Below the pieces are notes generated by a model. It worked only from the letters and a program-made list of their open reading frames with translations, had not been told where the DNA came from and ran no database searches. DNA of 64,000 nt from Candidatus Polarisedimenticolia bacterium (GTDB lineage: Bacteria; Acidobacteriota; Polarisedimenticolia; JACPZX01; DASXTC01): assembly GCA_036505635.1 (NCBI GenBank), contig DASXTC010000010.1:29107-93106 (forward strand). Direction: 5' to 3'. The position numbers and the translations under genes were made by a program. Shown here in pieces: positions 1 to 64,000 of the stretch. Each line of letters starts with the position of its first letter. Positions within the stretch are counted from its first letter, which is position 1.

Positions 1-2017
1 GGAGGATCGCGTACCCCTCGACGACGCGTCCCTTTACGGGATCGAAGCGCGGTCGGTTCAACGGATGCGCCATCGCCCCGATCAGGCGGCAGGCGGTCCC
101 CATGGGAAGCCGGGTGTCGGCGTCCAGGGTGATGACGTACCGAACGCCCTGCGGCACCGTGGGCGGCTGACCGTTGATTGGAACGAACGTGGTGTCCCGG
201 GCGCCGCGCAGCAGCCGGTTCAGCTCGTGGAGCTTCCCGCGCTTCCTCTCCCAGCCGATCCACTTGCCCTCCTTGTCGTTCCACAGACGCCTGCGATGCA
301 ACAGATGGAACCACTCTCCGCCGCCGGGTGGGCTCCCGTACCGCGAGTTGAGGCGCGCGATGCCGTCGGCCAGAGTGGCAAGGAGGTCCTCGTCGCCCGG
401 CATCCTCTCATCGGTCGCGTCCGCCCAATCCGTGAGGAGGGCAAAGTGGAGATGGCCTTCGGGCTTCGCGAGATAGTGCACCTCGAGCCGCTCGAGCTGC
501 CCTTCGATGTCGGTCTGGCGGGTGAGCATCGTGGGCACGACGACCAGGGTCCGAAGCTCCGGTGGCACGCCCTGGGCGAGCTCGAGCTTGGGGAGCAGCC
601 TGGGTGGAACGAGAAGCGGAACCAGACGGTGGACGAGCGACACGGCGATATCCGACGCGGGCACCAGGGCGAGGATCCCCAGCAGGGCGAGGATCCAGGA
701 GGCTGCCCCGGCGGTCCAGGTCAGCGACAGAAGGCCGGAGAGCAGGAGGGCGGTGAGGGCCGCGATCCCTCCCAGGTAACCCGTCATCGCATGGGCGCGA
801 TAGGCACGGCGGAGGCGGATTCGCAAGGGGACGCGAAACCCCAGACGCTTCTCGAAAGCCCTCCGGCCACCGGCAACGATGTAATACCCCGGGTCCTCCT
901 CGGCGCGCTCGGGTATCCCGGGAAGCGTCTGCGTCTCGCCGTTCTGCCGGCCCGCGCTCCGGGCCAGGAGCACCGCTTCCCGCGCCACCTCGATCTCCGA
1001 ACGTCCCGAACCCCGGGAGAGCAGCTCGATACGGGCTCGGTATTCGTCCCGGGTCGTGAAATCCATGGCGGCGAACCCGGGAGCGGTACGGAGGACCTCG
1101 TCCACCAGGCTGACGCTCTCGAAGAACTCGGGCCAGTCGATTGAGGACATCCATCGCATGCTCGTGATGATGTTCCGGACGGTGACGTTGGCCGCGGCCT
1201 GGGCCTGGTGTTCCTCGGCGACGACCTCATCGGCCGAGGTCCCTTGGGCGCTCAGCTTCTTTTCGAGCCAGGCCAGGACCGGCATGATCGAAGGGTCCTG
1301 GCCACGAAGCCGCTGGACGAGCTGCACGGCGAACGCGCGGGCCAGGACAGCGTCGCTCAGACCGCGCAGGACCTCCTCCGGGCGCTCCGCGGGCCGATCG
1401 GTGAAGCCCAGCAGGCGATCCGCCACCTCGTCAGCCCTGGCCCGCTCCTGGCGGGAGCGGATGATCAGCTGCGACAGCCGCCGCAGGTTCTCCACGAGGG
1501 CCACGCGGAGGTGGATGGCGACCGCCCAGAGCTCCCCGATGGTCAGCGGCTGGATACGCTGGTAGGCCCCGACGAATCGCTGAAGTGTCTCCATCTCGAA
1601 GCGGCTGTCGGTATGGGCGACGTAGGCCCAGGCCAGCCCATAGACTCGCGGGTATCCGGCGAGGTGGCCCGCGGCGATCTTCGGCAGGAGGCTGTAATAG
1701 CTCCGCGGGAGGTGGTCGCGGATCCCTCGAAGTTGTTCGTCCACGACGTGGAAGTTGTCGAGGATCCACTCCGCGGCGGGCGTGATCTCGCGCTTCGCCA
1801 GGACCGTTTCGGCGATGTTCCGGTACCCGGCCAGAAGCACGCGTGCGTTCTCGCGAACCCTGGGGAGGAGATTCCGTCCTCTGGGGGCCACCCCGGTGGC
1901 GCGATGGGCCTCAGCCAGGCTCTCGGCGTGTTGCTCCAGGCGCTCGATGCCGAAGATCTCGGCACGGATCGGTTCTTCCACCGGAGAGGAAACGTCGAGG
2001 ACGGCGGTCGCCTTCAT
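1..2017 (-). CDS. ndvB: Cyclic beta-1,2-glucan synthase, 5' part (runs off the left window edge)
   Basis: Manual translation of the minus frame from ATG 2017: MKATAVLDVSSPVEEPIRAEIFGIERLEQHAESLA ... WILDNFHVVDEQ ... YPRVYGLAWAYVAHTDS ... HPLNRPRFDPVKGRVVEGYAIL, typical NdvB/Cgs motifs. Absent from the ORF track because it has no stop in the window. Confidence 0.9.
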   Translation of the reverse strand, partial: MKATAVLDVSSPVEEPIRAEIFGIERLEQHAESLAEAHRATGVAPRGRNLLPRVRENARVLLAGYRNIAETVLAKREITPAAEWILDNFHVVDEQLRGIRDHLPRSYYSLLPKIAAGHLAGYPRVYGLAWAYVAHTDSRFEMETLQRFVGAYQRIQPLTIGELWAVAIHLRVALVENLRRLSQLIIRSRQERARADEVADRLLGFTDRPAERPEEVLRGLSDAVLARAFAVQLVQRLRGQDPSIMPVLAWLEKKLSAQGTSADEVVAEEHQAQAAANVTVRNIITSMRWMSSIDWPEFFESVSLVDEVLRTAPGFAAMDFTTRDEYRARIELLSRGSGRSEIEVAREAVLLARSAGRQNGETQTLPGIPERAEEDPGYYIVAGGRRAFEKRLGFRVPLRIRLRRAYRAHAMTGYLGGIAALTALLLSGLLSLTWTAGAASWILALLGILALVPASDIAVSLVHRLVPLLVPPRLLPKLELAQGVPPELRTLVVVPTMLTRQTDIEGQLERLEVHYLAKPEGHLHFALLTDWADATDERMPGDEDLLATLADGIARLNSRYGSPPGGGEWFHLLHRRRLWNDKEGKWIGWERKRGKLHELNRLLRGARDTTFVPINGQPPTVPQGVRYVITLDADTRLPMGTACRLIGAMAHPLNRPRFDPVKGRVVEGYAIL

Positions 2018-2025
2018 TTCGAGGT

Positions 2026-2094
2026 TCAACCCCGGGACGATGAGCGGGTGTTTCCGCGGCGCTCGAGCCACTTCAGTGCTTCGTCCTTGTTCAT
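2026..2094 (-). pseudogene. 22-codon fragment resembling the N-terminus of an AlkD-like DNA alkylation repair protein
   Basis: MNKDEALKWLERRGNTRSSSRG*; the first ~15 aa resemble AlkD-family N-termini from memory, and the ORF stops just before ndvB. Confidence 0.4.
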
Positions 2095-2103
2095 GGCTGG
2101 AAT

Positions 2104-2250
2104 TCAGCGTCCAGCCAGCAGCTCGTCAAGGTTGTCGTAGCACATTGCCATGCCCTCCTTCATGTCGGTGCGGAGCGCCCCGTCGCGGGCCTTCCGCGAT
2201 GAGTAGAGCACCGTGCTGGTGAGCGTGGTCCTGTCTCCGGCTCTCGTCAT
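2104..2250 (-). pseudogene. C-terminal fragment of an SRPBCC/AHSA1-family protein
   Basis: MTRAGDRTTLTSTVLYSSRKARDGALRTDMKEGMAMCYDNLDELLAGR matches the last strand and helix of SRPBCC (AHSA1-like) proteins; the N-terminal two-thirds is missing and the creC 3' end lies there instead. Confidence 0.65.
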
Positions 2251-2263
2251 CGGCGATCTCCTC

Positions 2264-3697
2264 TCATCTCCACATCGGCAGGGAGAACGATGCCCGAAGC
2301 CCCGCGGCCGGCAGGTTCTCCAGCCGGACCTGTCCATCGTGCAAGGCGGCAACCTCTCTGACGAAGTTGAGGCCCAGCCCCGTGCTCTTCTGTCCCGTGT
2401 CGGGCCGCTGAAGGGAAAAGAACTTCTGGAAGATCTTCTCTTTTGCGTATTCCGGGATGCCAGGGCCCTCGTCCTCGACGGTGAACCGGGCCGTCGTGCC
2501 GTCCAGGCTGGCGCGCAGGTTCATGAGACCGCCGGGGGGGCTGAAGTCGATGGCGTTCTGGATGAGGTTGGAGATCGCCTGGTGAAGCAGGAATGGATCC
2601 CCCCGCACGGAAAGCTCTTCCTTGACGTCCACCTCCACGCGAAGTCTCTTTCTCGAGAGGATAGGCTCCTTGCTCTCCAGCACTGTCCGGAGAAGCGCCC
2701 CGAAAGGGACGCTCTCCATCGTCGCCAGCGACTTCCTCATCTCCAGCTCGGACAGCCTCAGCATCCGCTCGACGAGGTTCTGGATGCGGCCCGCTTCCGT
2801 GCGGATGTTCGAGAGGAACTGAGCCCGTTTCTCCAGCGGCATCTCCTCGTCGAGGAGCTCCGCGGCGCCCCGGATGGCCGAGACGGGACTTTTGATCTCG
2901 TGGGTAAGAGTCTGGACGTACTGCTCGACGTACTTCTTTCCCTCCAGCGATTCCCTCATCTTGTCGAAGGCATCCCCCATCTCCTTGAGCTCCGTCCCGG
3001 CGAGGCTGGGGAGAGCGACGCGCCTACCCGCCCGCACGTCGTCCGCGAAACGAGTCAGCCTCTTGATCTGGCTCGACAGCCACAAAGAGACGAGCAGGCC
3101 CAACGATAAGGCCACCAGGGCTGACAGAGCTCCGATCCGGAAGATCCGGGGCTTTGCGGAATCAAGGAAGGTGTTGATGCTCGTCGTCGGCTCTGCCACG
3201 GTCAGCACCCCGGCGATCTCGCCCTTGACCAGGATCGGCGCCGCGACGTACATGATTGCGGAGGCCGGGTCGGCCGGGTTCCTCCGCGTCGTTCGGGCCC
3301 CGTACTGACCCAACAGCGTCAGGCGGACATCCTGCCACTGGGTGTAGTCCGCTCCGACGTTCTCGCGATTCTCGGAGTCGAAGATAACTTTGCCCGCTCT
3401 GTCGGTGATGTACACCTGGACGTCCACGTGATCCTTCTCCAGATCATAGATCCTGGCCGAGAGCGGGCGCGAGTGAGCGCCGTCGATCGCGGCGTACAGG
3501 TCATCGGCGCTGAAGCGGTTGGTCTCCATCTCTCGCCCGATGACCGCCGCGAGGATGTTGGCCTGATCCACCAGCGGCTCCTCCACTCCTTCGAGGTATC
3601 GCGTGCGAAGGCTGCCCGCGATGTGGGCGATCGGGTAGGCAAAGCAGATGGCGAAGATGAGGAAGTAGGCGAGGAATAGGGCGACGCCGAGCCTCAT
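2264..3697 (-). CDS. creC: Two-component sensor histidine kinase CreC
   Basis: Two TM segments; EEPLVDQANILA; H-box YVQTLTHEIKSPVSAIRGAAELL; HATPase NLIQNAIDFSP, DEGPGI, STGLGL; follows creB with a 1-nt overlap. Confidence 0.92.
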   Translation of the reverse strand: MRLGVALFLAYFLIFAICFAYPIAHIAGSLRTRYLEGVEEPLVDQANILAAVIGREMETNRFSADDLYAAIDGAHSRPLSARIYDLEKDHVDVQVYITDRAGKVIFDSENRENVGADYTQWQDVRLTLLGQYGARTTRRNPADPASAIMYVAAPILVKGEIAGVLTVAEPTTSINTFLDSAKPRIFRIGALSALVALSLGLLVSLWLSSQIKRLTRFADDVRAGRRVALPSLAGTELKEMGDAFDKMRESLEGKKYVEQYVQTLTHEIKSPVSAIRGAAELLDEEMPLEKRAQFLSNIRTEAGRIQNLVERMLRLSELEMRKSLATMESVPFGALLRTVLESKEPILSRKRLRVEVDVKEELSVRGDPFLLHQAISNLIQNAIDFSPPGGLMNLRASLDGTTARFTVEDEGPGIPEYAKEKIFQKFFSLQRPDTGQKSTGLGLNFVREVAALHDGQVRLENLPAAGLRASFSLPMWR

Positions 3698-4374
3698 CAG
3701 TCATCCTTCATGGAGTAGCCGACGCCTCGGTGCGTCACGATCAGCTCACGATCCGGTCGGATCATCTTCAGCTTGGCCCGGATGTTCTTGATGTGAGCGT
3801 CGACGCTGCGCTCGAGGCTCGTTTCCGGCTGCTCCCACACGGTGGCCATCAGCTCCTCCCGGGAAAAGACGTGGCCGGGCCGGTGGATGAAGGTGGAGAG
3901 AATCTCGTATTCGTACCTCGAGAGCTCCAGGATCCTGCCGTCGTAGGAGATCTGCCGCTTCGATTCATTGACGGAAAAGGACAGGTGGGACGTGCTTTCC
4001 TGTGGAGCGGCCCGCATCCTGCGAAGGACGGCCTTCACCCGCGCCGAGAGCTCCCTCGGGCTGAACGGCTTGGAGATGTAATCGTCGGCGCCAATCTCGA
4101 GCCCCACGACCCGGTCGATCTCGCCGGTGCGCGCCGTGAGGAAGATGATCGGCGTCTGATGGGTCTTTCGAATCACCTTGAAGAGATCCAGGCCGCCGAT
4201 GTCGGGCAACCCGATGTCGAGCAGGATCAGATCGACGCGCTGGCTGGCCAGGAGCGAAGGGACGGGCAGCCCTTCGGAGAGGCGGATCGTCTCCAACCCC
4301 TCCGCCTCGAGGACATACTGGATGTTGTCCAGGATGGCCGGCTCGTCGTCGACGATCAGGATCCTTGCCTTCAC
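3697..4374 (-). CDS. creB: OmpR-family response regulator CreB
   Basis: GTG 4374 after AGAGGAG; ILIVDDE, LLDIGLPD, KPFSPREL, winged-helix VDAHIKNIRAKL and THRGVGY. Confidence 0.9.
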   Translation of the reverse strand: MKARILIVDDEPAILDNIQYVLEAEGLETIRLSEGLPVPSLLASQRVDLILLDIGLPDIGGLDLFKVIRKTHQTPIIFLTARTGEIDRVVGLEIGADDYISKPFSPRELSARVKAVLRRMRAAPQESTSHLSFSVNESKRQISYDGRILELSRYEYEILSTFIHRPGHVFSREELMATVWEQPETSLERSVDAHIKNIRAKLKMIRPDRELIVTHRGVGYSMKDD

Positions 4375-4417
4375 GGCTCCTCTATCGGGATTCGGGCTGC
4401 CGTCGATTCTAGCATCC

Positions 4418-5155
4418 TTATGGAGTTCGTCCTCGTGCGCCCCCGGCAAGCGTTGCCATCCGCGCGCCGAGCGCGGCCACCGCGACGAGCAGGCAGACCG
4501 AGACGACGAGAGCCGAATGCTCCAGGAAACGCCCGGTGTCCTGTTGCCAGGCCCGGTTCACCAGTGGCAGGCCGACCGCGACGCCCAGATACCACCCGAG
4601 CGGCACGAGGACCGACGGGGCCCGCCGCGCGCCTTCCGGGTTGCCGAACCGCCCGAACATCCAATCGACCGTGATGTAGCCCAGCAACAGCGATAGACAG
4701 TACACGACCGTCCCCGCCGCCCGGTGGGCTCTGGCCGGAGTGAGGAGGCCGCCATAGATATCCATTGAATAGAGGTGGATCGCCAGGAGTATCCTGGCCG
4801 CGTTGGTCGTGATGGTGAGAGTCCAGGCGATGCCGAGGCTCGCCCCCAGCCAGAGGCAGCGTGCCGCGTGGCTCCTGGCCCGGTGGACGCTCGAACAGAA
4901 GATCGTCAGAAAGGAGACGATCAGGAAGTTCATCCCTGAACAGCTCGAACCGACGATCATTCGATGCGTGTGGCTGATCCATCCGGTGCCGGGCTCCCGT
5001 TCGAAGTCGATTCCCGACACCAACCCGGCCAGCCGGCAGGTCGGCGAGAGGAGCCAGCTCAAGTCCTCCGCCCCGGCGTGGCTGTAGAAGGACTTGAGAG
5101 CCCATGCGATGACGAGACCGGCCACATAGTGAGGGAGGACCCGGTGGAGTTTCAC
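4418..5155 (-). CDS. xrtK: Exosortase K
   Basis: GTG overlaps the VIT gene stop (GTGA); ALKSFYSHAGAEDLSWLLSPT, catalytic CSGMNFL, NAARI, H in RAHRAAGTVVY; multi-TM. Confidence 0.85.
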   Translation of the reverse strand: MKLHRVLPHYVAGLVIAWALKSFYSHAGAEDLSWLLSPTCRLAGLVSGIDFEREPGTGWISHTHRMIVGSSCSGMNFLIVSFLTIFCSSVHRARSHAARCLWLGASLGIAWTLTITTNAARILLAIHLYSMDIYGGLLTPARAHRAAGTVVYCLSLLLGYITVDWMFGRFGNPEGARRAPSVLVPLGWYLGVAVGLPLVNRAWQQDTGRFLEHSALVVSVCLLVAVAALGARMATLAGGARGRTP

Positions 5156-7134
5156 CGAACCGCCCGGCGCAGCGCGAGCACGAGGCCCGTCAGCGCGAGG
5201 AGCAGCCACAGCTCCGGCTCCGCCCCGGACTCGTACGCTCCCCCGATCGCGAGCGCGGACACTCCCTGGGGAAGCGGCAGGGGCTGATCCACGTCCTTCG
5301 CCTCGCCCCGCGTGTTTCGCGCCTCCTCGATGACCGCGACGAATGAGGTGTACCTGGTGAGCAGCGAGTAGCCCAGACCGAGCGCGGTGATCTGGCTCTC
5401 GACCTCGGAGTCCACGGGTCCGAAAGCCAGATCCGAGAGTCGCGCGATCCTCGCGCGAGCCCACAGAAGGCGGAGAGCGCCGCTCTCGACGGCCGGTGCG
5501 CTCCCGGCCACGCGGAAGGTGCGGCTGTATCGACCGGCGACGCCGTTGCCCGACACCTCGATCTCCCCGTCGGCACTGCCGCGCCACTTTCCGAAGAGGA
5601 TGAGGGGACGCTGGGCGAACAGATCGGGAAGGGCCGAGGGCTCGACCTCGTAGGCGTCAAGCCCTCTGTAGACGACCCGGAGGTCCGTCAGGAGAGGGGA
5701 CTCGACGTAGGCGCGGAACCGCTCCGCCGCTTCCCGGGCCTCATCGGGCCTGGTCACGACGAACGGCTCGCCCAGGCCCGCCCTCGCGATCCCATCGACG
5801 AGATGGCGATTGACCGCCGAGCCGATGCCGAAACTGAAGAAGTTGGTCTGACTCAGATTCTCCTGGATGATCTCGAAGACCTCCCGATCGCCGTCAACGA
5901 AGCCATCGGTGATGACGACGATGGTGCGCGAGAAGCCCTCGTCCCGCGGCAGGCTCAGAGCTCTTTTCAGAGCGGGAACGAGCTCCGTCCCGCCACCGCC
6001 GCGCTGCTCCCCGATCATCTGGAGCGCCCTCCCGACGTTCTCCTCGGTCGCCGGCTGGGACACGTCCGCCATCACGCGCGAGCCGCCGGCGAAGAGAACG
6101 ACGTTGAACAGATCGGTGTCGCGCAGGTGGCGGATCAGATCGGCCACAAGGAACTTGCCCGTCTCCAGAGGAAACCCATCCATCGATCCGGAGACATCGA
6201 GGATGAAGACGTATTCACGCGGCGAGACCTCCGCCGCCTTGAATCGCTCGGGGGGCTGGACCATCAGGAGGAAGAAGTTCTCGGTCTCACCCTTCTCCAA
6301 CAGGAGCCCGCTCTGGATCTGCTCACCGGCAAGCCGGTAATTCAGGATGAAGTCCCGGTCCCCGCCGACCTCCGTACGGTCCTTGAGCGTGACCGTGGCC
6401 ACGTCGCCGGCGTCGTACGCGACGTCCACGGGATGGGACGCGCACCGGACGTCCTGGAGCGGCATACCCGCGGAAAGCGTGACGACGATGTCAAAGGTGC
6501 CGGGGTTGTGCCCGCCAGGATGCAGATAGGGGCACTTCACCCATCGGGTCGCCTCGGTCGCTGATGCCTCCCGTTGACTCGAATACCGGGGCCCGACCAC
6601 CGTCGGGTAGAGAAACTCGTAAATCCCCTCCGTGGGGATCAGAAGCTCGGAGTATCGCAGCTCCACCTCGACCCGATCCCTCGGCATGATGTTGGCGACG
6701 TTCATGGTGAAGACATTGGGGCGCTGCTGCTCCAGAAGAGAGGCGCTCTTGCCCTCAGCTTTGGCCGTCTCGAACTGCACCCGTGCCTTGCGTCGCTCCT
6801 CGATCCTTGCCGTGACGACCTGGTCGCCAACCCGGATCCTCATGCCGTGAACCGCGGCGCGCGTCGAGGCGGGAAAGACATAACGGGCGTTGATCGGCTC
6901 CGTGCCCTCGTTCGTGTAGGTCTGCGTGACGAGGACCACGGCGATGACGCCGTTGACGTTCGCTACGACCTGGGTCGACTTCAACGGGAAGAGCTCCGCC
7001 TCCGACTCCTTGCCCAGAACGACGAAGTAGGGAGAGAGGGTCCGGCCCGGGTCCTCCTGGCCGCGGGCGGGGCTCGCTGACAGGATGAGAAGGAGTGTCA
7101 GGAGAAACAGGGGCCGCATGCACGTCCGATTCAT
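5152..7134 (-). CDS. Secreted VIT + vWA domain protein with a C-terminal exosortase-type sorting signal
   Basis: ATG 7134 after GGAGG; signal peptide; VIT (TQTYTN, YVFP, FTMNVANI); vWA MIDAS DVSGSM and ITDG; C-terminus AEPELWLLLALTGLVLALRRAVR. Confidence 0.9.
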   Translation of the reverse strand: MNRTCMRPLFLLTLLLILSASPARGQEDPGRTLSPYFVVLGKESEAELFPLKSTQVVANVNGVIAVVLVTQTYTNEGTEPINARYVFPASTRAAVHGMRIRVGDQVVTARIEERRKARVQFETAKAEGKSASLLEQQRPNVFTMNVANIMPRDRVEVELRYSELLIPTEGIYEFLYPTVVGPRYSSQREASATEATRWVKCPYLHPGGHNPGTFDIVVTLSAGMPLQDVRCASHPVDVAYDAGDVATVTLKDRTEVGGDRDFILNYRLAGEQIQSGLLLEKGETENFFLLMVQPPERFKAAEVSPREYVFILDVSGSMDGFPLETGKFLVADLIRHLRDTDLFNVVLFAGGSRVMADVSQPATEENVGRALQMIGEQRGGGGTELVPALKRALSLPRDEGFSRTIVVITDGFVDGDREVFEIIQENLSQTNFFSFGIGSAVNRHLVDGIARAGLGEPFVVTRPDEAREAAERFRAYVESPLLTDLRVVYRGLDAYEVEPSALPDLFAQRPLILFGKWRGSADGEIEVSGNGVAGRYSRTFRVAGSAPAVESGALRLLWARARIARLSDLAFGPVDSEVESQITALGLGYSLLTRYTSFVAVIEEARNTRGEAKDVDQPLPLPQGVSALAIGGAYESGAEPELWLLLALTGLVLALRRAVR

Positions 7135-7180
7135 GTCCGTCACCTCCAGCACCGGGAAATCCGGCGGTCGATGAGACGCT

Positions 7181-7216
7181 ACATGTCGGGCATGAGGAGA
7201 CCTCGAGGGCCACGTG
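7181..7216 (-). promoter_or_regulatory. Partial third copy of the 35-bp upstream motif (candidate ECF promoter) before the VIT operon
   Basis: Plus strand acatg...cctcgagggccacgtg versus acatg...ccgcgaggggccacgcg in the other two copies; 47 nt from the start codon; spacer 2 nt longer. Confidence 0.45.
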
Positions 7217-7299
7217 CGAAGTTCATGAATTCTCTGCGAGGAGTGGTTTGGCCCGTCGCGGCCGGGCCCGGGGAGGTGACCGGGCGCCGGCGATTCAGC

Positions 7300-8409
7300 T
7301 CACGGGCAGGCCGCGAGGGCCTGCGAAGCCACGCAGGCGCTGCCCCCTGGGGGGCGGCTCGTCCCGTCGGAAGCCGTACCGTAAGACCCTTCGTCATTCG
7401 CGTTGAGCGGCACGACCAGGTAGTACCTGTTGCCGCTCGAAGGGGTTATGTCTTCTCTCAGGTCAGCGCCATCGTCCGAGCAGTCGAGCGCGACGTGACT
7501 GTACCAGTCTCCGATCACACCCTCGTAGATCGCGTAGTCCTCCGCGCCGGCCGAACAGCTCTGAGACCAGGAGATCCTCAATTTCCCCCTCACCGGAGAA
7601 TGGGTCACGTCGATCGTGGGCGGCACGCTCCCCGGGTGAGGCAGGAATGCCAACGCGTCGATGGCGCTGCCCGCGGGCCACCCGGGGTCGAGGTAGAACG
7701 TGGTGAAGCTCCTGCCGTCCCACGAGACGAGCTGGCCGGGCTGGAAGGTCTGGCTTCCGAGTGTGGTCGGAGCGTCGAAGGTCAGGATCGTGAGCGATCC
7801 GCGCTCGTCGGCCCCCGTGAGATTGGCAGAGGGCGGGATCGGGGGGACCGCGGCCGAGGCGTCGAAGTAGAGGTTGAAGGATGCTCCGTCGAACCGGACC
7901 AGGTCGGCGGGCTCGTAGGTCGACGGCCCGATCGTCGTCGGCACATCGAAGCTGACGACGAGATCACCGGCGTCACCGCCGTCCAGGAAGACGGCGTCCA
8001 GGTTCGAGCTGTCCGGCACGCCATGCGCCGAGCCATCGAAGTACATGGTGCAGGCCGCTCCATCGTAGCGGGCGACATCGATTGGCTCGAGCGGAGTTCC
8101 ACCCAGGATGACCGGCCGCTCGACGGAGACGAGCCAGTCCCCAGTGTCCATTCGGTGCAACGCGTCGAACACCGTGTCGGCAGGGAGCAGGAGCGCGGAC
8201 CAATAGATCCCGGAGTCGTTGCGGATGAGCTGCCAGGGGAGGAACGTGGTCCCGGCGGCGCCCAGATCGGTCGGGACGTCGGTCGTGAGGTAGAAGGAAG
8301 CCGCGCCGGCCGGCGATCCAGACATCGCGAGAATGGCCAGAACGACGAGAGCAGCCGCGGCCGGCGTGACACGCATGAGTACCATGGGCTCCTTGGCATG
8401 GCGTCTCAT
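7300..8409 (-). CDS. Secreted protein with four ~55-aa repeats and a C-terminal Fn3-like module
   Basis: ATG 8409 overlaps the upstream stop (ATGA); signal peptide; repeats of the form DVPTxLG...P.DL..(Y/F)DG..F.LYFD; ends YYLVVPLNANDEGSYG...RPPGGSAC. Confidence 0.8.
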   Translation of the reverse strand: MRRHAKEPMVLMRVTPAAAALVVLAILAMSGSPAGAASFYLTTDVPTDLGAAGTTFLPWQLIRNDSGIYWSALLLPADTVFDALHRMDTGDWLVSVERPVILGGTPLEPIDVARYDGAACTMYFDGSAHGVPDSSNLDAVFLDGGDAGDLVVSFDVPTTIGPSTYEPADLVRFDGASFNLYFDASAAVPPIPPSANLTGADERGSLTILTFDAPTTLGSQTFQPGQLVSWDGRSFTTFYLDPGWPAGSAIDALAFLPHPGSVPPTIDVTHSPVRGKLRISWSQSCSAGAEDYAIYEGVIGDWYSHVALDCSDDGADLREDITPSSGNRYYLVVPLNANDEGSYGTASDGTSRPPGGSACVASQALAACP

Positions 8410-9530
8410 GGGATATTCCCGCCGCCGTCTACGGCGCCGGTGACTCCGGGGCCGTCCACGGCGCCGCGCAAGTTGCCGCGCAGGATGTTGCCACGGTAGA
8501 CGTGCCCGGTTGTCTCGAACCAGATCCCGGCCCCCGCGTTGGCGGTGAGCTTGCCGTCGTCGATGATGACGTTGGTGCCGCCGGCGAAGATCCCGTGGCC
8601 GCCACCGCCGTTGATGAAGATTCCCTGGATGGCGACGTTGCTTCCCATCGAGTGGATGCCGTCGCCGCCGCAGCCGGTCAGAGTGTTGTCCTGGATGACG
8701 ACGTCCTGGCTGTCGCTGTCCACCTCGATGCACGCTCCGCCCGTGGTACCGGGACCATGGAACTTGCCGCCCGCGATGACGATCCCGCGGGAGGAGACCA
8801 CGCCAACGCAGGGGGTAATACCCGCAACCGGAGGCATACCGTTGACGATGACAATCCCGAGCGCCTCGCTGCCGTCCGCGCCATTGAAGTTGATCGCCGG
8901 CGAGACGGCAGTGGGATCCGGCGGTTGGTGCTCGAAGGCGAGGTCCCTGATGGAGCAGGTCACCCCCGTGCAGTGAATCCCGCCGCCCGCCCGGATATCG
9001 GCGTTGCGGATAATCGCCTTGGGGGGGATCGGCGGGGGCGGCGACCCCGCGACGTTTCCCAGCAGCTCGAAGCCGACCAGGGTGCCGATGATGATGATCC
9101 CCTGCGCCGAGACCTGCCCGAAGCCGGCGGCGTGCACTGCCGCCTGTGCCTGTCCGGAGAGGATAAGGTCCGACAGCGAGAGGGGTTGCTGGGGGTCGGG
9201 TGGTTGGTATTGGATCCCGTGGAGCCCCCCCTGGATCTTGCCATTGACGATGATAATCCCCTTCGAGGACCCCGAGACGCCGCCGATCACGATGGCGGCC
9301 TGGGTTGCGCCGGGCTGGTTGATCGTATGACCGTTGAGGTCGAGCGTGACGCCGTCGGCCTGGATCGAGACGGCGGGGCCGGCCGTCGCCGAGATGTCCC
9401 TCGTAAGAACGTAGTGACCCGGCTGGGTGATGACGGTAGGCATCCATAGCGGGATCTTCCCCTCGGCGGCGCCCAGCGGCGCGCCGGCCAGAGTCGCCAG
9501 AAGCATCATGAGAATCAAGCGCTTTCGCAT
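8406..9530 (-). CDS. Secreted right-handed parallel beta-helix (pectin lyase-like) protein
   Basis: ATG 9530 after GGAGG; signal peptide; VITQPGHYVLTRDI, DGVTLDLNGHTI, repeated NxIxG/GGxGI turns. Confidence 0.85.
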   Translation of the reverse strand: MRKRLILMMLLATLAGAPLGAAEGKIPLWMPTVITQPGHYVLTRDISATAGPAVSIQADGVTLDLNGHTINQPGATQAAIVIGGVSGSSKGIIIVNGKIQGGLHGIQYQPPDPQQPLSLSDLILSGQAQAAVHAAGFGQVSAQGIIIIGTLVGFELLGNVAGSPPPPIPPKAIIRNADIRAGGGIHCTGVTCSIRDLAFEHQPPDPTAVSPAINFNGADGSEALGIVIVNGMPPVAGITPCVGVVSSRGIVIAGGKFHGPGTTGGACIEVDSDSQDVVIQDNTLTGCGGDGIHSMGSNVAIQGIFINGGGGHGIFAGGTNVIIDDGKLTANAGAGIWFETTGHVYRGNILRGNLRGAVDGPGVTGAVDGGGNIP

Positions 9531-9575
9531 GTAGCTACCTCCTGCTGGTGGGGGGGCGGGGCCCCCTCTCGATCT

Positions 9576-9610
9576 CACATGCGCCGGCCGGTTCCGCGAG
9601 GGGCCATGCG
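9576..9610 (-). promoter_or_regulatory. 35-bp motif copy A (candidate ECF promoter)
   Basis: cacatgcgccggccggttccgcgaggggccatgcg; 31/35 identical to 10525-10559; 46 nt upstream of the beta-helix gene. Confidence 0.65.
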
Positions 9611-9623
9611 CTCCCCGGGCCGG

Positions 9624-10472
9624 TCAGAAGCCCTGCGCGCACAGCTCGGCCCGTTCATAGGCCAGGTGCGCCGCCTGGGCGACCGGAGCCAGTGCCAGGC
9701 CTGCATCCGCCACCTCGGCGCAGCGGACGTCGCCGCTCAGCGGTGGAGTGTTGAAGGCCACGCTGAAGGCGAGGCCCGCCTGGAACGACCGCCACCACCC
9801 CAGGAAGCTGCCCAGAGCCGCCAGGCCCGGCGCTTCCTGAGACATCGAGTCGGCGGCGAACTGGAGCCAGCCGCGGGCCTGCCCTGTCAAGCTCAGGGCG
9901 TCGAAAAAGCTTGATGAATTCGAGAGAAGCTGCGGGTTGCAGAAGAGAGCCGGGTCGTTGAAGTACATGTCCGTCTCGATCTGGAGCTGAATGAGTATGG
10001 CGTCGACTTCGAAGATCTTGTCGAGGGCCTTGTTGATCCAGTAGACGGCGTTGTCGCAGTTGAGAAGCCGAGCTCCAGGCCAATGGCCGCGCCGGATGTC
10101 CGACCCGAGCCGAGGCTGGTCCAGGCTCGTGAGCATGGGGAGAAACCTGTCGAGCTCCTCCCTCGTCATCCACGCAAGCAGCGCGCGCACGACATCCTGG
10201 CGGAGCTGGTCGAGCTTGCGCTGCGCGACCTCGATGTCCACGGGCTCCACCCGCTCCGGCAGCAGCCGCGCGCCGCGCTCGGCGTACCGGTCGAGGGCTT
10301 CGAGAACGAGCGGTGCGTTGCAGTGAGCGAGGTTCAAGTTGTCGTCCGCGTCGATGAGCGGATCACTGCTGCTGTAGCCGCACGTCGAGAGCTGGCGCGA
10401 ACCAGGCGGGTCGTCCCCGCGTGCGGTCGAAGCGGCCAGGAAGAGAACGGCGACAAGCGCGAAGTGTTTCAT
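9624..10472 (-). CDS. Hypothetical secreted, Cys-containing protein
   Basis: MKHFALVAVLFLAASTARG signal peptide; GAGGAGG upstream; six Cys; no family recognised. Confidence 0.75.
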   Translation of the reverse strand: MKHFALVAVLFLAASTARGDDPPGSRQLSTCGYSSSDPLIDADDNLNLAHCNAPLVLEALDRYAERGARLLPERVEPVDIEVAQRKLDQLRQDVVRALLAWMTREELDRFLPMLTSLDQPRLGSDIRRGHWPGARLLNCDNAVYWINKALDKIFEVDAILIQLQIETDMYFNDPALFCNPQLLSNSSSFFDALSLTGQARGWLQFAADSMSQEAPGLAALGSFLGWWRSFQAGLAFSVAFNTPPLSGDVRCAEVADAGLALAPVAQAAHLAYERAELCAQGF

Positions 10473-10524
10473 CATGATGAGAATCCCTCCTCGATTGTGT
10501 TGGGGCCAGGCCATGCTCTGCTTC

Positions 10525-10559
10525 CACATGCGCCAGACGGTACCGCGAGGGGCCACGCG
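10525..10559 (-). promoter_or_regulatory. 35-bp motif copy B (candidate ECF promoter)
   Basis: cacatgcgccagacggtaccgcgaggggccacgcg; about 50 nt upstream of the 9624-10472 gene, in the divergent gap before the ECF sigma. Confidence 0.65.
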
Positions 10560-10590
10560 AACTTGTCAGGCCGGTGCCGGGAGGCGTAGC

Positions 10591-11214
10591 ATGGGAAAAC
10601 TGATGCCCCCATCGCCGGGAGCCGCCGTGCCGGAACCGAAGCTCAGGGAAACGGTCACCGAGTCGCTCGAACCGCTGGGACGGGCGGGGTCGGTTCTGGT
10701 GGACGAGCTGTTGCCGCTCGTCTACGACGAGCTGCGTGCGATGGCCCATCGGCAGCTCGCGGGGGAACGCCGCGTCGTCACGCTGGACACCACGGGCCTG
10801 GTCCACGAAGCCTATCTGAGGCTCGTGGACGAAACCCGCGTCCCTCAGGGGAACCGCGCCTACTTCTTCGGCGCGGCGGCGCGAGCCATGCGCCGGGTGC
10901 TCGTGGACGCCGCCCGCCGCCGGAACAGGCTCAAGCGCGGAGGGGGCGTCGAACCGCTGGATCTCGACGGGATCCAGGTCGAGGCGGACAAGTTCACCGC
11001 CGAGATCCTCGATCTGGAGGAAGCGCTCGAGAACCTCGCGCGCCTCTACCCCCGCCAGGCCCGCGTCGTGGAGTGCCGCTTCTTCGGTGGCCTCGACGTG
11101 GAGGAGACGGCCGCGGCTCTCGATTTGGCGCCGCGCACGGTCAAGCGCGATTGGGCGCTCGCTCGCGCCTGGCTCTATCGCGCCCTTCTCACCGGCCGAT
11201 CCGCGATCGAGTGA
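10591..11214 (+). CDS. ECF sigma factor, TIGR02999 (kinase-associated) type
   Basis: LLPLVYDELRAMAHRQL, TLDTTGLVHEAYLRL, YFFGAAARAMRRVLVDAARRR, VECRFFGGL, TVKRDWALARAWL. Confidence 0.92.
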   Translation: MGKLMPPSPGAAVPEPKLRETVTESLEPLGRAGSVLVDELLPLVYDELRAMAHRQLAGERRVVTLDTTGLVHEAYLRLVDETRVPQGNRAYFFGAAARAMRRVLVDAARRRNRLKRGGGVEPLDLDGIQVEADKFTAEILDLEEALENLARLYPRQARVVECRFFGGLDVEETAAALDLAPRTVKRDWALARAWLYRALLTGRSAIE

Positions 11215-11221
11215 CTCGACG

Positions 11222-14098
11222 ATGAGTGAACTGCCGCTCCAAGACCCAGGCCCGGATCCGGATCGGGTGGCCGAGCTGTTCGCCGAGGCTCTCGAGCGCC
11301 CACCGGAAGAACGGCGAGCTTTTCTGGACTCGCGCTGCTCGGGATCCGCGGACCTGCGGGCGGAGATCGACTCGCTGATTGCCGCCCACGAAGCCCGCGA
11401 GAGGGCCGGCACCTTCCTCGGCCAGATCGATCGCGAGCGGAGCGCCGTGCTCCTGCAAGAAGAGCCGGAGTTGGAGGCCGCCGGGCGGCGGGTAGGGCCC
11501 TACCGCCTGCTGCGCGAGCTGGGGCGCGGCGGAATGGGGGTCGTCTACCTCGCCGAGCGGGCCGAAGGGGGCTTCCAACAGAATGTCGCGATCAAGCTGC
11601 TCAAGCGCGGCATGGACAGCGACGCGATTCTGAAGCGGTTCCTGCGCGAGCGCCAGATCCTGGCGGGCCTGGAACATCTCAACGTCGCGCGGCTGCTCGA
11701 CGGTGGCGTCACGGATGAGGGGCAGCCCTGGTTCGCGATGGAGCATGTCGACGGTGTGCCCATCACGGAGTATTGCCGGGAGCGACAGCTCGACCTGCGC
11801 CAGCGTCTGCGGCTCTTCGAGGAGTCCTGCCGCGCCGTGCAGTACGCGCACGGCAAGCTCATCGTCCACCGCGATCTGAAGCCCTCCAACATGCTGGTCA
11901 CCGCCGAGGGCCAGCTCAAGCTGCTCGATTTCGGCGTCGCCAAGCTGCTCGGCGGCCCGCTCGCCGGCGACGAACGATCCGTCACGCTCACGCAGACCGG
12001 GATCCACCCTCTGACACCGGAGTACGCGGCCCCGGAGCAGGTGCGCGGAGAGCCCGTGACGACGGCCACCGACATCTACGCCCTGGGACTCGTGCTGTAC
12101 GAGCTGCTGACCGGGCGCCGGCCGTACGGTGGCGAAGGGTCGAGCCGGCAGGATCTGGCACGGGCGGCCTGCGAGACGGAGCCGCCGCCTCCTTCCGAGG
12201 CCTCAGATGTGCCGCCTCGAGCCGCTCGATCGCTGAAGGGCGATCTCGACGCGGTGGTGCTCAAGGCGCTGCGCAAGGAGCCGCAGCGGCGCTATGCCTC
12301 GGCCGAGGCGCTCGCGCGGGACATCGGTCGCTTTCTCGCGGGTCAGCCTGTGGAGGCTCGCCCCGACAGCGTCGCATATCGTGCGGGCCGATTCGTCGGC
12401 CGTCACAAGGTGGGGGTCGGCGCGGTCACGGCGGCGGCACTGTCTCTGCTCGCCGGTCTGATCGGCACCTCCTGGCAGGCGGTGGTGGCTGCGCGGGAGC
12501 GCGACCGCGCGCGGCTGGAAGCGGAGCGAGCGGAGCGCGTCAAGGAGTTCCTCATCGACCTCTTCAGGGCCTCCGACCCGGCGGAGTCGAAGGGACGGGA
12601 GGTGACCGCGAAGGAGCTGCTGGAACGGGGCACGGAACGGATCGAAAAGGAGCTCTCCAGCCAGCCGGCCGTGCAGGCCGAGCTGCTCTACACGATGGGC
12701 GTCAGCTTCTGGTCGCTCGGCCGGCTCGACCGTGCGCGTACGGTCGAAGAACGATCGATCGAGATCGCTCGGCAGGCGTACGGCCCGGAGCATCCCGAGG
12801 TCGCCCTGGGGCTGGATGCGCTGGGGGGGATCCTCTATGCCTCGGGCCAGCTCGAGGCGGCCGAGGAGACGCGACGGCAGGCGCTCGCGATGCGGCGGCG
12901 GCTCTTTCCCGCAGACAGCCCCGAAGTGGCGGAGAGCATGGCCAACCTCGGGACGGTGCTGGTCCGCCGTGCGAAGCTGGACGAAGCCGAGCCACTGCTG
13001 CGTGAAGCGCTGGAGATTCGCCAGAAGCGGTTGGGGCCAGAGCACCCGGACACGGCCCGATCAATCATGAACCTCGCCAACGTGGTTCAGGCCAAGGGGG
13101 ACTATGCGAGCGCGGCGCGGCTGCACGCTCAGGCGGTTTCCCTGCGCCGCAAGCTCCGGGGCGATCAGCACCCCGAGGTGGCCACCGCGCTCGGCAGTCT
13201 GGGCGCCGCTCTGGCCGCGACGGGTGACCTTCAGGGCGCCGAGGCGGCGCACCGCGAGGCCCTGAGCATCCGCAGGAAGGTTCTGGGCGCCGAGCATCCT
13301 GCGGTAGCGCTGAACATGCTCCATCTCGCGTCGGTTCTCCACCTCGAGGGCGATCTGGAGGGCGCCGAGTCGATGTACAGGGAGGCGCTCGCGCTGGATC
13401 GGAAGCTCCTCGGCGAGTCGCATTCCGACGTCGCCATCGCGCTCACGAACCTGGCCCGGCTGCTGACCGACAGAGCGCGATTCGAGGAGGCGATGCCGCT
13501 CTTCGACCAGGCGGTCGCGCTGCACTCCCGGGTTACCGGCGCCGATCATCCCTTCCTGGCGACGACACTCGAAAACAAGGCCCACGCGCTCATCGTCCAG
13601 GGCCGGTCCCGCGAGGCGCTGCCTCTCCTTGAGAGGTGCCTGGTCATCTTCCGGGCCCGCTACGGCCCGGCGCATCCGCAGACGGCCTCCGCTCTCGAGG
13701 ATGTCGCGGAAGCCAGAGCGGACCTTGGGGAGCTCGCGGAGGCGGAGGGAGTCTTTCGCGAGGCCCTCGACCTGCAGCGCCGCGCCCGGCAGGAGCCCCA
13801 CCGCGACACCGTCGTGACGCTCCTGGGTCTGGGCCAGGTCCTCGTCCGTCAAGGTCGGGCGGCGGAAGCGGAGCCTCCTCTGCGCGAGGCGCTCGACCAG
13901 TCCGAGAAGGTGCTGCCCTCGACCCACTGGCGACAGGGCGATATCCAGAGCGTGCTGGGCGACTGCCTCCGGCGGCTGGGGAAGATCGATGAAGCGAGAT
14001 CGCTTCTCCGTTCCGGTCACGACCGGCTGCGGGAGAGCCTGGGCGACACGCACCCGGTGACCGCCAGGGCGCGCCGCCGCCTGGCGGAGCTTCCGTGA
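11222..14098 (+). CDS. Membrane Hanks-type Ser/Thr protein kinase with extracytoplasmic TPR repeats
   Basis: LGRGGMGVVY, AIK, HRDLKPSN, DFG, TPEYAAPEQ; one TM (VGVGAVTAAALSLLAGL); roughly ten 42-aa repeats with G.EHP..A. Confidence 0.95.
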   Translation: MSELPLQDPGPDPDRVAELFAEALERPPEERRAFLDSRCSGSADLRAEIDSLIAAHEARERAGTFLGQIDRERSAVLLQEEPELEAAGRRVGPYRLLRELGRGGMGVVYLAERAEGGFQQNVAIKLLKRGMDSDAILKRFLRERQILAGLEHLNVARLLDGGVTDEGQPWFAMEHVDGVPITEYCRERQLDLRQRLRLFEESCRAVQYAHGKLIVHRDLKPSNMLVTAEGQLKLLDFGVAKLLGGPLAGDERSVTLTQTGIHPLTPEYAAPEQVRGEPVTTATDIYALGLVLYELLTGRRPYGGEGSSRQDLARAACETEPPPPSEASDVPPRAARSLKGDLDAVVLKALRKEPQRRYASAEALARDIGRFLAGQPVEARPDSVAYRAGRFVGRHKVGVGAVTAAALSLLAGLIGTSWQAVVAARERDRARLEAERAERVKEFLIDLFRASDPAESKGREVTAKELLERGTERIEKELSSQPAVQAELLYTMGVSFWSLGRLDRARTVEERSIEIARQAYGPEHPEVALGLDALGGILYASGQLEAAEETRRQALAMRRRLFPADSPEVAESMANLGTVLVRRAKLDEAEPLLREALEIRQKRLGPEHPDTARSIMNLANVVQAKGDYASAARLHAQAVSLRRKLRGDQHPEVATALGSLGAALAATGDLQGAEAAHREALSIRRKVLGAEHPAVALNMLHLASVLHLEGDLEGAESMYREALALDRKLLGESHSDVAIALTNLARLLTDRARFEEAMPLFDQAVALHSRVTGADHPFLATTLENKAHALIVQGRSREALPLLERCLVIFRARYGPAHPQTASALEDVAEARADLGELAEAEGVFREALDLQRRARQEPHRDTVVTLLGLGQVLVRQGRAAEAEPPLREALDQSEKVLPSTHWRQGDIQSVLGDCLRRLGKIDEARSLLRSGHDRLRESLGDTHPVTARARRRLAELP

Positions 14099-14153
14099 AC
14101 TGTCCGAGATCCGCGCCGGCCCGAGAGCGCGGAGTTGCGGTCGAGCCGGTACA

Positions 14154-16421
14154 TCATAGCCCGGCGCGCCTCAGCCGCAGCGCGTTGGCGATGACCGAGA
14201 CCGAGCTGAAGCTCATGGCGGCGCTTGCGATCATCGGATGGAGGAGCATGCCGGTGGCGGGATAGAGGACCCCCGCCGCCAGAGGCACACCCAGCGCGTT
14301 GTAGAGGAAGGCGAACAGGAGGTTCTGCCGGATGTTGCGCATCGTCGCGCGCGAGAGCTTCACCGCGCGTACGATGCCCCGCAGGTCCCCCTTCACGAGC
14401 GTCACCCCCGCGCTCTCCATCGCCACGTCGGTCCCCGTTCCCATGGCGATGCCCACGTGGGCGCGCGCGAGGGCCGGCGCGTCGTTGATCCCGTCTCCCG
14501 CCATCGCCACCACGCGTCCACCGGCCTGCAGCCGCTCCACCTGAAGGAGCTTGTCGGCCGGCAGCACGCCCGCATGCACCTCGTCGATGCCGAGCGCCCG
14601 GGCCACCGCCTCCGCCGTGACGCTCGAATCCCCGGTGACCATGACGATGCGTATCCCCTCCGCGTGCAGAAGCCGGATCGCTTCCGCCGAAGAGCCCTTG
14701 ATCGGGTCGGCCACGCCGAGCAGCCCGGCGGGCTTTCCGTCGATCGCCACGAAGACGACCGTGCGCCCCAGCGCGCGCAATTCCCCGGCGCGCGCGGCGA
14801 GGCTTCCAGGCTCGATCCCCAGGTGCGCCAGGAGCGCGGGACCTCCCACCGCGAGGCGCAGGCCGTCGGCCAGGCCCGTCACCCCCCTGCCCGTGAGCGA
14901 CTCGAATCCGGTGGCGCGCGCCGGCTCGATCCCCCGCCCCTTCGCGCCCTCGACGATCGCGCGCGCCAGCGGGTGCTCGCTGGCCTGCTCCAGGCCCGAC
15001 GCCAGACGGAGGAGATTGCCGGCAGGGATCGAACCGAGCGGCTCGACCTCGGCGAGGCGCGGCTTGCCCTCGGTCAGGGTGCCGGTCTTGTCCACTATGA
15101 GGGTGTCGACCTTCTCGAGGATCTCGAGGGCCGCGGCGTCGCGGATCAGGACCCCCGCCGCGGCGCCCCGCCCCGTGCCCACCATGATCGACATGGGGGT
15201 CGCGAGCCCCAGAGCGCAGGGACACGCGATGATGAGGACCGCCACCGCGTTGACGAGCGCGTGGGCCATGCGCGGCTGCGGTCCCACCTGCGCCCAGACG
15301 ATGAAGGTGAGGATCGCCGCGACGATCACGGCCGGGACGAACCAGGCCGAGACGCGATCGGCCACTCTCTGGATCGGGGCGCGGCTGCGCTGCGCCTCGC
15401 TCACCATCCGCACGATCCGGGCGAGCAGCGTGTCGGCTCCCACGCGCTCGGCGTGCATCACGAGCGAGCCGGTGCCGTTGATGGTGCCTCCGATGACGCG
15501 GTCCCCGGCTCGCTTTACGGCCGGGATCGGCTCACCGGTCACCATCGACTCGTCCACGGAGCTCTCCCCCTCGATCACGATGCCGTCCACGGGGACCTTC
15601 TCGCCGGGGCGGATGCGGAGCCGGTCTCCGGGATGGAGCTCGGCGATCGGGACCTCCCTCTCGGCCGCGCCCTCTTCGATCCTGAGGGCCGTCCTGGGCG
15701 CGAGGCTCAGAAGCGCGCGGATGGCGCCGCCCGTGCGATGGCGGGCGCGCAGCTCCAGCACCTGGCCCAGCAGGACCAGGGCGGTGATGACGGCGGCCGC
15801 CTCGAAGTAGACGGGGACGCCGCCCGAGTGATCGCGGAAGGTGCCCGGAAAGAGATCCGGCGCCAGGGTGGCGGCGGCGCTGTAGAGGTACGCCGCGCCG
15901 ATGCCCATCCCGATCAAGGTGAACATGTTGAGGCTGCGGCGCGCGAGCGACATCCAGGCGCGCTGCAGCAGCGGCCACCCGCACCAAAGCACCACCGGTG
16001 TGGAGAGGATGAGCTGAACCCGCGGCGCCATCTCCAGCATGCCGAGAGCCATGACGGGCGCCGCGCCGGCCAGGGCGATCCAGAAGCGCCGCGTCATGTC
16101 GGCCAGCTCGGGATCGGGCTTCCCCTCGACGTCCAGGCTCACCGCGAGCGGCTCGAGGGCCATGCCGCAGAGCGGGCAGGAGCCGGGCCCCGCCTGCCTC
16201 ACTTCGGGATGCATGGGGCAGGTGTAAGTCGCGCCGGGACGGGAGTCGGGAGCCGGCGCGGGCGCCGGTGTCAGGAACGCCGCCGGTTCGGAAACGAACT
16301 TGTCCCGGCACCACGTGCTGCAGAAGTAGTAGGTTGTCCCCGCGTGCGTGTGGCTCGCCGCCGCCTTCTCCGGTTCGACGTCCATCTGGCAGACGGGATC
16401 TTTGTGCGTCTCATCGTTCAT
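14154..16421 (-). CDS. copA: Cu(I)-translocating P1B-type ATPase with N-terminal YHS and heavy-metal-binding domains
   Basis: DPVCQM...YYFCS (YHS), YTCPMHP...[34 protein letters not shown] and MSFSS. Start 16421 or 16430. Confidence 0.93.
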
Positions 16422-16434
16422 CGAGTTCATGATG

Positions 16435-17358
16435 ATGCCACATGATAGTGGAGGACGGCCCGCACGGGGGCTCCTCCTCGGCGCCCTGCTGGCCGTGGTC
16501 TTCTGGGGGATCTCCTTCGTTGCGACCAAGGCGGCGCTGCGTGAGGTCCCGCCCGTTGCACTCATCTTCACGAGATTCACCATCGGCTCCGCGCTGCTCG
16601 CGACGATCCTGGCGTCGCGAGGGGAGCGCCTGCTCCCGCCGCTCGATTCCCTCCTGCCGCTGGCCGCGATGGGTTTCGTGGGGATCTTCGTCCATCAGAT
16701 GCTCCAGGCCTACGGCCTGACGATGACCACCGCGGCCAACACGGGGTGGCTGATCGGGCTGATCCCCATCTGGTCGGCGCTCCTTTCGGCGATCTTCCTG
16801 GGTGAGCGGTTCCCATGTTCCAGGGTCGCGGGGCTTGCCGTCGGCTGCGCGGGGGCGCTTCTGGTCGTGACCCGCGGCGAGCTGGGCGCCCACCTCATCG
16901 CGCTGCCCGCCACGCGGGGCGACCTGCTTATCCTCGCCAGCACGCTGACCTGGGCGATCTACACCGTCCTCGGACACGGGACGCTGCGGGCGCTGGGTCC
17001 GGCGCGGGCAAGCGCCGGGGCGATGATGCTCGGGTGCGCCATGCTGGCTCCCTTTTACGTCCGGTCGGGAGGGTGGCGTCACTATGAGGGCCTGTCGGCG
17101 CAGGGCTGGATCGCGATGCTCTTTCTGGGGATCTGCTGCTCGGGTCTGGGCTACTTCTTCTGGTACGCCGCGCTGGAGAAGATCGAGGCGTCACGCGTCG
17201 CCTCGTTGCTCTATCTCGAGCCGCTGGTGACGCTGGGAGCCGCCGTCACGCTGCTGGGCGAGACAGTCCGCCCCACCGTGGCGGCCGGCGGGCTGCTGGT
17301 GCTGGCGGGAGTGGCGCTGGTGCAGCGCAGGCCGGCCGTCCGGCGCGGGGCCGGCTGA
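16435..17358 (+). CDS. DMT/EamA-family transporter
   Basis: [10 protein letters not shown], two EamA repeats, YLEPLVT; about ten TM. Start at one of ATG 16429/16432/16435. Confidence 0.88.
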
Positions 17359-17362
17359 GCGC

Positions 17363-17773
17363 TCACCGCGTCGCCGACAGCCGCAGGATCCTGTCCCACA
17401 TGGGCCGCGGCACCGGGACGATCGAGAGGCGCCCCAGACGAAGGAGGTCCCATCCCGCGAAGGCCGCGTCGGCCTTGATCGTCTCGAGGGTGACGGCGCT
17501 GCTCAGGGGTCTGACCGGCGCGATCTCGACCACGACCAGCTTCGGATCCTCGAGGCTCGGATCGGGGTGGGGCCCCTTCGCGATCCGGGCGATTCCCACC
17601 GCGCGCCGTTCGCCGCCGGTGTGGTAGATCAGCACCTCCTCACCCTTGGCGGTCGCCCGCAAATGGATGAGCGCCAGGGGGTTCGTGACCCCGTCCCAGA
17701 CGGCCCTCCTCTCGCGCACGAGGTCGTCCCAGCTATACTCGCCCGGTTCGGTCTTGAACAGCCAGCGCGACAT
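17363..17773 (-). CDS. EVE domain protein
   Basis: WLFKTEPGEYSWDDL, WDGVTN, GEEVLIYHTG, RLSIVPV. Confidence 0.92.
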   Translation of the reverse strand: MSRWLFKTEPGEYSWDDLVRERRAVWDGVTNPLALIHLRATAKGEEVLIYHTGGERRAVGIARIAKGPHPDPSLEDPKLVVVEIAPVRPLSSAVTLETIKADAAFAGWDLLRLGRLSIVPVPRPMWDRILRLSATR

Positions 17774-17809
17774 GTAGACTATGCTACCACGCTCGCTACA
17801 GGAGACCTC

Positions 17810-19261
17810 ATGGACCCGCGGACCGTCCGCAGCCCCGAATTTCCGCCCGATTCGATCTGGCTCAACACGCGGAGGCCTCTCACGGTGTCAGGGGACCTGC
17901 GCGGGCGCGTGGCGCTGCTCGATTTCTGGACCTACTGCTGCATTAACTGCATGCACGTCCTGCCCGTGCTCTTACGGCTCGAGGCGCGGTTCGCGGCCGA
18001 GCCCTTCATCGTCGTCGGCGTCCACTCGGCCAAGTTCATCTCCGAGAAGGACCCGCTCAACATCCGCCGCGCGATCCAGCGCTACGGCGTGGCACATCCG
18101 GTCGTGGTCGACCCGGATCACGACATCTGGGAGCGTTTCGCCGTGAAGGCGTGGCCGACTCTGGCGCTCCTGGACGCCGGGGGTTACGTGCGGGCGATGC
18201 TCCCCGGGGAGGCGGACGAGGAGGATCTGGTGGAGCGGATCGAGACGCTGCTCCAGGAAGGGCGGGCCAGGGGGATTCTGGCCGCCGGCCCCCTCGACAT
18301 CGCCCCGGATCCGGATGCCGGCACTACCTTCCTTCGCTTTCCGGGCAAGCTGCACGTGGCGGGGGACCGCCTTTTCATCGCCGACAGCGGCCACGACCGC
18401 ATAGTCATGACGGACCTCGACGGCGGGGTGCGGGCGATCATCGGCGAGGGGGGCGCGGGCGCCCACGACGGGCCCGCACCGCTGGCCTCCTTTCACAACC
18501 CGCAGGGGATGGCGGTGATGGACGGCACCCTCTACGTCGCGGACACGGGCAACCACCTGGTGCGCGCGGTGGACCTCGAGACGATGGAAGTGAGCACCGT
18601 CGCGGGGACGGCCGAGCTGGGTCGCGGGCGTCGAGCCGGGGACCCTTCGGACCCGCTCTCGGTGCCGCTTCGCTCCCCCTGGGCCCTCCTGCCCCTGGGC
18701 TCCCACCTGCTGATCGCCATGGCGGGGAGCCACCAGCTCTGGGTCTACGACCCGGACAGGAACGTCCTCGCGCCGTGGGCCGGCAGCGGCCGGGAGGATC
18801 ACATCGACGGCCCCCTCGATGAGGCCGCCTTCGCGCAGCCCAGCGGTCTGACGGCGGCGGGCAAGTACGTCATCGTGGCCGACAGCGAGGTGTCGAGCGT
18901 GCGAGCCGTCGACCTGGAGGACGGGCAGGTGCGCACGCTGGTGGGCAGGGGCCTCTTCGACTTCGGCGATTCCATCGGAACCCCCGACCGCGTGATGCTG
19001 CAGCACCCGCTGGACGTGGCGGCCGGCCCGGGTTGCGTCTACATCGCCGACACGTACAACAACAAGGTCAAGGCGATCTCTTTCGGGTCGATGGAGACGA
19101 CGACCGTTTTCGGCGACGGGACCCCCGAGACGATGCACGAGCCGGGCGGCCTCGCCGTGGCCGGCGGCCGGGTCCTCATCGCGGACACCAACAACCACAG
19201 GCTCCTGCGTGGCGACCCGGCCACCGGAGCCCTCGAGGAGCTTTCCCCGCTGGCAGGTTAA
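17810..19261 (+). CDS. Thioredoxin-like + NHL-repeat protein (NHLRC2/SOQ1-like)
   Basis: ATG 17810 after AGGAGA; LDFWTYCCINCMH, GVHSAKF, NHL repeats FIADSGH, YVADTGNH, FAQPSG. Confidence 0.9.
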   Translation: MDPRTVRSPEFPPDSIWLNTRRPLTVSGDLRGRVALLDFWTYCCINCMHVLPVLLRLEARFAAEPFIVVGVHSAKFISEKDPLNIRRAIQRYGVAHPVVVDPDHDIWERFAVKAWPTLALLDAGGYVRAMLPGEADEEDLVERIETLLQEGRARGILAAGPLDIAPDPDAGTTFLRFPGKLHVAGDRLFIADSGHDRIVMTDLDGGVRAIIGEGGAGAHDGPAPLASFHNPQGMAVMDGTLYVADTGNHLVRAVDLETMEVSTVAGTAELGRGRRAGDPSDPLSVPLRSPWALLPLGSHLLIAMAGSHQLWVYDPDRNVLAPWAGSGREDHIDGPLDEAAFAQPSGLTAAGKYVIVADSEVSSVRAVDLEDGQVRTLVGRGLFDFGDSIGTPDRVMLQHPLDVAAGPGCVYIADTYNNKVKAISFGSMETTTVFGDGTPETMHEPGGLAVAGGRVLIADTNNHRLLRGDPATGALEELSPLAG

Positions 19262-19325
19262 CCCCGTCCGAGCAGAAGAGACTGCGCCGGCCCCGCCGGC
19301 GGCTCGGCCTCAAGCAAAGGAGACG

Positions 19326-19931
19326 ATGACGATGCGTCGTTACATGGTCATGGCGGCAGCGCTCCTGGCTGCTCCGTCCGTGATGCTCGCGGCCACCACC
19401 TACACTATCGATCCCGCTCACTCGACCGCCCAGTTCAAGGTCCGGCACATGATGGTGTCGAACGTCACCGGGGACTTCGGAAATATGTCCGGCACGATCA
19501 CCTACGACCCCGCCGATCCCTCGAAGTCCTCCGTCGAGGCGGTGATCGACACCACATCCATCGACACGCGGCAGCCCAACCGGGACGAGGATCTGAAGAG
19601 CCCCAACTTCTTCGACGTGGCAAAGTTCCCCGCCATCACCTTCAAATCGAAGAAGGTCGAGCGGGCGGGTGAAGGGAAGCTCAAGGTGACGGGCGACCTC
19701 ACGATGAAAGGGGTGACCAAGGAGGTGGTCCTCGATGTCGAAGGACCCTCGCCGGAGGTCAAGGACTCCCGTGGGAACGTGAAGTCGGGCGCCTCGGCGA
19801 CGACGAAGCTCAAGCGCCTGGAATTCGGGATAACCTGGAACCCGACCCTGGATGGGGGAGGGGTCGTCGTGGGCGACGACGTGGCGATCACGATAGAGAT
19901 CGAGATGAAGAAGCAGCAGCCGGCAGGTTAG
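19326..19931 (+). CDS. YceI-family periplasmic protein
   Basis: AAGGAG; signal peptide; YTIDPAHS, FKVRHMMVS, RDEDLKSPNFFD, FPAITF. Confidence 0.92.
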   Translation: MTMRRYMVMAAALLAAPSVMLAATTYTIDPAHSTAQFKVRHMMVSNVTGDFGNMSGTITYDPADPSKSSVEAVIDTTSIDTRQPNRDEDLKSPNFFDVAKFPAITFKSKKVERAGEGKLKVTGDLTMKGVTKEVVLDVEGPSPEVKDSRGNVKSGASATTKLKRLEFGITWNPTLDGGGVVVGDDVAITIEIEMKKQQPAG

Positions 19932-19941
19932 CTCCGGAACG

Positions 19942-19976
19942 AAAAAGGCCGGCGGAGCAGTGCGGCTCCGCCGGCC
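19942..19976 (-). terminator. Intrinsic terminator for the minus-strand gene 20003-20773 (possibly bidirectional)
   Basis: Perfect 12-bp stem ggccggcggagc / gctccgccggcc with a 6-nt loop; A5 on the left gives a U-tract on the minus strand. Confidence 0.75.
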
Positions 19977-20002
19977 ATGATGATTCCGTGTGACGACGCG
20001 CT

Positions 20003-20773
20003 CTACTTGTCCACGCCGAAGCCGTACAGATCGCCACCCACCTGGTAGAGGCCGTATTCGCCGACCTTGAGGTCTTTCCTGGGGGTCAGCCGCCACAGGC
20101 CGGGCTTCTCCTGCTTGGCGTCGTAATCGATCTGCGAGTCCCCTTCGGGCTCGTCGCCCATCCTGCCGCCCCACGCGCCGGGCGAGAGCAGGTCGAACGA
20201 GCGATCGTTGTCATCGTCGTCCACCTGGAGCGTGACGATGAAGAACTTGTCGACCGGATTGGCGTTGGTCGCGACCAATATGGAGGGTTTCCTGTCCTTG
20301 GTCCTGACCGAGGCCTTCATCTCCTTGTACACCATGAAATGCCGGTACCCGACGAACGGGGCGACGATCTGCTGGCGGTTCCCGTGGCTCGCCGTGAGCT
20401 GCACCTCGCCGGACGTGCTGGCCAGCCGCACGTTGACGCGCGTGTCGGAACTGGTGCTTCCTCCCGAGCTGGAGGAAGAGGAGGATCCCGACGACCCGCT
20501 GGAGCGGTCGAGCATCGCTTCGATGACCGTCGAGCTGCAGCCGTCCGACTTGAGCTTCACGAGGTCGTCGGTTCCGGTCTTGAAGTCGACGGTCGCGGCC
20601 TCCTTGATCTTGGCGAGGACGACCTTGTCGCCGAGGCCCGACTTGCAGAGCTTCACGACCTCGGCGTTGGTCAGCGCTGTCTCGGCGCCTTTCTCCTGAG
20701 GCCGGGCGGAAGCGACGGCGCCGAAGGCCACGGCCAGAATCACGGTGAAGAGCGCGCAGGCGAGCTTTCTCAT
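20003..20773 (-). CDS. Hypothetical secreted protein
   Basis: Signal peptide; LTNAEVVKLCKSGLGDKVVLAKI helical module; Ser-rich linker; beta-rich C-terminal domain. Confidence 0.8.
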   Translation of the reverse strand: MRKLACALFTVILAVAFGAVASARPQEKGAETALTNAEVVKLCKSGLGDKVVLAKIKEAATVDFKTGTDDLVKLKSDGCSSTVIEAMLDRSSGSSGSSSSSSSGGSTSSDTRVNVRLASTSGEVQLTASHGNRQQIVAPFVGYRHFMVYKEMKASVRTKDRKPSILVATNANPVDKFFIVTLQVDDDDNDRSFDLLSPGAWGGRMGDEPEGDSQIDYDAKQEKPGLWRLTPRKDLKVGEYGLYQVGGDLYGFGVDK

Positions 20774-20858
20774 CTTTTCGTTCCTCCCTCGATGGGGCCA
20801 CGGATTGGTTGGATTGCCCGTATAGTTAATCAGGAGGCCGATGCCGGAGTCAACAGGG

Positions 20859-22916
20859 TCACCTCTTGAGCCACTGGTCCAGCCACCCCAGCACCGTCTC
20901 GTGCCACAGGATGCTGTTCTTCGCCTTCAGGACCCAATGGTTCTCGTCGGGGAAGTAGAGGAACTTCGACGGGATGCCACGCCGCTGCAGCGCCGTGAAG
21001 ACCGCCATCCCCTCGGTCTCCGGAAGCCTGAAGTCGAGCGCCCCATGGATGACCAGCATCGGGGTCTTCCACTTGTCCACGTACTCACCCGGAGAAAAGT
21101 GCTCGTAGGCGACCTTCTTCTCCCAGGGAGTGCCGCCGAACTCCCACTCCGGGAACCACAGTTCCTCGGTCGTGTAGTAGGACGACCGCTCGTCCATCTC
21201 GCCGTCGTGGCTCACGAGGCACTTGAAACGGTCGGTGTGCCCGGCGATCCAGTTGATCATGTACCCGCCGTAGGAGGCGCCCAGGGCGCCGACCCGGTCG
21301 CCGTCGACGTAGTCGTAGGAGGCGATCACGTAGTCGAGCCCCTTCATCAGATCCTCGAAGGGCTTGCCCCCCCAGTCGCCGCTGATGGCGTCGGTGAACG
21401 ACTGGCCGTAGCCGGTGCTGCCGTGAAAGTCGATCGCCACGGTGACGTAGCCGGCCCCTGCGTAGGCCTGCGGGTTCCAGCGGTAGTGGAAGTGATCCTC
21501 CCAGGAGCCCTGCGGGCCGCCGTGGATCAGGAAGGCCACCGGGTACTTGCGGCCGGCCTGGAATCCCACCGGCTTGAGTATCCACCCGTGCACCTTCTCG
21601 TTGCGCGCCCCTTTGAACCAGAACTCCTCGGGCTTGCTCATGAGGGCCGCCGCAACGCGCGCGTCGTTGATCCCGGTGATCCTCTTCGGATCGGTGCCGT
21701 CGAGCCGGCACGTGTGGATCTCGGCCGGCGAGGTGAGCGAGTCCTGCGTGAAGACGAGCCGCCCCCCGGCGGCAACCGACACGCCGCCGTTGAAATGCTC
21801 TGCCACCACCGGCGAGGCGAGCCCGGCAGCCGCGTCCACGGAGAAGATCTTCGAGCGGGCGGTTTCTCCGGCCGTGACGATCAGCTTCCTGCCGTCGCCG
21901 GACCAGGCGACCGAGCCGACCGAGCGGTCCCAGTCGCCCGTGAGGACCCGGCTCCTGCCCGCCGCCTTGTCGTAAAGGACGATGGCCTGTTTGTCCGCCT
22001 CGAACCGCGGCCGCCGCATCGCGAGGTAGGCGATCGTCTTGCCGTCGGGCGACCAGGCGGGGGTCGTGTCGACCGCCTCGTTGGGCTCGGTGATGCAACG
22101 GAACCCGGAGCCGTCGGTGGCCGCGACGTAGATATCCAGATCGGTGGACCAGGCCGGGTTCTCAACCATCTTGGCGGTGAAGGCGATCTCCTTTCCGTCG
22201 GGGGACCAGGCGAACTCCTCGGATCCGCCGAACGGCTTGGTGGGCGCGTCCGCGTCGGCCCCTTTCATCAGATCCACGGGACCGGCGGCGCCGCGCCCCG
22301 GCCACACGAAGACGTGGCTTCGCTTGCCGTCCTCCCAGGCGTCCCAGTGCCGGATCATCAGCTTCGTGTAGACGCGCGCCTTGACAGGGTCCTCCGACTT
22401 CTCCTTGTCGCGCTTCGCCGTGCAGTCCATGTCGTCGCAGTCGGGGTAGACCTCGGCGGAGAACGCCATGCGTGTGCCGTCGGGCGACCACTGCACGTTG
22501 TCCACGTCGATGGGAAAGTCGCTCTTCTTGACCGCCTCGCCGCCCGCCACGTCGATCGTCCAGATCTGGGATGACCCGCTGCGGCCCGAGATGAAGGCGA
22601 TCGTTCTTCCATCGGGGGACCAGCGCGGCCCCGTGTCGGAGGCCTGGGCGGTCGTGAGCTGCCTGAGCGTCGAGCCGTCCATCGAGACGAGCCACAGGTT
22701 CGTGCGCGTCTTGTTGGTTTTTTCGTCCCACGAGCGGCGCGTGAAGACGACCCACTTGCCGTCGGGAGAGGGCTGCGGGTCGCCCAGTCGCTCCATGGCG
22801 ACCATGTCGTGCACCGAGAAGGGATGGGTCTCGGCGGCGAGGGACAATGGGGCGGCAACCGGACACATCAGCGCTGCGCAGGCCGCGATCGCGGCGGGAA
22901 GACGGCTCAACGGCAT
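20859..22916 (-). CDS. Secreted S9-family (prolyl oligopeptidase / acylaminoacyl) peptidase
   Basis: ATG 22916 after AAGGAG; PD40 repeats (WSPDG); IHGGPQG, GASYGG nucleophile, D.R, DENH. Confidence 0.93.
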   Translation of the reverse strand: MPLSRLPAAIAACAALMCPVAAPLSLAAETHPFSVHDMVAMERLGDPQPSPDGKWVVFTRRSWDEKTNKTRTNLWLVSMDGSTLRQLTTAQASDTGPRWSPDGRTIAFISGRSGSSQIWTIDVAGGEAVKKSDFPIDVDNVQWSPDGTRMAFSAEVYPDCDDMDCTAKRDKEKSEDPVKARVYTKLMIRHWDAWEDGKRSHVFVWPGRGAAGPVDLMKGADADAPTKPFGGSEEFAWSPDGKEIAFTAKMVENPAWSTDLDIYVAATDGSGFRCITEPNEAVDTTPAWSPDGKTIAYLAMRRPRFEADKQAIVLYDKAAGRSRVLTGDWDRSVGSVAWSGDGRKLIVTAGETARSKIFSVDAAAGLASPVVAEHFNGGVSVAAGGRLVFTQDSLTSPAEIHTCRLDGTDPKRITGINDARVAAALMSKPEEFWFKGARNEKVHGWILKPVGFQAGRKYPVAFLIHGGPQGSWEDHFHYRWNPQAYAGAGYVTVAIDFHGSTGYGQSFTDAISGDWGGKPFEDLMKGLDYVIASYDYVDGDRVGALGASYGGYMINWIAGHTDRFKCLVSHDGEMDERSSYYTTEELWFPEWEFGGTPWEKKVAYEHFSPGEYVDKWKTPMLVIHGALDFRLPETEGMAVFTALQRRGIPSKFLYFPDENHWVLKAKNSILWHETVLGWLDQWLKR

Positions 22917-22972
22917 CAGGAGCTCCTTCGCGGGTATCATTGATGAGAGTGCGCCCAGCCGTCGCGGCGGAG

Positions 22973-25012
22973 TCAGTACTTCGCCAGCTCGCGGATGGCC
23001 GCGGTGACCTCCTCCTGGGAGGGGAGCACGGCGGGCTCGAGGCTCGGCGCGTAGGGGACGAAGGAGTCCTTCGCGGCGACACGGCGAACCGGGCCGTCGA
23101 GGTGCTCGAAGGCGTCCGATGCGATGCGAGCGGCCACTTCGCCGCCGAACCCGCCGGTCATGATCGCTTCGTGCACCACGATCGCCTTGCCCGTCTTGCG
23201 GACGCTGCCAATCACCCGCTCGACGTCCCACGGAACGATCGTGCGCAGATCGATCACCTCCACCGAGATCCCTTCCTCTCCGAGCGCGTCGGCCGCCCGC
23301 TCGCAGCGCACGACGCCGCTGCCCCAGGTGACCGCGGTCACGTCGGTCCCCTCCCGCGCGACGCGGGCCACCCCGAACGGCACCAGGTAGTCGGCATCGG
23401 GCTCGGGCGACTTGGAGTAGACCTGCCGATAGAGCCCTTTGTGCTCGAAGAAGAGGACCGGGTCCTCCATCCGGCAAGCGGTCTTGACGAGCCCCTTGGC
23501 GTCCGCCGCGTTGCTCGGGTAGGCGATGTACCATCCGGGGGTGTGCGCGTAGAGAGCCTCGATGCACTGGCTGTGGAAGGGGCCGCCCCGTATGTAGCCG
23601 CCCACCGCGATCCTCACCACCATCGGGCACGACCAGGCCCCGCCGCTTCTCCAGCGGAGCGTCGGGATCTCGTTTCGCATCTGCATATAGCCGGGAAACG
23701 AGTAGTCGCCGAACTGGATCTCGACGACTGGCCGGAACCCGGCGATCGCCATACCCTGCGCCACTCCCACGATGCTCGCCTCGGCGAGCGGGGAGTTGGT
23801 GACGCGTCCGGGGAAGGCGGTCCCCAGGCCGCGCGTGACGCCGAAGACCCCTCCCTTCGGATCGGCGACGTCCTCGCCCCACATGATGATCTTCGGGTCT
23901 CGCAGCATCTCCTCCCGCAGGCCCCGGTTGATCGCCTCCACCATCGTGATCGGCTCACTGGAGCCGGAGCGTGGGGGCCTCGCGTCGGTCACCGGCTGTT
24001 TCCCTGAGAAGATGTGAAGCGTCGCGGTCTCGGGCCCCGGGTCGGGCATCCTCTCGGCCTGAGACGCCGCGAGCTCGACCTCCGCCTTGATCTCCTCGTG
24101 CATCCGGCGGATGTCCTCCTCCTTGAGGAACCCCTTATTGAGCAGCACGCCGGCCGTGTGCGCCAGCGGGTCCTCTTTCAGGATTGTGTCGAGCTCTTCC
24201 TGGGAGCGGTACTTGGTCTGATCGTCGGAGGAGGAGTGCGAGTCGAGCCTGACGACGTGCGCCTCGATGAGGCGCGGGCCCCCGCCGGCGCGCATCTCGG
24301 CGACCAGGGGCCGGAGCAAGTTGTACATGTCGGTGAATCGGGTGCCGTCCACGTGGACCGCCCGCATGTCGAAGCCGCGCGAGATGTCCTGCACGTCAGA
24401 GCCGGTCTGGATCTCCTGCGGGACGCTGATCGCGTAGCCGTTGTTCTGGATGAGGAACATGACGGGAAGCTGCTCTCGCACCGCCCAGTTGAGCGCCTCG
24501 AAGAACTCGCCCTCGCTCGTGGCCCCCTCGCCCGACGAGACATAGACGATCTCGTCCAGCCCCAGGTCGCGCACGGCGCGCGCCATGCCGACCGCGGGGA
24601 GGAACTGCGTCCCCGTGCAGGCGGTGGGGGAGACCACCCGCAGCTCCTTCGAGGAAAAATGCTCGCTCATGTTCCGGCCGCCGCCGCACGGGTCATCGAC
24701 CTTCGACAGCATGTGGAGGAAGATGTCCCGCAGGGGCATGCCGAGCCCCACCATCAAGGCCTTCTCGCGGTAGTAGGGGAAGAACCAGTCCTTGCCGGCC
24801 TGCAGCAGGTAGCTCATCGCGATCTGGATCTTCTCGTGGCCGCGGCTCGATGCGTGGAACGACACCTTGCCCGCGCGGACGAAGGTCTTGATCCGGTCCT
24901 CGAGGTAATAAACACGCAGCATCTTGCCGTACATGTCGACCAGAAGGTCCTTCGGGACCTCCTGCTCCCGCGGCCGGATCGGAGTCACTTTCTGGGATGC
25001 TCTCTTCGTCAT
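22973..25012 (-). CDS. Fused 2-oxoacid dehydrogenase E1 alpha/beta subunit
   Basis: TPP motif GEGATSEGEFFEALN, HSSSDD; beta part GEDV, NSPLAE, EIQF, VEVIDLRT. Confidence 0.92.
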   Translation of the reverse strand: MTKRASQKVTPIRPREQEVPKDLLVDMYGKMLRVYYLEDRIKTFVRAGKVSFHASSRGHEKIQIAMSYLLQAGKDWFFPYYREKALMVGLGMPLRDIFLHMLSKVDDPCGGGRNMSEHFSSKELRVVSPTACTGTQFLPAVGMARAVRDLGLDEIVYVSSGEGATSEGEFFEALNWAVREQLPVMFLIQNNGYAISVPQEIQTGSDVQDISRGFDMRAVHVDGTRFTDMYNLLRPLVAEMRAGGGPRLIEAHVVRLDSHSSSDDQTKYRSQEELDTILKEDPLAHTAGVLLNKGFLKEEDIRRMHEEIKAEVELAASQAERMPDPGPETATLHIFSGKQPVTDARPPRSGSSEPITMVEAINRGLREEMLRDPKIIMWGEDVADPKGGVFGVTRGLGTAFPGRVTNSPLAEASIVGVAQGMAIAGFRPVVEIQFGDYSFPGYMQMRNEIPTLRWRSGGAWSCPMVVRIAVGGYIRGGPFHSQCIEALYAHTPGWYIAYPSNAADAKGLVKTACRMEDPVLFFEHKGLYRQVYSKSPEPDADYLVPFGVARVAREGTDVTAVTWGSGVVRCERAADALGEEGISVEVIDLRTIVPWDVERVIGSVRKTGKAIVVHEAIMTGGFGGEVAARIASDAFEHLDGPVRRVAAKDSFVPYAPSLEPAVLPSQEEVTAAIRELAKY

Positions 25013-25208
25013 CGTCACCTCTCAGGTGGACACATATTGCCACGTCCGGGGCAGGGACGTCACGCGAGCGAGTCGAACCCTGAACACGGTGAAGATGAGC
25101 TCCAGCGGGCCACCCCGGCGAAGCAGGGGGGCGCTCGTGGAACGACCCGTGGTACGGACGAGCCTGGCCATCCCGGCCCGGCCCCGAAAGGACGCGAGGC
25201 GCGTGCGC

Positions 25209-25772
25209 CTAGAAACGATACCTTGCGCCGCCGGTCAGGGCGAAGAACGAGTTGGGATCGTCGCCGGTCACGCCGTGGAGGAGCCCCTCAATCCGGATCG
25301 CCCAGTGGGACTCGAAGGGAATGTCGAGACCGCCCCCGGCGTTGAATCCGACCTCGATGCCGTCGTCGGCGCCCTGGACGGCGGGGCCGCTGAACCGTTT
25401 GTCGTAGATCCCGGCGCCGCCCGAGATGAACGGGCGAACCGGACCCGGCTCCCAGTTGTAGACGATCCCGGCTGTCGCGAGCAACACGTCGGCCTCGCCG
25501 CGGAAGCCGTTGATCCGCGCATCGAACGAGGTGAAGGCGGCCATCGCGCGCACGGCCAGGCGTGGCTTCACGAAGAACTCGGCGGCGACGCCAAAGAGCG
25601 GCTCGAAGTCATCGAAGTCGTTGTCGAACGCGCGGGCGAAGCCGATGTTGGCGGTCACGGCGAAGTCGCTCAGGGCGGGGGCCGATGTCGAGGCCGGATC
25701 GGCAAGTGCGGTGGCGGGAGCCAGCGCGACGAGCAGCACGGGCAGGATCGGCGTTTTCATGATACGAAACAT
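25209..25772 (-). CDS. Outer-membrane beta-barrel (OmpA-like transmembrane domain) protein
   Basis: AGGAGG; signal peptide; alternating amphipathic strands; C-terminal GARYRF. Confidence 0.85.
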   Translation of the reverse strand: MFRIMKTPILPVLLVALAPATALADPASTSAPALSDFAVTANIGFARAFDNDFDDFEPLFGVAAEFFVKPRLAVRAMAAFTSFDARINGFRGEADVLLATAGIVYNWEPGPVRPFISGGAGIYDKRFSGPAVQGADDGIEVGFNAGGGLDIPFESHWAIRIEGLLHGVTGDDPNSFFALTGGARYRF

Positions 25773-25874
25773 CCTGGTCCTCCTCTCGCTTGACTGCGTC
25801 GGATGTGAATCTTCACTTGATGCCAGCGGGGACTTGGCAGACGACCAACGGGGTGGCCGAACCTTAAACGCGCT

Positions 25875-26840
25875 TCACGGCCGTGTCAAGCCGCCGCGGA
25901 GCGGCGCGGCGGGCGGGGTCGCGCGTCTCAGCCGTCGAAGGAGCCGCCGCATGTCCGCCGGAAGCGGGCTCTCGACTCGCACGGCCCCCCCCCCACGGGG
26001 ATGCGCGAAGCCGAGCCGGGCGGCGTGAAGCGCCACTCTCGGGATGAGCGGGCTGGGCTTGCCGTAGGTCCTGTCGCCGATCAACGGATGGTTGATTCCC
26101 GCGAGCTGGACGCGAATCTGGTTGCGTCGTCCCGTCTCGAGCGTCACGCGCAGCAACGCGGCGCCTGAGAGCTCCTCTTCCATCCGGTAGGCGCAGATCG
26201 CTTCGAGCCCCCTGGCGCGATCGCGGGTTTCGGCCACCTTGAGCGACCGGGGATTCTCCACGAGCCAGGACCTGAGGCGCGCCTCGCCGGGGCGCGGCAC
26301 CCCCTCGCAGATGGCGAGATACTCGCGCCGCGCCGTCCTCTTCTCGAACTGCGCGGAAAGGGAGAGGGCCGCCTGCTCCGTGCGCGCGAACAGGACCAGA
26401 CCCGAGGTGAACCGGTCGATGCGGTGAACCACCCAGATCCCGGGGACCTGGACGCCGCGGCCTGCGTACATCTCCAGGATCCGGTCGGCCAGAGTGTCGC
26501 CGGCGCGCGCCGGGGCCGGCACCGTGAGCAGGCCGGGGTCCTTGTCCACTACCACGAAGTCGTCGTCTTCCAGGACCATCCTGAATCCGGTGGGGTCCTT
26601 CCCCGTCCTGCGCGGGGGGTGGTAGCGCGCGGCCGCGTCGAATCGGGCCTCGAGGCGCTCCCCGCCGGCCAGCCTCCGCGTGGGATCCCTCACGGGGCGC
26701 CCGTTGACCCGCACGAGCCCCCGGGCCACGAGCCCCTTGGCCGTGGCGTGGGACAGCCCGGCCAGCGTGTGCAGGACAGCCGCGAGGGTCCGGCCGGCCT
26801 CCTCGGGACCGACCTCCAGGGAGACGTCTTTCAGCGGCAT
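25875..26840 (-). CDS. RluA/RluD-family pseudouridine synthase
   Basis: N-terminal S4-like domain; VVDKDPGL, HRIDRFTSG (catalytic D), LETGRRNQIRVQL, GDRTYG, ALHA. Confidence 0.92.
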   Translation of the reverse strand: MPLKDVSLEVGPEEAGRTLAAVLHTLAGLSHATAKGLVARGLVRVNGRPVRDPTRRLAGGERLEARFDAAARYHPPRRTGKDPTGFRMVLEDDDFVVVDKDPGLLTVPAPARAGDTLADRILEMYAGRGVQVPGIWVVHRIDRFTSGLVLFARTEQAALSLSAQFEKRTARREYLAICEGVPRPGEARLRSWLVENPRSLKVAETRDRARGLEAICAYRMEEELSGAALLRVTLETGRRNQIRVQLAGINHPLIGDRTYGKPSPLIPRVALHAARLGFAHPRGGGAVRVESPLPADMRRLLRRLRRATPPAAPLRGGLTRP

Positions 26841-26918
26841 GCGGTAAACCGGGGGGGGATCGGCTCCGTATGAGTATCGACAGGCATCACGACAGGGTAC
26901 TCTTCAACGGGTGCGACG

Positions 26919-27263
26919 ATGCTGATCCTGAGTCTGATGGTGATGGGCGCGATCATCGGGCTGATGTGCCTCGTGGCGATCCCGATCCTCCTCGTGGGGG
27001 TGATCCTGGGGGCGGTCCTGTACGTCGTCGTCCATATCATCATGATCCCCTTTCGCCTGTTCGGCTGGGCCCTGGCGATCGGCGCGGGCGCGGTCGCGCT
27101 GGTGATCAGGCTCCTGATCCTGGTGGCGCTCGGGTTCATCGGGATGGCCCTCCTGCTCGCGCTCGCCGTCCCGTTGCTGCCCCTGGTGCTGATCGGGATC
27201 GGCATCTGGCTCGCCGTGCGGGCCCGGCGCCGGCAGATTGAGTCGCGCGCGCCCGTGTCCTGA
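26919..27263 (+). CDS. Small hydrophobic membrane protein
   Basis: 114 aa, almost entirely hydrophobic, with a basic tail; fills the gap between rluA and the next gene. Confidence 0.7.
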   Translation: MLILSLMVMGAIIGLMCLVAIPILLVGVILGAVLYVVVHIIMIPFRLFGWALAIGAGAVALVIRLLILVALGFIGMALLLALAVPLLPLVLIGIGIWLAVRARRRQIESRAPVS

Positions 27264-27270
27264 GGGCTCC

Positions 27271-28758
27271 TCACAAGCTGCCGCGCACCTCGAAGTCGAT
27301 CCCGGCGATGCCGCCGCCTGCACTCACGACGACCGTCCGAAACTCGGGCCGCGTGAACAGGTGCTTGCCCGGCTCCCCCTTGACCACCACGCGGTAGCTC
27401 CCGGGGGGTGGGAGCGTCATGGAGTAGTTCCCGTCGGCCGAGATGGCGGCGCGGGCATGCAGCTTCAGGATGTTGTTGGGCCCGTAGAAGAGAACCTCCC
27501 TCGCGGCCTCCCGCTGGCCCGAGATCTTGCCGGTCAGAGACGCCTCGTCCACGGTGCGGGTAGGCCCGGGAGCGGGAGGCGGGACCTGCGGCGGAGCCAC
27601 GGCAGGAGGCTCGGATTGCTCGGTGGACTCCGGCTCGACCGTGGGCTCCCGCTCGGGCTCGGCAGCGGGCTCGGCCGCGACCGCCGGCGGCGATGCCGGC
27701 ACCGTGCGTGGCACCTGTACGAGGCTGATCCCGGGACCGGCGTCCGGTGTGGAGGAGGCCACCGCCACGAGGAGCGTCTCTTCCTGTCTCTCGATCATTC
27801 TCGAGGCGATCAGTCCGGGCGCCCCGGGGAGCGGCTCGGTCCGCACCACCGACGCGGCCGCCACGTCGATGAGGCTGAGCGCCGATCGATCTTCGTGCAG
27901 AACCGCCGCGACCGAGCCGTCCGGCGACAGCGCCAGGCCCCTCGCCGCCGCGGGAAGGGGCACCAGTGTGGTCGCGTCGTCGTCGGTGAGCTGCGCGCGC
28001 CCCTCGGACCGGGGACGTCTGGACGGATCGATGACGGCCAGGGCCGTGCCGCGCAGCGCGCAGAGGATCGAGCCTGTCCGAGACCCAGCCAGCGCGGAGT
28101 GATCTCCCGGCGACTTGTAGAACCAGGAAGCTCTCGGCGGGTCGAGGTTGTACGAGATGATCCGGCCGCTGGCGGCGATGATGAGCCTCGGGGCCGACCC
28201 GGGAGGATCGACCAGGGCCACCGCCTGGGGCGAGAGCCCGAGCCGCACCGGTCCGGCCACCGCACCCGATCGGGCGTCGATGACCGTCAGGACCCAACCG
28301 CCCGCCTCGCGCGGGACGCCCGGGGAGGTCTTGATCCCCACGATGCAGGCCAGCCCGTCGCGGGTGATCTCCAGAAAGGAGCCGCGCCCCTTCACCTCGT
28401 GACGCGATGTCTCACGCCACGGCGGCGCGGCGTCGAACGAGACGAGCGCCGTCGTTCTGCCGTCGGTGGCGGCCACAAGGCCGTAAAGGGTCCGCCCATC
28501 GACGGAGATCGCGATGTCCTCGAAGGCCGGCGCGGGCGGGTTCCATCGCGTCCCGATCGCCGCAGGCTCGGACCCGGGGCCGAGCTGGACGACCACGCCG
28601 TCGGGACCGAGCGCCCAGGCGCTGCCGCCGTCCGGCGAGACCACCAGCCTCTCGCGCCTCGAGGGGCCGCCCTCCGCTCCGGCGGAGGCGTCCAGGATCG
28701 TCGCGAGAAGGGCCGCGGCCGCCCCCCAGGTCGTCAGAGTCCCGGACCTTCTTCGCAT
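27271..28758 (-). CDS. Secreted beta-propeller protein with Pro/Glu linker and C-terminal carboxypeptidase-regulatory-like domain
   Basis: Signal peptide; VSPDG, ISVDG, LSPDG blades; PAAEPEREP linker; LTGKISG...ADGNYSMTLPPPGSYRV. Confidence 0.75.
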   Translation of the reverse strand: MRRRSGTLTTWGAAAALLATILDASAGAEGGPSRRERLVVSPDGGSAWALGPDGVVVQLGPGSEPAAIGTRWNPPAPAFEDIAISVDGRTLYGLVAATDGRTTALVSFDAAPPWRETSRHEVKGRGSFLEITRDGLACIVGIKTSPGVPREAGGWVLTVIDARSGAVAGPVRLGLSPQAVALVDPPGSAPRLIIAASGRIISYNLDPPRASWFYKSPGDHSALAGSRTGSILCALRGTALAVIDPSRRPRSEGRAQLTDDDATTLVPLPAAARGLALSPDGSVAAVLHEDRSALSLIDVAAASVVRTEPLPGAPGLIASRMIERQEETLLVAVASSTPDAGPGISLVQVPRTVPASPPAVAAEPAAEPEREPTVEPESTEQSEPPAVAPPQVPPPAPGPTRTVDEASLTGKISGQREAAREVLFYGPNNILKLHARAAISADGNYSMTLPPPGSYRVVVKGEPGKHLFTRPEFRTVVVSAGGGIAGIDFEVRGSL

Positions 28759-28826
28759 CTCCCCGACTCACTGGGAATTCCAATCGTTTGAAACCCGGTG
28801 GCATCCTATCGTAGAGTGCCCTCCAG

Positions 28827-30341
28827 ATGCAGAAGAATCCATTCCGGGACGCATTGTCGAAAGAGAGGGTGGCAGAGCCGTGCACGATGGTGATCTTCGG
28901 CGCCACGGGGGATCTGACGCGCCGCAAGCTGGTGCCGGCCCTGTGCAGCATCGCACGCGATCGGCTCCTTCCCACCGGATTCGGCGTCGTGGGGTTCGCC
29001 CGAAGGAACTGGAGCGCTGCCAGGTTCCGCGAGGAGATGCTCGCGGGAGTCAACGAGTTCTCGCGCAGCCGCCCCGTGGTCCCGGCGCTCTGGGACGACT
29101 TCGCGCGCGGTCTTGACTTCGTCCAGGGGGAGTTCGGCGACCCGGCCGCATACAAAAGGCTGGCGGCCTCGCTCGAGCGCGTGGACGCCGAACGGGGCAC
29201 GCACGGCAACCATCTCTTCTATCTCGCCACCCCGCCGGTGCACTACCCCGAGATCATCCGCGAGCTCGGGCGGGCCGGGCTGGCCGGTTCGGCCGGGTCG
29301 CCGTGGTCGCGCATCATCATCGAGAAGCCCTTCGGCCGTGACCTGGACTCCGCGCGCGATCTGAACGCGCGGGCGCTCGAGGTCTTCACCGAGGAGCAGA
29401 TCTACCGCATCGATCACTACCTCGGCAAGGAGACGGTTCAGAACATCCTCGTCATGAGGTTCGCAAACGGGATCTTCGAGCCGCTCTGGAACCAGAAGTA
29501 CGTCGATCACGTGCAGATCACGGTGGCCGAGGACATCGGGATGGAAGGGCGGGGGGCCTACTACGACAGCGCGGGCATCCTGCGCGACATGGTCCAGAAC
29601 CACATGATGCAGCTCCTGTGTCTGACGGCGATGGAGCCTCCCGTCGCCTTCAACGCCGCGGAGGTGCGCAACGAGAAGGTCAAGGTCCTCCATGCCGTGC
29701 GGCCAATCGAAGGCGACGAAGTGGCGCGCCACAGCGTGCGGGGGCGTTACACCGCGGGCTTCATCGGCGGGCAGGAAGTGCCCGGCTACACGGACGAGAA
29801 GGGGGTCGCGCCCGGCTCACGCACGGAGACCTATGTCGCCATCAGGCTCTTCATCGACAACTGGCGCTGGGAGGGGGTCCCGTTCTACCTGAGGTCCGGC
29901 AAGAGGCTCTCCAAGCGCGCGACCGAGATCGCCATTCAGTTCAAGCAGGTCCCTCACCTGCTGTTCGGCGGCGATTCGGGCGCCATCGAGCCGAACGTGC
30001 TGGCTTTGAGGATCCAGCCCGACGAGGGGATCTCGCTCAAGATGACCTCCAAGACGCCGGGCACCGCCGTGTCGCTTCAGCCCGTGGTGATGGACTTCAG
30101 GTACGGGACCTCCTTCGGCGCGGAGCCTCCCGAGGCCTACGAGCGGCTCCTGCTCGACTGCATGATGGGCGACTCGACCCTGTTCACGCGGCGCGACGAG
30201 GTGGAGGAGGCCTGGCGGTTCGTCGGCGGCCTGCTCGACGCGTGGGAGAGCACGGCGCCCCCGCCTCTCTACCCGTACGAGGCCGGAACCTGGGGACCGA
30301 TGGAGGCGAGCTCGCTCATCCATCGCTGGAGGCGGCTGTGA
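28827..30341 (+). CDS. zwf: Glucose-6-phosphate 1-dehydrogenase
   Basis: GATGDL, IEKPFG, RIDHYLGKE, DMVQNH, RWEGVPFYLRSGK. Confidence 0.97.
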   Translation: MQKNPFRDALSKERVAEPCTMVIFGATGDLTRRKLVPALCSIARDRLLPTGFGVVGFARRNWSAARFREEMLAGVNEFSRSRPVVPALWDDFARGLDFVQGEFGDPAAYKRLAASLERVDAERGTHGNHLFYLATPPVHYPEIIRELGRAGLAGSAGSPWSRIIIEKPFGRDLDSARDLNARALEVFTEEQIYRIDHYLGKETVQNILVMRFANGIFEPLWNQKYVDHVQITVAEDIGMEGRGAYYDSAGILRDMVQNHMMQLLCLTAMEPPVAFNAAEVRNEKVKVLHAVRPIEGDEVARHSVRGRYTAGFIGGQEVPGYTDEKGVAPGSRTETYVAIRLFIDNWRWEGVPFYLRSGKRLSKRATEIAIQFKQVPHLLFGGDSGAIEPNVLALRIQPDEGISLKMTSKTPGTAVSLQPVVMDFRYGTSFGAEPPEAYERLLLDCMMGDSTLFTRRDEVEEAWRFVGGLLDAWESTAPPPLYPYEAGTWGPMEASSLIHRWRRL

Positions 30342-31540
30342 CGTCACTCGAGTCATTCACGGGGGGGCAGGCCGTCGCGGTGGACTTCACGGCGATCGAG
30401 AGGGAGCTTGCCGGACTCTGGAAGGCTGCCTCCACGCCCTCAGGCAATGAGGGCGCGCCCGCGGTGATGCGCGCCTGCCAGCTCAACCTCGTGATCCTCT
30501 GCATCGGAGGGCGTGAGGCGACCCGGGCCACGACCACCGTCGCCGCCGTCACGCGCGTGAGGCCGAGCCGCGTGCTGATGGCGGTGCTCGAGCCTGAGGA
30601 GTCCTCTGAACGCCTCGATGCGTCGATCTCGGCTCTCTGCTCCTTCACGCCGGGGGCCGGGCTGGGGAAGGTGGTCTGCTGCGAGCAGATCACGATCACG
30701 GCGTCCAGGGGAGCCGCGCGGCGCCTGGCGGGGGCGGTGCTGCCTCTCCTCCTGCCCGATCTTCCGGTGGTGCTGTGGCGCCCGGGGGATCCCGATCCGC
30801 TCTCCGATGACGAGGACGATCCGGCGGCGGACCCTTCCTCGCGACTGACGAGCGCGGCCGACAGGGTCGTGATCGACTCGAGACGCCTGAGAGACGCCGC
30901 GGGAGGGTTCCGGCGGCTCGTCTCCCTCACCTGCGTCCTGAGCGATCTGGCGTGGCACCACCTCCGGGGCTGGCGCGAGCTGACGGCCGGCCTGTTCGAC
31001 GGGCCGGTGTTCGAGGGGTACCCCCGGAAGATCGAGAGGATCCGCGTCGAGTACACCGCGGGGGAGGACGATGCGCGGCAGGAGCGGGAGGGGAGGACCG
31101 AGGCGTTCCTCCTGGCCTGCTGGGTCGCGTCGAGGCTCGGATGGGAGCCCGCGCCGGCCGGCGGCGAAGAGGCCGGCGCCGGCGTGGACCGGTTCGACTT
31201 GTGGCGCCAGGGCTCGGAGGCGGCCACGGTCATCCTCTGCCGCGTCGACGAGGGCCGGCGCGAAGGAGGTACGGGGAGAGGACGGGTGAGCTCGCTGTCG
31301 CTCGAGACGCCGGAGGCCGTATTCATGTTGCGTCGCTCAGGCGAGGCCGACTGCGTGACGGCGACCGTGACCCTGCCGCTGGCCTGCCCCGTGCCGCGGA
31401 CGGCCCGCATCGTCGAGCGGGAGGAATCGGCTCTGCTCTGCCGCGTCCTGGAGAGCGGGGGGCGCGACGCGGTCTACGATGAGGCCCTGGCGCTCGCCGC
31501 CAGGCTGCTCGCGGTGCGCTCCTGGGAGACGGCCGCATGA
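30338..31540 (+). CDS. opcA: G6PDH assembly/activator protein OpcA
   Basis: GTG overlaps the zwf stop; LNLV, RPSRVL, CCEQI, LLLPDLPVVLWRPG, VIDS, SDLAWHHLRGWRELTA. Confidence 0.88.
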   Translation: MTSLESFTGGQAVAVDFTAIERELAGLWKAASTPSGNEGAPAVMRACQLNLVILCIGGREATRATTTVAAVTRVRPSRVLMAVLEPEESSERLDASISALCSFTPGAGLGKVVCCEQITITASRGAARRLAGAVLPLLLPDLPVVLWRPGDPDPLSDDEDDPAADPSSRLTSAADRVVIDSRRLRDAAGGFRRLVSLTCVLSDLAWHHLRGWRELTAGLFDGPVFEGYPRKIERIRVEYTAGEDDARQEREGRTEAFLLACWVASRLGWEPAPAGGEEAGAGVDRFDLWRQGSEAATVILCRVDEGRREGGTGRGRVSSLSLETPEAVFMLRRSGEADCVTATVTLPLACPVPRTARIVEREESALLCRVLESGGRDAVYDEALALAARLLAVRSWETAA

Positions 31541-32307
31541 GCCCGATGCCCACGCCCGGCCCGATCAACGAAGCCCCGCTGCGGATCGAGATCTGCAAGG
31601 ACGGCGAGGACCTGGCACGCCACGCGGCGGGTCTGTTCGTCGCGCTCGCCGGCAAGGCTCTGGGGGCCCGCAGGCAGTTCACGGTGGCTCTCGCGGGGGG
31701 CCGGACCCCTCGCAGGATGTACGAGCTGCTCACCGAGGACCACTACGCCTACCAGGTCGTCTGGCCGGCGGTGCGGATCTTCTGGAGCGACGAACGGTGC
31801 GTGGCGCCGGACGACGGGCGCAGCAACTACCGGATGGCCCTCGAGACGATGCTGTCAAAGGTGAAGGTACCACCTGGCAACATCCACCGGATGAAGGGGG
31901 AGGAGGACCCTGCGTCGGCCGCCGCGTCCTGCGAGAAGGATCTGCGCGATCGGTTCGACGGCCCGCCCCGGATCGATCTCATCCTGCTCGGCATGGGGAC
32001 CGACGGCCACGTGGCGTCGCTTTTTCCGGCCAGCCCCGCGCTCGAGGAGAGAGAGAGTCTCGTGACCGTCTCGCGGGATCCGGAAGGGCTGGCGAGGCTG
32101 ACCTACACCCTGCCCCTGATCAACGCCGCCCGCGCCGTGGCGATCCTCGTGTCGGGCGAAGAGAAGGCTCCGATGCTGCGGCGCGTCCTCGGTGCCGGCG
32201 CCCGCGATGAAGGACTGCCGGTGCAGCGGGTGAGGCCGGCCGACGGCCAGCTCATCTGGCTCCTCGATCAGGCCGCCGGGTCGACACTGGAGTCGCCTCA
32301 CGCTTAG
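31537..32307 (+). CDS. pgl: 6-phosphogluconolactonase
   Basis: ALAGGRTP, FWSDERCV, SNY, LGMGTDGHVASLFP, RLTYTLPLIN. Confidence 0.95.
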   Translation: MSPMPTPGPINEAPLRIEICKDGEDLARHAAGLFVALAGKALGARRQFTVALAGGRTPRRMYELLTEDHYAYQVVWPAVRIFWSDERCVAPDDGRSNYRMALETMLSKVKVPPGNIHRMKGEEDPASAAASCEKDLRDRFDGPPRIDLILLGMGTDGHVASLFPASPALEERESLVTVSRDPEGLARLTYTLPLINAARAVAILVSGEEKAPMLRRVLGAGARDEGLPVQRVRPADGQLIWLLDQAAGSTLESPHA

Positions 32308-32348
32308 CCCGGGATCGGCAGCGATGCCTCGCCACGCGATCCCCGCCT

Positions 32349-34373
32349 CTACAGCGACTCCCGGATCCTCGCCGCGATCTTCGCTCCGGTGAAGCCGAAG
32401 TTTTCGGCAAGAGCCTTGTAGGGGGCCGACGCGCCGAACCGATCCATGCCGATGACGACGGCCGAGCGCCCCGCAATCTCCGCCCATCCCTGAGGCACGG
32501 CCGCCTCGACAACCGCAACCCGCACCGCCGGCTCGTCGGCGGGGACCACGTGCGCCCGGTATTCGGGGGCCTGCATCTCGAACATCTCGACGCACGGCAT
32601 CGAGACCACGCGCGCCGGCACACCCTCCGCCTCGAGAATCGCGCGAGCCTCCAGGGATGGGGCCACCTCCGAGCCGGTCGCGACGATGACCACCCTGGGG
32701 GGCTCCACAGAGGCCTCCATCAGGATGTATCCGCCCCGGAAGAAGACATCCGGTCCGAACGGCTCGGGGGAGGCGCCATGGTCCAGCGCGGGCAGATCCT
32801 GGCGTGTCAGGACGATCAGAGTGGGGCCATGACGGCGCTTCAGGGCGTGGGCCCAGGCCAGCGCCGTCTCGAGCCCGTCGGCCGGGCGCACCACGTGAAG
32901 GTTCGGCATCGCGCGCAGCGACGCGAGGTGCTCGATAGGCTGGTGCGTGGGGCCATCCTCGCCCAGGAAGACGCTGTCGTGCGTGAAGACGTGGATGACC
33001 TGCAGCTCCGACAGCGCGGCCAGCCTGATCGCCGGACGCATGTAGTCCGAAAAGATGAGGAAGGTCGATCCATAGGGGATGAAGGCGCCGTAATAGGCCA
33101 GCCCGTTGACCACCGCGCCCATCCCGTGCTCACGTACTCCCCAGGCGATGTTGCGTCCGGTGAGGGCGCCCGGCCCGACCGGGGGGGATCCCTTGACGAC
33201 CGTCTTGGTCGACTCGACCAGGTCGGCCGCACCCCCCACCACCGACGGCACCAGCTCCGCGACCTTCTGGAAGATCTTGCCGCCGTGGGAGCGGGTGGCT
33301 CCAGCCTCTCGGGGCGCCCCCTCCAGCAGCCTGGCGGCGATGTCGTCGGGGACCGCGCGGGTCAGGTGATCCGAGAGAACCCTGGCCCGTTCCGGCTCCC
33401 GGGCGCGGAACCTCTCGAGCCGGGCGAACCACCGCTCGCGTTCCAGCCTCAGCTCGGCGGCCCGGGCCGCGAAGAGATCCTTGACCTCCTTCGGGACGAG
33501 GAAGAGCGGCTCCTCCGGCCAGCCCAGCGCGCGCTTGGTCGCCGAGGTCTCGTCCTTGCCGAGCGGCGAACCGTGCGCTCCCGGCGTGTCGTGCTTGCCC
33601 GGTGAGCCTTGCGCGATGTGGGTCCTCGCCACGATGAGCGAGGGGCGCCCGGTCTCCCTCTGCGCCGCCTCGATCGCCGAGGCGATCGCCGCGTGGTCGT
33701 GGCCATCGATGCGCTGGACGTGCCACCCGTATGCCTCGAACCTCATCCCGACGTCCTCGGTGAAGGTGATCTCGGTGGGACCGTCGATGCTGATGTGGTT
33801 GTCGTCGTAGATGAAGACGATGTTTCCCAACGCCAGATGTCCGGCGATCGAGGCGGCCTCCGACGCCACCCCCTCCATGAGGTCACCGTCGCTGCAGATG
33901 GCGTAGACGAAGTGATCGATAATGGGGAGCTCCGGCGTGTTGACCCGCGCGGCCAGCATCCTGGCGCCCAGCGCCATCCCGACGGCGTTGCCGAAGCCCT
34001 GGCCGAGCGGTCCGGTCGTCACCTCCACCCCGGGCAGGCACCACCTCTCCGGGTGTCCCGGTGTGCGGCTCCCCCACTGCCGGAAGCTCATGAGATCTTC
34101 CAGGGTCACCTCGTAGCCCGACAGATGCAGCAGCGAGTAGAGGAGCATGCACCCGTGTCCGGCCGACAGCACGAAGCGGTCGCGGTTGGGCCAGAGCGGA
34201 TCGGCTGGATCGTGCTTCAGATAGCGGGACCAGAGGACGTACGCATAGTCGGCCGCCCCCATTGGCAGCCCGGGGTGCCCGCTCCTGGCCTTCTCCACCG
34301 CGTCGACCGACAGCATCTTGATGGTGTTGACCGCGAGGCGCGCCAGATCGATCCCTGCCATCTTCGTCTCCAT
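32349..34373 (-). CDS. tkt: Transketolase
   Basis: [54 protein letters not shown]. Confidence 0.97.
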
Positions 34374-34553
34374 GACGGGTCCTCCGCCCTGTATCCCGTA
34401 TAATGAGCGACGCCTGCGCGGGTCCCCGGCGAAGTGTCGAGGCCGCGGGGAGGCCGGCCCGACGTGGACAGACTATCATGGCGTGCGATCTCTGGCGGCG
34501 CGGGGGGCGCACGGTTTTGCGCGGTCTGGCCCCCGCGGAGGCCAGGCAGGGGC

Positions 34554-34582
34554 CTGACATCGCGCCCCGGATCGGGCATAAT
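34554..34582 (+). promoter_or_regulatory. Sigma70-type promoter for korAB
   Basis: CTGACA (34554-34559), 17-nt spacer, CATAAT (34577-34582). Confidence 0.65.
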
Positions 34583-34701
34583 GACGTTCCTCGTGCGGGC
34601 ATCGGCAAGGCACATCGGATACGAGGGAATCCCTGCCCTGCCGGGCGCCCGGACGGACCCGGCCCGGAAGTGGATAGGATGACGACACAGCGAGGACACG
34701 G

Positions 34702-36564
34702 ATGACACCGCAGAGCGTCGAGGTGCCGGATAAGGTTGCCGTCGAGAAGATCGAGCGGGTCGTGGTGCGGCTCGCCGGAGACTCGGGTGACGGGATCCAG
34801 CTCAGTGGCAACCAGCTCAGCACCGCGTCGGCGATCGCCGGCAACGACCTGAGCACACTGCCGGATTTTCCGGCCGAGATCCGCGCGCCGGCAGGGACTC
34901 TGCCGGGGGTCAGCGGGTACCAGATCAGCTTCAGCAGCTATGACATCCACACTCCGGGTGATCAACCCGACGCGCTCGTGGCCTTCAATCCGGCGGCGCT
35001 GAAGGTCAACATCGCAGATCTCAAGCCGGGCGGCCTGCTGATCGTCAACTCGGACGCCTTCCAGCAGAAGAACCTCCAGAAAGCCGGCTACACGTCCAAC
35101 CCTCTGGAGGACGGCTCGCTGGAGAAGTTCCGCACCCTGGCGATCCCGATCACCGACCTGAACCGCAAGGCCCTGACCGGCTTCAGCATGGGCACGCGCG
35201 AGATGGACCGCGGCAAGAACCTCTTCACGCTGGGGATCCTCTTCCACCTCTACACCCGTCCCGATGATGCCACGGTCAGGTGGATCGAGAAGAAGTTCGC
35301 CAAGGACCCCGCCCTCAGGGACGCGAACCTCACCTCCCTCAAGGCGGGCCGCGCCTACGCCGAGGCGACCGAGCTGTTCCAGACCACCTACGTGATCGAC
35401 CCGGCGCCGTTTCCGGCGGGCGTCTACCGCAACATCATGGGCAACTCGGCGATCACCCTCGGGCTCGTGGCGGCGTCCGTGAAGTCGGGACGGCCCCTCT
35501 TCTTCGCGGGCTATCCAATCACGCCCGCCAGCCCCATCCTGCACGAGCTGGCGCGGTATCGCGAGTACGGTGTGGTGACCCTGCAGGCCGAAGACGAGAT
35601 CGCCGCCGTGGCGGCGGTCATCGGCGCGGCGTTCGGTGGTTCGCTTGCCGTCACGGCCACGGCGGGCCCGGGGCTGGCGCTCAAGACCGAGGCGATGGGG
35701 CTGGGCCTCATGACGGAGCTGCCGATGGTTGTGATCGACGTGCAGCGGGGCGGCCCCAGCACGGGGCTTCCCACCAAGCCCGAGCAGGCCGACCTGCTCC
35801 AGGCGATGTTCGGCCGTCACGGCGAGTCGCCCCTGCCGGTGCTTGCGTGCAGCTCGACGGGGGACAGCTTCGAGACGGCGGTGGAAGCGTGCCGCATCGC
35901 CCTCAAGTACATGGTGCCGGTCATCCTCATGACCGACGGGTACCTGGCCAACTCGAGCGAGCCGTGGAAGCTCCCCTCGGTGAGCGAGATCCCTGAGTTC
36001 GACGTGAGGGTCCGCCCGGAGGGCCAGGGCAGGTACCTGCCCTACGAGCGCGACCCGGCAACGCTGGCGCGCAGTTGGGCGTTGCCTGGCACGCCGGGAT
36101 ACGAGCACCGGATCGGCGGCCTCGAGAAGGAGGACGTCACCGGCAACGTGTCGTACGACCCCGACAACCACGAGCGGATGATCCACCTGCGCGCCGAGAA
36201 GGTGGAGCGGATCGCCAACGAGTTCCCCCCCACCTTCATCGACGGCGAGCCCGCGGGCGCGCTTCTGATCGTGGGATGGGGGAGCACGCGTGGGGCCATT
36301 CAGGGAGCGGTCCGCCGCAAGCGGGCCGAGGGCAGGAAGGTGAGCTGGGTGCACCTGCGTTACATCAACCCGTTCCCGAAGGATCTGGGCGGTATCCTGG
36401 AGCGGTTCGACAAGGTCCTGGTGCCGGAGATGAACACCGGGCAGCTCGCGCTGCTCCTGAGGGCGAAGTACCTGGTGGACGTCGTGACCCAGAGCAAGGT
36501 GCAGGGACGCCCGTTCAAGGCGGCCGAGATTGCCGCCAGAATCGACGAGCTTCTGGAGGGATGA
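34702..36564 (+). CDS. korA: 2-oxoacid:acceptor oxidoreductase alpha subunit
   Basis: GDSGDGIQL, FPAEIRAPAGT, YPITPAS, AEDEIAA, QRGGPSTGLPT, HRIGGLEK. Confidence 0.95.
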   Translation: MTPQSVEVPDKVAVEKIERVVVRLAGDSGDGIQLSGNQLSTASAIAGNDLSTLPDFPAEIRAPAGTLPGVSGYQISFSSYDIHTPGDQPDALVAFNPAALKVNIADLKPGGLLIVNSDAFQQKNLQKAGYTSNPLEDGSLEKFRTLAIPITDLNRKALTGFSMGTREMDRGKNLFTLGILFHLYTRPDDATVRWIEKKFAKDPALRDANLTSLKAGRAYAEATELFQTTYVIDPAPFPAGVYRNIMGNSAITLGLVAASVKSGRPLFFAGYPITPASPILHELARYREYGVVTLQAEDEIAAVAAVIGAAFGGSLAVTATAGPGLALKTEAMGLGLMTELPMVVIDVQRGGPSTGLPTKPEQADLLQAMFGRHGESPLPVLACSSTGDSFETAVEACRIALKYMVPVILMTDGYLANSSEPWKLPSVSEIPEFDVRVRPEGQGRYLPYERDPATLARSWALPGTPGYEHRIGGLEKEDVTGNVSYDPDNHERMIHLRAEKVERIANEFPPTFIDGEPAGALLIVGWGSTRGAIQGAVRRKRAEGRKVSWVHLRYINPFPKDLGGILERFDKVLVPEMNTGQLALLLRAKYLVDVVTQSKVQGRPFKAAEIAARIDELLEG

Positions 36565-36568
36565 CATC

Positions 36569-37645
36569 GTGGCCAACCCAGGACTGACCGAGATCCCCGT
36601 CAACAAGCCGCTCACCGCCAAGGACTTTCAGTCGGACCAGGAGGTCCGCTGGTGCCCGGGGTGCGGCGACTACGCGATCCTGGCCGCGGTCACCAGCGTC
36701 TTTCCGAAGCTGGGGATCCGCCACGAGAACTTCGTCGTGGTCAGCGGCATCGGATGCTCGAGCCGCTTCCCCTATTACACGAGCGCATACGGGTTCCACG
36801 GCATCCACGGGCGCGCCCCGGCCATCGCCACCGGCCTAAAGATGATGAACCGGGACCTCTCGGTCTGGGTGGTGACGGGGGACGGCGACGGCATGTCGAT
36901 CGGCGGCAACCATCTCATCCACACGATGAGGCGCAACGCGGACCTCAAGATCCTGCTCTTCAACAACAGGATCTACGGGCTGACGAAGGGGCAGGCCTCG
37001 CCGACGTCGGAGATGGGCAAGCGGACCACCTCGAGCCCCTACGGCACCTACGAGAGACCCTTCAACACGATCTCGCTGGTGCTCGGAGCCGAGTGCACGT
37101 TCGTCGCCCGGAGCGTGGACGTGTACCGCAACCACCTCCAGGAAACCCTCATGAAGGCCGCCCAGCACCGGGGGACGGCGTTCATCGAGATCTTCCAGAA
37201 CTGCAACATATTCAACGACGGCGCGTTCGCCGACGTGACCGAGCCGACGGTGAGAGACGATCGAAACCTTCTGTTGCGGCACGGCCAACCGCTGGTCTTT
37301 GGCAAGACGACCCGCAAGGGGATCCGGCGCAGCCCTCAGACCGGCGTGCTCGAGGTGGTTGAGCTCGGCGATGGGATCACGGAGGAGGATCTCGTGGTCC
37401 ATGACGAGCGCCGCCCCGACCCCGATCTGGCCTTCGAGCTGAGCCGCCTTACACACCCGCTCTTTCCCACGCCGCTGGGGGTCTTTCGTTCGGTGGAACT
37501 GCCCACCAGCGAGGATCTGATCTGGGCCCAGGTGGACAAGGCGCGCGCCTCCAAGCCGCGCTCCGACCTGGGCGCTCTGCTGCGCCGCGGAGACGTCTGG
37601 GAGGTCACGGACGAGGGGAAGATCATCCAGCTCGGGATCGAGTAG
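36569..37645 (+). CDS. korB: 2-oxoacid:acceptor oxidoreductase beta subunit
   Basis: GTG 36569; RWCPGCGD, SGIGCSSR, HGRAPA, GDGDGMSIGGNH, YGLTKGQASPT. Confidence 0.95.
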   Translation: MANPGLTEIPVNKPLTAKDFQSDQEVRWCPGCGDYAILAAVTSVFPKLGIRHENFVVVSGIGCSSRFPYYTSAYGFHGIHGRAPAIATGLKMMNRDLSVWVVTGDGDGMSIGGNHLIHTMRRNADLKILLFNNRIYGLTKGQASPTSEMGKRTTSSPYGTYERPFNTISLVLGAECTFVARSVDVYRNHLQETLMKAAQHRGTAFIEIFQNCNIFNDGAFADVTEPTVRDDRNLLLRHGQPLVFGKTTRKGIRRSPQTGVLEVVELGDGITEEDLVVHDERRPDPDLAFELSRLTHPLFPTPLGVFRSVELPTSEDLIWAQVDKARASKPRSDLGALLRRGDVWEVTDEGKIIQLGIE

Positions 37646-37672
37646 CTTCCCGTCCAACCCTCGGAGGGGATC

Positions 37673-38380
37673 CTAGGGCGCTTCCCGCGGGACCGTGCCG
37701 GCCGTGAACTCGTAGATCGAGGCCGAATCGGCTCCGCCTTCGAGCGGGCTGAGGGTCATGAAGTAGCGGCCCGGCTGGGGTAGAGAATCCAGGACCACGG
37801 ACAGCCGCCCCTGGCCGTCCGACGAGACGATGGCAGGCTGAGCCGACAGAGCCGGCTCGTCCTTCCTCTCGATGCTCACGTGGTACCTCCCCTCCGGAGC
37901 CCCGAAAGGCAGGACGACCGTGACCGCCCATGGCCCATCACCGCGCAGGACACGCTCGCCCGCCGCGCCTCTCTGGGGAGAGGCGAAGGTGACGGGCTGC
38001 ACCTCCCGGATCGTCAGGGAGTCCTGGCGCGCGTTCCAGCGGGTCACGAGGAGGGGGGCCGCGATCACGAGGAGGCCGGCCGCCACGACGGCGCCCCTCT
38101 TCAGGGCGCGGAGCTTCGACTCGGACATTCGAGCGCCGTCTCGCCACCGGGCGGCGGGACCGGGCGATCCGGCCGCCGAACCGGGCCTGCGCGGCGCCAC
38201 CGGCGGGCCGCCGGGGTAATCCCTGCGCATGATCTCCAGCATCGAGGCGAGCGCCCGCGCCTCGGTGGCGCAGTCCGCGCATCGCGCAAGGTGAGCTTCG
38301 GTCTCCCGCGCCTGACGCGGGTCGAGATCGCCCGAGACATACCAGAGCAGGAGATGGGGATGCTCACGTTGATTGCCCAT
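37673..38380 (-). CDS. zf-HC2 (ZAS) anti-sigma-like membrane protein
   Basis: LLWYVSGDL...EAHLARCADC (HxxxCxxC), one TM, C-terminal beta domain; AGGAGG and TATCAT upstream. Confidence 0.8.
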   Translation of the reverse strand: MGNQREHPHLLLWYVSGDLDPRQARETEAHLARCADCATEARALASMLEIMRRDYPGGPPVAPRRPGSAAGSPGPAARWRDGARMSESKLRALKRGAVVAAGLLVIAAPLLVTRWNARQDSLTIREVQPVTFASPQRGAAGERVLRGDGPWAVTVVLPFGAPEGRYHVSIERKDEPALSAQPAIVSSDGQGRLSVVLDSLPQPGRYFMTLSPLEGGADSASIYEFTAGTVPREAP

Positions 38381-38451
38381 CAGGCCCTCCTCTGTCTCGC
38401 GGGGGGCCATGATACACCCCGTCACGAGGGCAAAAAAGACTCATGGTCGGT

Positions 38452-39705
38452 TCAGTGGGCCCGGATCTGGCGCCGCTTCATCGCTCCCAGGAGTCGGACG
38501 CCGGCCGGGGTCAGTAGCCCGCGCCCGCGGGCGTCGTCCAGATCGGAGAGGGAACCGGCGAGGGCCTTTCTTTCGAACTCGAGCTCCTTCCGGATCCAGC
38601 GCAGCGGCGGACGCAGGGAGGCCGGCGCATCGGAAAGCCGCTCCAGCAGCCGGGCGCGATAGCTGAAGGTGTAGGTCGCGTGGAGGATCCCTCGCAGCGG
38701 TCGCACGGTGCCCCGCCACGCCGAACGGTAGCGAGGCTCTCCGTCGTCGCGCACGAGCGGCCCGAGCTCCTCGAAGGCGTGAAGCTTGTGATGGATCGCC
38801 TCGTGCAGCAGGTCGTCGGTCAGATTGACGAGCGACTTGCCGGGGATCCTGATGAAGGAGACGCCCGGCCGGTCGGGCTGCGAGAAGCTCACGGTCGCCG
38901 GCTCGAACAAGGGGACCACGACCCGCGTGTGGGCGATCACCTCGCGGTGCCCCTCCTCCCAGACCAGGCCCAGGAGATCCAGCGCGCGCGCGAGCCTCTT
39001 GGACAGGCCTGGCACGTGGGCCCCCGGTCTTCTCCCCGAGCGTGCCGGCACGAGACGGCGCGCCAGGATGATCCCCGAGCGCCCCAGACGCTCGCGCGGC
39101 CGCGCCGTGAGGTTGCGCGACAGACCCGTGAATCGGGCGCCCCCGTCCACCAGCTCGGCGCGGGCGCCCCGGGAGAGCCGCAGCGTCACGGGCCTCCCCG
39201 TATCCAGATGGAGCTCTCCGGCCCCTCTTGCATCCTCCGCGTCGGGCGCAAGGTCGAGGGGGAAGGGGCCGAATCGAAGGGACTGCGGGGTCCATCCGAG
39301 CAGAAGGGACGGCAGCCGCGCGAAGACGCGGCGCGTGAGCCGCGCCGTCAGCGCGTCGGCACGCCGGTGAAAGCCCCCATCGAGCCTTCCGCCGGGAACC
39401 GCCTCGGCCAGATGGGCCCCCTCCGCGATCAGGTCGAAGAGGGTCATGGGATCGCCGCGCGCCGCGCGAAGCGAGATGGCCTCCTCGGCGGCGCAGAGCC
39501 ACGCCCGCAGGCCGGGGTGGAGGAGAAACCCGCGGCGTCTGGCCGAGCTCAGGTGCGAGAGGGTCGCGTCGAGGGCGCGAAGCGACTCCCGTTCCCAGAG
39601 AGCCGCCGGTTCCAGGAGGGCGGTGGCGCGGCGCGCGCGCCGCAGGTTCCGCGCGGCGAGCGGTGGCAGGAGCCTCGCGGTTTCCGGTGGAAGGAACGGG
39701 GCCAC
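38452..39705 (-). CDS. HExxH-domain protein (alpha-KG-HExxH peptide beta-hydroxylase family)
   Basis: DDLLHEAIHHKLH, YRSAWRGTVRPLRGILHATYTF, ATVSFS; GTG start 39705 inferred. Confidence 0.8.
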   Translation of the reverse strand: MAPFLPPETARLLPPLAARNLRRARRATALLEPAALWERESLRALDATLSHLSSARRRGFLLHPGLRAWLCAAEEAISLRAARGDPMTLFDLIAEGAHLAEAVPGGRLDGGFHRRADALTARLTRRVFARLPSLLLGWTPQSLRFGPFPLDLAPDAEDARGAGELHLDTGRPVTLRLSRGARAELVDGGARFTGLSRNLTARPRERLGRSGIILARRLVPARSGRRPGAHVPGLSKRLARALDLLGLVWEEGHREVIAHTRVVVPLFEPATVSFSQPDRPGVSFIRIPGKSLVNLTDDLLHEAIHHKLHAFEELGPLVRDDGEPRYRSAWRGTVRPLRGILHATYTFSYRARLLERLSDAPASLRPPLRWIRKELEFERKALAGSLSDLDDARGRGLLTPAGVRLLGAMKRRQIRAH

Positions 39706-39743
39706 GCCCCCGATGATATCCGATGACGGGTTCTCCAGGGCCT

Positions 39744-42185
<2,442 letters not shown>

Positions 42186-42192
42186 AGCGTGC

Positions 42193-44424
42193 TCATGATT
42201 CGGCGGTCTGCCCGGCGCGAGACCGGCTCAGCAACGCGCGCACCCGGGCGATGAGTCGCCGCGGTTCGACCGGCTTGAGGATGTAGTCGTCGGCGCCAAC
42301 GGCGAGACCCTCCGTCTCGCTATCGACGCTCGCTTCGCTGGTCAGCATCAGGATCCCCGCGTCGCGGGTCGTGGGATCGGACCGCAGGGCCTTCACCATC
42401 GCCATGCCGTCCATCCCCGGCATCTTGACGTCGCTCACCACGACGGCGGGCCGCTCCCTCCTCGCCATCTCGAGTCCTTGAAGCCCGTTCTCGGCGACGT
42501 GTACCTCGTAGCCCTCCAGCTCGAGGAAGTACTTCACGACCGAGGCCACCGTCGGACTGTCCTCGACGATGAGGATCTTGCTTGCCGCGCCCGAAGCTCC
42601 GGTGCGCGGGGCGGACTCCGTGGTCCTCGCACCGGCGACCGCGGCGCCGGGGACCTCTTCGGCGGGGGTGGCGCCCGCTGCGGCGCGGATCCCCTCCTGA
42701 CCCTGCGTCTCGTCGGCCGGCACCACGCGCAGGATCTCATCGAGCGTCGTGAACCCCATCGCGGCCTTCGCGATGGCGTCTTCCATCATCGTCCGCATCC
42801 CGGTCGTCCTGCCGGCCTCGCGGATCGCGTGGTCCGGTGCGCGGCGCGAGATCAGCTCCCGGACCGCTTCGGTGATCACGAGCAGCTCGTAGATCGCCAG
42901 GCGTCCTTTGTAGCCGGTCTGATGGCACTGCTCGCATCCCTCGCCCATGACCCACCGGGCATCCGCGGGCAGGTTCCCGGCCCCGCCGAACCGCTCCAGC
43001 ACCTCGGCGCTCGGCGTCTTCGGAGTGGAGCAGGCTGCGCAGGGGCGGCGCACGAGCCGCTGGGCCAGCACGCCGGAAAGTGACGAGGCCACGAGGAACG
43101 GCTCGACTCCCAGGTCCAGCAGCCGCGTGATCGTCGCGGGCGCGTCATTCGTGTGAACCGTGCTCAGCAGGAGGTGCCCGGTCTGTGACGCCTCCAGCGC
43201 GATGCCGGCGGTCTCCTGGTCCCGGATCTCTCCCACCAGGACGATGTTGGGATCCTGCCTCAAAATCGAGCGTAACCCCGCCGCGAAGGTGACGCCGGCC
43301 CGCGTGTTGATCTGGACCTGATTGATGCCCGGGAGCTGGAACTCGATGGGGTCCTCCACCGTGATGATGTTCTTCTCGGACGACTTGAGCCAGTTGAGCG
43401 ACGCGTACAGGGTGGAGGTCTTCCCGCTGCCCGTCGGGCCGGTCACCAGCAGCATCCCCTGCGGGCGCGACAGGAGCGCCTGCAGCTCGTGGAGGACCTC
43501 CGGCTGCATGCCGAGCTGGTCGATGTGGATCTGCGCCCGGCTGCTGTCGAGCAGGCGGATCACGATCTTCTCGCCGAACTGCGTGGGCAGGGTGGAGACC
43601 CTCAGATCGATCCTGCGCCCCTCGAACTTCAGGCGGCTGCGGCCGTCCTGGGGCCGGCGCCGCTCGGCGATGTCCATCCCGGAGATGACCTTGAGCCGCG
43701 AGACCGTCGAGTCCTGAAGGTCCCTCGGGATCTTGAGGACGTCGTGCAGGATCCCGTCCACGCGGTTGCGCACCTGGAGGAAGCTCTCCTGGGGCTCGAG
43801 GTGGATGTCGCTGGCGCCTCCCTTGGCCGCCTCGCTGAGGATCAGGTTGACCAGGCGCACGATCGGAGGGAGCTTCGTGTCGCGCGCCAGCCTGGCCGGA
43901 TCGAGAACCTCGTATTCGGCCTCGGGCGATACCTCCACCTCCCCGAGCGGACGGGTGCCCGTCAGCAGGTCGAAGGTCCTCTTCGTCTCCGAGGCCGCGT
44001 TGTGCAGCCGCTCCAGCAGCAGGAGGATGGAGGACTCGCTCCCGACCACCGGAACGATCTGCTTGCTCGTGCGGAACTCCAGATCCTGGATCGTAATCAA
44101 GTCGAGCGGATCGACCATCGCCAGCCGCAGCATCCTCCCCCGGACGTTGAGCGGCGCGATCAGGCGCTTGCGGCAGAACTCGACGGGGAGAAGCGACGCG
44201 ACCTCGGAGTCAAGCTCGGGTGGCTCGGGGCCCAGACGTTCCAGCTTCTCCTCGCGCGCGAGGACGGCGGCGACCCCCTCCTCGTCGGCGAGACCGAGCG
44301 TCGCGAGGATCCGGCCCAGCGACCCGCCCTCCTTCAAGTGCAGGACGCGCGCCCGCTCCAGCCCTTCGGCGTCCACGACGCCGGCGCGGAGCAGAATCTG
44401 GCCGACCATTTCCTGTCTGATCAT
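42193..44424 (-). CDS. GspE/PilB-family ATPase with MshEN-like N-terminus and C-terminal receiver domain
   Basis: [11 protein letters not shown] and [10 protein letters not shown]; [24 protein letters not shown], two CxxC; C-terminal ILIVEDS, SDVKMP, MLT, YILKP. Confidence 0.92.
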
Positions 44425-44501
44425 GTCGATGTCGCGGCCAGGGGCATGGGGGATCCATTGCGTCGAAGCGCCGGCATGAGGAATCGCTTCCGTCACCGAC
44501 G

Positions 44502-44521
44502 GCGGCAATATGCGGCAATAT
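44502..44521. repeat. Perfect tandem 10-bp direct repeat upstream of the PilB-REC gene
   Basis: gcggcaatat gcggcaatat, AT-rich against the background; contains CATATT/TATATT on the minus strand. Confidence 0.7.
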
Positions 44522-44604
44522 AAGGACGCGGGTAGGAAGCGACAACCCTTGCGGGGCGGACGTTTCAACGGACAGTGAATGATCGAAGGAGGAGCGGATC
44601 CCTC

Positions 44605-45399
44605 TCACGCCATGACGGTGCCGCCGTTCACCGAGACGACCGCGCCTGTCATGAACGCGGAGAGGTCCGAGGCGGCGAAAAGAACGGCGCCGGCGATCTC
44701 TTCCGGGCGTCCGACCCGTCCGAGCGGGATCGTCCTCTCGATCGCCGCGCGCCCGCCGTCCGCGAAGGCCCCGGCGCTCATCTCGGTGTCGACCCACCCG
44801 GGAGCCACGCAGTTGACGCGGATGCCGTGAGCGGCCAGCTCCGTGGCCAGGGACCTCGTGAAGGCGATCGCCGCGCCCTTCGTCGCGGCGTAGTCCGAGT
44901 GGAACGCCTCGCCCCTCTGGCCCGCCGTGGAGGCGATGTTGACGATCCGCCCGGAGCCCGCCCGCCTCATGTGGGGGATGACGGCGCGGGAGCAGAGGAA
45001 CATGGACCGCATGTTGATCGCGAAGGTGCGCTCCCAGTCCTCAAGGCTCAGCTCGTCCACCGGCCGGCCCTCCCAGATCCCGGCGTTATTGACGAGGATC
45101 GTGGGCGGCCCCAGCTCCGAGGCGGCGCGGGCCACCATCCCGCCCACCTGCGTCTCGTCCGAGATCTCGGCTCGCATGGCCACGGCCGTCCCTCCCTCCG
45201 CCCGGATCGTCGCGACCACCTGCGCGGCGTCCTCCTCCCGTGTACGATACTGGAGGGCCACGCGCGCCCCCGCGCGCGCGAACAGCAGGCTTATGGCCCG
45301 GCCGATGCCGCGGGATCCCCCCGTGATGAGCGCCGTGCGATCCTCGAGCGTGAGGCGCACTGCGCGCGCGCCTGAATCCGGGACGGGAAGGTCGGGCAT
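44605..45399 (-). CDS. SDR-family oxidoreductase (FabG-like)
   Basis: ATG 45399 after AGGAGG; TGGSRGIG, NNAG, YAATK, VNCVAPG. Confidence 0.92.
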   Translation of the reverse strand: MPDLPVPDSGARAVRLTLEDRTALITGGSRGIGRAISLLFARAGARVALQYRTREEDAAQVVATIRAEGGTAVAMRAEISDETQVGGMVARAASELGPPTILVNNAGIWEGRPVDELSLEDWERTFAINMRSMFLCSRAVIPHMRRAGSGRIVNIASTAGQRGEAFHSDYAATKGAAIAFTRSLATELAAHGIRVNCVAPGWVDTEMSAGAFADGGRAAIERTIPLGRVGRPEEIAGAVLFAASDLSAFMTGAVVSVNGGTVMA

Positions 45400-45456
45400 G
45401 GCGTTCCTCCTGATCGAGCTCCACATGATACCGGATCGGCCGGACAGGATACGGGC

Positions 45457-46614
45457 GTGAACGGGACGGCTCCGCGCAGGACCTCCTGGAAGGCGGCGAT
45501 GCTGATGCTCGCCGTCTCGATTCTCGTGTCGGCGGCGGCGGGCGAGGCCATGGTGCGTCTGGCGAGACCTGAGTTCGTGGCGGGGCCCGATCCGGTCTCC
45601 AACCCCTTCTGGCGTTACGACGCCGATCTGGGCTGGAGTCACATACCGGGCGCGGTGGGGACCTTCTCGCGGCAGGAGTTCTCGCACCCGGTCCGGATCA
45701 ACAGCGCCGGCTGGCGCGACCGCGAGCGCACGCTGGACAAGCCCTCGGGTCTCTTCCGGATCGTGGTCCTGGGAGACTCCTACACGTGGGGACACGGTGT
45801 CGGCGACGAGGAGATCTTCACTAGGCTGCTCGAGAGGCTCCTGCCTGGCGTCGAGGTGCTCAACCTCGGGCTGAGCGCCTCGGCCACCGATCAGCAGCTC
45901 CTGATCCTGCGAGCTCACGGCCTCGCGTACCACCCCGACCTGGTCCTCGTGATGGTGAGCCGCAACGACTTCATCGGCAACGTTGAGACCATGGAGGGAA
46001 GCTACCCCAAACCGGTCTTCCGGCTGGAGGAAGGGGGCGTGCTGCGCCTGAGCAACGTGCCGGTGGCACGGGTCTCATGGCTCTCGCGCGTCCACTACCA
46101 GCTGCGCCGGCGCTCCGGGCTCCTGAACCTCATCGAATCCCTGCTCCAGGGGCGCGCCGAGAGCGGGGCCCCGGCCGCGCAGGGGGAGTCGCGAGCCGAT
46201 CCCTACGCCGTGACCTGCGCGCTGCTGGGCGAGATGCACCGTGAGGCACGGGGGGCCGGCGCTTCCTTCGCGCTGGGGCTCGCTCCCTCCAACGCGCACA
46301 CGTACCTGGACCCGATTCCCCCGCTGGAAGCGAAACGTTTTCAGGTCATCCGTGACTTCGGGGCGCGGGAGGCGGTGCCGGTGCTCGATCTGGTTCCGGC
46401 TTTCCGCATGGCGGCCCGGGCCGGCGGCCGCACCGATCTCCATTATCCGCTCGACAAACACTGGAACGCTGCGGGTCACGTGGTGGCGGCGCGGGAGCTG
46501 GCGCGACTCCTCGTGGAGATGAAGCTGATCCCCGCAGGGGGACGCCGCCGGGCTGGTGGGGCCGGCGGCGTGGCCTATAATGTCCGCGCCTTCCAGGTGA
46601 ATCGGGCACTCTGA
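45457..46614 (+). CDS. Membrane-anchored SGNH/GDSL hydrolase or acyltransferase
   Basis: N-terminal TM; VVLGDSYTWG, NLG, RND, DKHWNAAGH. Confidence 0.88.
   Translation: MNGTAPRRTSWKAAMLMLAVSILVSAAAGEAMVRLARPEFVAGPDPVSNPFWRYDADLGWSHIPGAVGTFSRQEFSHPVRINSAGWRDRERTLDKPSGLFRIVVLGDSYTWGHGVGDEEIFTRLLERLLPGVEVLNLGLSASATDQQLLILRAHGLAYHPDLVLVMVSRNDFIGNVETMEGSYPKPVFRLEEGGVLRLSNVPVARVSWLSRVHYQLRRRSGLLNLIESLLQGRAESGAPAAQGESRADPYAVTCALLGEMHREARGAGASFALGLAPSNAHTYLDPIPPLEAKRFQVIRDFGAREAVPVLDLVPAFRMAARAGGRTDLHYPLDKHWNAAGHVVAARELARLLVEMKLIPAGGRRRAGGAGGVAYNVRAFQVNRAL
46576..46581 (+). promoter_or_regulatory. Consensus -10 (TATAAT) upstream of the TPR gene
   Basis: Exact TATAAT in a high-GC background, 41 nt before ATG 46623, inside the 3' end of the SGNH gene. 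Confidence 0.45.
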
Positions 46615-46622
46615 GGAACTCG

Positions 46623-48578
46623 ATGCAGACCCTCGCGACGCTTCTGTCGATGACGCTCTGTCTGGCGACCGGGCCGGCCCCATCCTCTTCTCCGCACCCG
46701 TCGCCGGGCGAATCGGCGCCGATGCCGGATGAGACGGCGCCCAGGATGATCTACCTGCCCCCCCTCGTGACAGGCCGGCTCGACCCGGGGCTGGCCGTCG
46801 TGCTGCCGGGGCTCGTCGCCGCCTCGCTGGAGTCCGGGGGCGGCTACCAGGTCACGGGGACGGGGGAGGGTGCAGAGTGGAGGCTCGACCTGACTCTGTC
46901 GGGGAGGGGGCCATGGCGGATCTCGGCCCGGGCCGCGCCGGCCGACGCCGCAGTCAAGGGCCCGCGCGTCGCCACGAAGAAGATCTCCTTCAGCGGGCGC
47001 GAGGACCTCACCCGCGCCGTGGAGGAGCTGACCGCCCGGCTCGAGGAACAATGGAGCGCCTCGGGCCGCCCGGCAGGGGCGGCCGCCCCGGTCCCTCTGG
47101 CCCGTGCGCTTTCCCCTTCGACCGTGGCGGTGGATGGCTACCTCGGGGCGCTGGCCGCGCTGCGATCCACGGACGCCTCGAGGGCGACCGGGTTGCTGGA
47201 TCAGGCCCTCGCCGCCGATCCCTCCTTCGTGCTGGCCGCCGCGCAACGGATCCGGATCCACCTTGCTTCAGTGGAGGTGGACGGGGCGCGTGCGGTGCTC
47301 GCGAAGATGACGCCGCGGCCGGCCGCGCAGAGCTCCCCCCTCTCCAGCGAGATCTCCGGCTCCCTGCCAATCCTGCTGCGCGGCCCCGTGGGGAGCCTCC
47401 CCGAGGGCGACGACCGGATGCTCGAGAAGGCCCCGCGCAATCTCTGGGCGAGGACCATGAGGGCGATCGCCCTGAGCGAGCTGGGCCGGCACGCCGAGGC
47501 GATGAAGGAATGGCGATCCATCGTGGACGCTCAGCCCGACGATGTCGCCAACCGGGCCTTCCTTGGTCGCTCCCTGATGGCCACGGGGGATTTCGCGACG
47601 GCGGCCGCCGAGCTGGAGCGCGCCCGGAAGGCCTGGCCCTCGAACCTAATCTTGTACACGCTGCAGGCCGAATGCCTCGCGAGAGTTCGGGACACGGAGG
47701 GAGCGCGCAGGGTCCTGGTCGAGATGAAGGACTACGCCGTCGCGCATGACGTGACGGCCACTTCCGATGCCCTCAACCCATTCCTGCTGATTGGGTCGGT
47801 CGACCTCCTGGAAGGGAAGTTCTCGGCGGCACTCAAGCGGTTCGAGGAGGCGGCCGAGATGAAGTCAAAGTCGGGCGAGCCGATCGGCCCGATGGGCACG
47901 TTGCTCCAGACCATCGTGGAGATGCGCCGTGACCTGGTCTCGAGCCGCGACAGGCTGACGCGCACTCGCCAGATCGGCGACGCGGAGAAGGCGCTCGATC
48001 GCTACGAGGCCTCGCTTCCGCCCGAACAGCGCGCATCCAGGGAAATGGAGATCCAGAGGCTCCGGGGCCTCATCATGATAAAGAAGGACGACACCGTCGG
48101 GGCCTGGAAGCTCGTGGACCGGATGAAGGCGGGCGCGGGCCAGCCCGGTTACTCCGCCTACGACGAGGCCTACCTGTCGGCCGCCGCCGCGTTGAAGGAG
48201 GATGACGTGGAGGGGGGGCTCGCGCATTTCGAGCGTGCCGCGAAGGCGCGCGGGATGCTGGTGGACTTCATGGATCTCGGCGAGGCCCAGCTCGCCCTGC
48301 GCAGATTCGACGAGGCACGCGCGAGCTTCGAGAGGATCGAGAAGGAGCTCGAGCGCTGGGTCCCCGCGGCGCGTGCGGGCCTGATTCTCGCCGACCCGCA
48401 CCTGGCGGCGATGGTGCCGAATTATCAGTACGTCCGGGCCCGCCTCGCGTATGAGACCGGGGACGGCACCGAGTCACGCCGCTACTTCAACCACATGCTC
48501 AAGTACCTGCGGAAGCCGGACGAGCAGTTCACGGCGATGGTGAAGGAAGCGATCGAGAGAGGAGCTTCGCCGGAGTAG
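46623..48578 (+). CDS. Secreted TPR-repeat protein
   Basis: Signal peptide; small N-terminal alpha/beta domain; multiple TPR-like helical repeats. Confidence 0.8.
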   Translation: MQTLATLLSMTLCLATGPAPSSSPHPSPGESAPMPDETAPRMIYLPPLVTGRLDPGLAVVLPGLVAASLESGGGYQVTGTGEGAEWRLDLTLSGRGPWRISARAAPADAAVKGPRVATKKISFSGREDLTRAVEELTARLEEQWSASGRPAGAAAPVPLARALSPSTVAVDGYLGALAALRSTDASRATGLLDQALAADPSFVLAAAQRIRIHLASVEVDGARAVLAKMTPRPAAQSSPLSSEISGSLPILLRGPVGSLPEGDDRMLEKAPRNLWARTMRAIALSELGRHAEAMKEWRSIVDAQPDDVANRAFLGRSLMATGDFATAAAELERARKAWPSNLILYTLQAECLARVRDTEGARRVLVEMKDYAVAHDVTATSDALNPFLLIGSVDLLEGKFSAALKRFEEAAEMKSKSGEPIGPMGTLLQTIVEMRRDLVSSRDRLTRTRQIGDAEKALDRYEASLPPEQRASREMEIQRLRGLIMIKKDDTVGAWKLVDRMKAGAGQPGYSAYDEAYLSAAAALKEDDVEGGLAHFERAAKARGMLVDFMDLGEAQLALRRFDEARASFERIEKELERWVPAARAGLILADPHLAAMVPNYQYVRARLAYETGDGTESRRYFNHMLKYLRKPDEQFTAMVKEAIERGASPE

Positions 48579-48583
48579 GATGT

Positions 48584-48636
48584 ATGAAGAGGCGGCCCGG
48601 TCACTCCACTCACAATCTGCCGGGCCGCCTCCTCAT
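48584..48636. terminator. Long hairpin between convergent genes (terminator or part of a small RNA)
   Basis: gaggcggcccgg / ccgggccgcctc 12-bp perfect stem, extended by 4 more pairs after one mismatch; 19-nt loop. Confidence 0.5.
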
Positions 48637-48743
48637 CGGGGCCCCCGGCCCGGCACGATATCCAGGGACCCCTCACTCTGGTTTCGCCCGGTTTAGACAC
48701 GGCCCGCGGCAAAAAGATTACCTCCCCGTTCCCATGGTTCCGG

Positions 48744-50711
48744 TCAGTTGACATAGCCGAGCGATCTGAGATTGCGGATCACCTCCTCGGGCAGGTCGGC
48801 GTTCGGGGTCTCGCTCAGGCGGGGCCGGCCGGCGCCGCGCTCGCGCCAGGCCCGCAGACGCGCCATCAGCTCGTCGACCACCTCGGGATGGTCGCGGTCG
48901 AGGTTCCTCATCTCGGCTGGGTCGGTCTCCAGATCGTAGAGCTCGAATCGGCTCAGGTGCTCGCGTCCCGTCCTGGCCAGCTCGAACGCCTTCTGCTTGC
49001 GGTTCATATTGAGGGCCGAGCGCAGATCCCACCGGCCGGGCGTCCGGTCAAACCCCGTGGGGTTCTCGATCAGCTTCCAGCGCCGAGTCCTGATCGCCGT
49101 GCGCAGGGCGCCGGCCACGGTCCCCGCCTCGATGTAGGCGGCAAGCTCCACGTTCCGCTCGGGCCGCTCCATTCCCATCGCGAGATCCCAGAAGCCCTGC
49201 ACCTCCATCTCGCGCTGGACCGGCAGGCCGAGGGAGGCCAGCACGGTGGGCGCCACCCCGGCGATCTCGATCACCTCCGAGACGGTCGCGCCCGCGGCAA
49301 GACGGCCGGGGAGCGCCATCATCAGCGGGACGCGCGCGTTGTCCTCGTAGCTGAACTCGCCGTGCGAGAAGAAGACCTCGTGCTCGGAGAGCGCCTCGCC
49401 GTGGTCGGCCGTGAAGATCACGAGGGTGTCGCCGGCGAGCCCCATCTCGCTCACCGACGCAAGGAGGCGGCCGAGGTGGTGATCCAGGTAGGCGATCTCG
49501 CCGTCGTAGCGGGAGATGTAATAGCCCACGTCGGTGGCTCTTTCGGGCAGACGCACCGAGGGGCGGATCGATCCGATCGAGTCGTCCCCCAGCCCCACCT
49601 TGATACCGGCATGCCTGCGCGAGAACGGGTCGTCGACGAACATCTCGGAGAAGGGGAGTGGCGGGGAGTAGGGCGCGTGCGGGTCGATATAGTGGACGTA
49701 GAGGAAGAAGGGACGCCCGGGCTGAGAATCCCGCCGGGCCTTCAGCCAGCTCAGGGCGTGGTCGGTGACCCCCCGCGCGTCGCTCAGGTTCGGGTCGGCC
49801 CAGATCTCGTCCACCGACTCGAATCCCTGGTCGAAGCCAAAGGCGGCCCCGACGTTGGAGTTGGCGACGATCGAGTGGGTCGAGAATCCACGGGCCTTGA
49901 GGATCTCCGCCAGAGTCGTCAGGTCGCCGGGCAAGGTCGTGCGGCAGGTCACGATGCCATGGGTGTAAGGCCATGCTCCCGTGAAGAGGGAAGCCACGCT
50001 GGGGCTGGTCTTCGTCTTGGCCACGATGGCGTTGGTGAAGGTGACGCCCGAGCGCGCGAAGCGCGACAGCTCCGGGCTCGTGGGGCGTTCGTATCCGTAC
50101 AGCGACAGATGATCGGCGCGCAGCGTGTCGGCGAGGATCAGGATGACGTTGCGGGGGGGGGCAGGCCCATCCGTCATCGAATTAGGATCGATCGTTGCGG
50201 GGGGAGCCGCGACGTGGGGGTGCGGATTCAGCGGGCGTGGGGGGCCCGGCACGAAGCCCGGAGCTCCCACCAGGATCATGAGGCCGAGGCAGGTGGCCGC
50301 GACACGGCCCGGGCGTCGGTGGCGGGACGCCAACGCTCCCATCGCCGCGAACAGACCAAGCCCCCAGATCAGCAGTGACACCTGCACGACGGGGGAAAAC
50401 CAGACATCGGCCATGATCGTCCTTGTCCAGGAGCGAGCGTAGACGATCCCGATCAGACCGCTCACCAGCGCGGCGGGCCACTCCGGGGCCATGTCGAGCC
50501 GGCGGCGGATCAGCTCGGCGGGCCACCCGAGGATCGCCCCGGCGACCGACCCCGCGATCGCATAGGCGGCGACGAACTTGGCGAGTGAGAGGGCCCGCGC
50601 CGCCGCGCCGGCGCCGAACGGATCGAAGATGACGGCGAGCAGGATACCCTCGACAAGCCCCGCCGCGCCGGTGACCAGGGCGACCGCCAGAGCCGTCCGG
50701 GCCAGGCTCAT
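48744..50711 (-). CDS. Membrane-anchored alkaline-phosphatase-superfamily ('sulfatase-like') enzyme with Thr nucleophile
   Basis: ATG 50711 overlaps the upstream stop; 4-5 N-terminal TM; LILADTLRADHL, KTKTSPSVASLFTG, YVHYIDPHAPY, TADHGE. Confidence 0.88.
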   Translation of the reverse strand: MSLARTALAVALVTGAAGLVEGILLAVIFDPFGAGAAARALSLAKFVAAYAIAGSVAGAILGWPAELIRRRLDMAPEWPAALVSGLIGIVYARSWTRTIMADVWFSPVVQVSLLIWGLGLFAAMGALASRHRRPGRVAATCLGLMILVGAPGFVPGPPRPLNPHPHVAAPPATIDPNSMTDGPAPPRNVILILADTLRADHLSLYGYERPTSPELSRFARSGVTFTNAIVAKTKTSPSVASLFTGAWPYTHGIVTCRTTLPGDLTTLAEILKARGFSTHSIVANSNVGAAFGFDQGFESVDEIWADPNLSDARGVTDHALSWLKARRDSQPGRPFFLYVHYIDPHAPYSPPLPFSEMFVDDPFSRRHAGIKVGLGDDSIGSIRPSVRLPERATDVGYYISRYDGEIAYLDHHLGRLLASVSEMGLAGDTLVIFTADHGEALSEHEVFFSHGEFSYEDNARVPLMMALPGRLAAGATVSEVIEIAGVAPTVLASLGLPVQREMEVQGFWDLAMGMERPERNVELAAYIEAGTVAGALRTAIRTRRWKLIENPTGFDRTPGRWDLRSALNMNRKQKAFELARTGREHLSRFELYDLETDPAEMRNLDRDHPEVVDELMARLRAWRERGAGRPRLSETPNADLPEEVIRNLRSLGYVN

Positions 50712-51685
50712 GGCGGCCCTTCCATGGCCAGCACGTTGCCCCGCCAGCGGATCATCTTGGAGTCGTCGCGATCCACGGCGCCGCCCCCCGGCCGCGCCGC
50801 TCTCTGGTACATCTTCTTGAGGTAGTTGAGCGGCTCGAAGAAGCCGCGCGTGCTCTCGAAGACGCGACGGGACTCGTCGCCCGCGCGCCTGAAGTAGGCC
50901 TCCACGAACGCCGACGCCAGCACCGCGTCCTTGCGGCAGAAGTGGTAGAGCGCGTTGATCAGCTCCTCGGCGAAAGGCTCGTACGCGAGCCTGTGCAGGT
51001 CGACCGGCACGATCCTGCCCTCCGGCGTCAGCACGAAGTTGTGCCGGTTGGCGTCGTTGTGCACGAGATTGTGGGGCGCCAGCGCGGCGATGCTCTCCCG
51101 CCACGAGTCGAACCGCTCCACGACGCGCACGGCCTCATCCTGGGAGAGCCACCCTCGCGACGCCAGCCCCCCAGCCATCCGCCGCGCTCCCGCCAGCGTG
51201 TACGATGTGAAGGAGAGGAACCGCCCACGCACCGGCGCCGATGGCCGCCCCCAGGTCACGCGCGTCACCGCGTGGTAGCTCGCCAGCGTATCGGCCACCT
51301 CGAGCGCCGCCCGGCGCGCCTCCACCGGGTCGGCGAGTCCCGCATGGCGCCGCCCCTCGATCCAGGTCTCCACCGTGATGAAGGGGACCGCGCGCCCCGG
51401 GCCGGGCAGCAGGCGCGCCCGTCGCGCCAGGTCGTGATAGATCAGCCTCGGCGCGGGGAGCCCCACCTCATCGAGGTGTCTCAGCGCCTCCGCGGTGCGG
51501 GCCGCCTGGCCGTGATGGGCGAAGGCCCGCATCAAAAGCGGCGGCATCCCCTCGGCGCGTATCAGGAACAGGGAGGATCGGGTCCCGCCCTCGGGGGGCG
51601 GCGAAACATCGAAGGGGCGCCCGGTGATCCCCATCGAAGGAAGGATCGAGCCCGAGACGTAGTCGCGCGCCGCATCGGGATTCAC
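50708..51685 (-). CDS. Aminoglycoside/choline-kinase-like (APH-fold) phosphotransferase
   Basis: GTG overlaps the PAP2 stop; GGTRSSLF, VHNDANRHN, VDLH. Confidence 0.75.
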   Translation of the reverse strand: MNPDAARDYVSGSILPSMGITGRPFDVSPPPEGGTRSSLFLIRAEGMPPLLMRAFAHHGQAARTAEALRHLDEVGLPAPRLIYHDLARRARLLPGPGRAVPFITVETWIEGRRHAGLADPVEARRAALEVADTLASYHAVTRVTWGRPSAPVRGRFLSFTSYTLAGARRMAGGLASRGWLSQDEAVRVVERFDSWRESIAALAPHNLVHNDANRHNFVLTPEGRIVPVDLHRLAYEPFAEELINALYHFCRKDAVLASAFVEAYFRRAGDESRRVFESTRGFFEPLNYLKKMYQRAARPGGGAVDRDDSKMIRWRGNVLAMEGPP

Positions 51686-52575
51686 AGTCTCACCGAGAAG
51701 AGCACGGAGGCGCCTCCCGGGATCGGGGCCACCGACCTGAGGGTCACGCGTCGTTCGGGACGCTCCGGCCTGTGGTGGGCCTTGTAGAACCCGCGGCCGA
51801 TCAGGATGCCGGCGGCGGCTCCCGCCACCACGTCGGTGAGGTAGTGCTCGTCTTCCTCGAGACGCGAGTAGCCGACGTAGGCAGCGTAGCAGTAGAAGCC
51901 CAGAAACGAGGCGACGCGCGCCCCTCGGCTCCTCACCCTTCCCGCCACGATCGCGTCGGCGTACGACATCAGGGCGAACTGCCGCGACGTGGACCCCGAG
52001 TAGAACGACTGGTGGTTCGTCCGCTTGGCCTCCTCTTCCTCCTTTTCGGCGGCGGTCAGATCGTCCCGCTCGTCGATGAATTCGATCTCGGGGCGCTGCC
52101 TGCCGACGATGTTCTTGACCAGTCCGCTCGCCCCCTTGTCGAAGAACCAGACCTCGACGAACCCCGTCGTGTCGTCGGCGATGAAGCGGCCGGAACGCTC
52201 CCGCCCCAGGTTCGAGAGGATGGCGGCTCCAAGCGACAGCGCGGCGCCTATCCGCGCCCGGTGCTCGAGGAGGAAGCTCTTCGTGGGCCCGGATGAGAGC
52301 CCTTGCCGCACCCACCGATCGATCCACGGTGGATCGGAGAAGAGGAGAGGATGGGTGGAGACGCCCACCTGGTCTTCGTACTGGGTGTCGGCATAGCTGG
52401 TCCCGAAGGCGGTGACCCAGTGAAGCAGGTGCCGCCTGAAGTACCCCTTCTCGCTCGACGAGCCCGACGAGTCCGCCGGAGAGGCCGGCGGCGTCTCCTC
52501 CTCCGCGCCGGCGCCCCGCGGATCCAGGGGGGCCATGAGGATCGTCATCAGAACGAGGGCGCGGACCGGCTTCAA
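51682..52575 (-). CDS. PAP2-family phosphatase-like exported/membrane protein
   Basis: Signal peptide (TTG 52575 inferred); KNIVGRQRP, FYSGS, SRLEEDEHYLTDV. Confidence 0.8.
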   Translation of the reverse strand: MKPVRALVLMTILMAPLDPRGAGAEEETPPASPADSSGSSSEKGYFRRHLLHWVTAFGTSYADTQYEDQVGVSTHPLLFSDPPWIDRWVRQGLSSGPTKSFLLEHRARIGAALSLGAAILSNLGRERSGRFIADDTTGFVEVWFFDKGASGLVKNIVGRQRPEIEFIDERDDLTAAEKEEEEAKRTNHQSFYSGSTSRQFALMSYADAIVAGRVRSRGARVASFLGFYCYAAYVGYSRLEEDEHYLTDVVAGAAAGILIGRGFYKAHHRPERPERRVTLRSVAPIPGGASVLFSVRL

Positions 52576-52586
52576 AGGAGACCCCG

Positions 52587-52595
52587 TGATATAAT
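52587..52595 (+). promoter_or_regulatory. Extended -10 promoter (TGnTATAAT) for the GT4-ABC-kinase-RtcB-like-GT4 operon
   Basis: tgatataat in the divergent intergenic gap. Confidence 0.6.
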
Positions 52596-52661
52596 GCGGC
52601 GTCTTACCGAGGCGCCGCGAAGTCCCGGCCGATGAATCAATTAGCGCATACTCTATCACCG

Positions 52662-53858
52662 ATGAAGCCCTTGAGGATCCTTCATACCGACTTCCATGTC
52701 GGGTGGGGCGGCCAGGCCGCCCGGGTGCTGATGCTCTCCAGGGAGCTGGCGCTCAGGGGCCACCACGTCACGATCGCAGCGCCGCCCGGAGAGCTGACCC
52801 GCCGCGCCGGCGAGATCGCGCTCGAGACTCCCGGCCTTACGGTTGCGGATCGCTTCGCCTTCAGGGCGCCAGGGCACGTCCTGTCGTTCGCGCGTGACTG
52901 CCGCCGGATGAAGGAGCTTCTGTCGCGCGGCGACTTCGACATCGTGGACGTTCACGGCTCGCAGGACACCTGGGTGACGGCGATCGTCAGGCTCCTCACG
53001 GGCCTACCGCGCCGGCTCGTGATGACGCGCCACAACACCAAACGCGTGCGCACGGGGCTTCCCAACCGGAGGCTCTACGGCCGCCTGATCGACCACCTGA
53101 TCATCGTGGATGAGAGCATCAGGCTGCAGTACGCGCCTTTGCTCGCCGGCGGCATCCTGGCGAGCGACATGATCTCGGTGGTGCCGTCGGCCTACAGGGC
53201 CGACCTGTTCCACGAAAGGGTCAGTGGCACCCGCGTGAGGCGGGAGCTTGGCATCCCCGAAGGGGATCCGGTGGTGGGTGTGGCGGGGCGCCTCGTCACC
53301 GACAAGGGGCACATCCACCTGATGAAGGCGGCCTGCGAGCTCAAGCCCTACCTCCCGGGGCTCGTGCTGGTCTTCGCGGGGACCGGCCCCAATGAAGCAC
53401 GGCTCCGCAGCCAGGCGGACGAGCTCGGTCTGTCCGCCTCGGTTCGCTTTCTGGGCTTCCGCTCCGACGTCGCCGAGGTCCAGGCCGCGTTTGACGTCGC
53501 GGTCCTGCCGTCGGTGGGATGCGACGCCTCATCGGCCGCAATCAAGGAGGCGATGGCCCTGGGAGTCCCCGTGGTCGCGTCGGACATCGGCGGCGCGCGG
53601 CACATCATCAGGGATGGAGTCACCGGGATCATCGTGAGGCCGGGCCGGCCCGAGGATCTCGTCTCGGCGCTGAGGACGCTGCTCGACGATCGCGGCAGCG
53701 CCCGCGCGATGGCGGAGCGCGCCCGCGAGGACGTGGCGCGGCGCTTCTCTCTCGACCGGCTGACCGGCCAGACTCTCGACGCCTACGCGGCGGCGCTGGC
53801 GGCCCGAAAGCGCGCGCGCCGGCACGAGGCGGCGCTGCCCGCGGGGAAGACGGCATGA
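52662..53858 (+). CDS. Family 4 glycosyltransferase
   Basis: ILHTDFHVGWGG, VHGSQD, GRLVTDKGH, FLGFRSDV, IKEAMALGVPVVASDIGG; start 52662 or 52632. Confidence 0.92.
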   Translation: MKPLRILHTDFHVGWGGQAARVLMLSRELALRGHHVTIAAPPGELTRRAGEIALETPGLTVADRFAFRAPGHVLSFARDCRRMKELLSRGDFDIVDVHGSQDTWVTAIVRLLTGLPRRLVMTRHNTKRVRTGLPNRRLYGRLIDHLIIVDESIRLQYAPLLAGGILASDMISVVPSAYRADLFHERVSGTRVRRELGIPEGDPVVGVAGRLVTDKGHIHLMKAACELKPYLPGLVLVFAGTGPNEARLRSQADELGLSASVRFLGFRSDVAEVQAAFDVAVLPSVGCDASSAAIKEAMALGVPVVASDIGGARHIIRDGVTGIIVRPGRPEDLVSALRTLLDDRGSARAMAERAREDVARRFSLDRLTGQTLDAYAAALAARKRARRHEAALPAGKTA

Positions 53859-56059
53859 AGCTCTACCGGCGGATGCTGACCTACCTGTGGCCCTACAAGC
53901 TGCGCGTCGCGCAGGTTCTCCTGCTGTCGATCCTCACGGCGGCCCTCTCGATCGGGTCGCTGGGTGCGATGAAGCCGCTCTTCGACACGCTTTTTGCGGG
54001 AGAGGAGGCCGACCTCAAGGTCGGCCTGCACGTGCTCGACTCGCGCGGGCACAAGGTCGAGGGCCTGCGGGTCCGCCCGAAGATGCCGGAAGGATGGCGC
54101 GGCCGGCTGGGGCGCGACTGGAGGATCTTCGAGGACGACACGCTCGTGCTCGAAGGGTTCCGCAAGGAGCGCACCGTCACGATCCCCATCATCCTGAAGA
54201 ACCGCCGGGACCTCGTCTACGACGGGCTGCATCTGGAGGCGGAGGGGGCCGGCAAGGGGTGGAGCGCCGCGGTCGAGATGCCGCCCGGGTTCGAGACCGC
54301 CCGTCTGATGCCGCAGGAGGAGATCACCGCCCAGCTCATCCTGACCCCTGAGACGGGGCATCACCTCTTCTCGGGCCCCTTCTGGAAGAAGCCGGGCCCC
54401 AAGAGGGTCGCCGACTGGGCCCAGGACAAGATCTTCGGCAACAAGTACAAGGCGTTGTTCGTCATCTCGGGTCTCATCCTGATCACGACGCTTCTCAAGA
54501 GCCTCTGCTTCTACAGCAAGTCGTTCTGGTCCAACTGGCTCTCCAAGCGCGCCATGACCGACCTGCGGCAGCAGCTCTTCGACGCGCTGATCAGCCAGTC
54601 GGTCAACTACTTCGACAAACGCAAGTCAGGGGTCATCATCTCCAAGTTCACCAACTCGCTCAACCAGATGCAGAAGGGGATGACCGCCATCCTCTCCGAG
54701 ATCATCACCGAGCCCCTGATGGTGGTCGGCGCGCTCACCCTGGCCTTCTCGATCAACTTCCAGCTCGCGCTCATCGGGATCCTGATCTTCCCGCTCAACT
54801 GGCTGGTGATCCTCGTGACGGGCAAGCTGATCCGGCGTTCCACCGACCGCTCGCTGCGTCAAAGGGCGAACATGGTTCAGATGCTCCAGCGCAGCATCGA
54901 CGGGATCCGGATCGTGAAGGCATTCGTCATGGAGGACCGCGCGCGCGAGGGGTTCGCCGAGGCCAACGACCAGGCCTTCCGCTACGACATGAGGGGCGCG
55001 CGGGCCAAGTCGATGCTCCAGCCAGTCGTGGAGATCTTCTCCGCCGGCTTCGTCATCATCTTCCTGCTCCTGGGGGGCGTGTCGGTGCTCCGAGGCGAGA
55101 TGACCCCTGGCGACTTCATCACGTTCTACGCCGGCATGGTGGCCTGTTACAGCCCGATCAAGAAGCTCAACAACGCCATCACCGAGATCCAGGAGAGCGT
55201 GAGCGGCGCTGCCGACGTCTTCGCCGAAGTGGACCGCGTGCCCGAGCTGGCCGACGCGCCCGACGCCGTCCCCCTGGTCCCGTTCGCCGACCGGATCGAG
55301 ATGAAGAACGTGTCGTTCCACTACGAGCATCCGGCCCCCGTGCTGCGCGACGTGAGCGTCCGGATCAACAAAGGTGAGTTCGTGGCGCTGGTGGGACCCT
55401 CCGGAGCGGGCAAGTCGACCTTCGTGAACCTGATCCCCCGCTTCTACGACGTGAAGTCGGGTTCGATCGAGATGGACGGGGTGGACATCCGGTCCGTGAC
55501 GCTCGAGTCGCTGCGGCGTCAGATCGGCTTCGTGACGCAGGAGCCGATCCTCTTCCACGACACGATCGCGGCCAACATCGCCTTCGGCGAGAGAGACGCC
55601 ACGCCGGAGCAGATCGAGGCGGCGGCCCGGACCGCCCACGCCCACGAGTTCATCAAGGATCTGACGAAGGGTTACGAGACCGTGGTGGGCGATCGCGGCG
55701 TGATGCTTTCGGGCGGCCAGAGGCAGCGCATCGCGCTGGCGCGCGCCGTGATGCGCAACCCGGCGATCCTCCTGCTCGACGAGCCGACCTCCTCGCTCGA
55801 CACCGAGAGCGAGCGCCTGATCCAGGACGCCATGGACCAGTTCGTCCACGGACGCACCACCATCGTCATCGCGCACCGGCTTTCGACGATCCTGCACGCG
55901 GACCGGATCCTCGTCATGGACCAGGGGCGTCTCGTGGAGGCCGGCACCCACCTGGAGCTGCTCGCGCACGGCGGGGTCTACCGGCGCCTCTACGAGATCC
56001 AGTTCCGCGACCAGACGGAGCCCGGCGGGATCCCGGCGGTCCGGCGCCAGCCGGCATGA
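53855..56059 (+). CDS. MsbA-like ABC exporter with a large extracytoplasmic insertion
   Basis: ATGA overlap with the GT4 gene; six-TM ABC membrane domain; GPSGAGKST, LSGGQRQR, LLDEPTS, IAHRLST. Confidence 0.92.
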   Translation: MKLYRRMLTYLWPYKLRVAQVLLLSILTAALSIGSLGAMKPLFDTLFAGEEADLKVGLHVLDSRGHKVEGLRVRPKMPEGWRGRLGRDWRIFEDDTLVLEGFRKERTVTIPIILKNRRDLVYDGLHLEAEGAGKGWSAAVEMPPGFETARLMPQEEITAQLILTPETGHHLFSGPFWKKPGPKRVADWAQDKIFGNKYKALFVISGLILITTLLKSLCFYSKSFWSNWLSKRAMTDLRQQLFDALISQSVNYFDKRKSGVIISKFTNSLNQMQKGMTAILSEIITEPLMVVGALTLAFSINFQLALIGILIFPLNWLVILVTGKLIRRSTDRSLRQRANMVQMLQRSIDGIRIVKAFVMEDRAREGFAEANDQAFRYDMRGARAKSMLQPVVEIFSAGFVIIFLLLGGVSVLRGEMTPGDFITFYAGMVACYSPIKKLNNAITEIQESVSGAADVFAEVDRVPELADAPDAVPLVPFADRIEMKNVSFHYEHPAPVLRDVSVRINKGEFVALVGPSGAGKSTFVNLIPRFYDVKSGSIEMDGVDIRSVTLESLRRQIGFVTQEPILFHDTIAANIAFGERDATPEQIEAAARTAHAHEFIKDLTKGYETVVGDRGVMLSGGQRQRIALARAVMRNPAILLLDEPTSSLDTESERLIQDAMDQFVHGRTTIVIAHRLSTILHADRILVMDQGRLVEAGTHLELLAHGGVYRRLYEIQFRDQTEPGGIPAVRRQPA

Positions 56060-57189
56060 GGGATCTCCACTTCGATCTGCATGGTCTCTCCGTCTCCATC
56101 CGCGTGGAGGACCACGACCTGCGCGATTTCATCAAGGAGCATTTCCAGACGGAGAAGGGAGCCAATCCCGAGGCCGAGCTGTCGATCAAGGCGGTGTGGC
56201 GCTGGGGCGCTCGCGCGCCGGTCGCGCCGCCGGGCCCGGGCAAGGGGCCGGCCGTCATCGAGAGGCTGGGCCGCGGGGTGTCGCTGGCCCGGGGCCGCGA
56301 CGAGGCGGGGGGCGGCGACGGGCTGCGCGCGGTCTGGACGAAGGTGCCGGACTTCCCCGAGCTGACGCTCGCCTTCGAGATGGAGGGAGGCCCAGGCGGC
56401 CGCCTGAAGGTGGAGGCCGACTGCGCCTACCAGCCGAAAGGGATGGCTCGGAGGATCGAGTACCTCAGGCCGAGCCGGGCGGACAAGAAACGCAACCGAC
56501 TCTTCTTCAAGCTGATGTACTTCATGGTCTATTACCCGATGGCCTGGACCTTCGAGCGAACGCGCGGCTGGGGTCTGCTGCACGCGTCGGCCGTGGCGAT
56601 GCCTTCGGGCCAGGCGATCATTCTCTCGGGGCTGGGGGGCGTGGGCAAGTCCACGCTGGGGCTCTCCCTACTGGCCCGGCCGGGCGTGCGCTTCCTGTCG
56701 GACAACCTGATCTTCCACGACGAGGAGAGGATCTACGCCTGCCCCGAGCCGGTGAGGCTCGACGCGGCGGCCGTGGCCGGCATGGCCGAAGGAGGGATGG
56801 AGCCGGAGCGCACGAAGCTCCCGGCATCGGCTCACCCGAAGCCGACCTACCGCGTGGTCGCGGCGAGGCGCGCCGACGCGGCGGCACCCGGGGCCATCTA
56901 CTTCCTCCGCTTCGCGCAGCGATCCGGCGTAACGCGGATCGATGCACGGAGGGCCGCCGCGATACTGGCTGCCGGCAACGACCTGGCTCGCGAGATCAAG
57001 GATTACCGCCCCACCTCGGCCCTGCTGTCGATCCTGGCGGCCGAGAGGGATCGGCCCGACCCGGCCGGGCGGTCCAATCTCGCCAGGCTGCTGGCGCCGG
57101 CTCGCTGCGCCATCTTCCGGATCGGCGAGCGGGAGAAGATCACGGACACCGCGGCCCGGCTTGCCGACGAGCTGGAAGAGGCCCGGTGA
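56056..57189 (+). CDS. HprK-related P-loop kinase
   Basis: ATGA overlap; LLHASAV, SGLGGVGKST, FLSDN. Confidence 0.75.
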   Translation: MRDLHFDLHGLSVSIRVEDHDLRDFIKEHFQTEKGANPEAELSIKAVWRWGARAPVAPPGPGKGPAVIERLGRGVSLARGRDEAGGGDGLRAVWTKVPDFPELTLAFEMEGGPGGRLKVEADCAYQPKGMARRIEYLRPSRADKKRNRLFFKLMYFMVYYPMAWTFERTRGWGLLHASAVAMPSGQAIILSGLGGVGKSTLGLSLLARPGVRFLSDNLIFHDEERIYACPEPVRLDAAAVAGMAEGGMEPERTKLPASAHPKPTYRVVAARRADAAAPGAIYFLRFAQRSGVTRIDARRAAAILAAGNDLAREIKDYRPTSALLSILAAERDRPDPAGRSNLARLLAPARCAIFRIGEREKITDTAARLADELEEAR

Positions 57190-58676
57190 GCGCGCCGCCC
57201 GGTGAAAACGCGGTGATGGCGATACCGCGGATGGTCGAGGACGCGCACCACCGGCCGGGGCTCGGTGTGCGGCTCTACGCGGGGCCCCGCTCCGCCCCGG
57301 AGCCCGCGGTCCTGCAGCGGCTCCTCTCGGTGTCGCGCCTCCCCTGGGTGGCCCGGCCCGTGGTGGCGCTGCCGGATCTCCACTGGAAGGATCGCCTCGA
57401 GACCCCCTCGAGCACCGCCATCGCCACGCGCTCGGAGATCGTGCTGTCGTTCTCCAGCCCATCGCAGAACTGTGGAATGAACCTGCTGGCCACGCCGTTC
57501 ACGGAGAAGGACCTGTCGGACGGTTTTGTCGACGGATTGATGCGGGACCTGCGCGACGGGATCCCGAGGCGACGGCGCAACGCGGCCCTGGCGGCCGACG
57601 AGGTGATCGAGTTCTGCCGGAAGGGGGCGCCGGCCGCCGCCAGGCGCTTCGGGCTCGACCCTGATCTTTGCGCCCCCATGGAGGCAGGCGGCAACACGCT
57701 GGCCGGCGAGGAGCCCTCGCGCGAGGAGCTGATGAGCGTCGTGGACCAGCGCGCCATCGAGATGGGACGCTTCTCGTTCGCCTACATCGGCGGGGGAAAC
57801 CACTTCCTCGAGCTCCAGGTGGTTTCGGAGATCTTCGACGCCGAGGCGTGCCGGGCCATGGGCCTGGAGAAGGGACAGCTCGTCGCGATGTTTCACACCG
57901 GCTCCGAGCGGCTCGGCCACGACCTGGGAAGGCTCTACTCGTGGCGGCGCAAGACCGACCCGGGCAGACGCCGCAAGCTCTTCTGGAGAAAGGTTCGGCT
58001 CCATCTGCTCCAGGAAGCCATGGGCCTGACGGCCCTGCGGCGCCGTTGGGGCTATCACTTCACCAAGCAGGACTACGTCGCGGTTCCGGCCGACTCGCCC
58101 GAGGGGCGCCGTCTCGCGCTGACGCTGAAGCTAGCCGCCAACTACGGGTACGCCAACCGGATGGCGGTGACCGGACTGATTCAGGAGGCGATGAGGCGGA
58201 CCTCAGGCCAGCACGGCCTGCGCCTCCGGATCGTCGCGGACCTCTCGCACAATACGATCATTCACGAGAAGATCGGGGACCAGCGACTCTGGGTCCACCG
58301 CCACAACGCCGCGCGCGCGGTGGGCCCGGCCGGGCTGCCGCTCGATCATCCGTACCGTTCGATCGGCCAGCCGGTGATGGTGCCCGGGACGAACCGGACA
58401 TCCTCCTACGTGGTCGTGGCTCGGGACGGGGCCGAGGCGTCGCTCAACTCGATGGACCATGGCGCCGGGCGCACCGTCCAGCGATTCGAGAATGCCGGGC
58501 TGCTCGCCCCGCGCCCCGACAGGGTCACGCGCAAGTACGATTACGCGTCCACCGGTCCGCAGATCCTCGCCCACCTGTCGGACGATGCGGTCGATGAGGT
58601 GATGTCGGTCGCGCAAGCCGGTGGGATCGCGGCGCCCGCGGCGCGACTGCGGCCCGTGGCCGTTCTGAAGGCCTGA
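57186..58676 (+). CDS. Divergent RtcB-family (RNA-ligase fold) protein
   Basis: GTGA overlap; ALPDLH, QNCGM, GGGNHFLELQ, FHTGS, ANYGYANR, SHN, WVHR, PGTNRTSSY, HGAGR, RLRPVAVLKA. Confidence 0.85.
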   Translation: MSAPPGENAVMAIPRMVEDAHHRPGLGVRLYAGPRSAPEPAVLQRLLSVSRLPWVARPVVALPDLHWKDRLETPSSTAIATRSEIVLSFSSPSQNCGMNLLATPFTEKDLSDGFVDGLMRDLRDGIPRRRRNAALAADEVIEFCRKGAPAAARRFGLDPDLCAPMEAGGNTLAGEEPSREELMSVVDQRAIEMGRFSFAYIGGGNHFLELQVVSEIFDAEACRAMGLEKGQLVAMFHTGSERLGHDLGRLYSWRRKTDPGRRRKLFWRKVRLHLLQEAMGLTALRRRWGYHFTKQDYVAVPADSPEGRRLALTLKLAANYGYANRMAVTGLIQEAMRRTSGQHGLRLRIVADLSHNTIIHEKIGDQRLWVHRHNAARAVGPAGLPLDHPYRSIGQPVMVPGTNRTSSYVVVARDGAEASLNSMDHGAGRTVQRFENAGLLAPRPDRVTRKYDYASTGPQILAHLSDDAVDEVMSVAQAGGIAAPAARLRPVAVLKA

Positions 58677-58677
58677 C

Positions 58678-59910
58678 GTGAGGGTCGCCTACGTGGCCAA
58701 CCGTTTCCCCCGATGGGGAGGCGGGTGGGTCCTCAACGAAGTGCGGGGGCTCCAGGGCGCCGGGATAGATCTCGACATCTACTCCTTCAGACGCCCGTTC
58801 GATGACGTGGCGTCGCAGCCGGGGATGCGCGAGTGGATCGGGCGCACCAGCTACGTCCCCCGCGGGTCCTCGCTCGCCTGCTGGACCGCCGCGCTTTACT
58901 GCCTCGTCCGGTCCCCGCTGGGGTTCGCCCGCGGCATCGCGACCGCGCTGCGGCTCGGAGGCCGCATGGCGCGCGGGGGGCACATCCTGGAGGTCTTCTT
59001 CCTGGCCTCCCGCATCCGGCGCTCGAAGGCGCTTCACATCCACGCTCAGCACGCCGACTATCTGGCCGACGCGGCGATGGCCGCGGCCGCCTGCCTGAAA
59101 CTTCCTTTCTCGCTCACCGGTCACGCCAACGATCTCTACACCAACCCCGGCCGTCTGGCCGAAAAGGTCTCCACGGCGCGCTTCATCGCCACCTGCACCG
59201 GGTTCAACGAGACCCATCTCAAGGGGATCCTCGGGCCGGCCGGCGCCGCGAAGGTGGCGCGCGTCTATCACGGCGTCGACCTGGCGCGCTTCGTCCCGCG
59301 CGCGGCCGGCGCCCCGGCCCCTCCCGCCGGCCGGCTCGTCACCGTCACGCGGCTCAAAGAGAAGAAGGGGTTCCCATACCTGCTCGAGGCGCTTCAGATC
59401 CTCCAGGGCCGCGGCCTCGACTTCACGCTGGAGATCTACGGTGACGGTGATCAGAGTGACGCGATCGGGGCGAGGATCCGCGAGCTGGGGCTGGAAGGAA
59501 GGGTGTCGCTCAGGGGAACCATCGATCACGACAAGATCCCCGGCGTGCTGGCTGGGGCGGGCCTCTTCGTGCTGCCGTGCGTCGTCCTGGCGAACCAGGA
59601 CCGCGACGGGATCCCCAATACGATCATCGAGGCCCTGGCATCGGGCGTCCCGGTGGTCTCCACAGCGATCTCGGGGATCCCTGAGGCCGTGCTCGACGGG
59701 CGGAGCGGGCTTCTGGCGCCGGAGCGCGACGCCCCGGCCCTCGCCGACGCGCTCGAAAGGATGATGCGGGACCACGGACTGCGAGAGCGCTGCGCGGTGG
59801 AAGGGCGGCGCGTGGCGGAATCGCACTTCAGTATCGCGGCTTCGGGGCGCGCGCTTGCCGACCTCTTCCGTCTCTCCGCGACCCCGCCTACCCGGCCGGA
59901 CGGGCGCTGA
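58678..59910 (+). CDS. Family 4 glycosyltransferase (WcaL-like)
   Basis: GTG 1 nt after the RtcB-like stop; VAYVANRFP, HIHAQH, TGHAND, RLKEKKG, RDGIPNTIIEALASG. Confidence 0.9.
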   Translation: MRVAYVANRFPRWGGGWVLNEVRGLQGAGIDLDIYSFRRPFDDVASQPGMREWIGRTSYVPRGSSLACWTAALYCLVRSPLGFARGIATALRLGGRMARGGHILEVFFLASRIRRSKALHIHAQHADYLADAAMAAAACLKLPFSLTGHANDLYTNPGRLAEKVSTARFIATCTGFNETHLKGILGPAGAAKVARVYHGVDLARFVPRAAGAPAPPAGRLVTVTRLKEKKGFPYLLEALQILQGRGLDFTLEIYGDGDQSDAIGARIRELGLEGRVSLRGTIDHDKIPGVLAGAGLFVLPCVVLANQDRDGIPNTIIEALASGVPVVSTAISGIPEAVLDGRSGLLAPERDAPALADALERMMRDHGLRERCAVEGRRVAESHFSIAASGRALADLFRLSATPPTRPDGR

Positions 59911-61330
59911 TCCCGGCGCGGGCGTCGAGGGCCGCGAGCAGCTTTTCGGCGATCCCACCGAAGCCGCCGTTGCTCATGATCAGCACGACGTCGCCGCGGC
60001 GGGCCTTCTCGGCGATCGTCGCGACGATCCCCGGAACCCCCGCCGGCTCGTGCTGCGCGGAGAGCCCCCGGCCGCGCAGGTCGGCGATCAACCTCTCGAC
60101 GCTGAAGCGCCTCCCCTCGGGCGCCCGCTCCGGGTGATCGACGGGCGCGATGACCACCTCGTCGGCCCCGTCGAACGCCTGAGCGTACTCGGCCTGGAAG
60201 ACGTCTCGCCGCGTGGTGTTGGTGCGCGGCTCGAACACGGCCCAGAGCCTCTGGCCCGGATGGCTCGTCCTGATGGCCGCGATCGTCTCGCGCACGGCAG
60301 TGGGATGATGTGCGAAGTCGTCGATGACGGTGACCCCGGCGGAGACGCCGCGCACCTCCTGGCGGCGCCGCACGCCCGAAAACGAGCCGAGCCCGCGGCG
60401 GATCTCTTCGGGAGAGAGGCCGAGCTTCAATCCGACGGCCACGGCGGCCAGCGCGTTGCGCAGGTTGTGAGCCCCCGCCGCGCCGATGCGGAAGGTCCCC
60501 AGGTCCCGCCCCGCGTCCAGCGCCCTGAAGAGCATCCCGTCCGGGCGCGTCTCGATGAGCTCGGCGCGCAGCCGCGCGCCCGGCCCCAGCCCGTATCCGA
60601 CGATCTCCCCGCGGCACGGGCGGGAGAGCAGGAGGGCGATGGCATCGTCGGCGCATACGATGAGCGCGCCACCGGCGGAGGCCGCCGGCACCAGCGCCAC
60701 GAAGCGGGAGAACGCCTCCTTGACCGCGTCGAGCGAAGGGAACATCTCGGCGTGGTCGTACTCCACGCTGGTGAGCACGGCGGTGCGCGGCATGTAGTGC
60801 AGGAACTTCGGCCCCTTGTCGAAGAACGAGGTCTCGTACTCGTCCCCCTCGATGACGAACGCCTCTCCGGCACCCAGCCTGTAGGACTGGTCGAGGTCCT
60901 TGAGGATCCCTCCCACGAGGAACGACGGGTCCCGGCCCGATTCCACGAGCATCCTGGCGATCATCGCGGTGGTGGTCGTTTTGCCGTGCGTCCCCGCGAC
61001 CACGATGGAGTGCCGGCTCGCCAGGAAGAACCGTCCGAGCGCCTGCGGCATGCTCAGGTACTCGATGCCGCTCTCGAGAAGGGCCCGCGCCTCGGGGTTG
61101 TCCCGGTTGGCGATGTTGCCCACGATCACCAGGTCGGGGCGCGGCGTGGCGGCCAGGATGTTCTCGGCGCGGTACCCTTCGAGGATCGGGATGCCACGGT
61201 CGCGCAGCATCGTGGAGATCGGCGGGTAGACGTTCTCGTCGGAGCCGCGGACATCGTGTCCCGCGTCGCGCAGGAGCCCCGCGAGGGATCCCATCCCCGT
61301 GCCGCAGATGCCGATCATGTGGATGAGCAT
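59888..61330 (-). CDS. mpl: UDP-N-acetylmuramate:L-Ala-gamma-D-Glu-meso-DAP ligase (murein peptide ligase)
   Basis: HMIGICGTGMGSLA, GSDENVYPP, AGTHGKTTT, EGDEYETSFFDK, DDFAHHPTA, FEPRTNT. Confidence 0.92.
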   Translation of the reverse strand: MLIHMIGICGTGMGSLAGLLRDAGHDVRGSDENVYPPISTMLRDRGIPILEGYRAENILAATPRPDLVIVGNIANRDNPEARALLESGIEYLSMPQALGRFFLASRHSIVVAGTHGKTTTTAMIARMLVESGRDPSFLVGGILKDLDQSYRLGAGEAFVIEGDEYETSFFDKGPKFLHYMPRTAVLTSVEYDHAEMFPSLDAVKEAFSRFVALVPAASAGGALIVCADDAIALLLSRPCRGEIVGYGLGPGARLRAELIETRPDGMLFRALDAGRDLGTFRIGAAGAHNLRNALAAVAVGLKLGLSPEEIRRGLGSFSGVRRRQEVRGVSAGVTVIDDFAHHPTAVRETIAAIRTSHPGQRLWAVFEPRTNTTRRDVFQAEYAQAFDGADEVVIAPVDHPERAPEGRRFSVERLIADLRGRGLSAQHEPAGVPGIVATIAEKARRGDVVLIMSNGGFGGIAEKLLAALDARAGISARPAG

Positions 61331-61401
61331 GGCCGGTTCAAGATATTACCGGACGGGCCTCGCGGCCAGTGGTAGGCTGGCCGCACGAGGGGGTGGGGGC
61401 G

Positions 61402-63144
61402 ATGGGAGGCATCTGCGGATGGGTCGCGGCGGGGGCCGGATCGCCCGGTTCCGCGCCCGGTCCCCTGCGCGAGCCCATCGTCGGGGCGCTGGCCCATCGT
61501 GGTGAGATCTCCTGGCTCGATTCGTCTCTGGCCGGACCCTGCGTCGTCGTGGACAGCGCCTTCAACACGGTCGATGCGGCGAAAGCCGCCTGGGAGTCAT
61601 GCTCGGGACAGCCGGCCGCTTTCGCCTCGCGGCTGGAGGGCTCCTTCGCCGCCGCGGCGCTCGACCGGCGCTCGGGACGGCTGGTCCTCGCGCGCGACCG
61701 GCTCGGCGAAAAGCCCCTCTACTACGCGGCGAGTCCGGCCGGCGTCGCTTTCGCCTCAGAGATCAAGGCGCTGCGGGGCGCGGCGGGGACGGTGGCGCTG
61801 CCGTCGCTGTCGATCCTGCCGGTGGCGGTCGACGCCTACCTCGCCTTCACCTATGTGCCGGCGCCCTGGACCATCTTCGAGCAGGTGCGGAAGGTCCCGG
61901 CCGGGCACGCCGTCGTCTTCGATCTGCGGGAGCCTGGGGCGGAGGAGGCGATCCGGTACTGGAGCCTTCCAGAGCGTTCGGGCGAGGAGCCCGCGCCCGC
62001 CCGGATGATGGAGGTGCTTCGGGAGGCGCTCGGACGGAGGCTGCCGCCAGCGGGGAGCGTGGGCTGTTTTCTGAGCGGGGGGCTCGACTCGAGCGTCGTG
62101 GCGGCTCTCATGGCGCGCGAGGGGCTCGTGCGATTTCCGGCCTTCTCGATCGGGTTCGGGGAGCCGGATCTCGACGAATCGGCGCACGCGCGGCGCGTGG
62201 CGGAGCTGGTCGGGGCCGACCATCACCTGATCCGGCTGCGCGACGTGGAGCCCGAGATGGTGTCCCCGGTGATCGCCCAGCTCGACGAGCCGATGGCGGA
62301 TGCCGCCGCCATCCCCACCTGGGTGCTGGCGCGCGAGGCGGCCGGGTCGGCGCGCGTGGTCATGACCGGGGACGGCGCCGACGCGCTCCTGGCCGGGGAC
62401 CACTGGTTCCGGCGGTTGCGCCGGCTCGACGCGCTGGAGAGGTTGCCAGGGCCGGTCCGATTCCTCCCCGGCCTGCTGGGCGCGCGCTGGAGGGAGCTGA
62501 TCGCGCTCCTGGACCTGGCGCCCGCGGCGCGGTACCTGAGGATCCGGGAGAAGTGGACCACCGCGCAGCGTCACGCGATCTACACGCCGGAGTTCCGCCG
62601 GCGTGTGGACGTCGCCGCGACCGAGGCGACCTACGTGCGCGCGCCGGTCGAGTGGAGGGCGGGTGGGTCGGTGGACGCGGCGGTCCGGCTCGACTCGATC
62701 CACGGGCTCCCCGAGGACCTGCTCATGAAGGCCGACAAGATGGGTATGGCCCACGGCGTCGAGTCGCGCTCCCCCTTCCTCGACCAGGGGTTCGTGGAGT
62801 GGGCCGCGCGCCTCGACATCGGGATGCTGGTACGGGGCGCCGCCTCGAAGTATCTGCTCAAGAAGGGTGCCGAGTCGCTGCTGCCGCGCGATCTCATCTA
62901 TCGCCGCAAGCATGGCTTCCAGGTCCCCGTCGCGCGGTGGCTTGCCGGGCCGCTGCGTCCCCTGACCGAGGCGGCCTTCGACCCGGCCCTTGCCGGGCCC
63001 CAGGGGATCTTCGACCCCGCGGCGCTGACGCTCCTCAAGAGCCGCTTCGAGCGCGGTTCCCCGCCCACCGCGGCGCTGGCCGGCCAGGTCTGGCAGATCG
63101 TGGCCTTTCAGACCTGGTGGAGGGGAGCGTTCGAAGGCCGCTGA
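61402..63144 (+). CDS. AsnB-like ATP-dependent amide ligase with degenerate glutaminase domain
   Basis: MGGICG N-terminus; ARDRLGEKPLYY, LSGGLDSS, DEPMAD, GDGAD, KADKMGMAHGVESRSPFLD, RRKHGF. Confidence 0.88.
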   Translation: MGGICGWVAAGAGSPGSAPGPLREPIVGALAHRGEISWLDSSLAGPCVVVDSAFNTVDAAKAAWESCSGQPAAFASRLEGSFAAAALDRRSGRLVLARDRLGEKPLYYAASPAGVAFASEIKALRGAAGTVALPSLSILPVAVDAYLAFTYVPAPWTIFEQVRKVPAGHAVVFDLREPGAEEAIRYWSLPERSGEEPAPARMMEVLREALGRRLPPAGSVGCFLSGGLDSSVVAALMAREGLVRFPAFSIGFGEPDLDESAHARRVAELVGADHHLIRLRDVEPEMVSPVIAQLDEPMADAAAIPTWVLAREAAGSARVVMTGDGADALLAGDHWFRRLRRLDALERLPGPVRFLPGLLGARWRELIALLDLAPAARYLRIREKWTTAQRHAIYTPEFRRRVDVAATEATYVRAPVEWRAGGSVDAAVRLDSIHGLPEDLLMKADKMGMAHGVESRSPFLDQGFVEWAARLDIGMLVRGAASKYLLKKGAESLLPRDLIYRRKHGFQVPVARWLAGPLRPLTEAAFDPALAGPQGIFDPAALTLLKSRFERGSPPTAALAGQVWQIVAFQTWWRGAFEGR

Positions 63145-63161
63145 CGGGCGCGCTTGACGTC

Positions 63162-64000
63162 ATGGACCTGACGCGTCATCGTCCGCGGGTGCCAACGGGA
63201 CACGCCGGCTCGCCGCCGTCACCGGTAAAGCTCGCCCTCGCGTTCGCCTCGATCTACTTCGTCTGGGGCTCGACCTTCCTCGCGATCAGGTACGCCATCG
63301 AGGAGATCCCGCCCTTCCTGATGGCGGGGACACGATTCGCGACCGCCGGAGCGATCCTCTACCTGTGGCGGAGGCTGGTTCACGGGGAGAGACCTTCGTG
63401 GGACCAGTGGCCGGGCGCACTCCTGGTCGGGGCGCTCCTCTTCATGGGGGGCAACGGGTCGGTGGTCTGGTCAGAGCAGCAGGTCGCCTCGGGGCTCACG
63501 GCGCTGCTGCTCGCCACCATCCCGCTCTGGATGGTCCTGCTCGACGCCCTGCGCCACGACGGCGCGCCCGTGACAAGGCGGGTGATCGCGGGCGTGGCGC
63601 TGGGGCTTTCGGGCCTCGCCATCCTCGTGGAGCCGTCAAAGCTGCTTGGGGGAGGGAGAGTCGCGCCGGTGGGCGCCGGGGTCCTCGTGGCGGGTTCGCT
63701 CTGCTGGGCCACCGGTTCCCTCGTCTCCCGCCGTCTCAGGCAGCCCCCTTCGGCGCCCCTGTCCGCAGGCATGCAGATGATGATGGGTGGTGTGATCCTG
63801 CTCCTGGCGGGCGCGGCGTCGGGCGAGCTGGTCCGGCTCGATCCCCGGGGGCTTACGCCCCGCGGGTTCCTCTCGCTGTCCTACCTGATCCTCTTCGGCT
63901 CGGTCGTCAGCTTCACGGCCTACACCTGGCTGCTGACGGTCACGACTCCGGCCCGCGTCGCGACCTACGCCTACGTGAACCCGATCGTGGCGGTCCTGCT
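63162..64000 (+). CDS. EamA/DMT transporter (YedA-like), runs off the right window edge
   Basis: Manual translation from ATG 63162: ALAFASIYFVWGSTFLAIRYAIE ... FLMAGTRF ... YLILFGSVVSFTAYTWLL ... YAYVNPIVA. Confidence 0.9.
   Translation, partial: MDLTRHRPRVPTGHAGSPPSPVKLALAFASIYFVWGSTFLAIRYAIEEIPPFLMAGTRFATAGAILYLWRRLVHGERPSWDQWPGALLVGALLFMGGNGSVVWSEQQVASGLTALLLATIPLWMVLLDALRHDGAPVTRRVIAGVALGLSGLAILVEPSKLLGGGRVAPVGAGVLVAGSLCWATGSLVSRRLRQPPSAPLSAGMQMMMGGVILLLAGAASGELVRLDPRGLTPRGFLSLSYLILFGSVVSFTAYTWLLTVTTPARVATYAYVNPIVAVL

Follow-up and report, generated by a model that had tools for sequence, protein, structure and literature searches.

The window analysed here, a 64,000-nucleotide stretch of DNA from a Candidatus Polarisedimenticolia bacterium, contains a divergent gap between a gene for an ECF sigma factor, followed directly by a kinase gene, and a set of genes for secreted proteins. 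ECF sigma factors linked to a kinase occur widely in Acidobacteriota, Planctomycetes and related phyla, and to our knowledge very few of them have known targets, because their own genes are not self-regulated and the usual way of finding the promoter fails. The locus thus raises the question of which promoter such a sigma factor recognizes and which genes it controls. An earlier note on this DNA had proposed a bipartite TGGCCC/GCATGT promoter, present in three copies, read by the kinase-associated sigma factor and placed before genes for secreted proteins. As set out below, this candidate promoter recurs at 15 sites in 12 loci; the wider regulon that the note had drawn from the third copy, including the VIT-xrtK-creBC operon, is not supported.

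Two copies of an element upstream of secreted-protein genes

The two clear copies of the element and the genes downstream of them are as follows.

10525..10559, minus strand: promoter B, with the −35 block TGGCCCC at 10549-10555 and the −10 block CGCATGT at 10526-10532, for the gene of the 283-aa secreted protein
9624..10475, minus strand: 283-aa secreted protein that has a signal peptide, six Cys residues and no known domain, the target of promoter B
9576..9610, minus strand: promoter A, with the −35 block TGGCCCC at 9600-9606 and the −10 block CGCATGT at 9577-9583, for the β-helix and 361-aa genes
8406..9530, minus strand: secreted right-handed β-helix protein (374 aa), whose gene is the first downstream of promoter A
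7300..8385, minus strand: 361-aa secreted protein lacking any known domain, whose gene is the second downstream of promoter A

The match of 31 of 35 positions between the two copies, as first noted from the letters alone, is real, with no such match in 100 shuffles. Copy A lies 46 nt upstream of the leftward ATG of the β-helix gene at 9530, and copy B lies 50 nt upstream of the leftward ATG of the 283-aa protein gene at 10475, within the divergent gap shared with the sigma gene. Transcription is predicted to start at around 9568-9572 from promoter A and at around 10517-10521 from promoter B. Homologues of the 283-aa protein were found neither in 60 relatives nor in the genome-contig collection, and only four protein clusters in a large database contain it. 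A C-terminal domain common to the 361-aa protein and the FG-GAP targets described below was considered and is not supported.

The 3.7 Mb genome contains exactly three instances of the pattern TGGCCCC-N17-GCATGT: copies A and B and a site at C3:27065-27094. All three sites are intergenic and oriented towards a start codon 22-50 nt away. With only three occurrences in the genome, the element is far beyond chance expectation and is not a scattered repeat; the REP-like scatter irrespective of gene starts that the earlier note had named as counter-evidence was not seen. The third site lies on another contig, in a paralogous module in which secreted-protein genes likewise face a sigma–kinase pair. 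The two modules are 82% identical in the sigma factor, 70% in the secreted protein, 67% in the 361-aa protein and 69% in the kinase; the paralogue of the β-helix protein is 57% identical to the window protein and matches PF13229. The DNA-recognition regions of the two sigma–kinase pairs are near-identical, whereas their TPR sensors have diverged to 65% identity. A third TIGR02999 sigma gene of this genome, on contig C75, belongs to a cluster of co-directional genes that lacks the motif.

Conservation beside related sigma genes

The motif scan suggested by the earlier note, extended over the genome and over orthologous sigma loci, found the three own-genome sites and, at identical spacing, the element beside TIGR02999 sigma genes of 67-85% identity at ten further loci (L005, L006/L007, L008, L009, G004:C6, L036, L037, L038, L039 and L050) in other uncultured Acidobacteriota. 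Every sigma gene of 67-85% identity with upstream DNA to inspect carries the element alongside (12 loci), and the element is absent beside the sigma genes of 52-59% identity that were examined. At 60% identity or more, homologues of the sigma factor amount to about 3,000 proteins. Three sites lie away from a sigma gene: copy A of the window; a second site at 2484-2512 of the orthologous contig L005, which is equivalent to promoter A and has an unrelated spacer; and a site on contig C68 of genome G004, upstream of a paralogue (55% identical) of the sigma-adjacent FG-GAP protein. The resulting set comprises 15 sites in 12 loci, including the three own-genome sites; these sites are not fully independent, since orthologous intergenic regions make up many of the loci. 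Among 401 genomes of the phylum and 119 of the class, close orthologues of the sigma factor were found in G004 only, and a scan of the genome-contig collection with a specific DNA pattern gave no matches.

Across the 15 sites, TGGCCC-N17-CGCA.G is invariant (11 invariant columns), and the spacer is near random. Compared in pairs, the sites are 98% identical in the −35 block and 83% in the −10 block, against 39% in the spacer, where 28% is expected from base composition. This preservation of two blocks at exact spacing, while the spacer sequence diverges, supports the reading as a promoter. For cross-validation, a matrix was built from 11 sites, all of them outside this genome. With this matrix no other of the 7.4 million positions scores as high as the three own-genome sites (36.1, 30.9 and 27.3 bits, of which promoter B scores 30.9 bits and promoter A 27.3 bits), and the next-best position, at 20.8 bits, lies inside a gene.

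The genes downstream of the element vary by locus and include those for β-helix proteins, an FG-GAP protein (1180 aa), a Dicty_CTDC protein, a 535-aa protein together with an S8 peptidase, and a HisKA_3 protein together with a C25 peptidase. Because these genes are unrelated among loci, the element tracks the sigma clade and not the target gene. In keeping with this, a homologue of the 283-aa protein with 50% identity, which lies behind a two-component system in place of a sigma factor, lacks the motif.

The sigma–kinase operon and its own promoter

The facing operon consists of the following features.

10563..10592, plus strand: sigma-70-type promoter TTGTCA-N18-TAGCAT of the sigma–kinase operon, the only sigma-70-like match in 7000-10800
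10627..11214, plus strand: ECF sigma factor of 195 aa, matching the TIGR02999 and PF07638 profiles
11222..14098, plus strand: Hanks-type Ser/Thr kinase of 958 aa with Pkinase and TPR domains

The family assignment made in the earlier note for the sigma gene that shares its gap with copy B was borne out, with 192 bits on TIGR02999 (cut-off 126) and an E-value of 4e-52 on PF07638; judged from its orthologues, the gene probably starts with the GTG at 10627. Region 2.2 of the protein carries DTTG, preceding LVHEAYL, at the position occupied in other sigma factors by an acidic motif. Among 12 orthologous sigma factors the TT pair of this motif is invariant and the first Asp is kept in 11. Region 4.2 (PRTVKRDW..ARAWL) is invariant across the same 12 proteins, matching the invariant −35 block. 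The kinase gene begins 8 nt past the sigma stop codon, and its product has one membrane helix (around residues 397-417) and, facing outwards, a TPR array of around 540 residues. No anti-sigma gene is adjacent to the sigma gene; the neighbours on the other side encode the secreted proteins and a P-type ATPase.

Typical, although not all, ECF sigma factors are autoregulated, with their motif before their own operon. Here, the element never lies upstream of the sigma factor's own gene, either in the window or in the orthologous gaps, and it points away from that gene. The TTGTCA −35 box and that of promoter B are arranged back to back, 7 bp apart, and the TTGTCA and TAGCAT boxes are also present in C3, L005, L006, L008, L009, L010 and L036. 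Since the sigma gene has a conserved sigma-70-type promoter of its own, back to back with the element, the sigma factor is not autoregulated, which fits a sigma factor that is activated by phosphorylation, or otherwise controlled after translation.

The proposed third copy

The earlier note had placed a third, partial copy upstream of the VIT-xrtK-creBC operon.

7181..7216, minus strand: copy C, preceding the VIT/VWA gene and not considered a genuine site

The positions of the three copies, 46, 50 and 47 nt before leftward starts, hold as described, but the third copy is not a true site. It does contain GTGGCCC, TCGAGG and CATGT at a distance of 47 nt from the VIT start (7134), as might a weaker functional promoter through which the sigma factor also controlled VIT-xrtK-creBC; moreover, the stretch from the 361-aa gene to the VIT gene shows no evident terminator, which makes read-through from promoter A possible. 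Against such a promoter, the spacer exceeds by 2 nt the spacing that is otherwise invariant in all 15 true sites, and the −10 block reads CGACATGT, where the true sites have GCGCATGT, so that three of eight −10 positions differ. At fixed spacing copy C scores −5.9 bits, and with free spacing it scores 7.1 bits, a value reached by 2,003 genome positions. In aligned regions upstream of the VIT orthologues of three genomes (G004, G030 and G002) its blocks are not kept and a different box is shared instead; no such element accompanies the orthologous VIT operon of G004, a genome that has the sigma orthologue and two genuine sites. We therefore regard a functional copy C as quite improbable, and judge these letters to be a chance resemblance or a decayed relic. 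As the third copy fails and the element is absent upstream of the orthologous VIT operons, CreBC as a second regulatory tier, which the earlier note had considered possible, is not supported either. With copy C rejected, the regulon in this genome would comprise three promoters and no wider block.

Alternative readings of the element

Conservation by itself cannot identify the protein that binds an element, and the present one lies close to the −35 box of the sigma gene, where a conventional activator or repressor could also bind. Such a binding site is nevertheless unlikely: the element has neither dyad nor direct-repeat symmetry; its two dissimilar blocks at a strict 17-nt spacing are typical of −35/−10 recognition; and the sigma factor and the kinase are the sole constant neighbours among the loci, with no other regulator gene common to them. 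The spacers of copies A and B, which share 13 of 17 bases, well above other pairs of sites, suggest a recent duplication or gene conversion within this genome, and could be taken to mean that the element is a mobile, REP-like sequence or a local duplication without function. This is very unlikely, given that the genome holds three copies only, each before a gene, that the 15 sites across organisms keep just the two blocks, and that a hairpin is unsupported, the fold being no better than in shuffles (z-scores of +0.3 to +1.9).

A conserved stem, formed either in single-stranded DNA or in a transcript, as in a leader RNA element, would draw on the minimum free-energy folds of both window copies, in which the bases 5′ of TGGCCCC and its first bases pair with the GGCGCATGTG side. 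However, paired cells amount to 68.1%, a value reached by 111 of 500 shuffles, compared with 66.7% in the shuffles, and there is no covariation signal; no Rfam family matches at threshold, and the distance from the element to the start codon varies over the loci from about 17 to about 190 nt. This reading is hardly credible. The element was also compared with sigma-54 promoters, which have GG and GC dinucleotides 10 nt apart (TGGCAC-N5-TTGC). At the expected GC position the sites read TA, AA, GA or other unconserved bases, and the conserved second block lies 17 nt away; the sigma-54 candidate was rejected.

Proposed mechanism

The conserved two-block element with its fixed spacing, its orientation towards downstream genes, its linkage to one sigma clade and its rarity in the genome are best explained if the adjacent ECF43-like TIGR02999 sigma factor has TGGCCCC-N17-GCATGT as its target promoter, a reading to which we assign a probability of about 0.8. 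From sequence comparison we infer that the sigma factor itself reads the element, where transcription starts and that a phosphorylation step intervenes. ECF43 sigma factors are activated by phosphorylation of Thr in region 2.2 by the adjacent kinase (PMC8999054, PMC13147305). In the proposed scheme, the sigma–kinase operon would be transcribed constitutively from TTGTCA-N18-TAGCAT, the TPR domain of the membrane Ser/Thr kinase would sense something outside the cell, and the kinase would then phosphorylate Thr in the DTTG motif of region 2.2, allowing the sigma factor to bind core RNA polymerase. The holoenzyme would begin transcription a few bases past the CGCATGT block, thereby switching on the 283-aa protein (promoter B), the β-helix and 361-aa proteins (promoter A) and, on C3, the three genes of the paralogous operon. 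Because one acidic residue is retained (the D of DTTG), strict dependence on phosphorylation is uncertain.

Tentatively, and with somewhat less than even confidence, the sigma factor, kinase and promoter may together form a portable cassette that has captured unrelated secreted and surface genes by lineage; in this genome two pairs would converge on one set of three promoters, so that either of two outside signals would switch on the same secreted proteins. Independently of the cassette, TGGCCC-N17-CGCA.G provides a concrete cross-genome consensus for one sigma clade of uncultured bacteria. The predicted minimal regulon consists of secreted proteins of unknown function, and the system is directly testable in a laboratory host. 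An arrangement in which the regulator has a constitutive housekeeping promoter that stands back to back with the promoter under regulation is a design that fits control by phosphorylation.

Comparison with known systems

As in canonical ECF promoters of the RpoE and SigW type (GGAAC-N16/17-CGTC), the element has two short blocks at a rigid distance of about 17 nt, a −10 block that opens with CG (CGCA here, CGTC there) and a position a short distance upstream of the regulated gene. Most ECF promoters carry AAC in the −35 block, whereas that of the element lacks AAC and is all G/C save for the first T; its −10 block is extended (GGCGCATGT), and it does not precede the sigma factor's own gene, which has a housekeeping-type promoter. 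A limited literature search found no published ECF43 promoter consensus for comparison, and the assignment of the present sigma factor to group ECF43 is provisional.

The closest known systems are EcfP–PknT of Vibrio parahaemolyticus and EcfK–PknS of Xanthomonas citri, of group ECF43, in which an ECF sigma factor likewise adjoins a membrane Hanks-type Ser/Thr kinase (PMC8999054, PMC13147305). In both, as in the window, no anti-sigma gene is adjacent, and the sigma factor serves a small set of envelope or secreted functions, which are predicted in the present case. In the known pairs, Thr residues replace the acidic motif of region 2.2 that contacts RNA polymerase (STTA or QTTA); the DTTG of the window sigma factor has the Thr pair and keeps one acidic residue. 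The window system also differs in that its kinase sensor is a long TPR array, and in its predicted targets, which are β-helix, FG-GAP and secreted proteins without known domains, whereas the EcfP and EcfK systems control polymyxin-resistance genes or a type VI secretion system. The element is thus a new promoter motif within an already known kind of system.

The two-block element in its own genome

The element TGGCCCC-N17-GCATGT is present in the window as copies A and B, the latter in the divergent gap opposite a TIGR02999 ECF sigma gene (192 bits; cut-off 126) that is followed by a Ser/Thr kinase gene.

9576–9610, minus strand: copy A; 46 nt separate its end from the start codon (ATG, 9530) of a secreted beta-helix protein
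9624–10475, minus strand: gene of a 283-aa secreted protein with no Pfam or NCBIfam match
10525–10559, minus strand: copy B; 50 nt separate its end from the start codon (ATG, 10475) of the 283-aa protein
10563–10592, plus strand: sigma-70-type promoter TTGTCA-N18-TAGCAT of the sigma–kinase operon, the only sigma-70-like match in 7000–10800

On the minus strand the copies read CGC(A/G)TGGCCCCTCGCGG(A/T)ACCG(G/T)C(C/T)GGCGCATGTG. The earlier note's observation that they agree at 31 of 35 bases and lie 46–50 nt before leftward starts was confirmed, and none of 100 shuffles matched this agreement. The spacers of A and B have 13 of 17 bases in common (about 39% in other site pairs) and the flanks beyond the 35 nt are unrelated; the spacer likeness points to recent duplication of the promoter, or to gene conversion, inside this genome.

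A pattern scan of the whole genome (3.7 Mb, 85 contigs, 67.8% G+C), of which the window is C10:29107–93106, found exactly three occurrences: A, B and C3:27065–27094 on another contig. With a position matrix these score 42–44 bits and the next best position 16, which rules out a scattered repeat; the REP-like distribution that the earlier note had named as contrary to its proposal was not seen in the motif scan that it suggested. When the matrix was built from 11 foreign sites only, the three sites still ranked 1–3 among 7.4 million positions (36.1, 30.9 and 27.3 bits), and the subsequent matches, at 20.8 bits and lower, are inside genes. The element was absent beside the genome's third TIGR02999 sigma.

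The C3 site belongs to a second module.

Contig C3 (locus L001, G000:C3:17000–36999), about 6917–13646: complete paralogous copy with 367-aa gene, beta-helix gene, 284-aa gene, promoter, sigma and kinase

Compared with the window, its secreted 284-aa, beta-helix and 367-aa proteins are 70, 57 and 67% identical, and its sigma and kinase 82 and 69%. The C3 module has a single promoter because only 35 nt part its first two target genes, whereas the window module has the extra promoter A inside a 93-nt gap. As the DNA-recognition regions of the two sigmas are near-identical, cross-talk between the two kinase–sigma pairs would be likely.

The element in related loci

Public records of close sigma homologs bear the labels Thermoanaerobaculia or Polarisedimenticolia, both Acidobacteriota. 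Homologs of 67–85% identity were traced to contigs, and all such loci with enough upstream DNA, beside orthologous sigma–kinase pairs where the earlier note proposed to look, carry TGGCCCC, 17 bases and GCA(T/G)G directed toward the divergent gene (L006/L007, L008, L009, G004:C6, L036, L037, L038, L039 and L050). The divergent genes vary from locus to locus: a beta-helix gene with a gene of about 350 aa, a 1180-aa FG-GAP protein, a 1134-aa Dicty_CTDC protein, a 535-aa protein with an S8 peptidase, a 400-aa protein, and a HisKA_3 protein with a C25 peptidase. The element was absent beside the sigmas of 52–59% identity that were examined.

In genome G004, a second genuine site on another contig (G004:C68), distant from any sigma gene, lies in front of a paralog that is 55% identical to the FG-GAP protein next to the sigma; the remaining matches in this genome are inside genes. 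The two FG-GAP target genes (L034 and L035) also have in common a 15-nt leader, CCGGATCCTGCCCCG, between promoter and start codon.

The 283-aa protein is very rare: 60 relatives have no homolog, and a set of 5.8 billion proteins contains only four clusters of it. A 66% identical homolog (L005) also faces a TIGR02999 sigma and has two copies of the element, one in the divergent gap and one ahead of the next gene, both with the window spacing and unrelated spacer sequences. A 50% identical homolog (L004) lies behind a HisKA_3/GerE two-component system, not a sigma, and the element is absent from this locus; this looks like a swap of regulator.

Promoter reading and proposed working

Among 15 aligned sites the invariant columns are T5-G-G-C-C-C10, C28-G-C-A31 and G33. 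Pairwise identity, taken on the first 14 sites, is 98% in the -35 block, 83% in the -10 block and 39% in the spacer, against 28% expected from base composition. Sigma-70-family proteins characteristically read promoters built of two dissimilar blocks, kept at a rigid distance (here 17 nt) and facing a start codon close by; the element is most likely a promoter read by the adjacent sigma, with putative binding partner and start sites. The -35/-10 assignment and its link to the TIGR02999 sigma, proposed in the earlier note, are supported by the fixed spacing in 15 sites and by the clade linkage: both blocks occur only with one sigma clade, in which regions 4.2 and 2 are nearly invariant. A sigma-54 promoter was rejected, as its spacing rule does not hold in the 15 sites. 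The element has no internal symmetry, it is not predicted to fold better than shuffled sequences, one possible stem shows no covariation (paired cells 68.1% versus 66.7% in shuffles), and no Rfam family matched at threshold.

The TTGTCA and TAGCAT boxes of the sigma gene's own promoter also occur in the C3 paralog and in most of the orthologous loci (L005, L006, L008, L009, L010 and L036). In the window the -35 box of this promoter and the -35 block of promoter B are 7 bp apart in a back-to-back arrangement, and its -10 box is overlapped by the annotated sigma ATG at 10591; translation probably begins at the GTG at 10627 instead.

The window sigma has DTTG at the place of the usual acidic, RNA polymerase-contacting patch, and the kinase has one membrane helix and a TPR array, about 540 residues long, that faces outward. 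In ECF43 sigmas (EcfP and EcfK), the adjacent kinase phosphorylates a Thr in the corresponding position and thereby activates the sigma (PMC8999054, PMC13147305, PMC8103513). In the likely scheme, an inactive sigma would be made constitutively, the kinase would then activate it, presumably by phosphorylation, and the activated sigma would fire two or three promoters in each genome.

The VIT-xrtK-creBC operon

7181–7216, minus strand: proposed third copy, containing GTGGCCC and CATGT
7214–7229, minus strand: TTCAy-N4-TTCGC box, TTCATGAACTTCGCAC, upstream of the VIT/VWA-xrtK-creBC operon

The earlier note's third copy did not hold up as a true site. The distance between its blocks exceeds that of all 15 true sites by 2 nt, and its -10 block has CGACATGT where true sites have GCGCATGT. 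Its score is -5.9 bits when the spacing is fixed and 7.1 bits when the spacing may vary, the latter a value attained 2,003 times in the genome. The element is absent upstream of 60–62% identical VIT orthologs in G004, G030 and G002, of which G004 does carry a sigma ortholog, and the blocks described for the third copy are not kept in the aligned VIT upstream regions. Membership of VIT-xrtK-creBC in the sigma regulon, which the earlier note had suggested, is therefore not demonstrated. Read-through from promoter A is conceivable, since the 165-nt gap between its transcription unit and VIT has no evident terminator. What is conserved instead is the TTCAy-N4-TTCGC box, in three of four VIT upstream sequences (window, G030 and G004); in G002 the box is present just as a looser form, TCTCAC…CCTCAC, that is spaced differently. 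The box resembles, with shorter spacing, the CreB 'cre tag' direct repeat, which hints that the operon may be controlled by its own response regulator.

Comparison with known systems

The window system resembles ECF43 sigma–kinase pairs in its family model and kinase adjacency, and may belong to that group; its DTTG motif offers the Thr residues, but the sigma keeps one acidic residue there. The element has the architecture of ECF promoters, but its -35 block is without AAC, and unlike in typical ECF systems the sigma is not autoregulated. No published promoter consensus for this clade was found in the literature searched. In conclusion, the finding is not surprising in kind, as this kind of regulator is already known; the promoter motif and the predicted small regulon are new, and constitute a solid, testable prediction.

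Follow-up and report, generated by a model that had tools for sequence, protein, structure and literature searches.

To our knowledge, RtcB enzymes have so far been described solely as ligases or capping enzymes of nucleic acids, and we know of no HprK-type kinase of known substrate that acts on sugars rather than on proteins or peptides. In canonical RtcB, D95 is a Mn2 ligand that contacts the γ-phosphate of GTP, Y451 is the tyrosine that stacks on the guanine, and N202 anchors the attacking hydroxyl (P. horikoshii numbering). The 5′-OH polynucleotide strand is contacted by R190, Q194, and R238 (PMC8051266). Here, we studied an RtcB-like gene that sits next to a kinase gene in an operon of glycosyltransferases and an exporter. 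A full-text search, with Burroughs & Aravind 2016 and Maughan & Shuman 2016 outside its reach, did not retrieve any paper that describes RtcB within glycan clusters or as the partner of an HprK-like kinase.

The operon and its surroundings

The window analyzed is a stretch of 64,000 nucleotides of Candidatus Polarisedimenticolia bacterium (GCA_036505635.1, contig DASXTC010000010.1, positions 29,107 to 93,106 of the forward strand). Five co-directional genes on its plus strand (52662-59910) encode a GT4 glycosyltransferase (52662-53858; Glycos_transf_1, 132 bits; Glyco_transf_4, 51 bits), an MsbA-like half-transporter ABC exporter of 734 amino acids (53855-56059; ABC_membrane plus ABC_tran), a P-loop kinase of 377 amino acids (56056-57189), the RtcB-like protein of 496 amino acids (57186-58676), and a second GT4 enzyme (58678-59910; Glyco_trans_1_4, 108 bits). 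We reproduced the order and tight coupling that a first-pass annotation of this DNA had described: the first two junctions are ATGA overlaps, the kinase and RtcB-like genes share a GTGA overlap, and a single nucleotide separates the latter from the last gene (TGA-C-GTG).

Among the NCBIfam models, MsbA (TIGR02203) matched the exporter best, at 508.5 bits versus a cut-off of 602, which places the protein outside the equivalog while the generic ABC exporter architecture is complete. Between TM1 and TM2, the exporter has about 150 additional amino acids, and it is found in the same position in loci L003 to L005 and L010 to L017. The last gene had been called WcaL-like. Its membership in GT4 stood, but EpsE scored higher (171 bits) than WcaL (TIGR04005, 117 bits, with the cut-off at 537.6), both below their cut-offs, and we consider it a generic GT4 enzyme with EpsE/WcaL likeness.

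Upstream, a divergent operon on the minus strand starts with a PAP2-family (lipid) phosphatase (51682-52659; PAP2, 61 bits), which may belong to the same pathway. It is followed by an APH-fold kinase-like gene (50708-51676, minus strand, start approximate), which adds a second kinase and occupies an equivalent position in related loci. This open reading frame had no match in the Pfam/NCBIfam scan, and its identity comes from homology (phmmer, 415 bits) to the gene of L003 annotated with PF01636 (APH). Further along the same strand lies a protein of the sulfatase/alkaline phosphatase superfamily with an N-terminal extension (48744-50750, start approximate; Sulfatase, 181 bits), with partial matches to arylsulfatase and EptA, below cut-off. 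At the other end, the Mur ligase gene (59888-61330, minus strand) was considered as a member of the system and discarded, as it is Mpl, above the equivalog cut-off, and located on the opposite strand.

As previously reported for rtcA and archease, neither gene was found in the neighbor scan of the surroundings of the RtcB-like locus, which also revealed no tRNA or Rfam RNA. RtcR and Ro were likewise missing from the Pfam matches of the locus neighbors, in a general Pfam scan rather than a search by name. The genome does contain a second rtcB, a possibility raised at the outset. It is canonical (C9:40037-41344) and is directly preceded by the only archease gene of the genome (C9:39437-39853), while no RtcA was present in the genome.

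Fold and catalytic residues of the RtcB-like protein and the kinase

The RtcB-like protein matched PF01139 with 236 bits over model positions 3 to 425 of 426, that is, at full length, and thus belongs to the family. Its AF2 model (pLDDT 94) matched only RtcB structures in Foldseek (E value of about 1e-30, TM 0.70 to 0.73). We checked the residues against the P. horikoshii chain and in an alignment of 83 sequences, and all the calls made in the first pass held in both, namely, the residues kept, the D95-to-Ser and K351-to-His replacements, and the loss of the EEAPxAY segment. The residues kept are D65, C98, N202/H203/F204, H234, H329/N330, S385, H404, R408, R412, and K480. Besides D95 and K351, G69 is replaced (by Lys), and in the EEAPxAY segment Y451 has become Asp within HLSDDA. 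In the numbering of the window protein, the nucleotidyl-accepting His and the Mn1 ligands correspond to H425, C96, H237, and H355, invariant in both clades of kinase-linked proteins (clades A and B, see below). Along similar lines, H404, C98, H203, H234, H329, N202, F204, E206, S385, and K480 did not vary among 44 kinase-linked sequences of the two clades. This invariance of fold and catalytic core indicates that the kinase-linked RtcB-like proteins are predicted active enzymes rather than relics.

Other parts of the active site have diverged. The Mn2 set (D95/C98/H203) is incomplete, with D95 replaced by Ser in 21 and by Ala in 2 of the 23 high-scoring clade A rows while C98 and H203 are kept; clade B has Gly at this position and an Asp two residues earlier. 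Together with the change of K351 to His, the loss of D95 suggests that His-nucleotidylation might be impaired or might use a donor other than the canonical one. K68 and E72, which do not vary within the clade, are candidates for taking over from D95. In the guanine pocket, F204, E206, S385, and K480 are invariant; clade A has replaced Y451 by D, K452 by E/D, and M381 by N/E/D, and the three sites have remained F/K/M in clade B. The contacts to the 5′-OH strand are gone altogether. R190 and Q194 were invariant in 35/35 canonical sequences and R238 was Arg in almost all (35/38 low-scoring rows), and at these positions the window protein carries M193, S197, and E241 and clade A in general I/M/L/V, E/S, and G/E/D, respectively. 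Finally, the protein has a C-terminal deletion with respect to canonical RtcB and a basic two-helix insert of 41 residues (252-292, net charge +11) that is specific to clade A and missing in clade B. To judge from its composition, this insert could bind RNA as well as an anionic lipid or polymer. An amphipathic membrane helix, considered as another role for it, was unsupported (hydrophobic moment of 0.22 to 0.30), the insert being merely very basic.

The kinase had no Pfam match, and its score with the model of HprK-related kinase A (HprK_rel_A) was 35.5 bits versus a cut-off of 200, so that by family model it is not HprK/P. In structure searches with the AF2 model (pLDDT 90), the top 34 Foldseek matches were ATP-PEPCK (E value of 2.5e-8, TMq 0.47), ahead of the C-domain of HprK/P (E value of 4e-5, TMq 0.27), and a profile comparison aligned it with the catalytic core of E. 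coli PEPCK (residues 216 to 279). It shows the two-domain fold, the Walker A motif, and the subsequent Asp motif of the PEPCK-like P-loop superfamily, with the motifs LHASAV, GGVGKST, and SDNL and the residues H176, G192-T200 (GGVGKST), and D216-N217 invariant in the alignment. In place of the label "HprK-like" used previously, we refer to it as a PEPCK/HprK-fold kinase. At 50% identity, the members of its separate family group into about 200 clusters. Among named proteins, its sequence came nearest to HprK-related kinase A and to ScmC, which belongs to a radical-SAM peptide cassette, both weak matches.

Distribution, gene neighborhoods, and phylogeny

We counted 45 loci with a kinase ortholog close upstream of an RtcB-like gene, in the majority as its immediate neighbor. 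They belong to Acidobacteriota, Chloroflexota, KSB1, Bacteroidota, and other phyla. The surroundings of these paired loci sort into three architectures. Nearly all of the flanked loci hold glycosyltransferases, most also an ABC or Wzx exporter, and isoprenoid-lipid genes are common around the pair. The survey of homologs suggested in the first pass recovered a linkage of glycosyltransferase, kinase, and exporter that is conserved across phyla. In type I loci, the position of the first-gene GT4 enzyme (52662-53858 in the window) is conserved, and the sulfatase-like gene recurs in L004, L005, L011, L013, L016, and L017. The type II loci include genes for geranylgeranyl reductase and for CrtI-like, UbiA, and HpnA-like proteins, a set of isoprenoid-lipid functions that fits a lipid-bound substrate. 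The UbiA genes of these loci had been considered as decaprenyl-phosphate phosphoribosyltransferase-like, a reading that was dropped as they gave only generic prenyltransferase matches. Three clade B members (L033, L034, and L049) had neither kinase nor glycan neighbors within the flanking DNA examined.

The kinase was also found naturally fused to its neighbors, to RtcB in four cases (L028, L051, P0211, and P0259) and to GT4 in two (P0192 and P0251). Single cases of a GT2-kinase (P0240), a UbiA-kinase (P0285), and an ABC exporter-kinase (P0191) were found as well, and since all sequences come from metagenome bins, single fusions could be assembly errors.

In the phylogenetic tree, the 35 canonical RtcB rows, with the second RtcB of this genome among them, formed one clade (SH-aLRT 100, branch 0.88). 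The kinase-linked RtcBs fell outside it, in clades A (SH-aLRT 100) and B (SH-aLRT 99), the window protein being in A. Given these positions and the neighborhoods described above, the outcome that had been named beforehand as contrary to a glycan role, i.e., homologs nested inside canonical RtcB and free of glycan-gene linkage, was not what we found. Distances between kinases and between RtcB-like proteins co-varied (Mantel r of 0.93, 0/999 permutations), a pattern that shared descent alone also produces.

Proposed role and its alternatives

The core of the first-pass proposal was that the His-NMP machinery has been kept and turned from RNA to another use, in which it cooperates with the neighboring kinase in glycan or glycolipid export. 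Comparative genomics gave it strong support, through the pairing in 45 loci, the kinase fusions, the separate clades, the lost contacts to the 5′-OH strand, and the archease-RtcB pair in the same genome. Reading from sequence, we tentatively favor a dedicated two-enzyme module, kinase plus RtcB-like protein, for the assembly and export of a glycolipid or lipid-linked glycan and not for RNA repair, an interpretation that we place slightly short of probable. The operons, taken with the retention of a normal RtcB, point to an undescribed, probably non-RNA use of RtcB chemistry in surface glycoconjugates.

What we infer for the module, from each chemical step to the substrate, the choice of nucleotide, and the location at the membrane, is as follows. 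The flanking GT4 enzymes would build a glycosylated lipid intermediate at the cytoplasmic face of the membrane, and the PEPCK/HprK-fold kinase would phosphorylate a hydroxyl of this intermediate (sugar or lipid alcohol) with ATP, yielding a phosphomonoester. At its retained Mn site, the RtcB-like protein would charge His425 with NMP from an NTP and then move the NMP to the phosphate of the intermediate, generating R-O-P-P-N. Attack by a second hydroxyl (of a sugar, polyol, or lipid) would produce a phosphodiester and free NMP, and the product would be flipped by the MsbA-like ABC exporter or, in Chloroflexota, by a Wzx-type flippase. These could be the first RtcB-family enzymes with a substrate other than nucleic acid, acting with the kinase as NTP-driven His-NMP ligases that form phosphodiester (or pyrophosphate) bonds in glycolipids or lipid-linked glycans bound to the membrane, in at least five bacterial phyla, a broader claim that we put forward somewhat more tentatively. 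As regards the chemistry, two other activities, the synthesis of an NDP donor by capping only and the ligation of a head group to a lipid phosphate, would fit the data about as well as phosphodiester formation.

In the cap-only alternative, the kinase would make a sugar- or polyol-phosphate and the RtcB-like protein would stop after NMP transfer, releasing an NDP-activated donor for the neighboring glycosyltransferases and forming no phosphodiester itself. A model for this is GalT, a covalent-His nucleotidyltransferase that works via His-UMP. A His-NMP core kept while the residues holding the attacking 5′-OH strand are lost agrees with this idea, as do the SDR epimerase gene that closely precedes the pair in type II loci and the fact that a reading of loci, as distinct from a systematic search, brought up no conventional sugar-1-phosphate nucleotidyltransferase. 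RtcB enzymes can, moreover, stably cap DNA 3′-phosphate ends with GMP (PMC8051266). However, N202, the anchor of the attacking hydroxyl, is invariant, the altered Mn2/γ-phosphate site would have no obvious rationale, and, as an ABC exporter and UbiA are integral membrane proteins, the fusion of the kinase to each of them argues for a membrane-bound rather than a soluble substrate. We consider this alternative unlikely.

Quite improbable, in our opinion, is a protein or peptide substrate, which an HprK-like kinase would phosphorylate on Ser/Thr and the RtcB-like protein would nucleotidylate or link to a glycan (RiPP-like or as protein phosphoglycosylation). The nearest named relatives of the kinase, both weak, would point that way, along with the radical SAM/SPASM genes found repeatedly in loci of types I and II and an AsnB-like gene located downstream. 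Nonetheless, the overlap-packed operon leaves no space for a precursor gene, neither PqqD nor a precursor gene was seen, and the AsnB-like protein is nearer to the XrtA exopolysaccharide-type amidotransferase (296 bits) than to lasso cyclase (119 bits versus a cut-off of 525). In addition, the full-length fold of the kinase is closer to ATP-PEPCK, a small-molecule kinase, than to HprK/P, and its fusion partners are GT, ABC, and UbiA domains and not peptide-maturation domains. A lasso-peptide or RiPP system as the main reading was rejected on this XrtA/PEP-CTERM affinity of AsnB, the missing precursor and PqqD, and the absence of AsnB and radical SAM genes from many loci with the pair.

Even less likely is joining or capping of RNA or DNA ends (stress RNA repair or regulation) by an enzyme that merely travels with surface-glycan operons. 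In its favor, the protein retains the RtcB fold with the catalytic His/Mn1 core and has a basic helical insert with the potential to bind nucleic acid, and bacteria can have several RtcB paralogs with different nucleic-acid activities (Myxococcus RtcB1-3). Against this, the three canonical 5′-OH-strand contacts are lost, and the translational coupling and fusion to glycan/lipid enzymes recur across phyla in three architectures. Besides, the neighborhood lacks archease, RtcA, and RNA genes, the genome possesses a separate archease-RtcB pair, and the kinase would produce a 5′-phosphate, which is the wrong end for RtcB-type sealing. A non-catalytic or regulatory pair, with the kinase as a metabolite sensor and the RtcB-like protein as a scaffold or nucleotide sensor that controls the exporter or the glycosyltransferases, would accommodate the loss of D95 and the change at K351 and has a parallel in HprK/P, itself a metabolite-controlled regulator, but it is hardly credible with at least 10 catalytic-core residues invariant across two deep clades and, in the kinase, an equally invariant Walker A motif and catalytic Asp.

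If the glycolipid module that we favor is real, the activation of a phosphate with NMP followed by joining would extend to cell-envelope biosynthesis and provide a third route to phosphodiester links, beside CDP-alcohol transferases and sugar-1-phosphate transferases. It would explain phosphate bridges made without the usual CDP- or NDP-activated donors in some uncultured Acidobacteriota, Chloroflexota, and KSB1, define two protein families (the kinase and the two RtcB clades), and possibly offer a new enzymatic tool to ligate phosphorylated molecules other than nucleic acids.

In order to put the module into perspective, we compared it with the described systems. With canonical RtcB (P. horikoshii PH1602, T. 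thermophilus TTHA1785, E. coli RtcB, and human RTCB), the RtcB-like protein shares the fold, the Pfam family, the nucleotidyl-His, the Mn1 ligands, N202, F204, E206, S385, and K480, but its partner is a kinase instead of archease, RtcA/RtcR, or PrfH, its context is glycan/lipid export, and its clade lies outside the canonical one. HprK/P and ATP-dependent PEP carboxykinase have in common with the kinase the P-loop domain and the H...GxxGxGK(S/T)T...(S/G)D(N/D) core; unlike them, the kinase has its own beta-rich N-domain, no family model at cut-off, and RtcB-like, GT, ABC, or UbiA neighbors or fusions. The half-transporter and its GT4 flanks recall MsbA/PglK-type glycolipid ABC flippases with GT4 glycolipid synthases, from which the exporter differs by its subthreshold MsbA score, the long TM1-TM2 segment, and the fusion to the kinase in one relative.

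The activate-then-join logic proposed here is that of RNA 3′-P/5′-OH sealing. It is also, by analogy only, that of the CDP-alcohol route (CdsA/CarS plus CDP-alcohol phosphotransferases) and of teichoic acids and capsules (TagF, LicD, and Stealth), where R-PP-N is formed and attacked by a hydroxyl to give a phosphodiester and NMP, at the cytoplasmic face of the membrane and before flipping. No genes for CDP-alcohol transferase, TagF, LicD, or Stealth were seen in the loci read. The enzymes of those systems have unrelated folds, whereas here a single soluble RtcB-fold enzyme would both activate and transfer through a covalent His-NMP.

The five-gene operon and its surroundings

Five co-directional genes occupy positions 52662-59910 (plus strand) of the window, which has a G+C content of ca. 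69%. The first codes for a GT4 (52662-53858), followed by an ABC exporter (53855-56059) with the Pfam domains ABC_membrane and ABC_tran, whose nearest NCBIfam model was MsbA (508 bits against a cut-off of 602), a P-loop kinase-like protein of 377 aa (56056-57189), an RtcB-like protein matching Pfam RtcB over its full length (57186-58676; 236 bits), and a last GT4 (58678-59910). The gene junctions are ATGA, ATGA, GTGA, and TGA-C-GTG, in exact agreement with the first-pass annotation (ATGA/GTGA overlaps or a 1-nt gap). Upstream, a divergent minus-strand operon codes for a PAP2 phosphatase, an APH-like kinase, and a sulfatase-superfamily protein; downstream, the housekeeping gene for Mpl lies on the opposite strand, and an AsnB-like amidotransferase of the EPS type is also encoded. 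Searches for tRNA and Rfam RNA genes between 40 and 64 kb of the window found none.

The ABC exporter has an extra segment of ca. 150 residues between TM1 and TM2 (protein residues ca. 45 to 190), presumably on the outer face, and its orthologues in three related loci (L003 to L005) are equal in length (734 to 747 aa). The APH-like gene (50708-52327, minus strand) had no direct Pfam or NCBIfam match, and its 415-bit homologue in L003 was recorded as PF01636. Since the maximal ORFs of the PAP2, APH-like, and sulfatase genes overlap, their true starts are uncertain. Also on the minus strand (42193-44568 and 39744-42185), a type II/IV secretion ATPase (T2SSE, MshEN domain) with a C-terminal response-regulator receiver fusion is encoded next to a hybrid histidine kinase that combines a PAS domain with two receivers and an Hpt domain.

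Fold, phylogeny, and residues of the RtcB-like protein

The AlphaFold model of the RtcB-like protein (pLDDT 94) matched only RtcB structures (TM, 0.70 to 0.73; E, ca. 1e-30). Its residues were mapped onto Pyrococcus horikoshii RtcB, the numbering of which is used here unless the window protein is named, and onto an 83-sequence RtcB alignment, in which the tree distinguishes 24 sequences of clade A (with the window protein), 20 of clade B, 35 canonical ones, and 4 odd ones on long branches. The canonical sequences (archaeal, bacterial, and the second copy of this genome) formed one clade (SH-aLRT, 100; branch, 0.88), and clades A (support, 100) and B (99) fell outside it.

The first-pass annotation had described a largely preserved catalytic core with replacements at D95 and K351 and no apparent guanine-binding segment, and all its residue calls hold. 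D65, H67, C98, N202, H203, F204, E206, H234, S237, H329, H349, R350, S385, H404, and K480 are invariant in clades A and B. Clade A replaces the Mn2 ligand D95 with S/A, G69 with K, K351 with H, and G352 with N, and keeps R408 in 15 and R412 in 11 of 23 rows. In the RtcB structure, the 5′-OH strand is gripped at its first phosphates by R190, Q194, and R238, and the Escherichia coli equivalent of R238 is reported to be required specifically for the sealing step (PMC8051266). R190 and Q194 are invariant in 35/35 canonical sequences, almost all of which have Arg at R238, while clade A has I/M/L/V, E/S, and G/E/D at these positions (M193, S197, and E241 in the window protein). Clade A also replaces the guanine-stacking Y451 with D, its neighbour K452 with E/D, and M381 with polar residues, and carries a 41-residue insert (252-292 of the window protein; net charge, +11; two predicted helices), missing from canonical RtcBs and clade B.

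Overall, the nucleotidyl-histidine/Mn1 machinery is strongly constrained, while the surface that binds the polynucleotide has been remodelled, as has part of the base pocket. E206, S385, K480, and F204 suggest retention of a purine pocket, yet Y451/K452/M381 and the Mn2/gamma-phosphate site are altered in clade A; the change of D95 to Ser might weaken NTP use.

The partner kinase and the conservation of the pair

The predicted structure of the 377-aa partner has a confident fold (pLDDT 90), with best matches to ATP-dependent PEP carboxykinases (E, 2.5e-8; TMq, 0.47) and then to the HprK/P C-domain. The family profile aligns with E. coli PEPCK residues 216 to 279 (the His, Walker A, and Asp core), and H176, GGVGKST (192-200), and D216-N217 are invariant in 25 diverse members. 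No Pfam family matched, and the best NCBIfam score was just 35 bits, to “HprK-related kinase A.” The protein is best described as a PEPCK/HprK-fold kinase and does not belong to HprK/P proper. Searching 1.84 billion representatives with the family profile gave 206 kinase clusters at an E value of ≤1e-30.

Around RtcB-like homologues of 73 to 38% identity, the kinase lay just upstream in 7/7 neighbourhoods. Scanning one genome per species gave 80 loci; in the pool of these and the previously fetched loci, 45 had a kinase HMM match close upstream of the RtcB-like gene, directly adjacent in most. The HMM score of the RtcB gene set linked copies (331 to 752 bits) apart from unlinked ones (212 to 274 bits for the canonical copies), with a few unlinked odd or clade B rows in between. 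Three architectures were found. Type I (Acidobacteriota, including the window) has sulfatase and APH genes (minus strand) and then GT4, ABC, kinase, RtcB, and GT4 or GT2. Type II (Chloroflexota) runs rSAM/SPASM, GT2, SDR epimerase, GT2, kinase, RtcB, Wzx flippase, UbiA, PEP-synthase/Rph-like dikinase, and geranylgeranyl reductase/CrtI-like, with or without GT-C. Type III (KSB1, Bacteroidota, Deferribacterota, and unclassified bins) has two GT4 genes, in some cases a two-component system, kinase, RtcB, and, farther on, ABC.

Kinase and RtcB are fused in frame in two loci (L028 and L051) and two kinase homologues (P0211 and P0259), and other kinases are fused to GT4 (P0192 and P0251), GT2 (P0240), UbiA (P0285), or an ABC exporter (P0191), of which single fusions may be assembly errors, all the evidence being metagenome-assembled sequence and inference from context. 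Pairwise distances of the two proteins co-vary (Mantel r, 0.93), which is partly shared descent. The module is patchy within the phylum (6/301 sampled genomes).

Three clade B members (L033, L034, and L049) had no kinase within the available DNA. Two of these (Methylomirabilota bin, L034:3666-7952; Verrucomicrobiia bin, L049:3-4146) had neither a kinase nor a glycosyltransferase nearby and lie downstream of a secreted purple-acid-phosphatase-like metallophosphoesterase. The four long-branch RtcBs, without a PEPCK/HprK-fold kinase, lie among GT and flippase genes, as the linked copies do. Downstream of one of them, in a Planctomycetia bin (L036:7962-11131), come genes for a thymidylate-kinase-like P-loop protein and a membrane protein of the MprF/LPG_synthase_TM type, with GT2/GT4 genes around; this locus holds a sister form of the module built on another kinase fold.

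In type III loci L030, L037, L041, and L045, the GT4 genes are separated from the pair by a gene for a membrane sensor kinase-like protein (ca. 735 to 750 aa), which starts the search ca. 2 to 6 kb ahead of the RtcB-like gene; a CheY-like response regulator follows it in L030 and L039, and the same stretch of the KSB1/Bacteroidota-type loci contains a conserved 470-aa protein of unknown family. The complete Acidobacteriota-type operon also occurs on a contig labelled “Patescibacteria group bacterium” (L011, DASROJ010000223.1), where the RtcB-like protein is 73% identical to that of the window; this bin was probably mislabelled. In an Acidobacteriota bin (L004:11211-17809), the module is followed by genes for an Rce1-like CAAX protease and for two large Ser/Thr protein kinases that bear Tricorn/PD40 beta-propeller domains.

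Proposed role and relation to known systems

The RtcB-like protein is a catalytically constrained RtcB-fold enzyme that lacks the canonical RNA contacts and whose obligate partner, to which it is sometimes fused, is a PEPCK/HprK-fold kinase. The pair sits in operons that build and export glycosylated molecules, which are probably lipid bound. We are fairly confident that the pair acts in the assembly of glycoconjugates and not on RNA. In the established chemistry of RtcB, His-NMP forms first, NMP then passes to a phosphomonoester, and a hydroxyl finally attacks, releasing NMP; the simplest reading of the module is drawn from these three steps. The kinase would place a phosphomonoester on a pathway intermediate, the RtcB-like enzyme would activate this phosphate with NMP and join it to a second hydroxyl, giving a phosphodiester, and the product would be flipped by the ABC or Wzx transporter. 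Two observations favour a substrate bound to the membrane: the kinase is fused to integral membrane proteins in some relatives, and type II loci carry isoprenoid genes. We advance this full phosphodiester-ligase mechanism tentatively, its chances falling a little short of even.

An RtcB-like enzyme that only caps, making an NDP-activated donor, is unlikely, and a protein or peptide substrate for the pair is improbable. The basic insert of clade A could bind RNA, but a nucleic-acid role is very unlikely. A canonical rtcB, whose presence the first-pass annotation had left as a question, does exist in this genome (C9:40037-41344, outside the window; 592 bits), directly downstream of its only archease gene (C9:39437-39853) in a classical archease-RtcB operon, so that the window copy is not needed for RNA repair; the assembly has no RtcA. 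A non-catalytic or regulatory pair is the least likely of these readings.

Full-text literature searches turned up no description of RtcB from a glycan cluster or alongside a kinase of this kind, which does not prove that the literature lacks one. By fold and family model, the RtcB-like protein is a member of the RtcB family, but it departs from the canonical RNA ligase in four defining features (the Mn2 Asp, the 5′-OH-strand contacts, clade membership, and partner genes). Its partner is similarly a member of the PEPCK-like P-loop superfamily but of no named family. The proposed module would follow formally the same logic as CDP-alcohol head-group synthesis.
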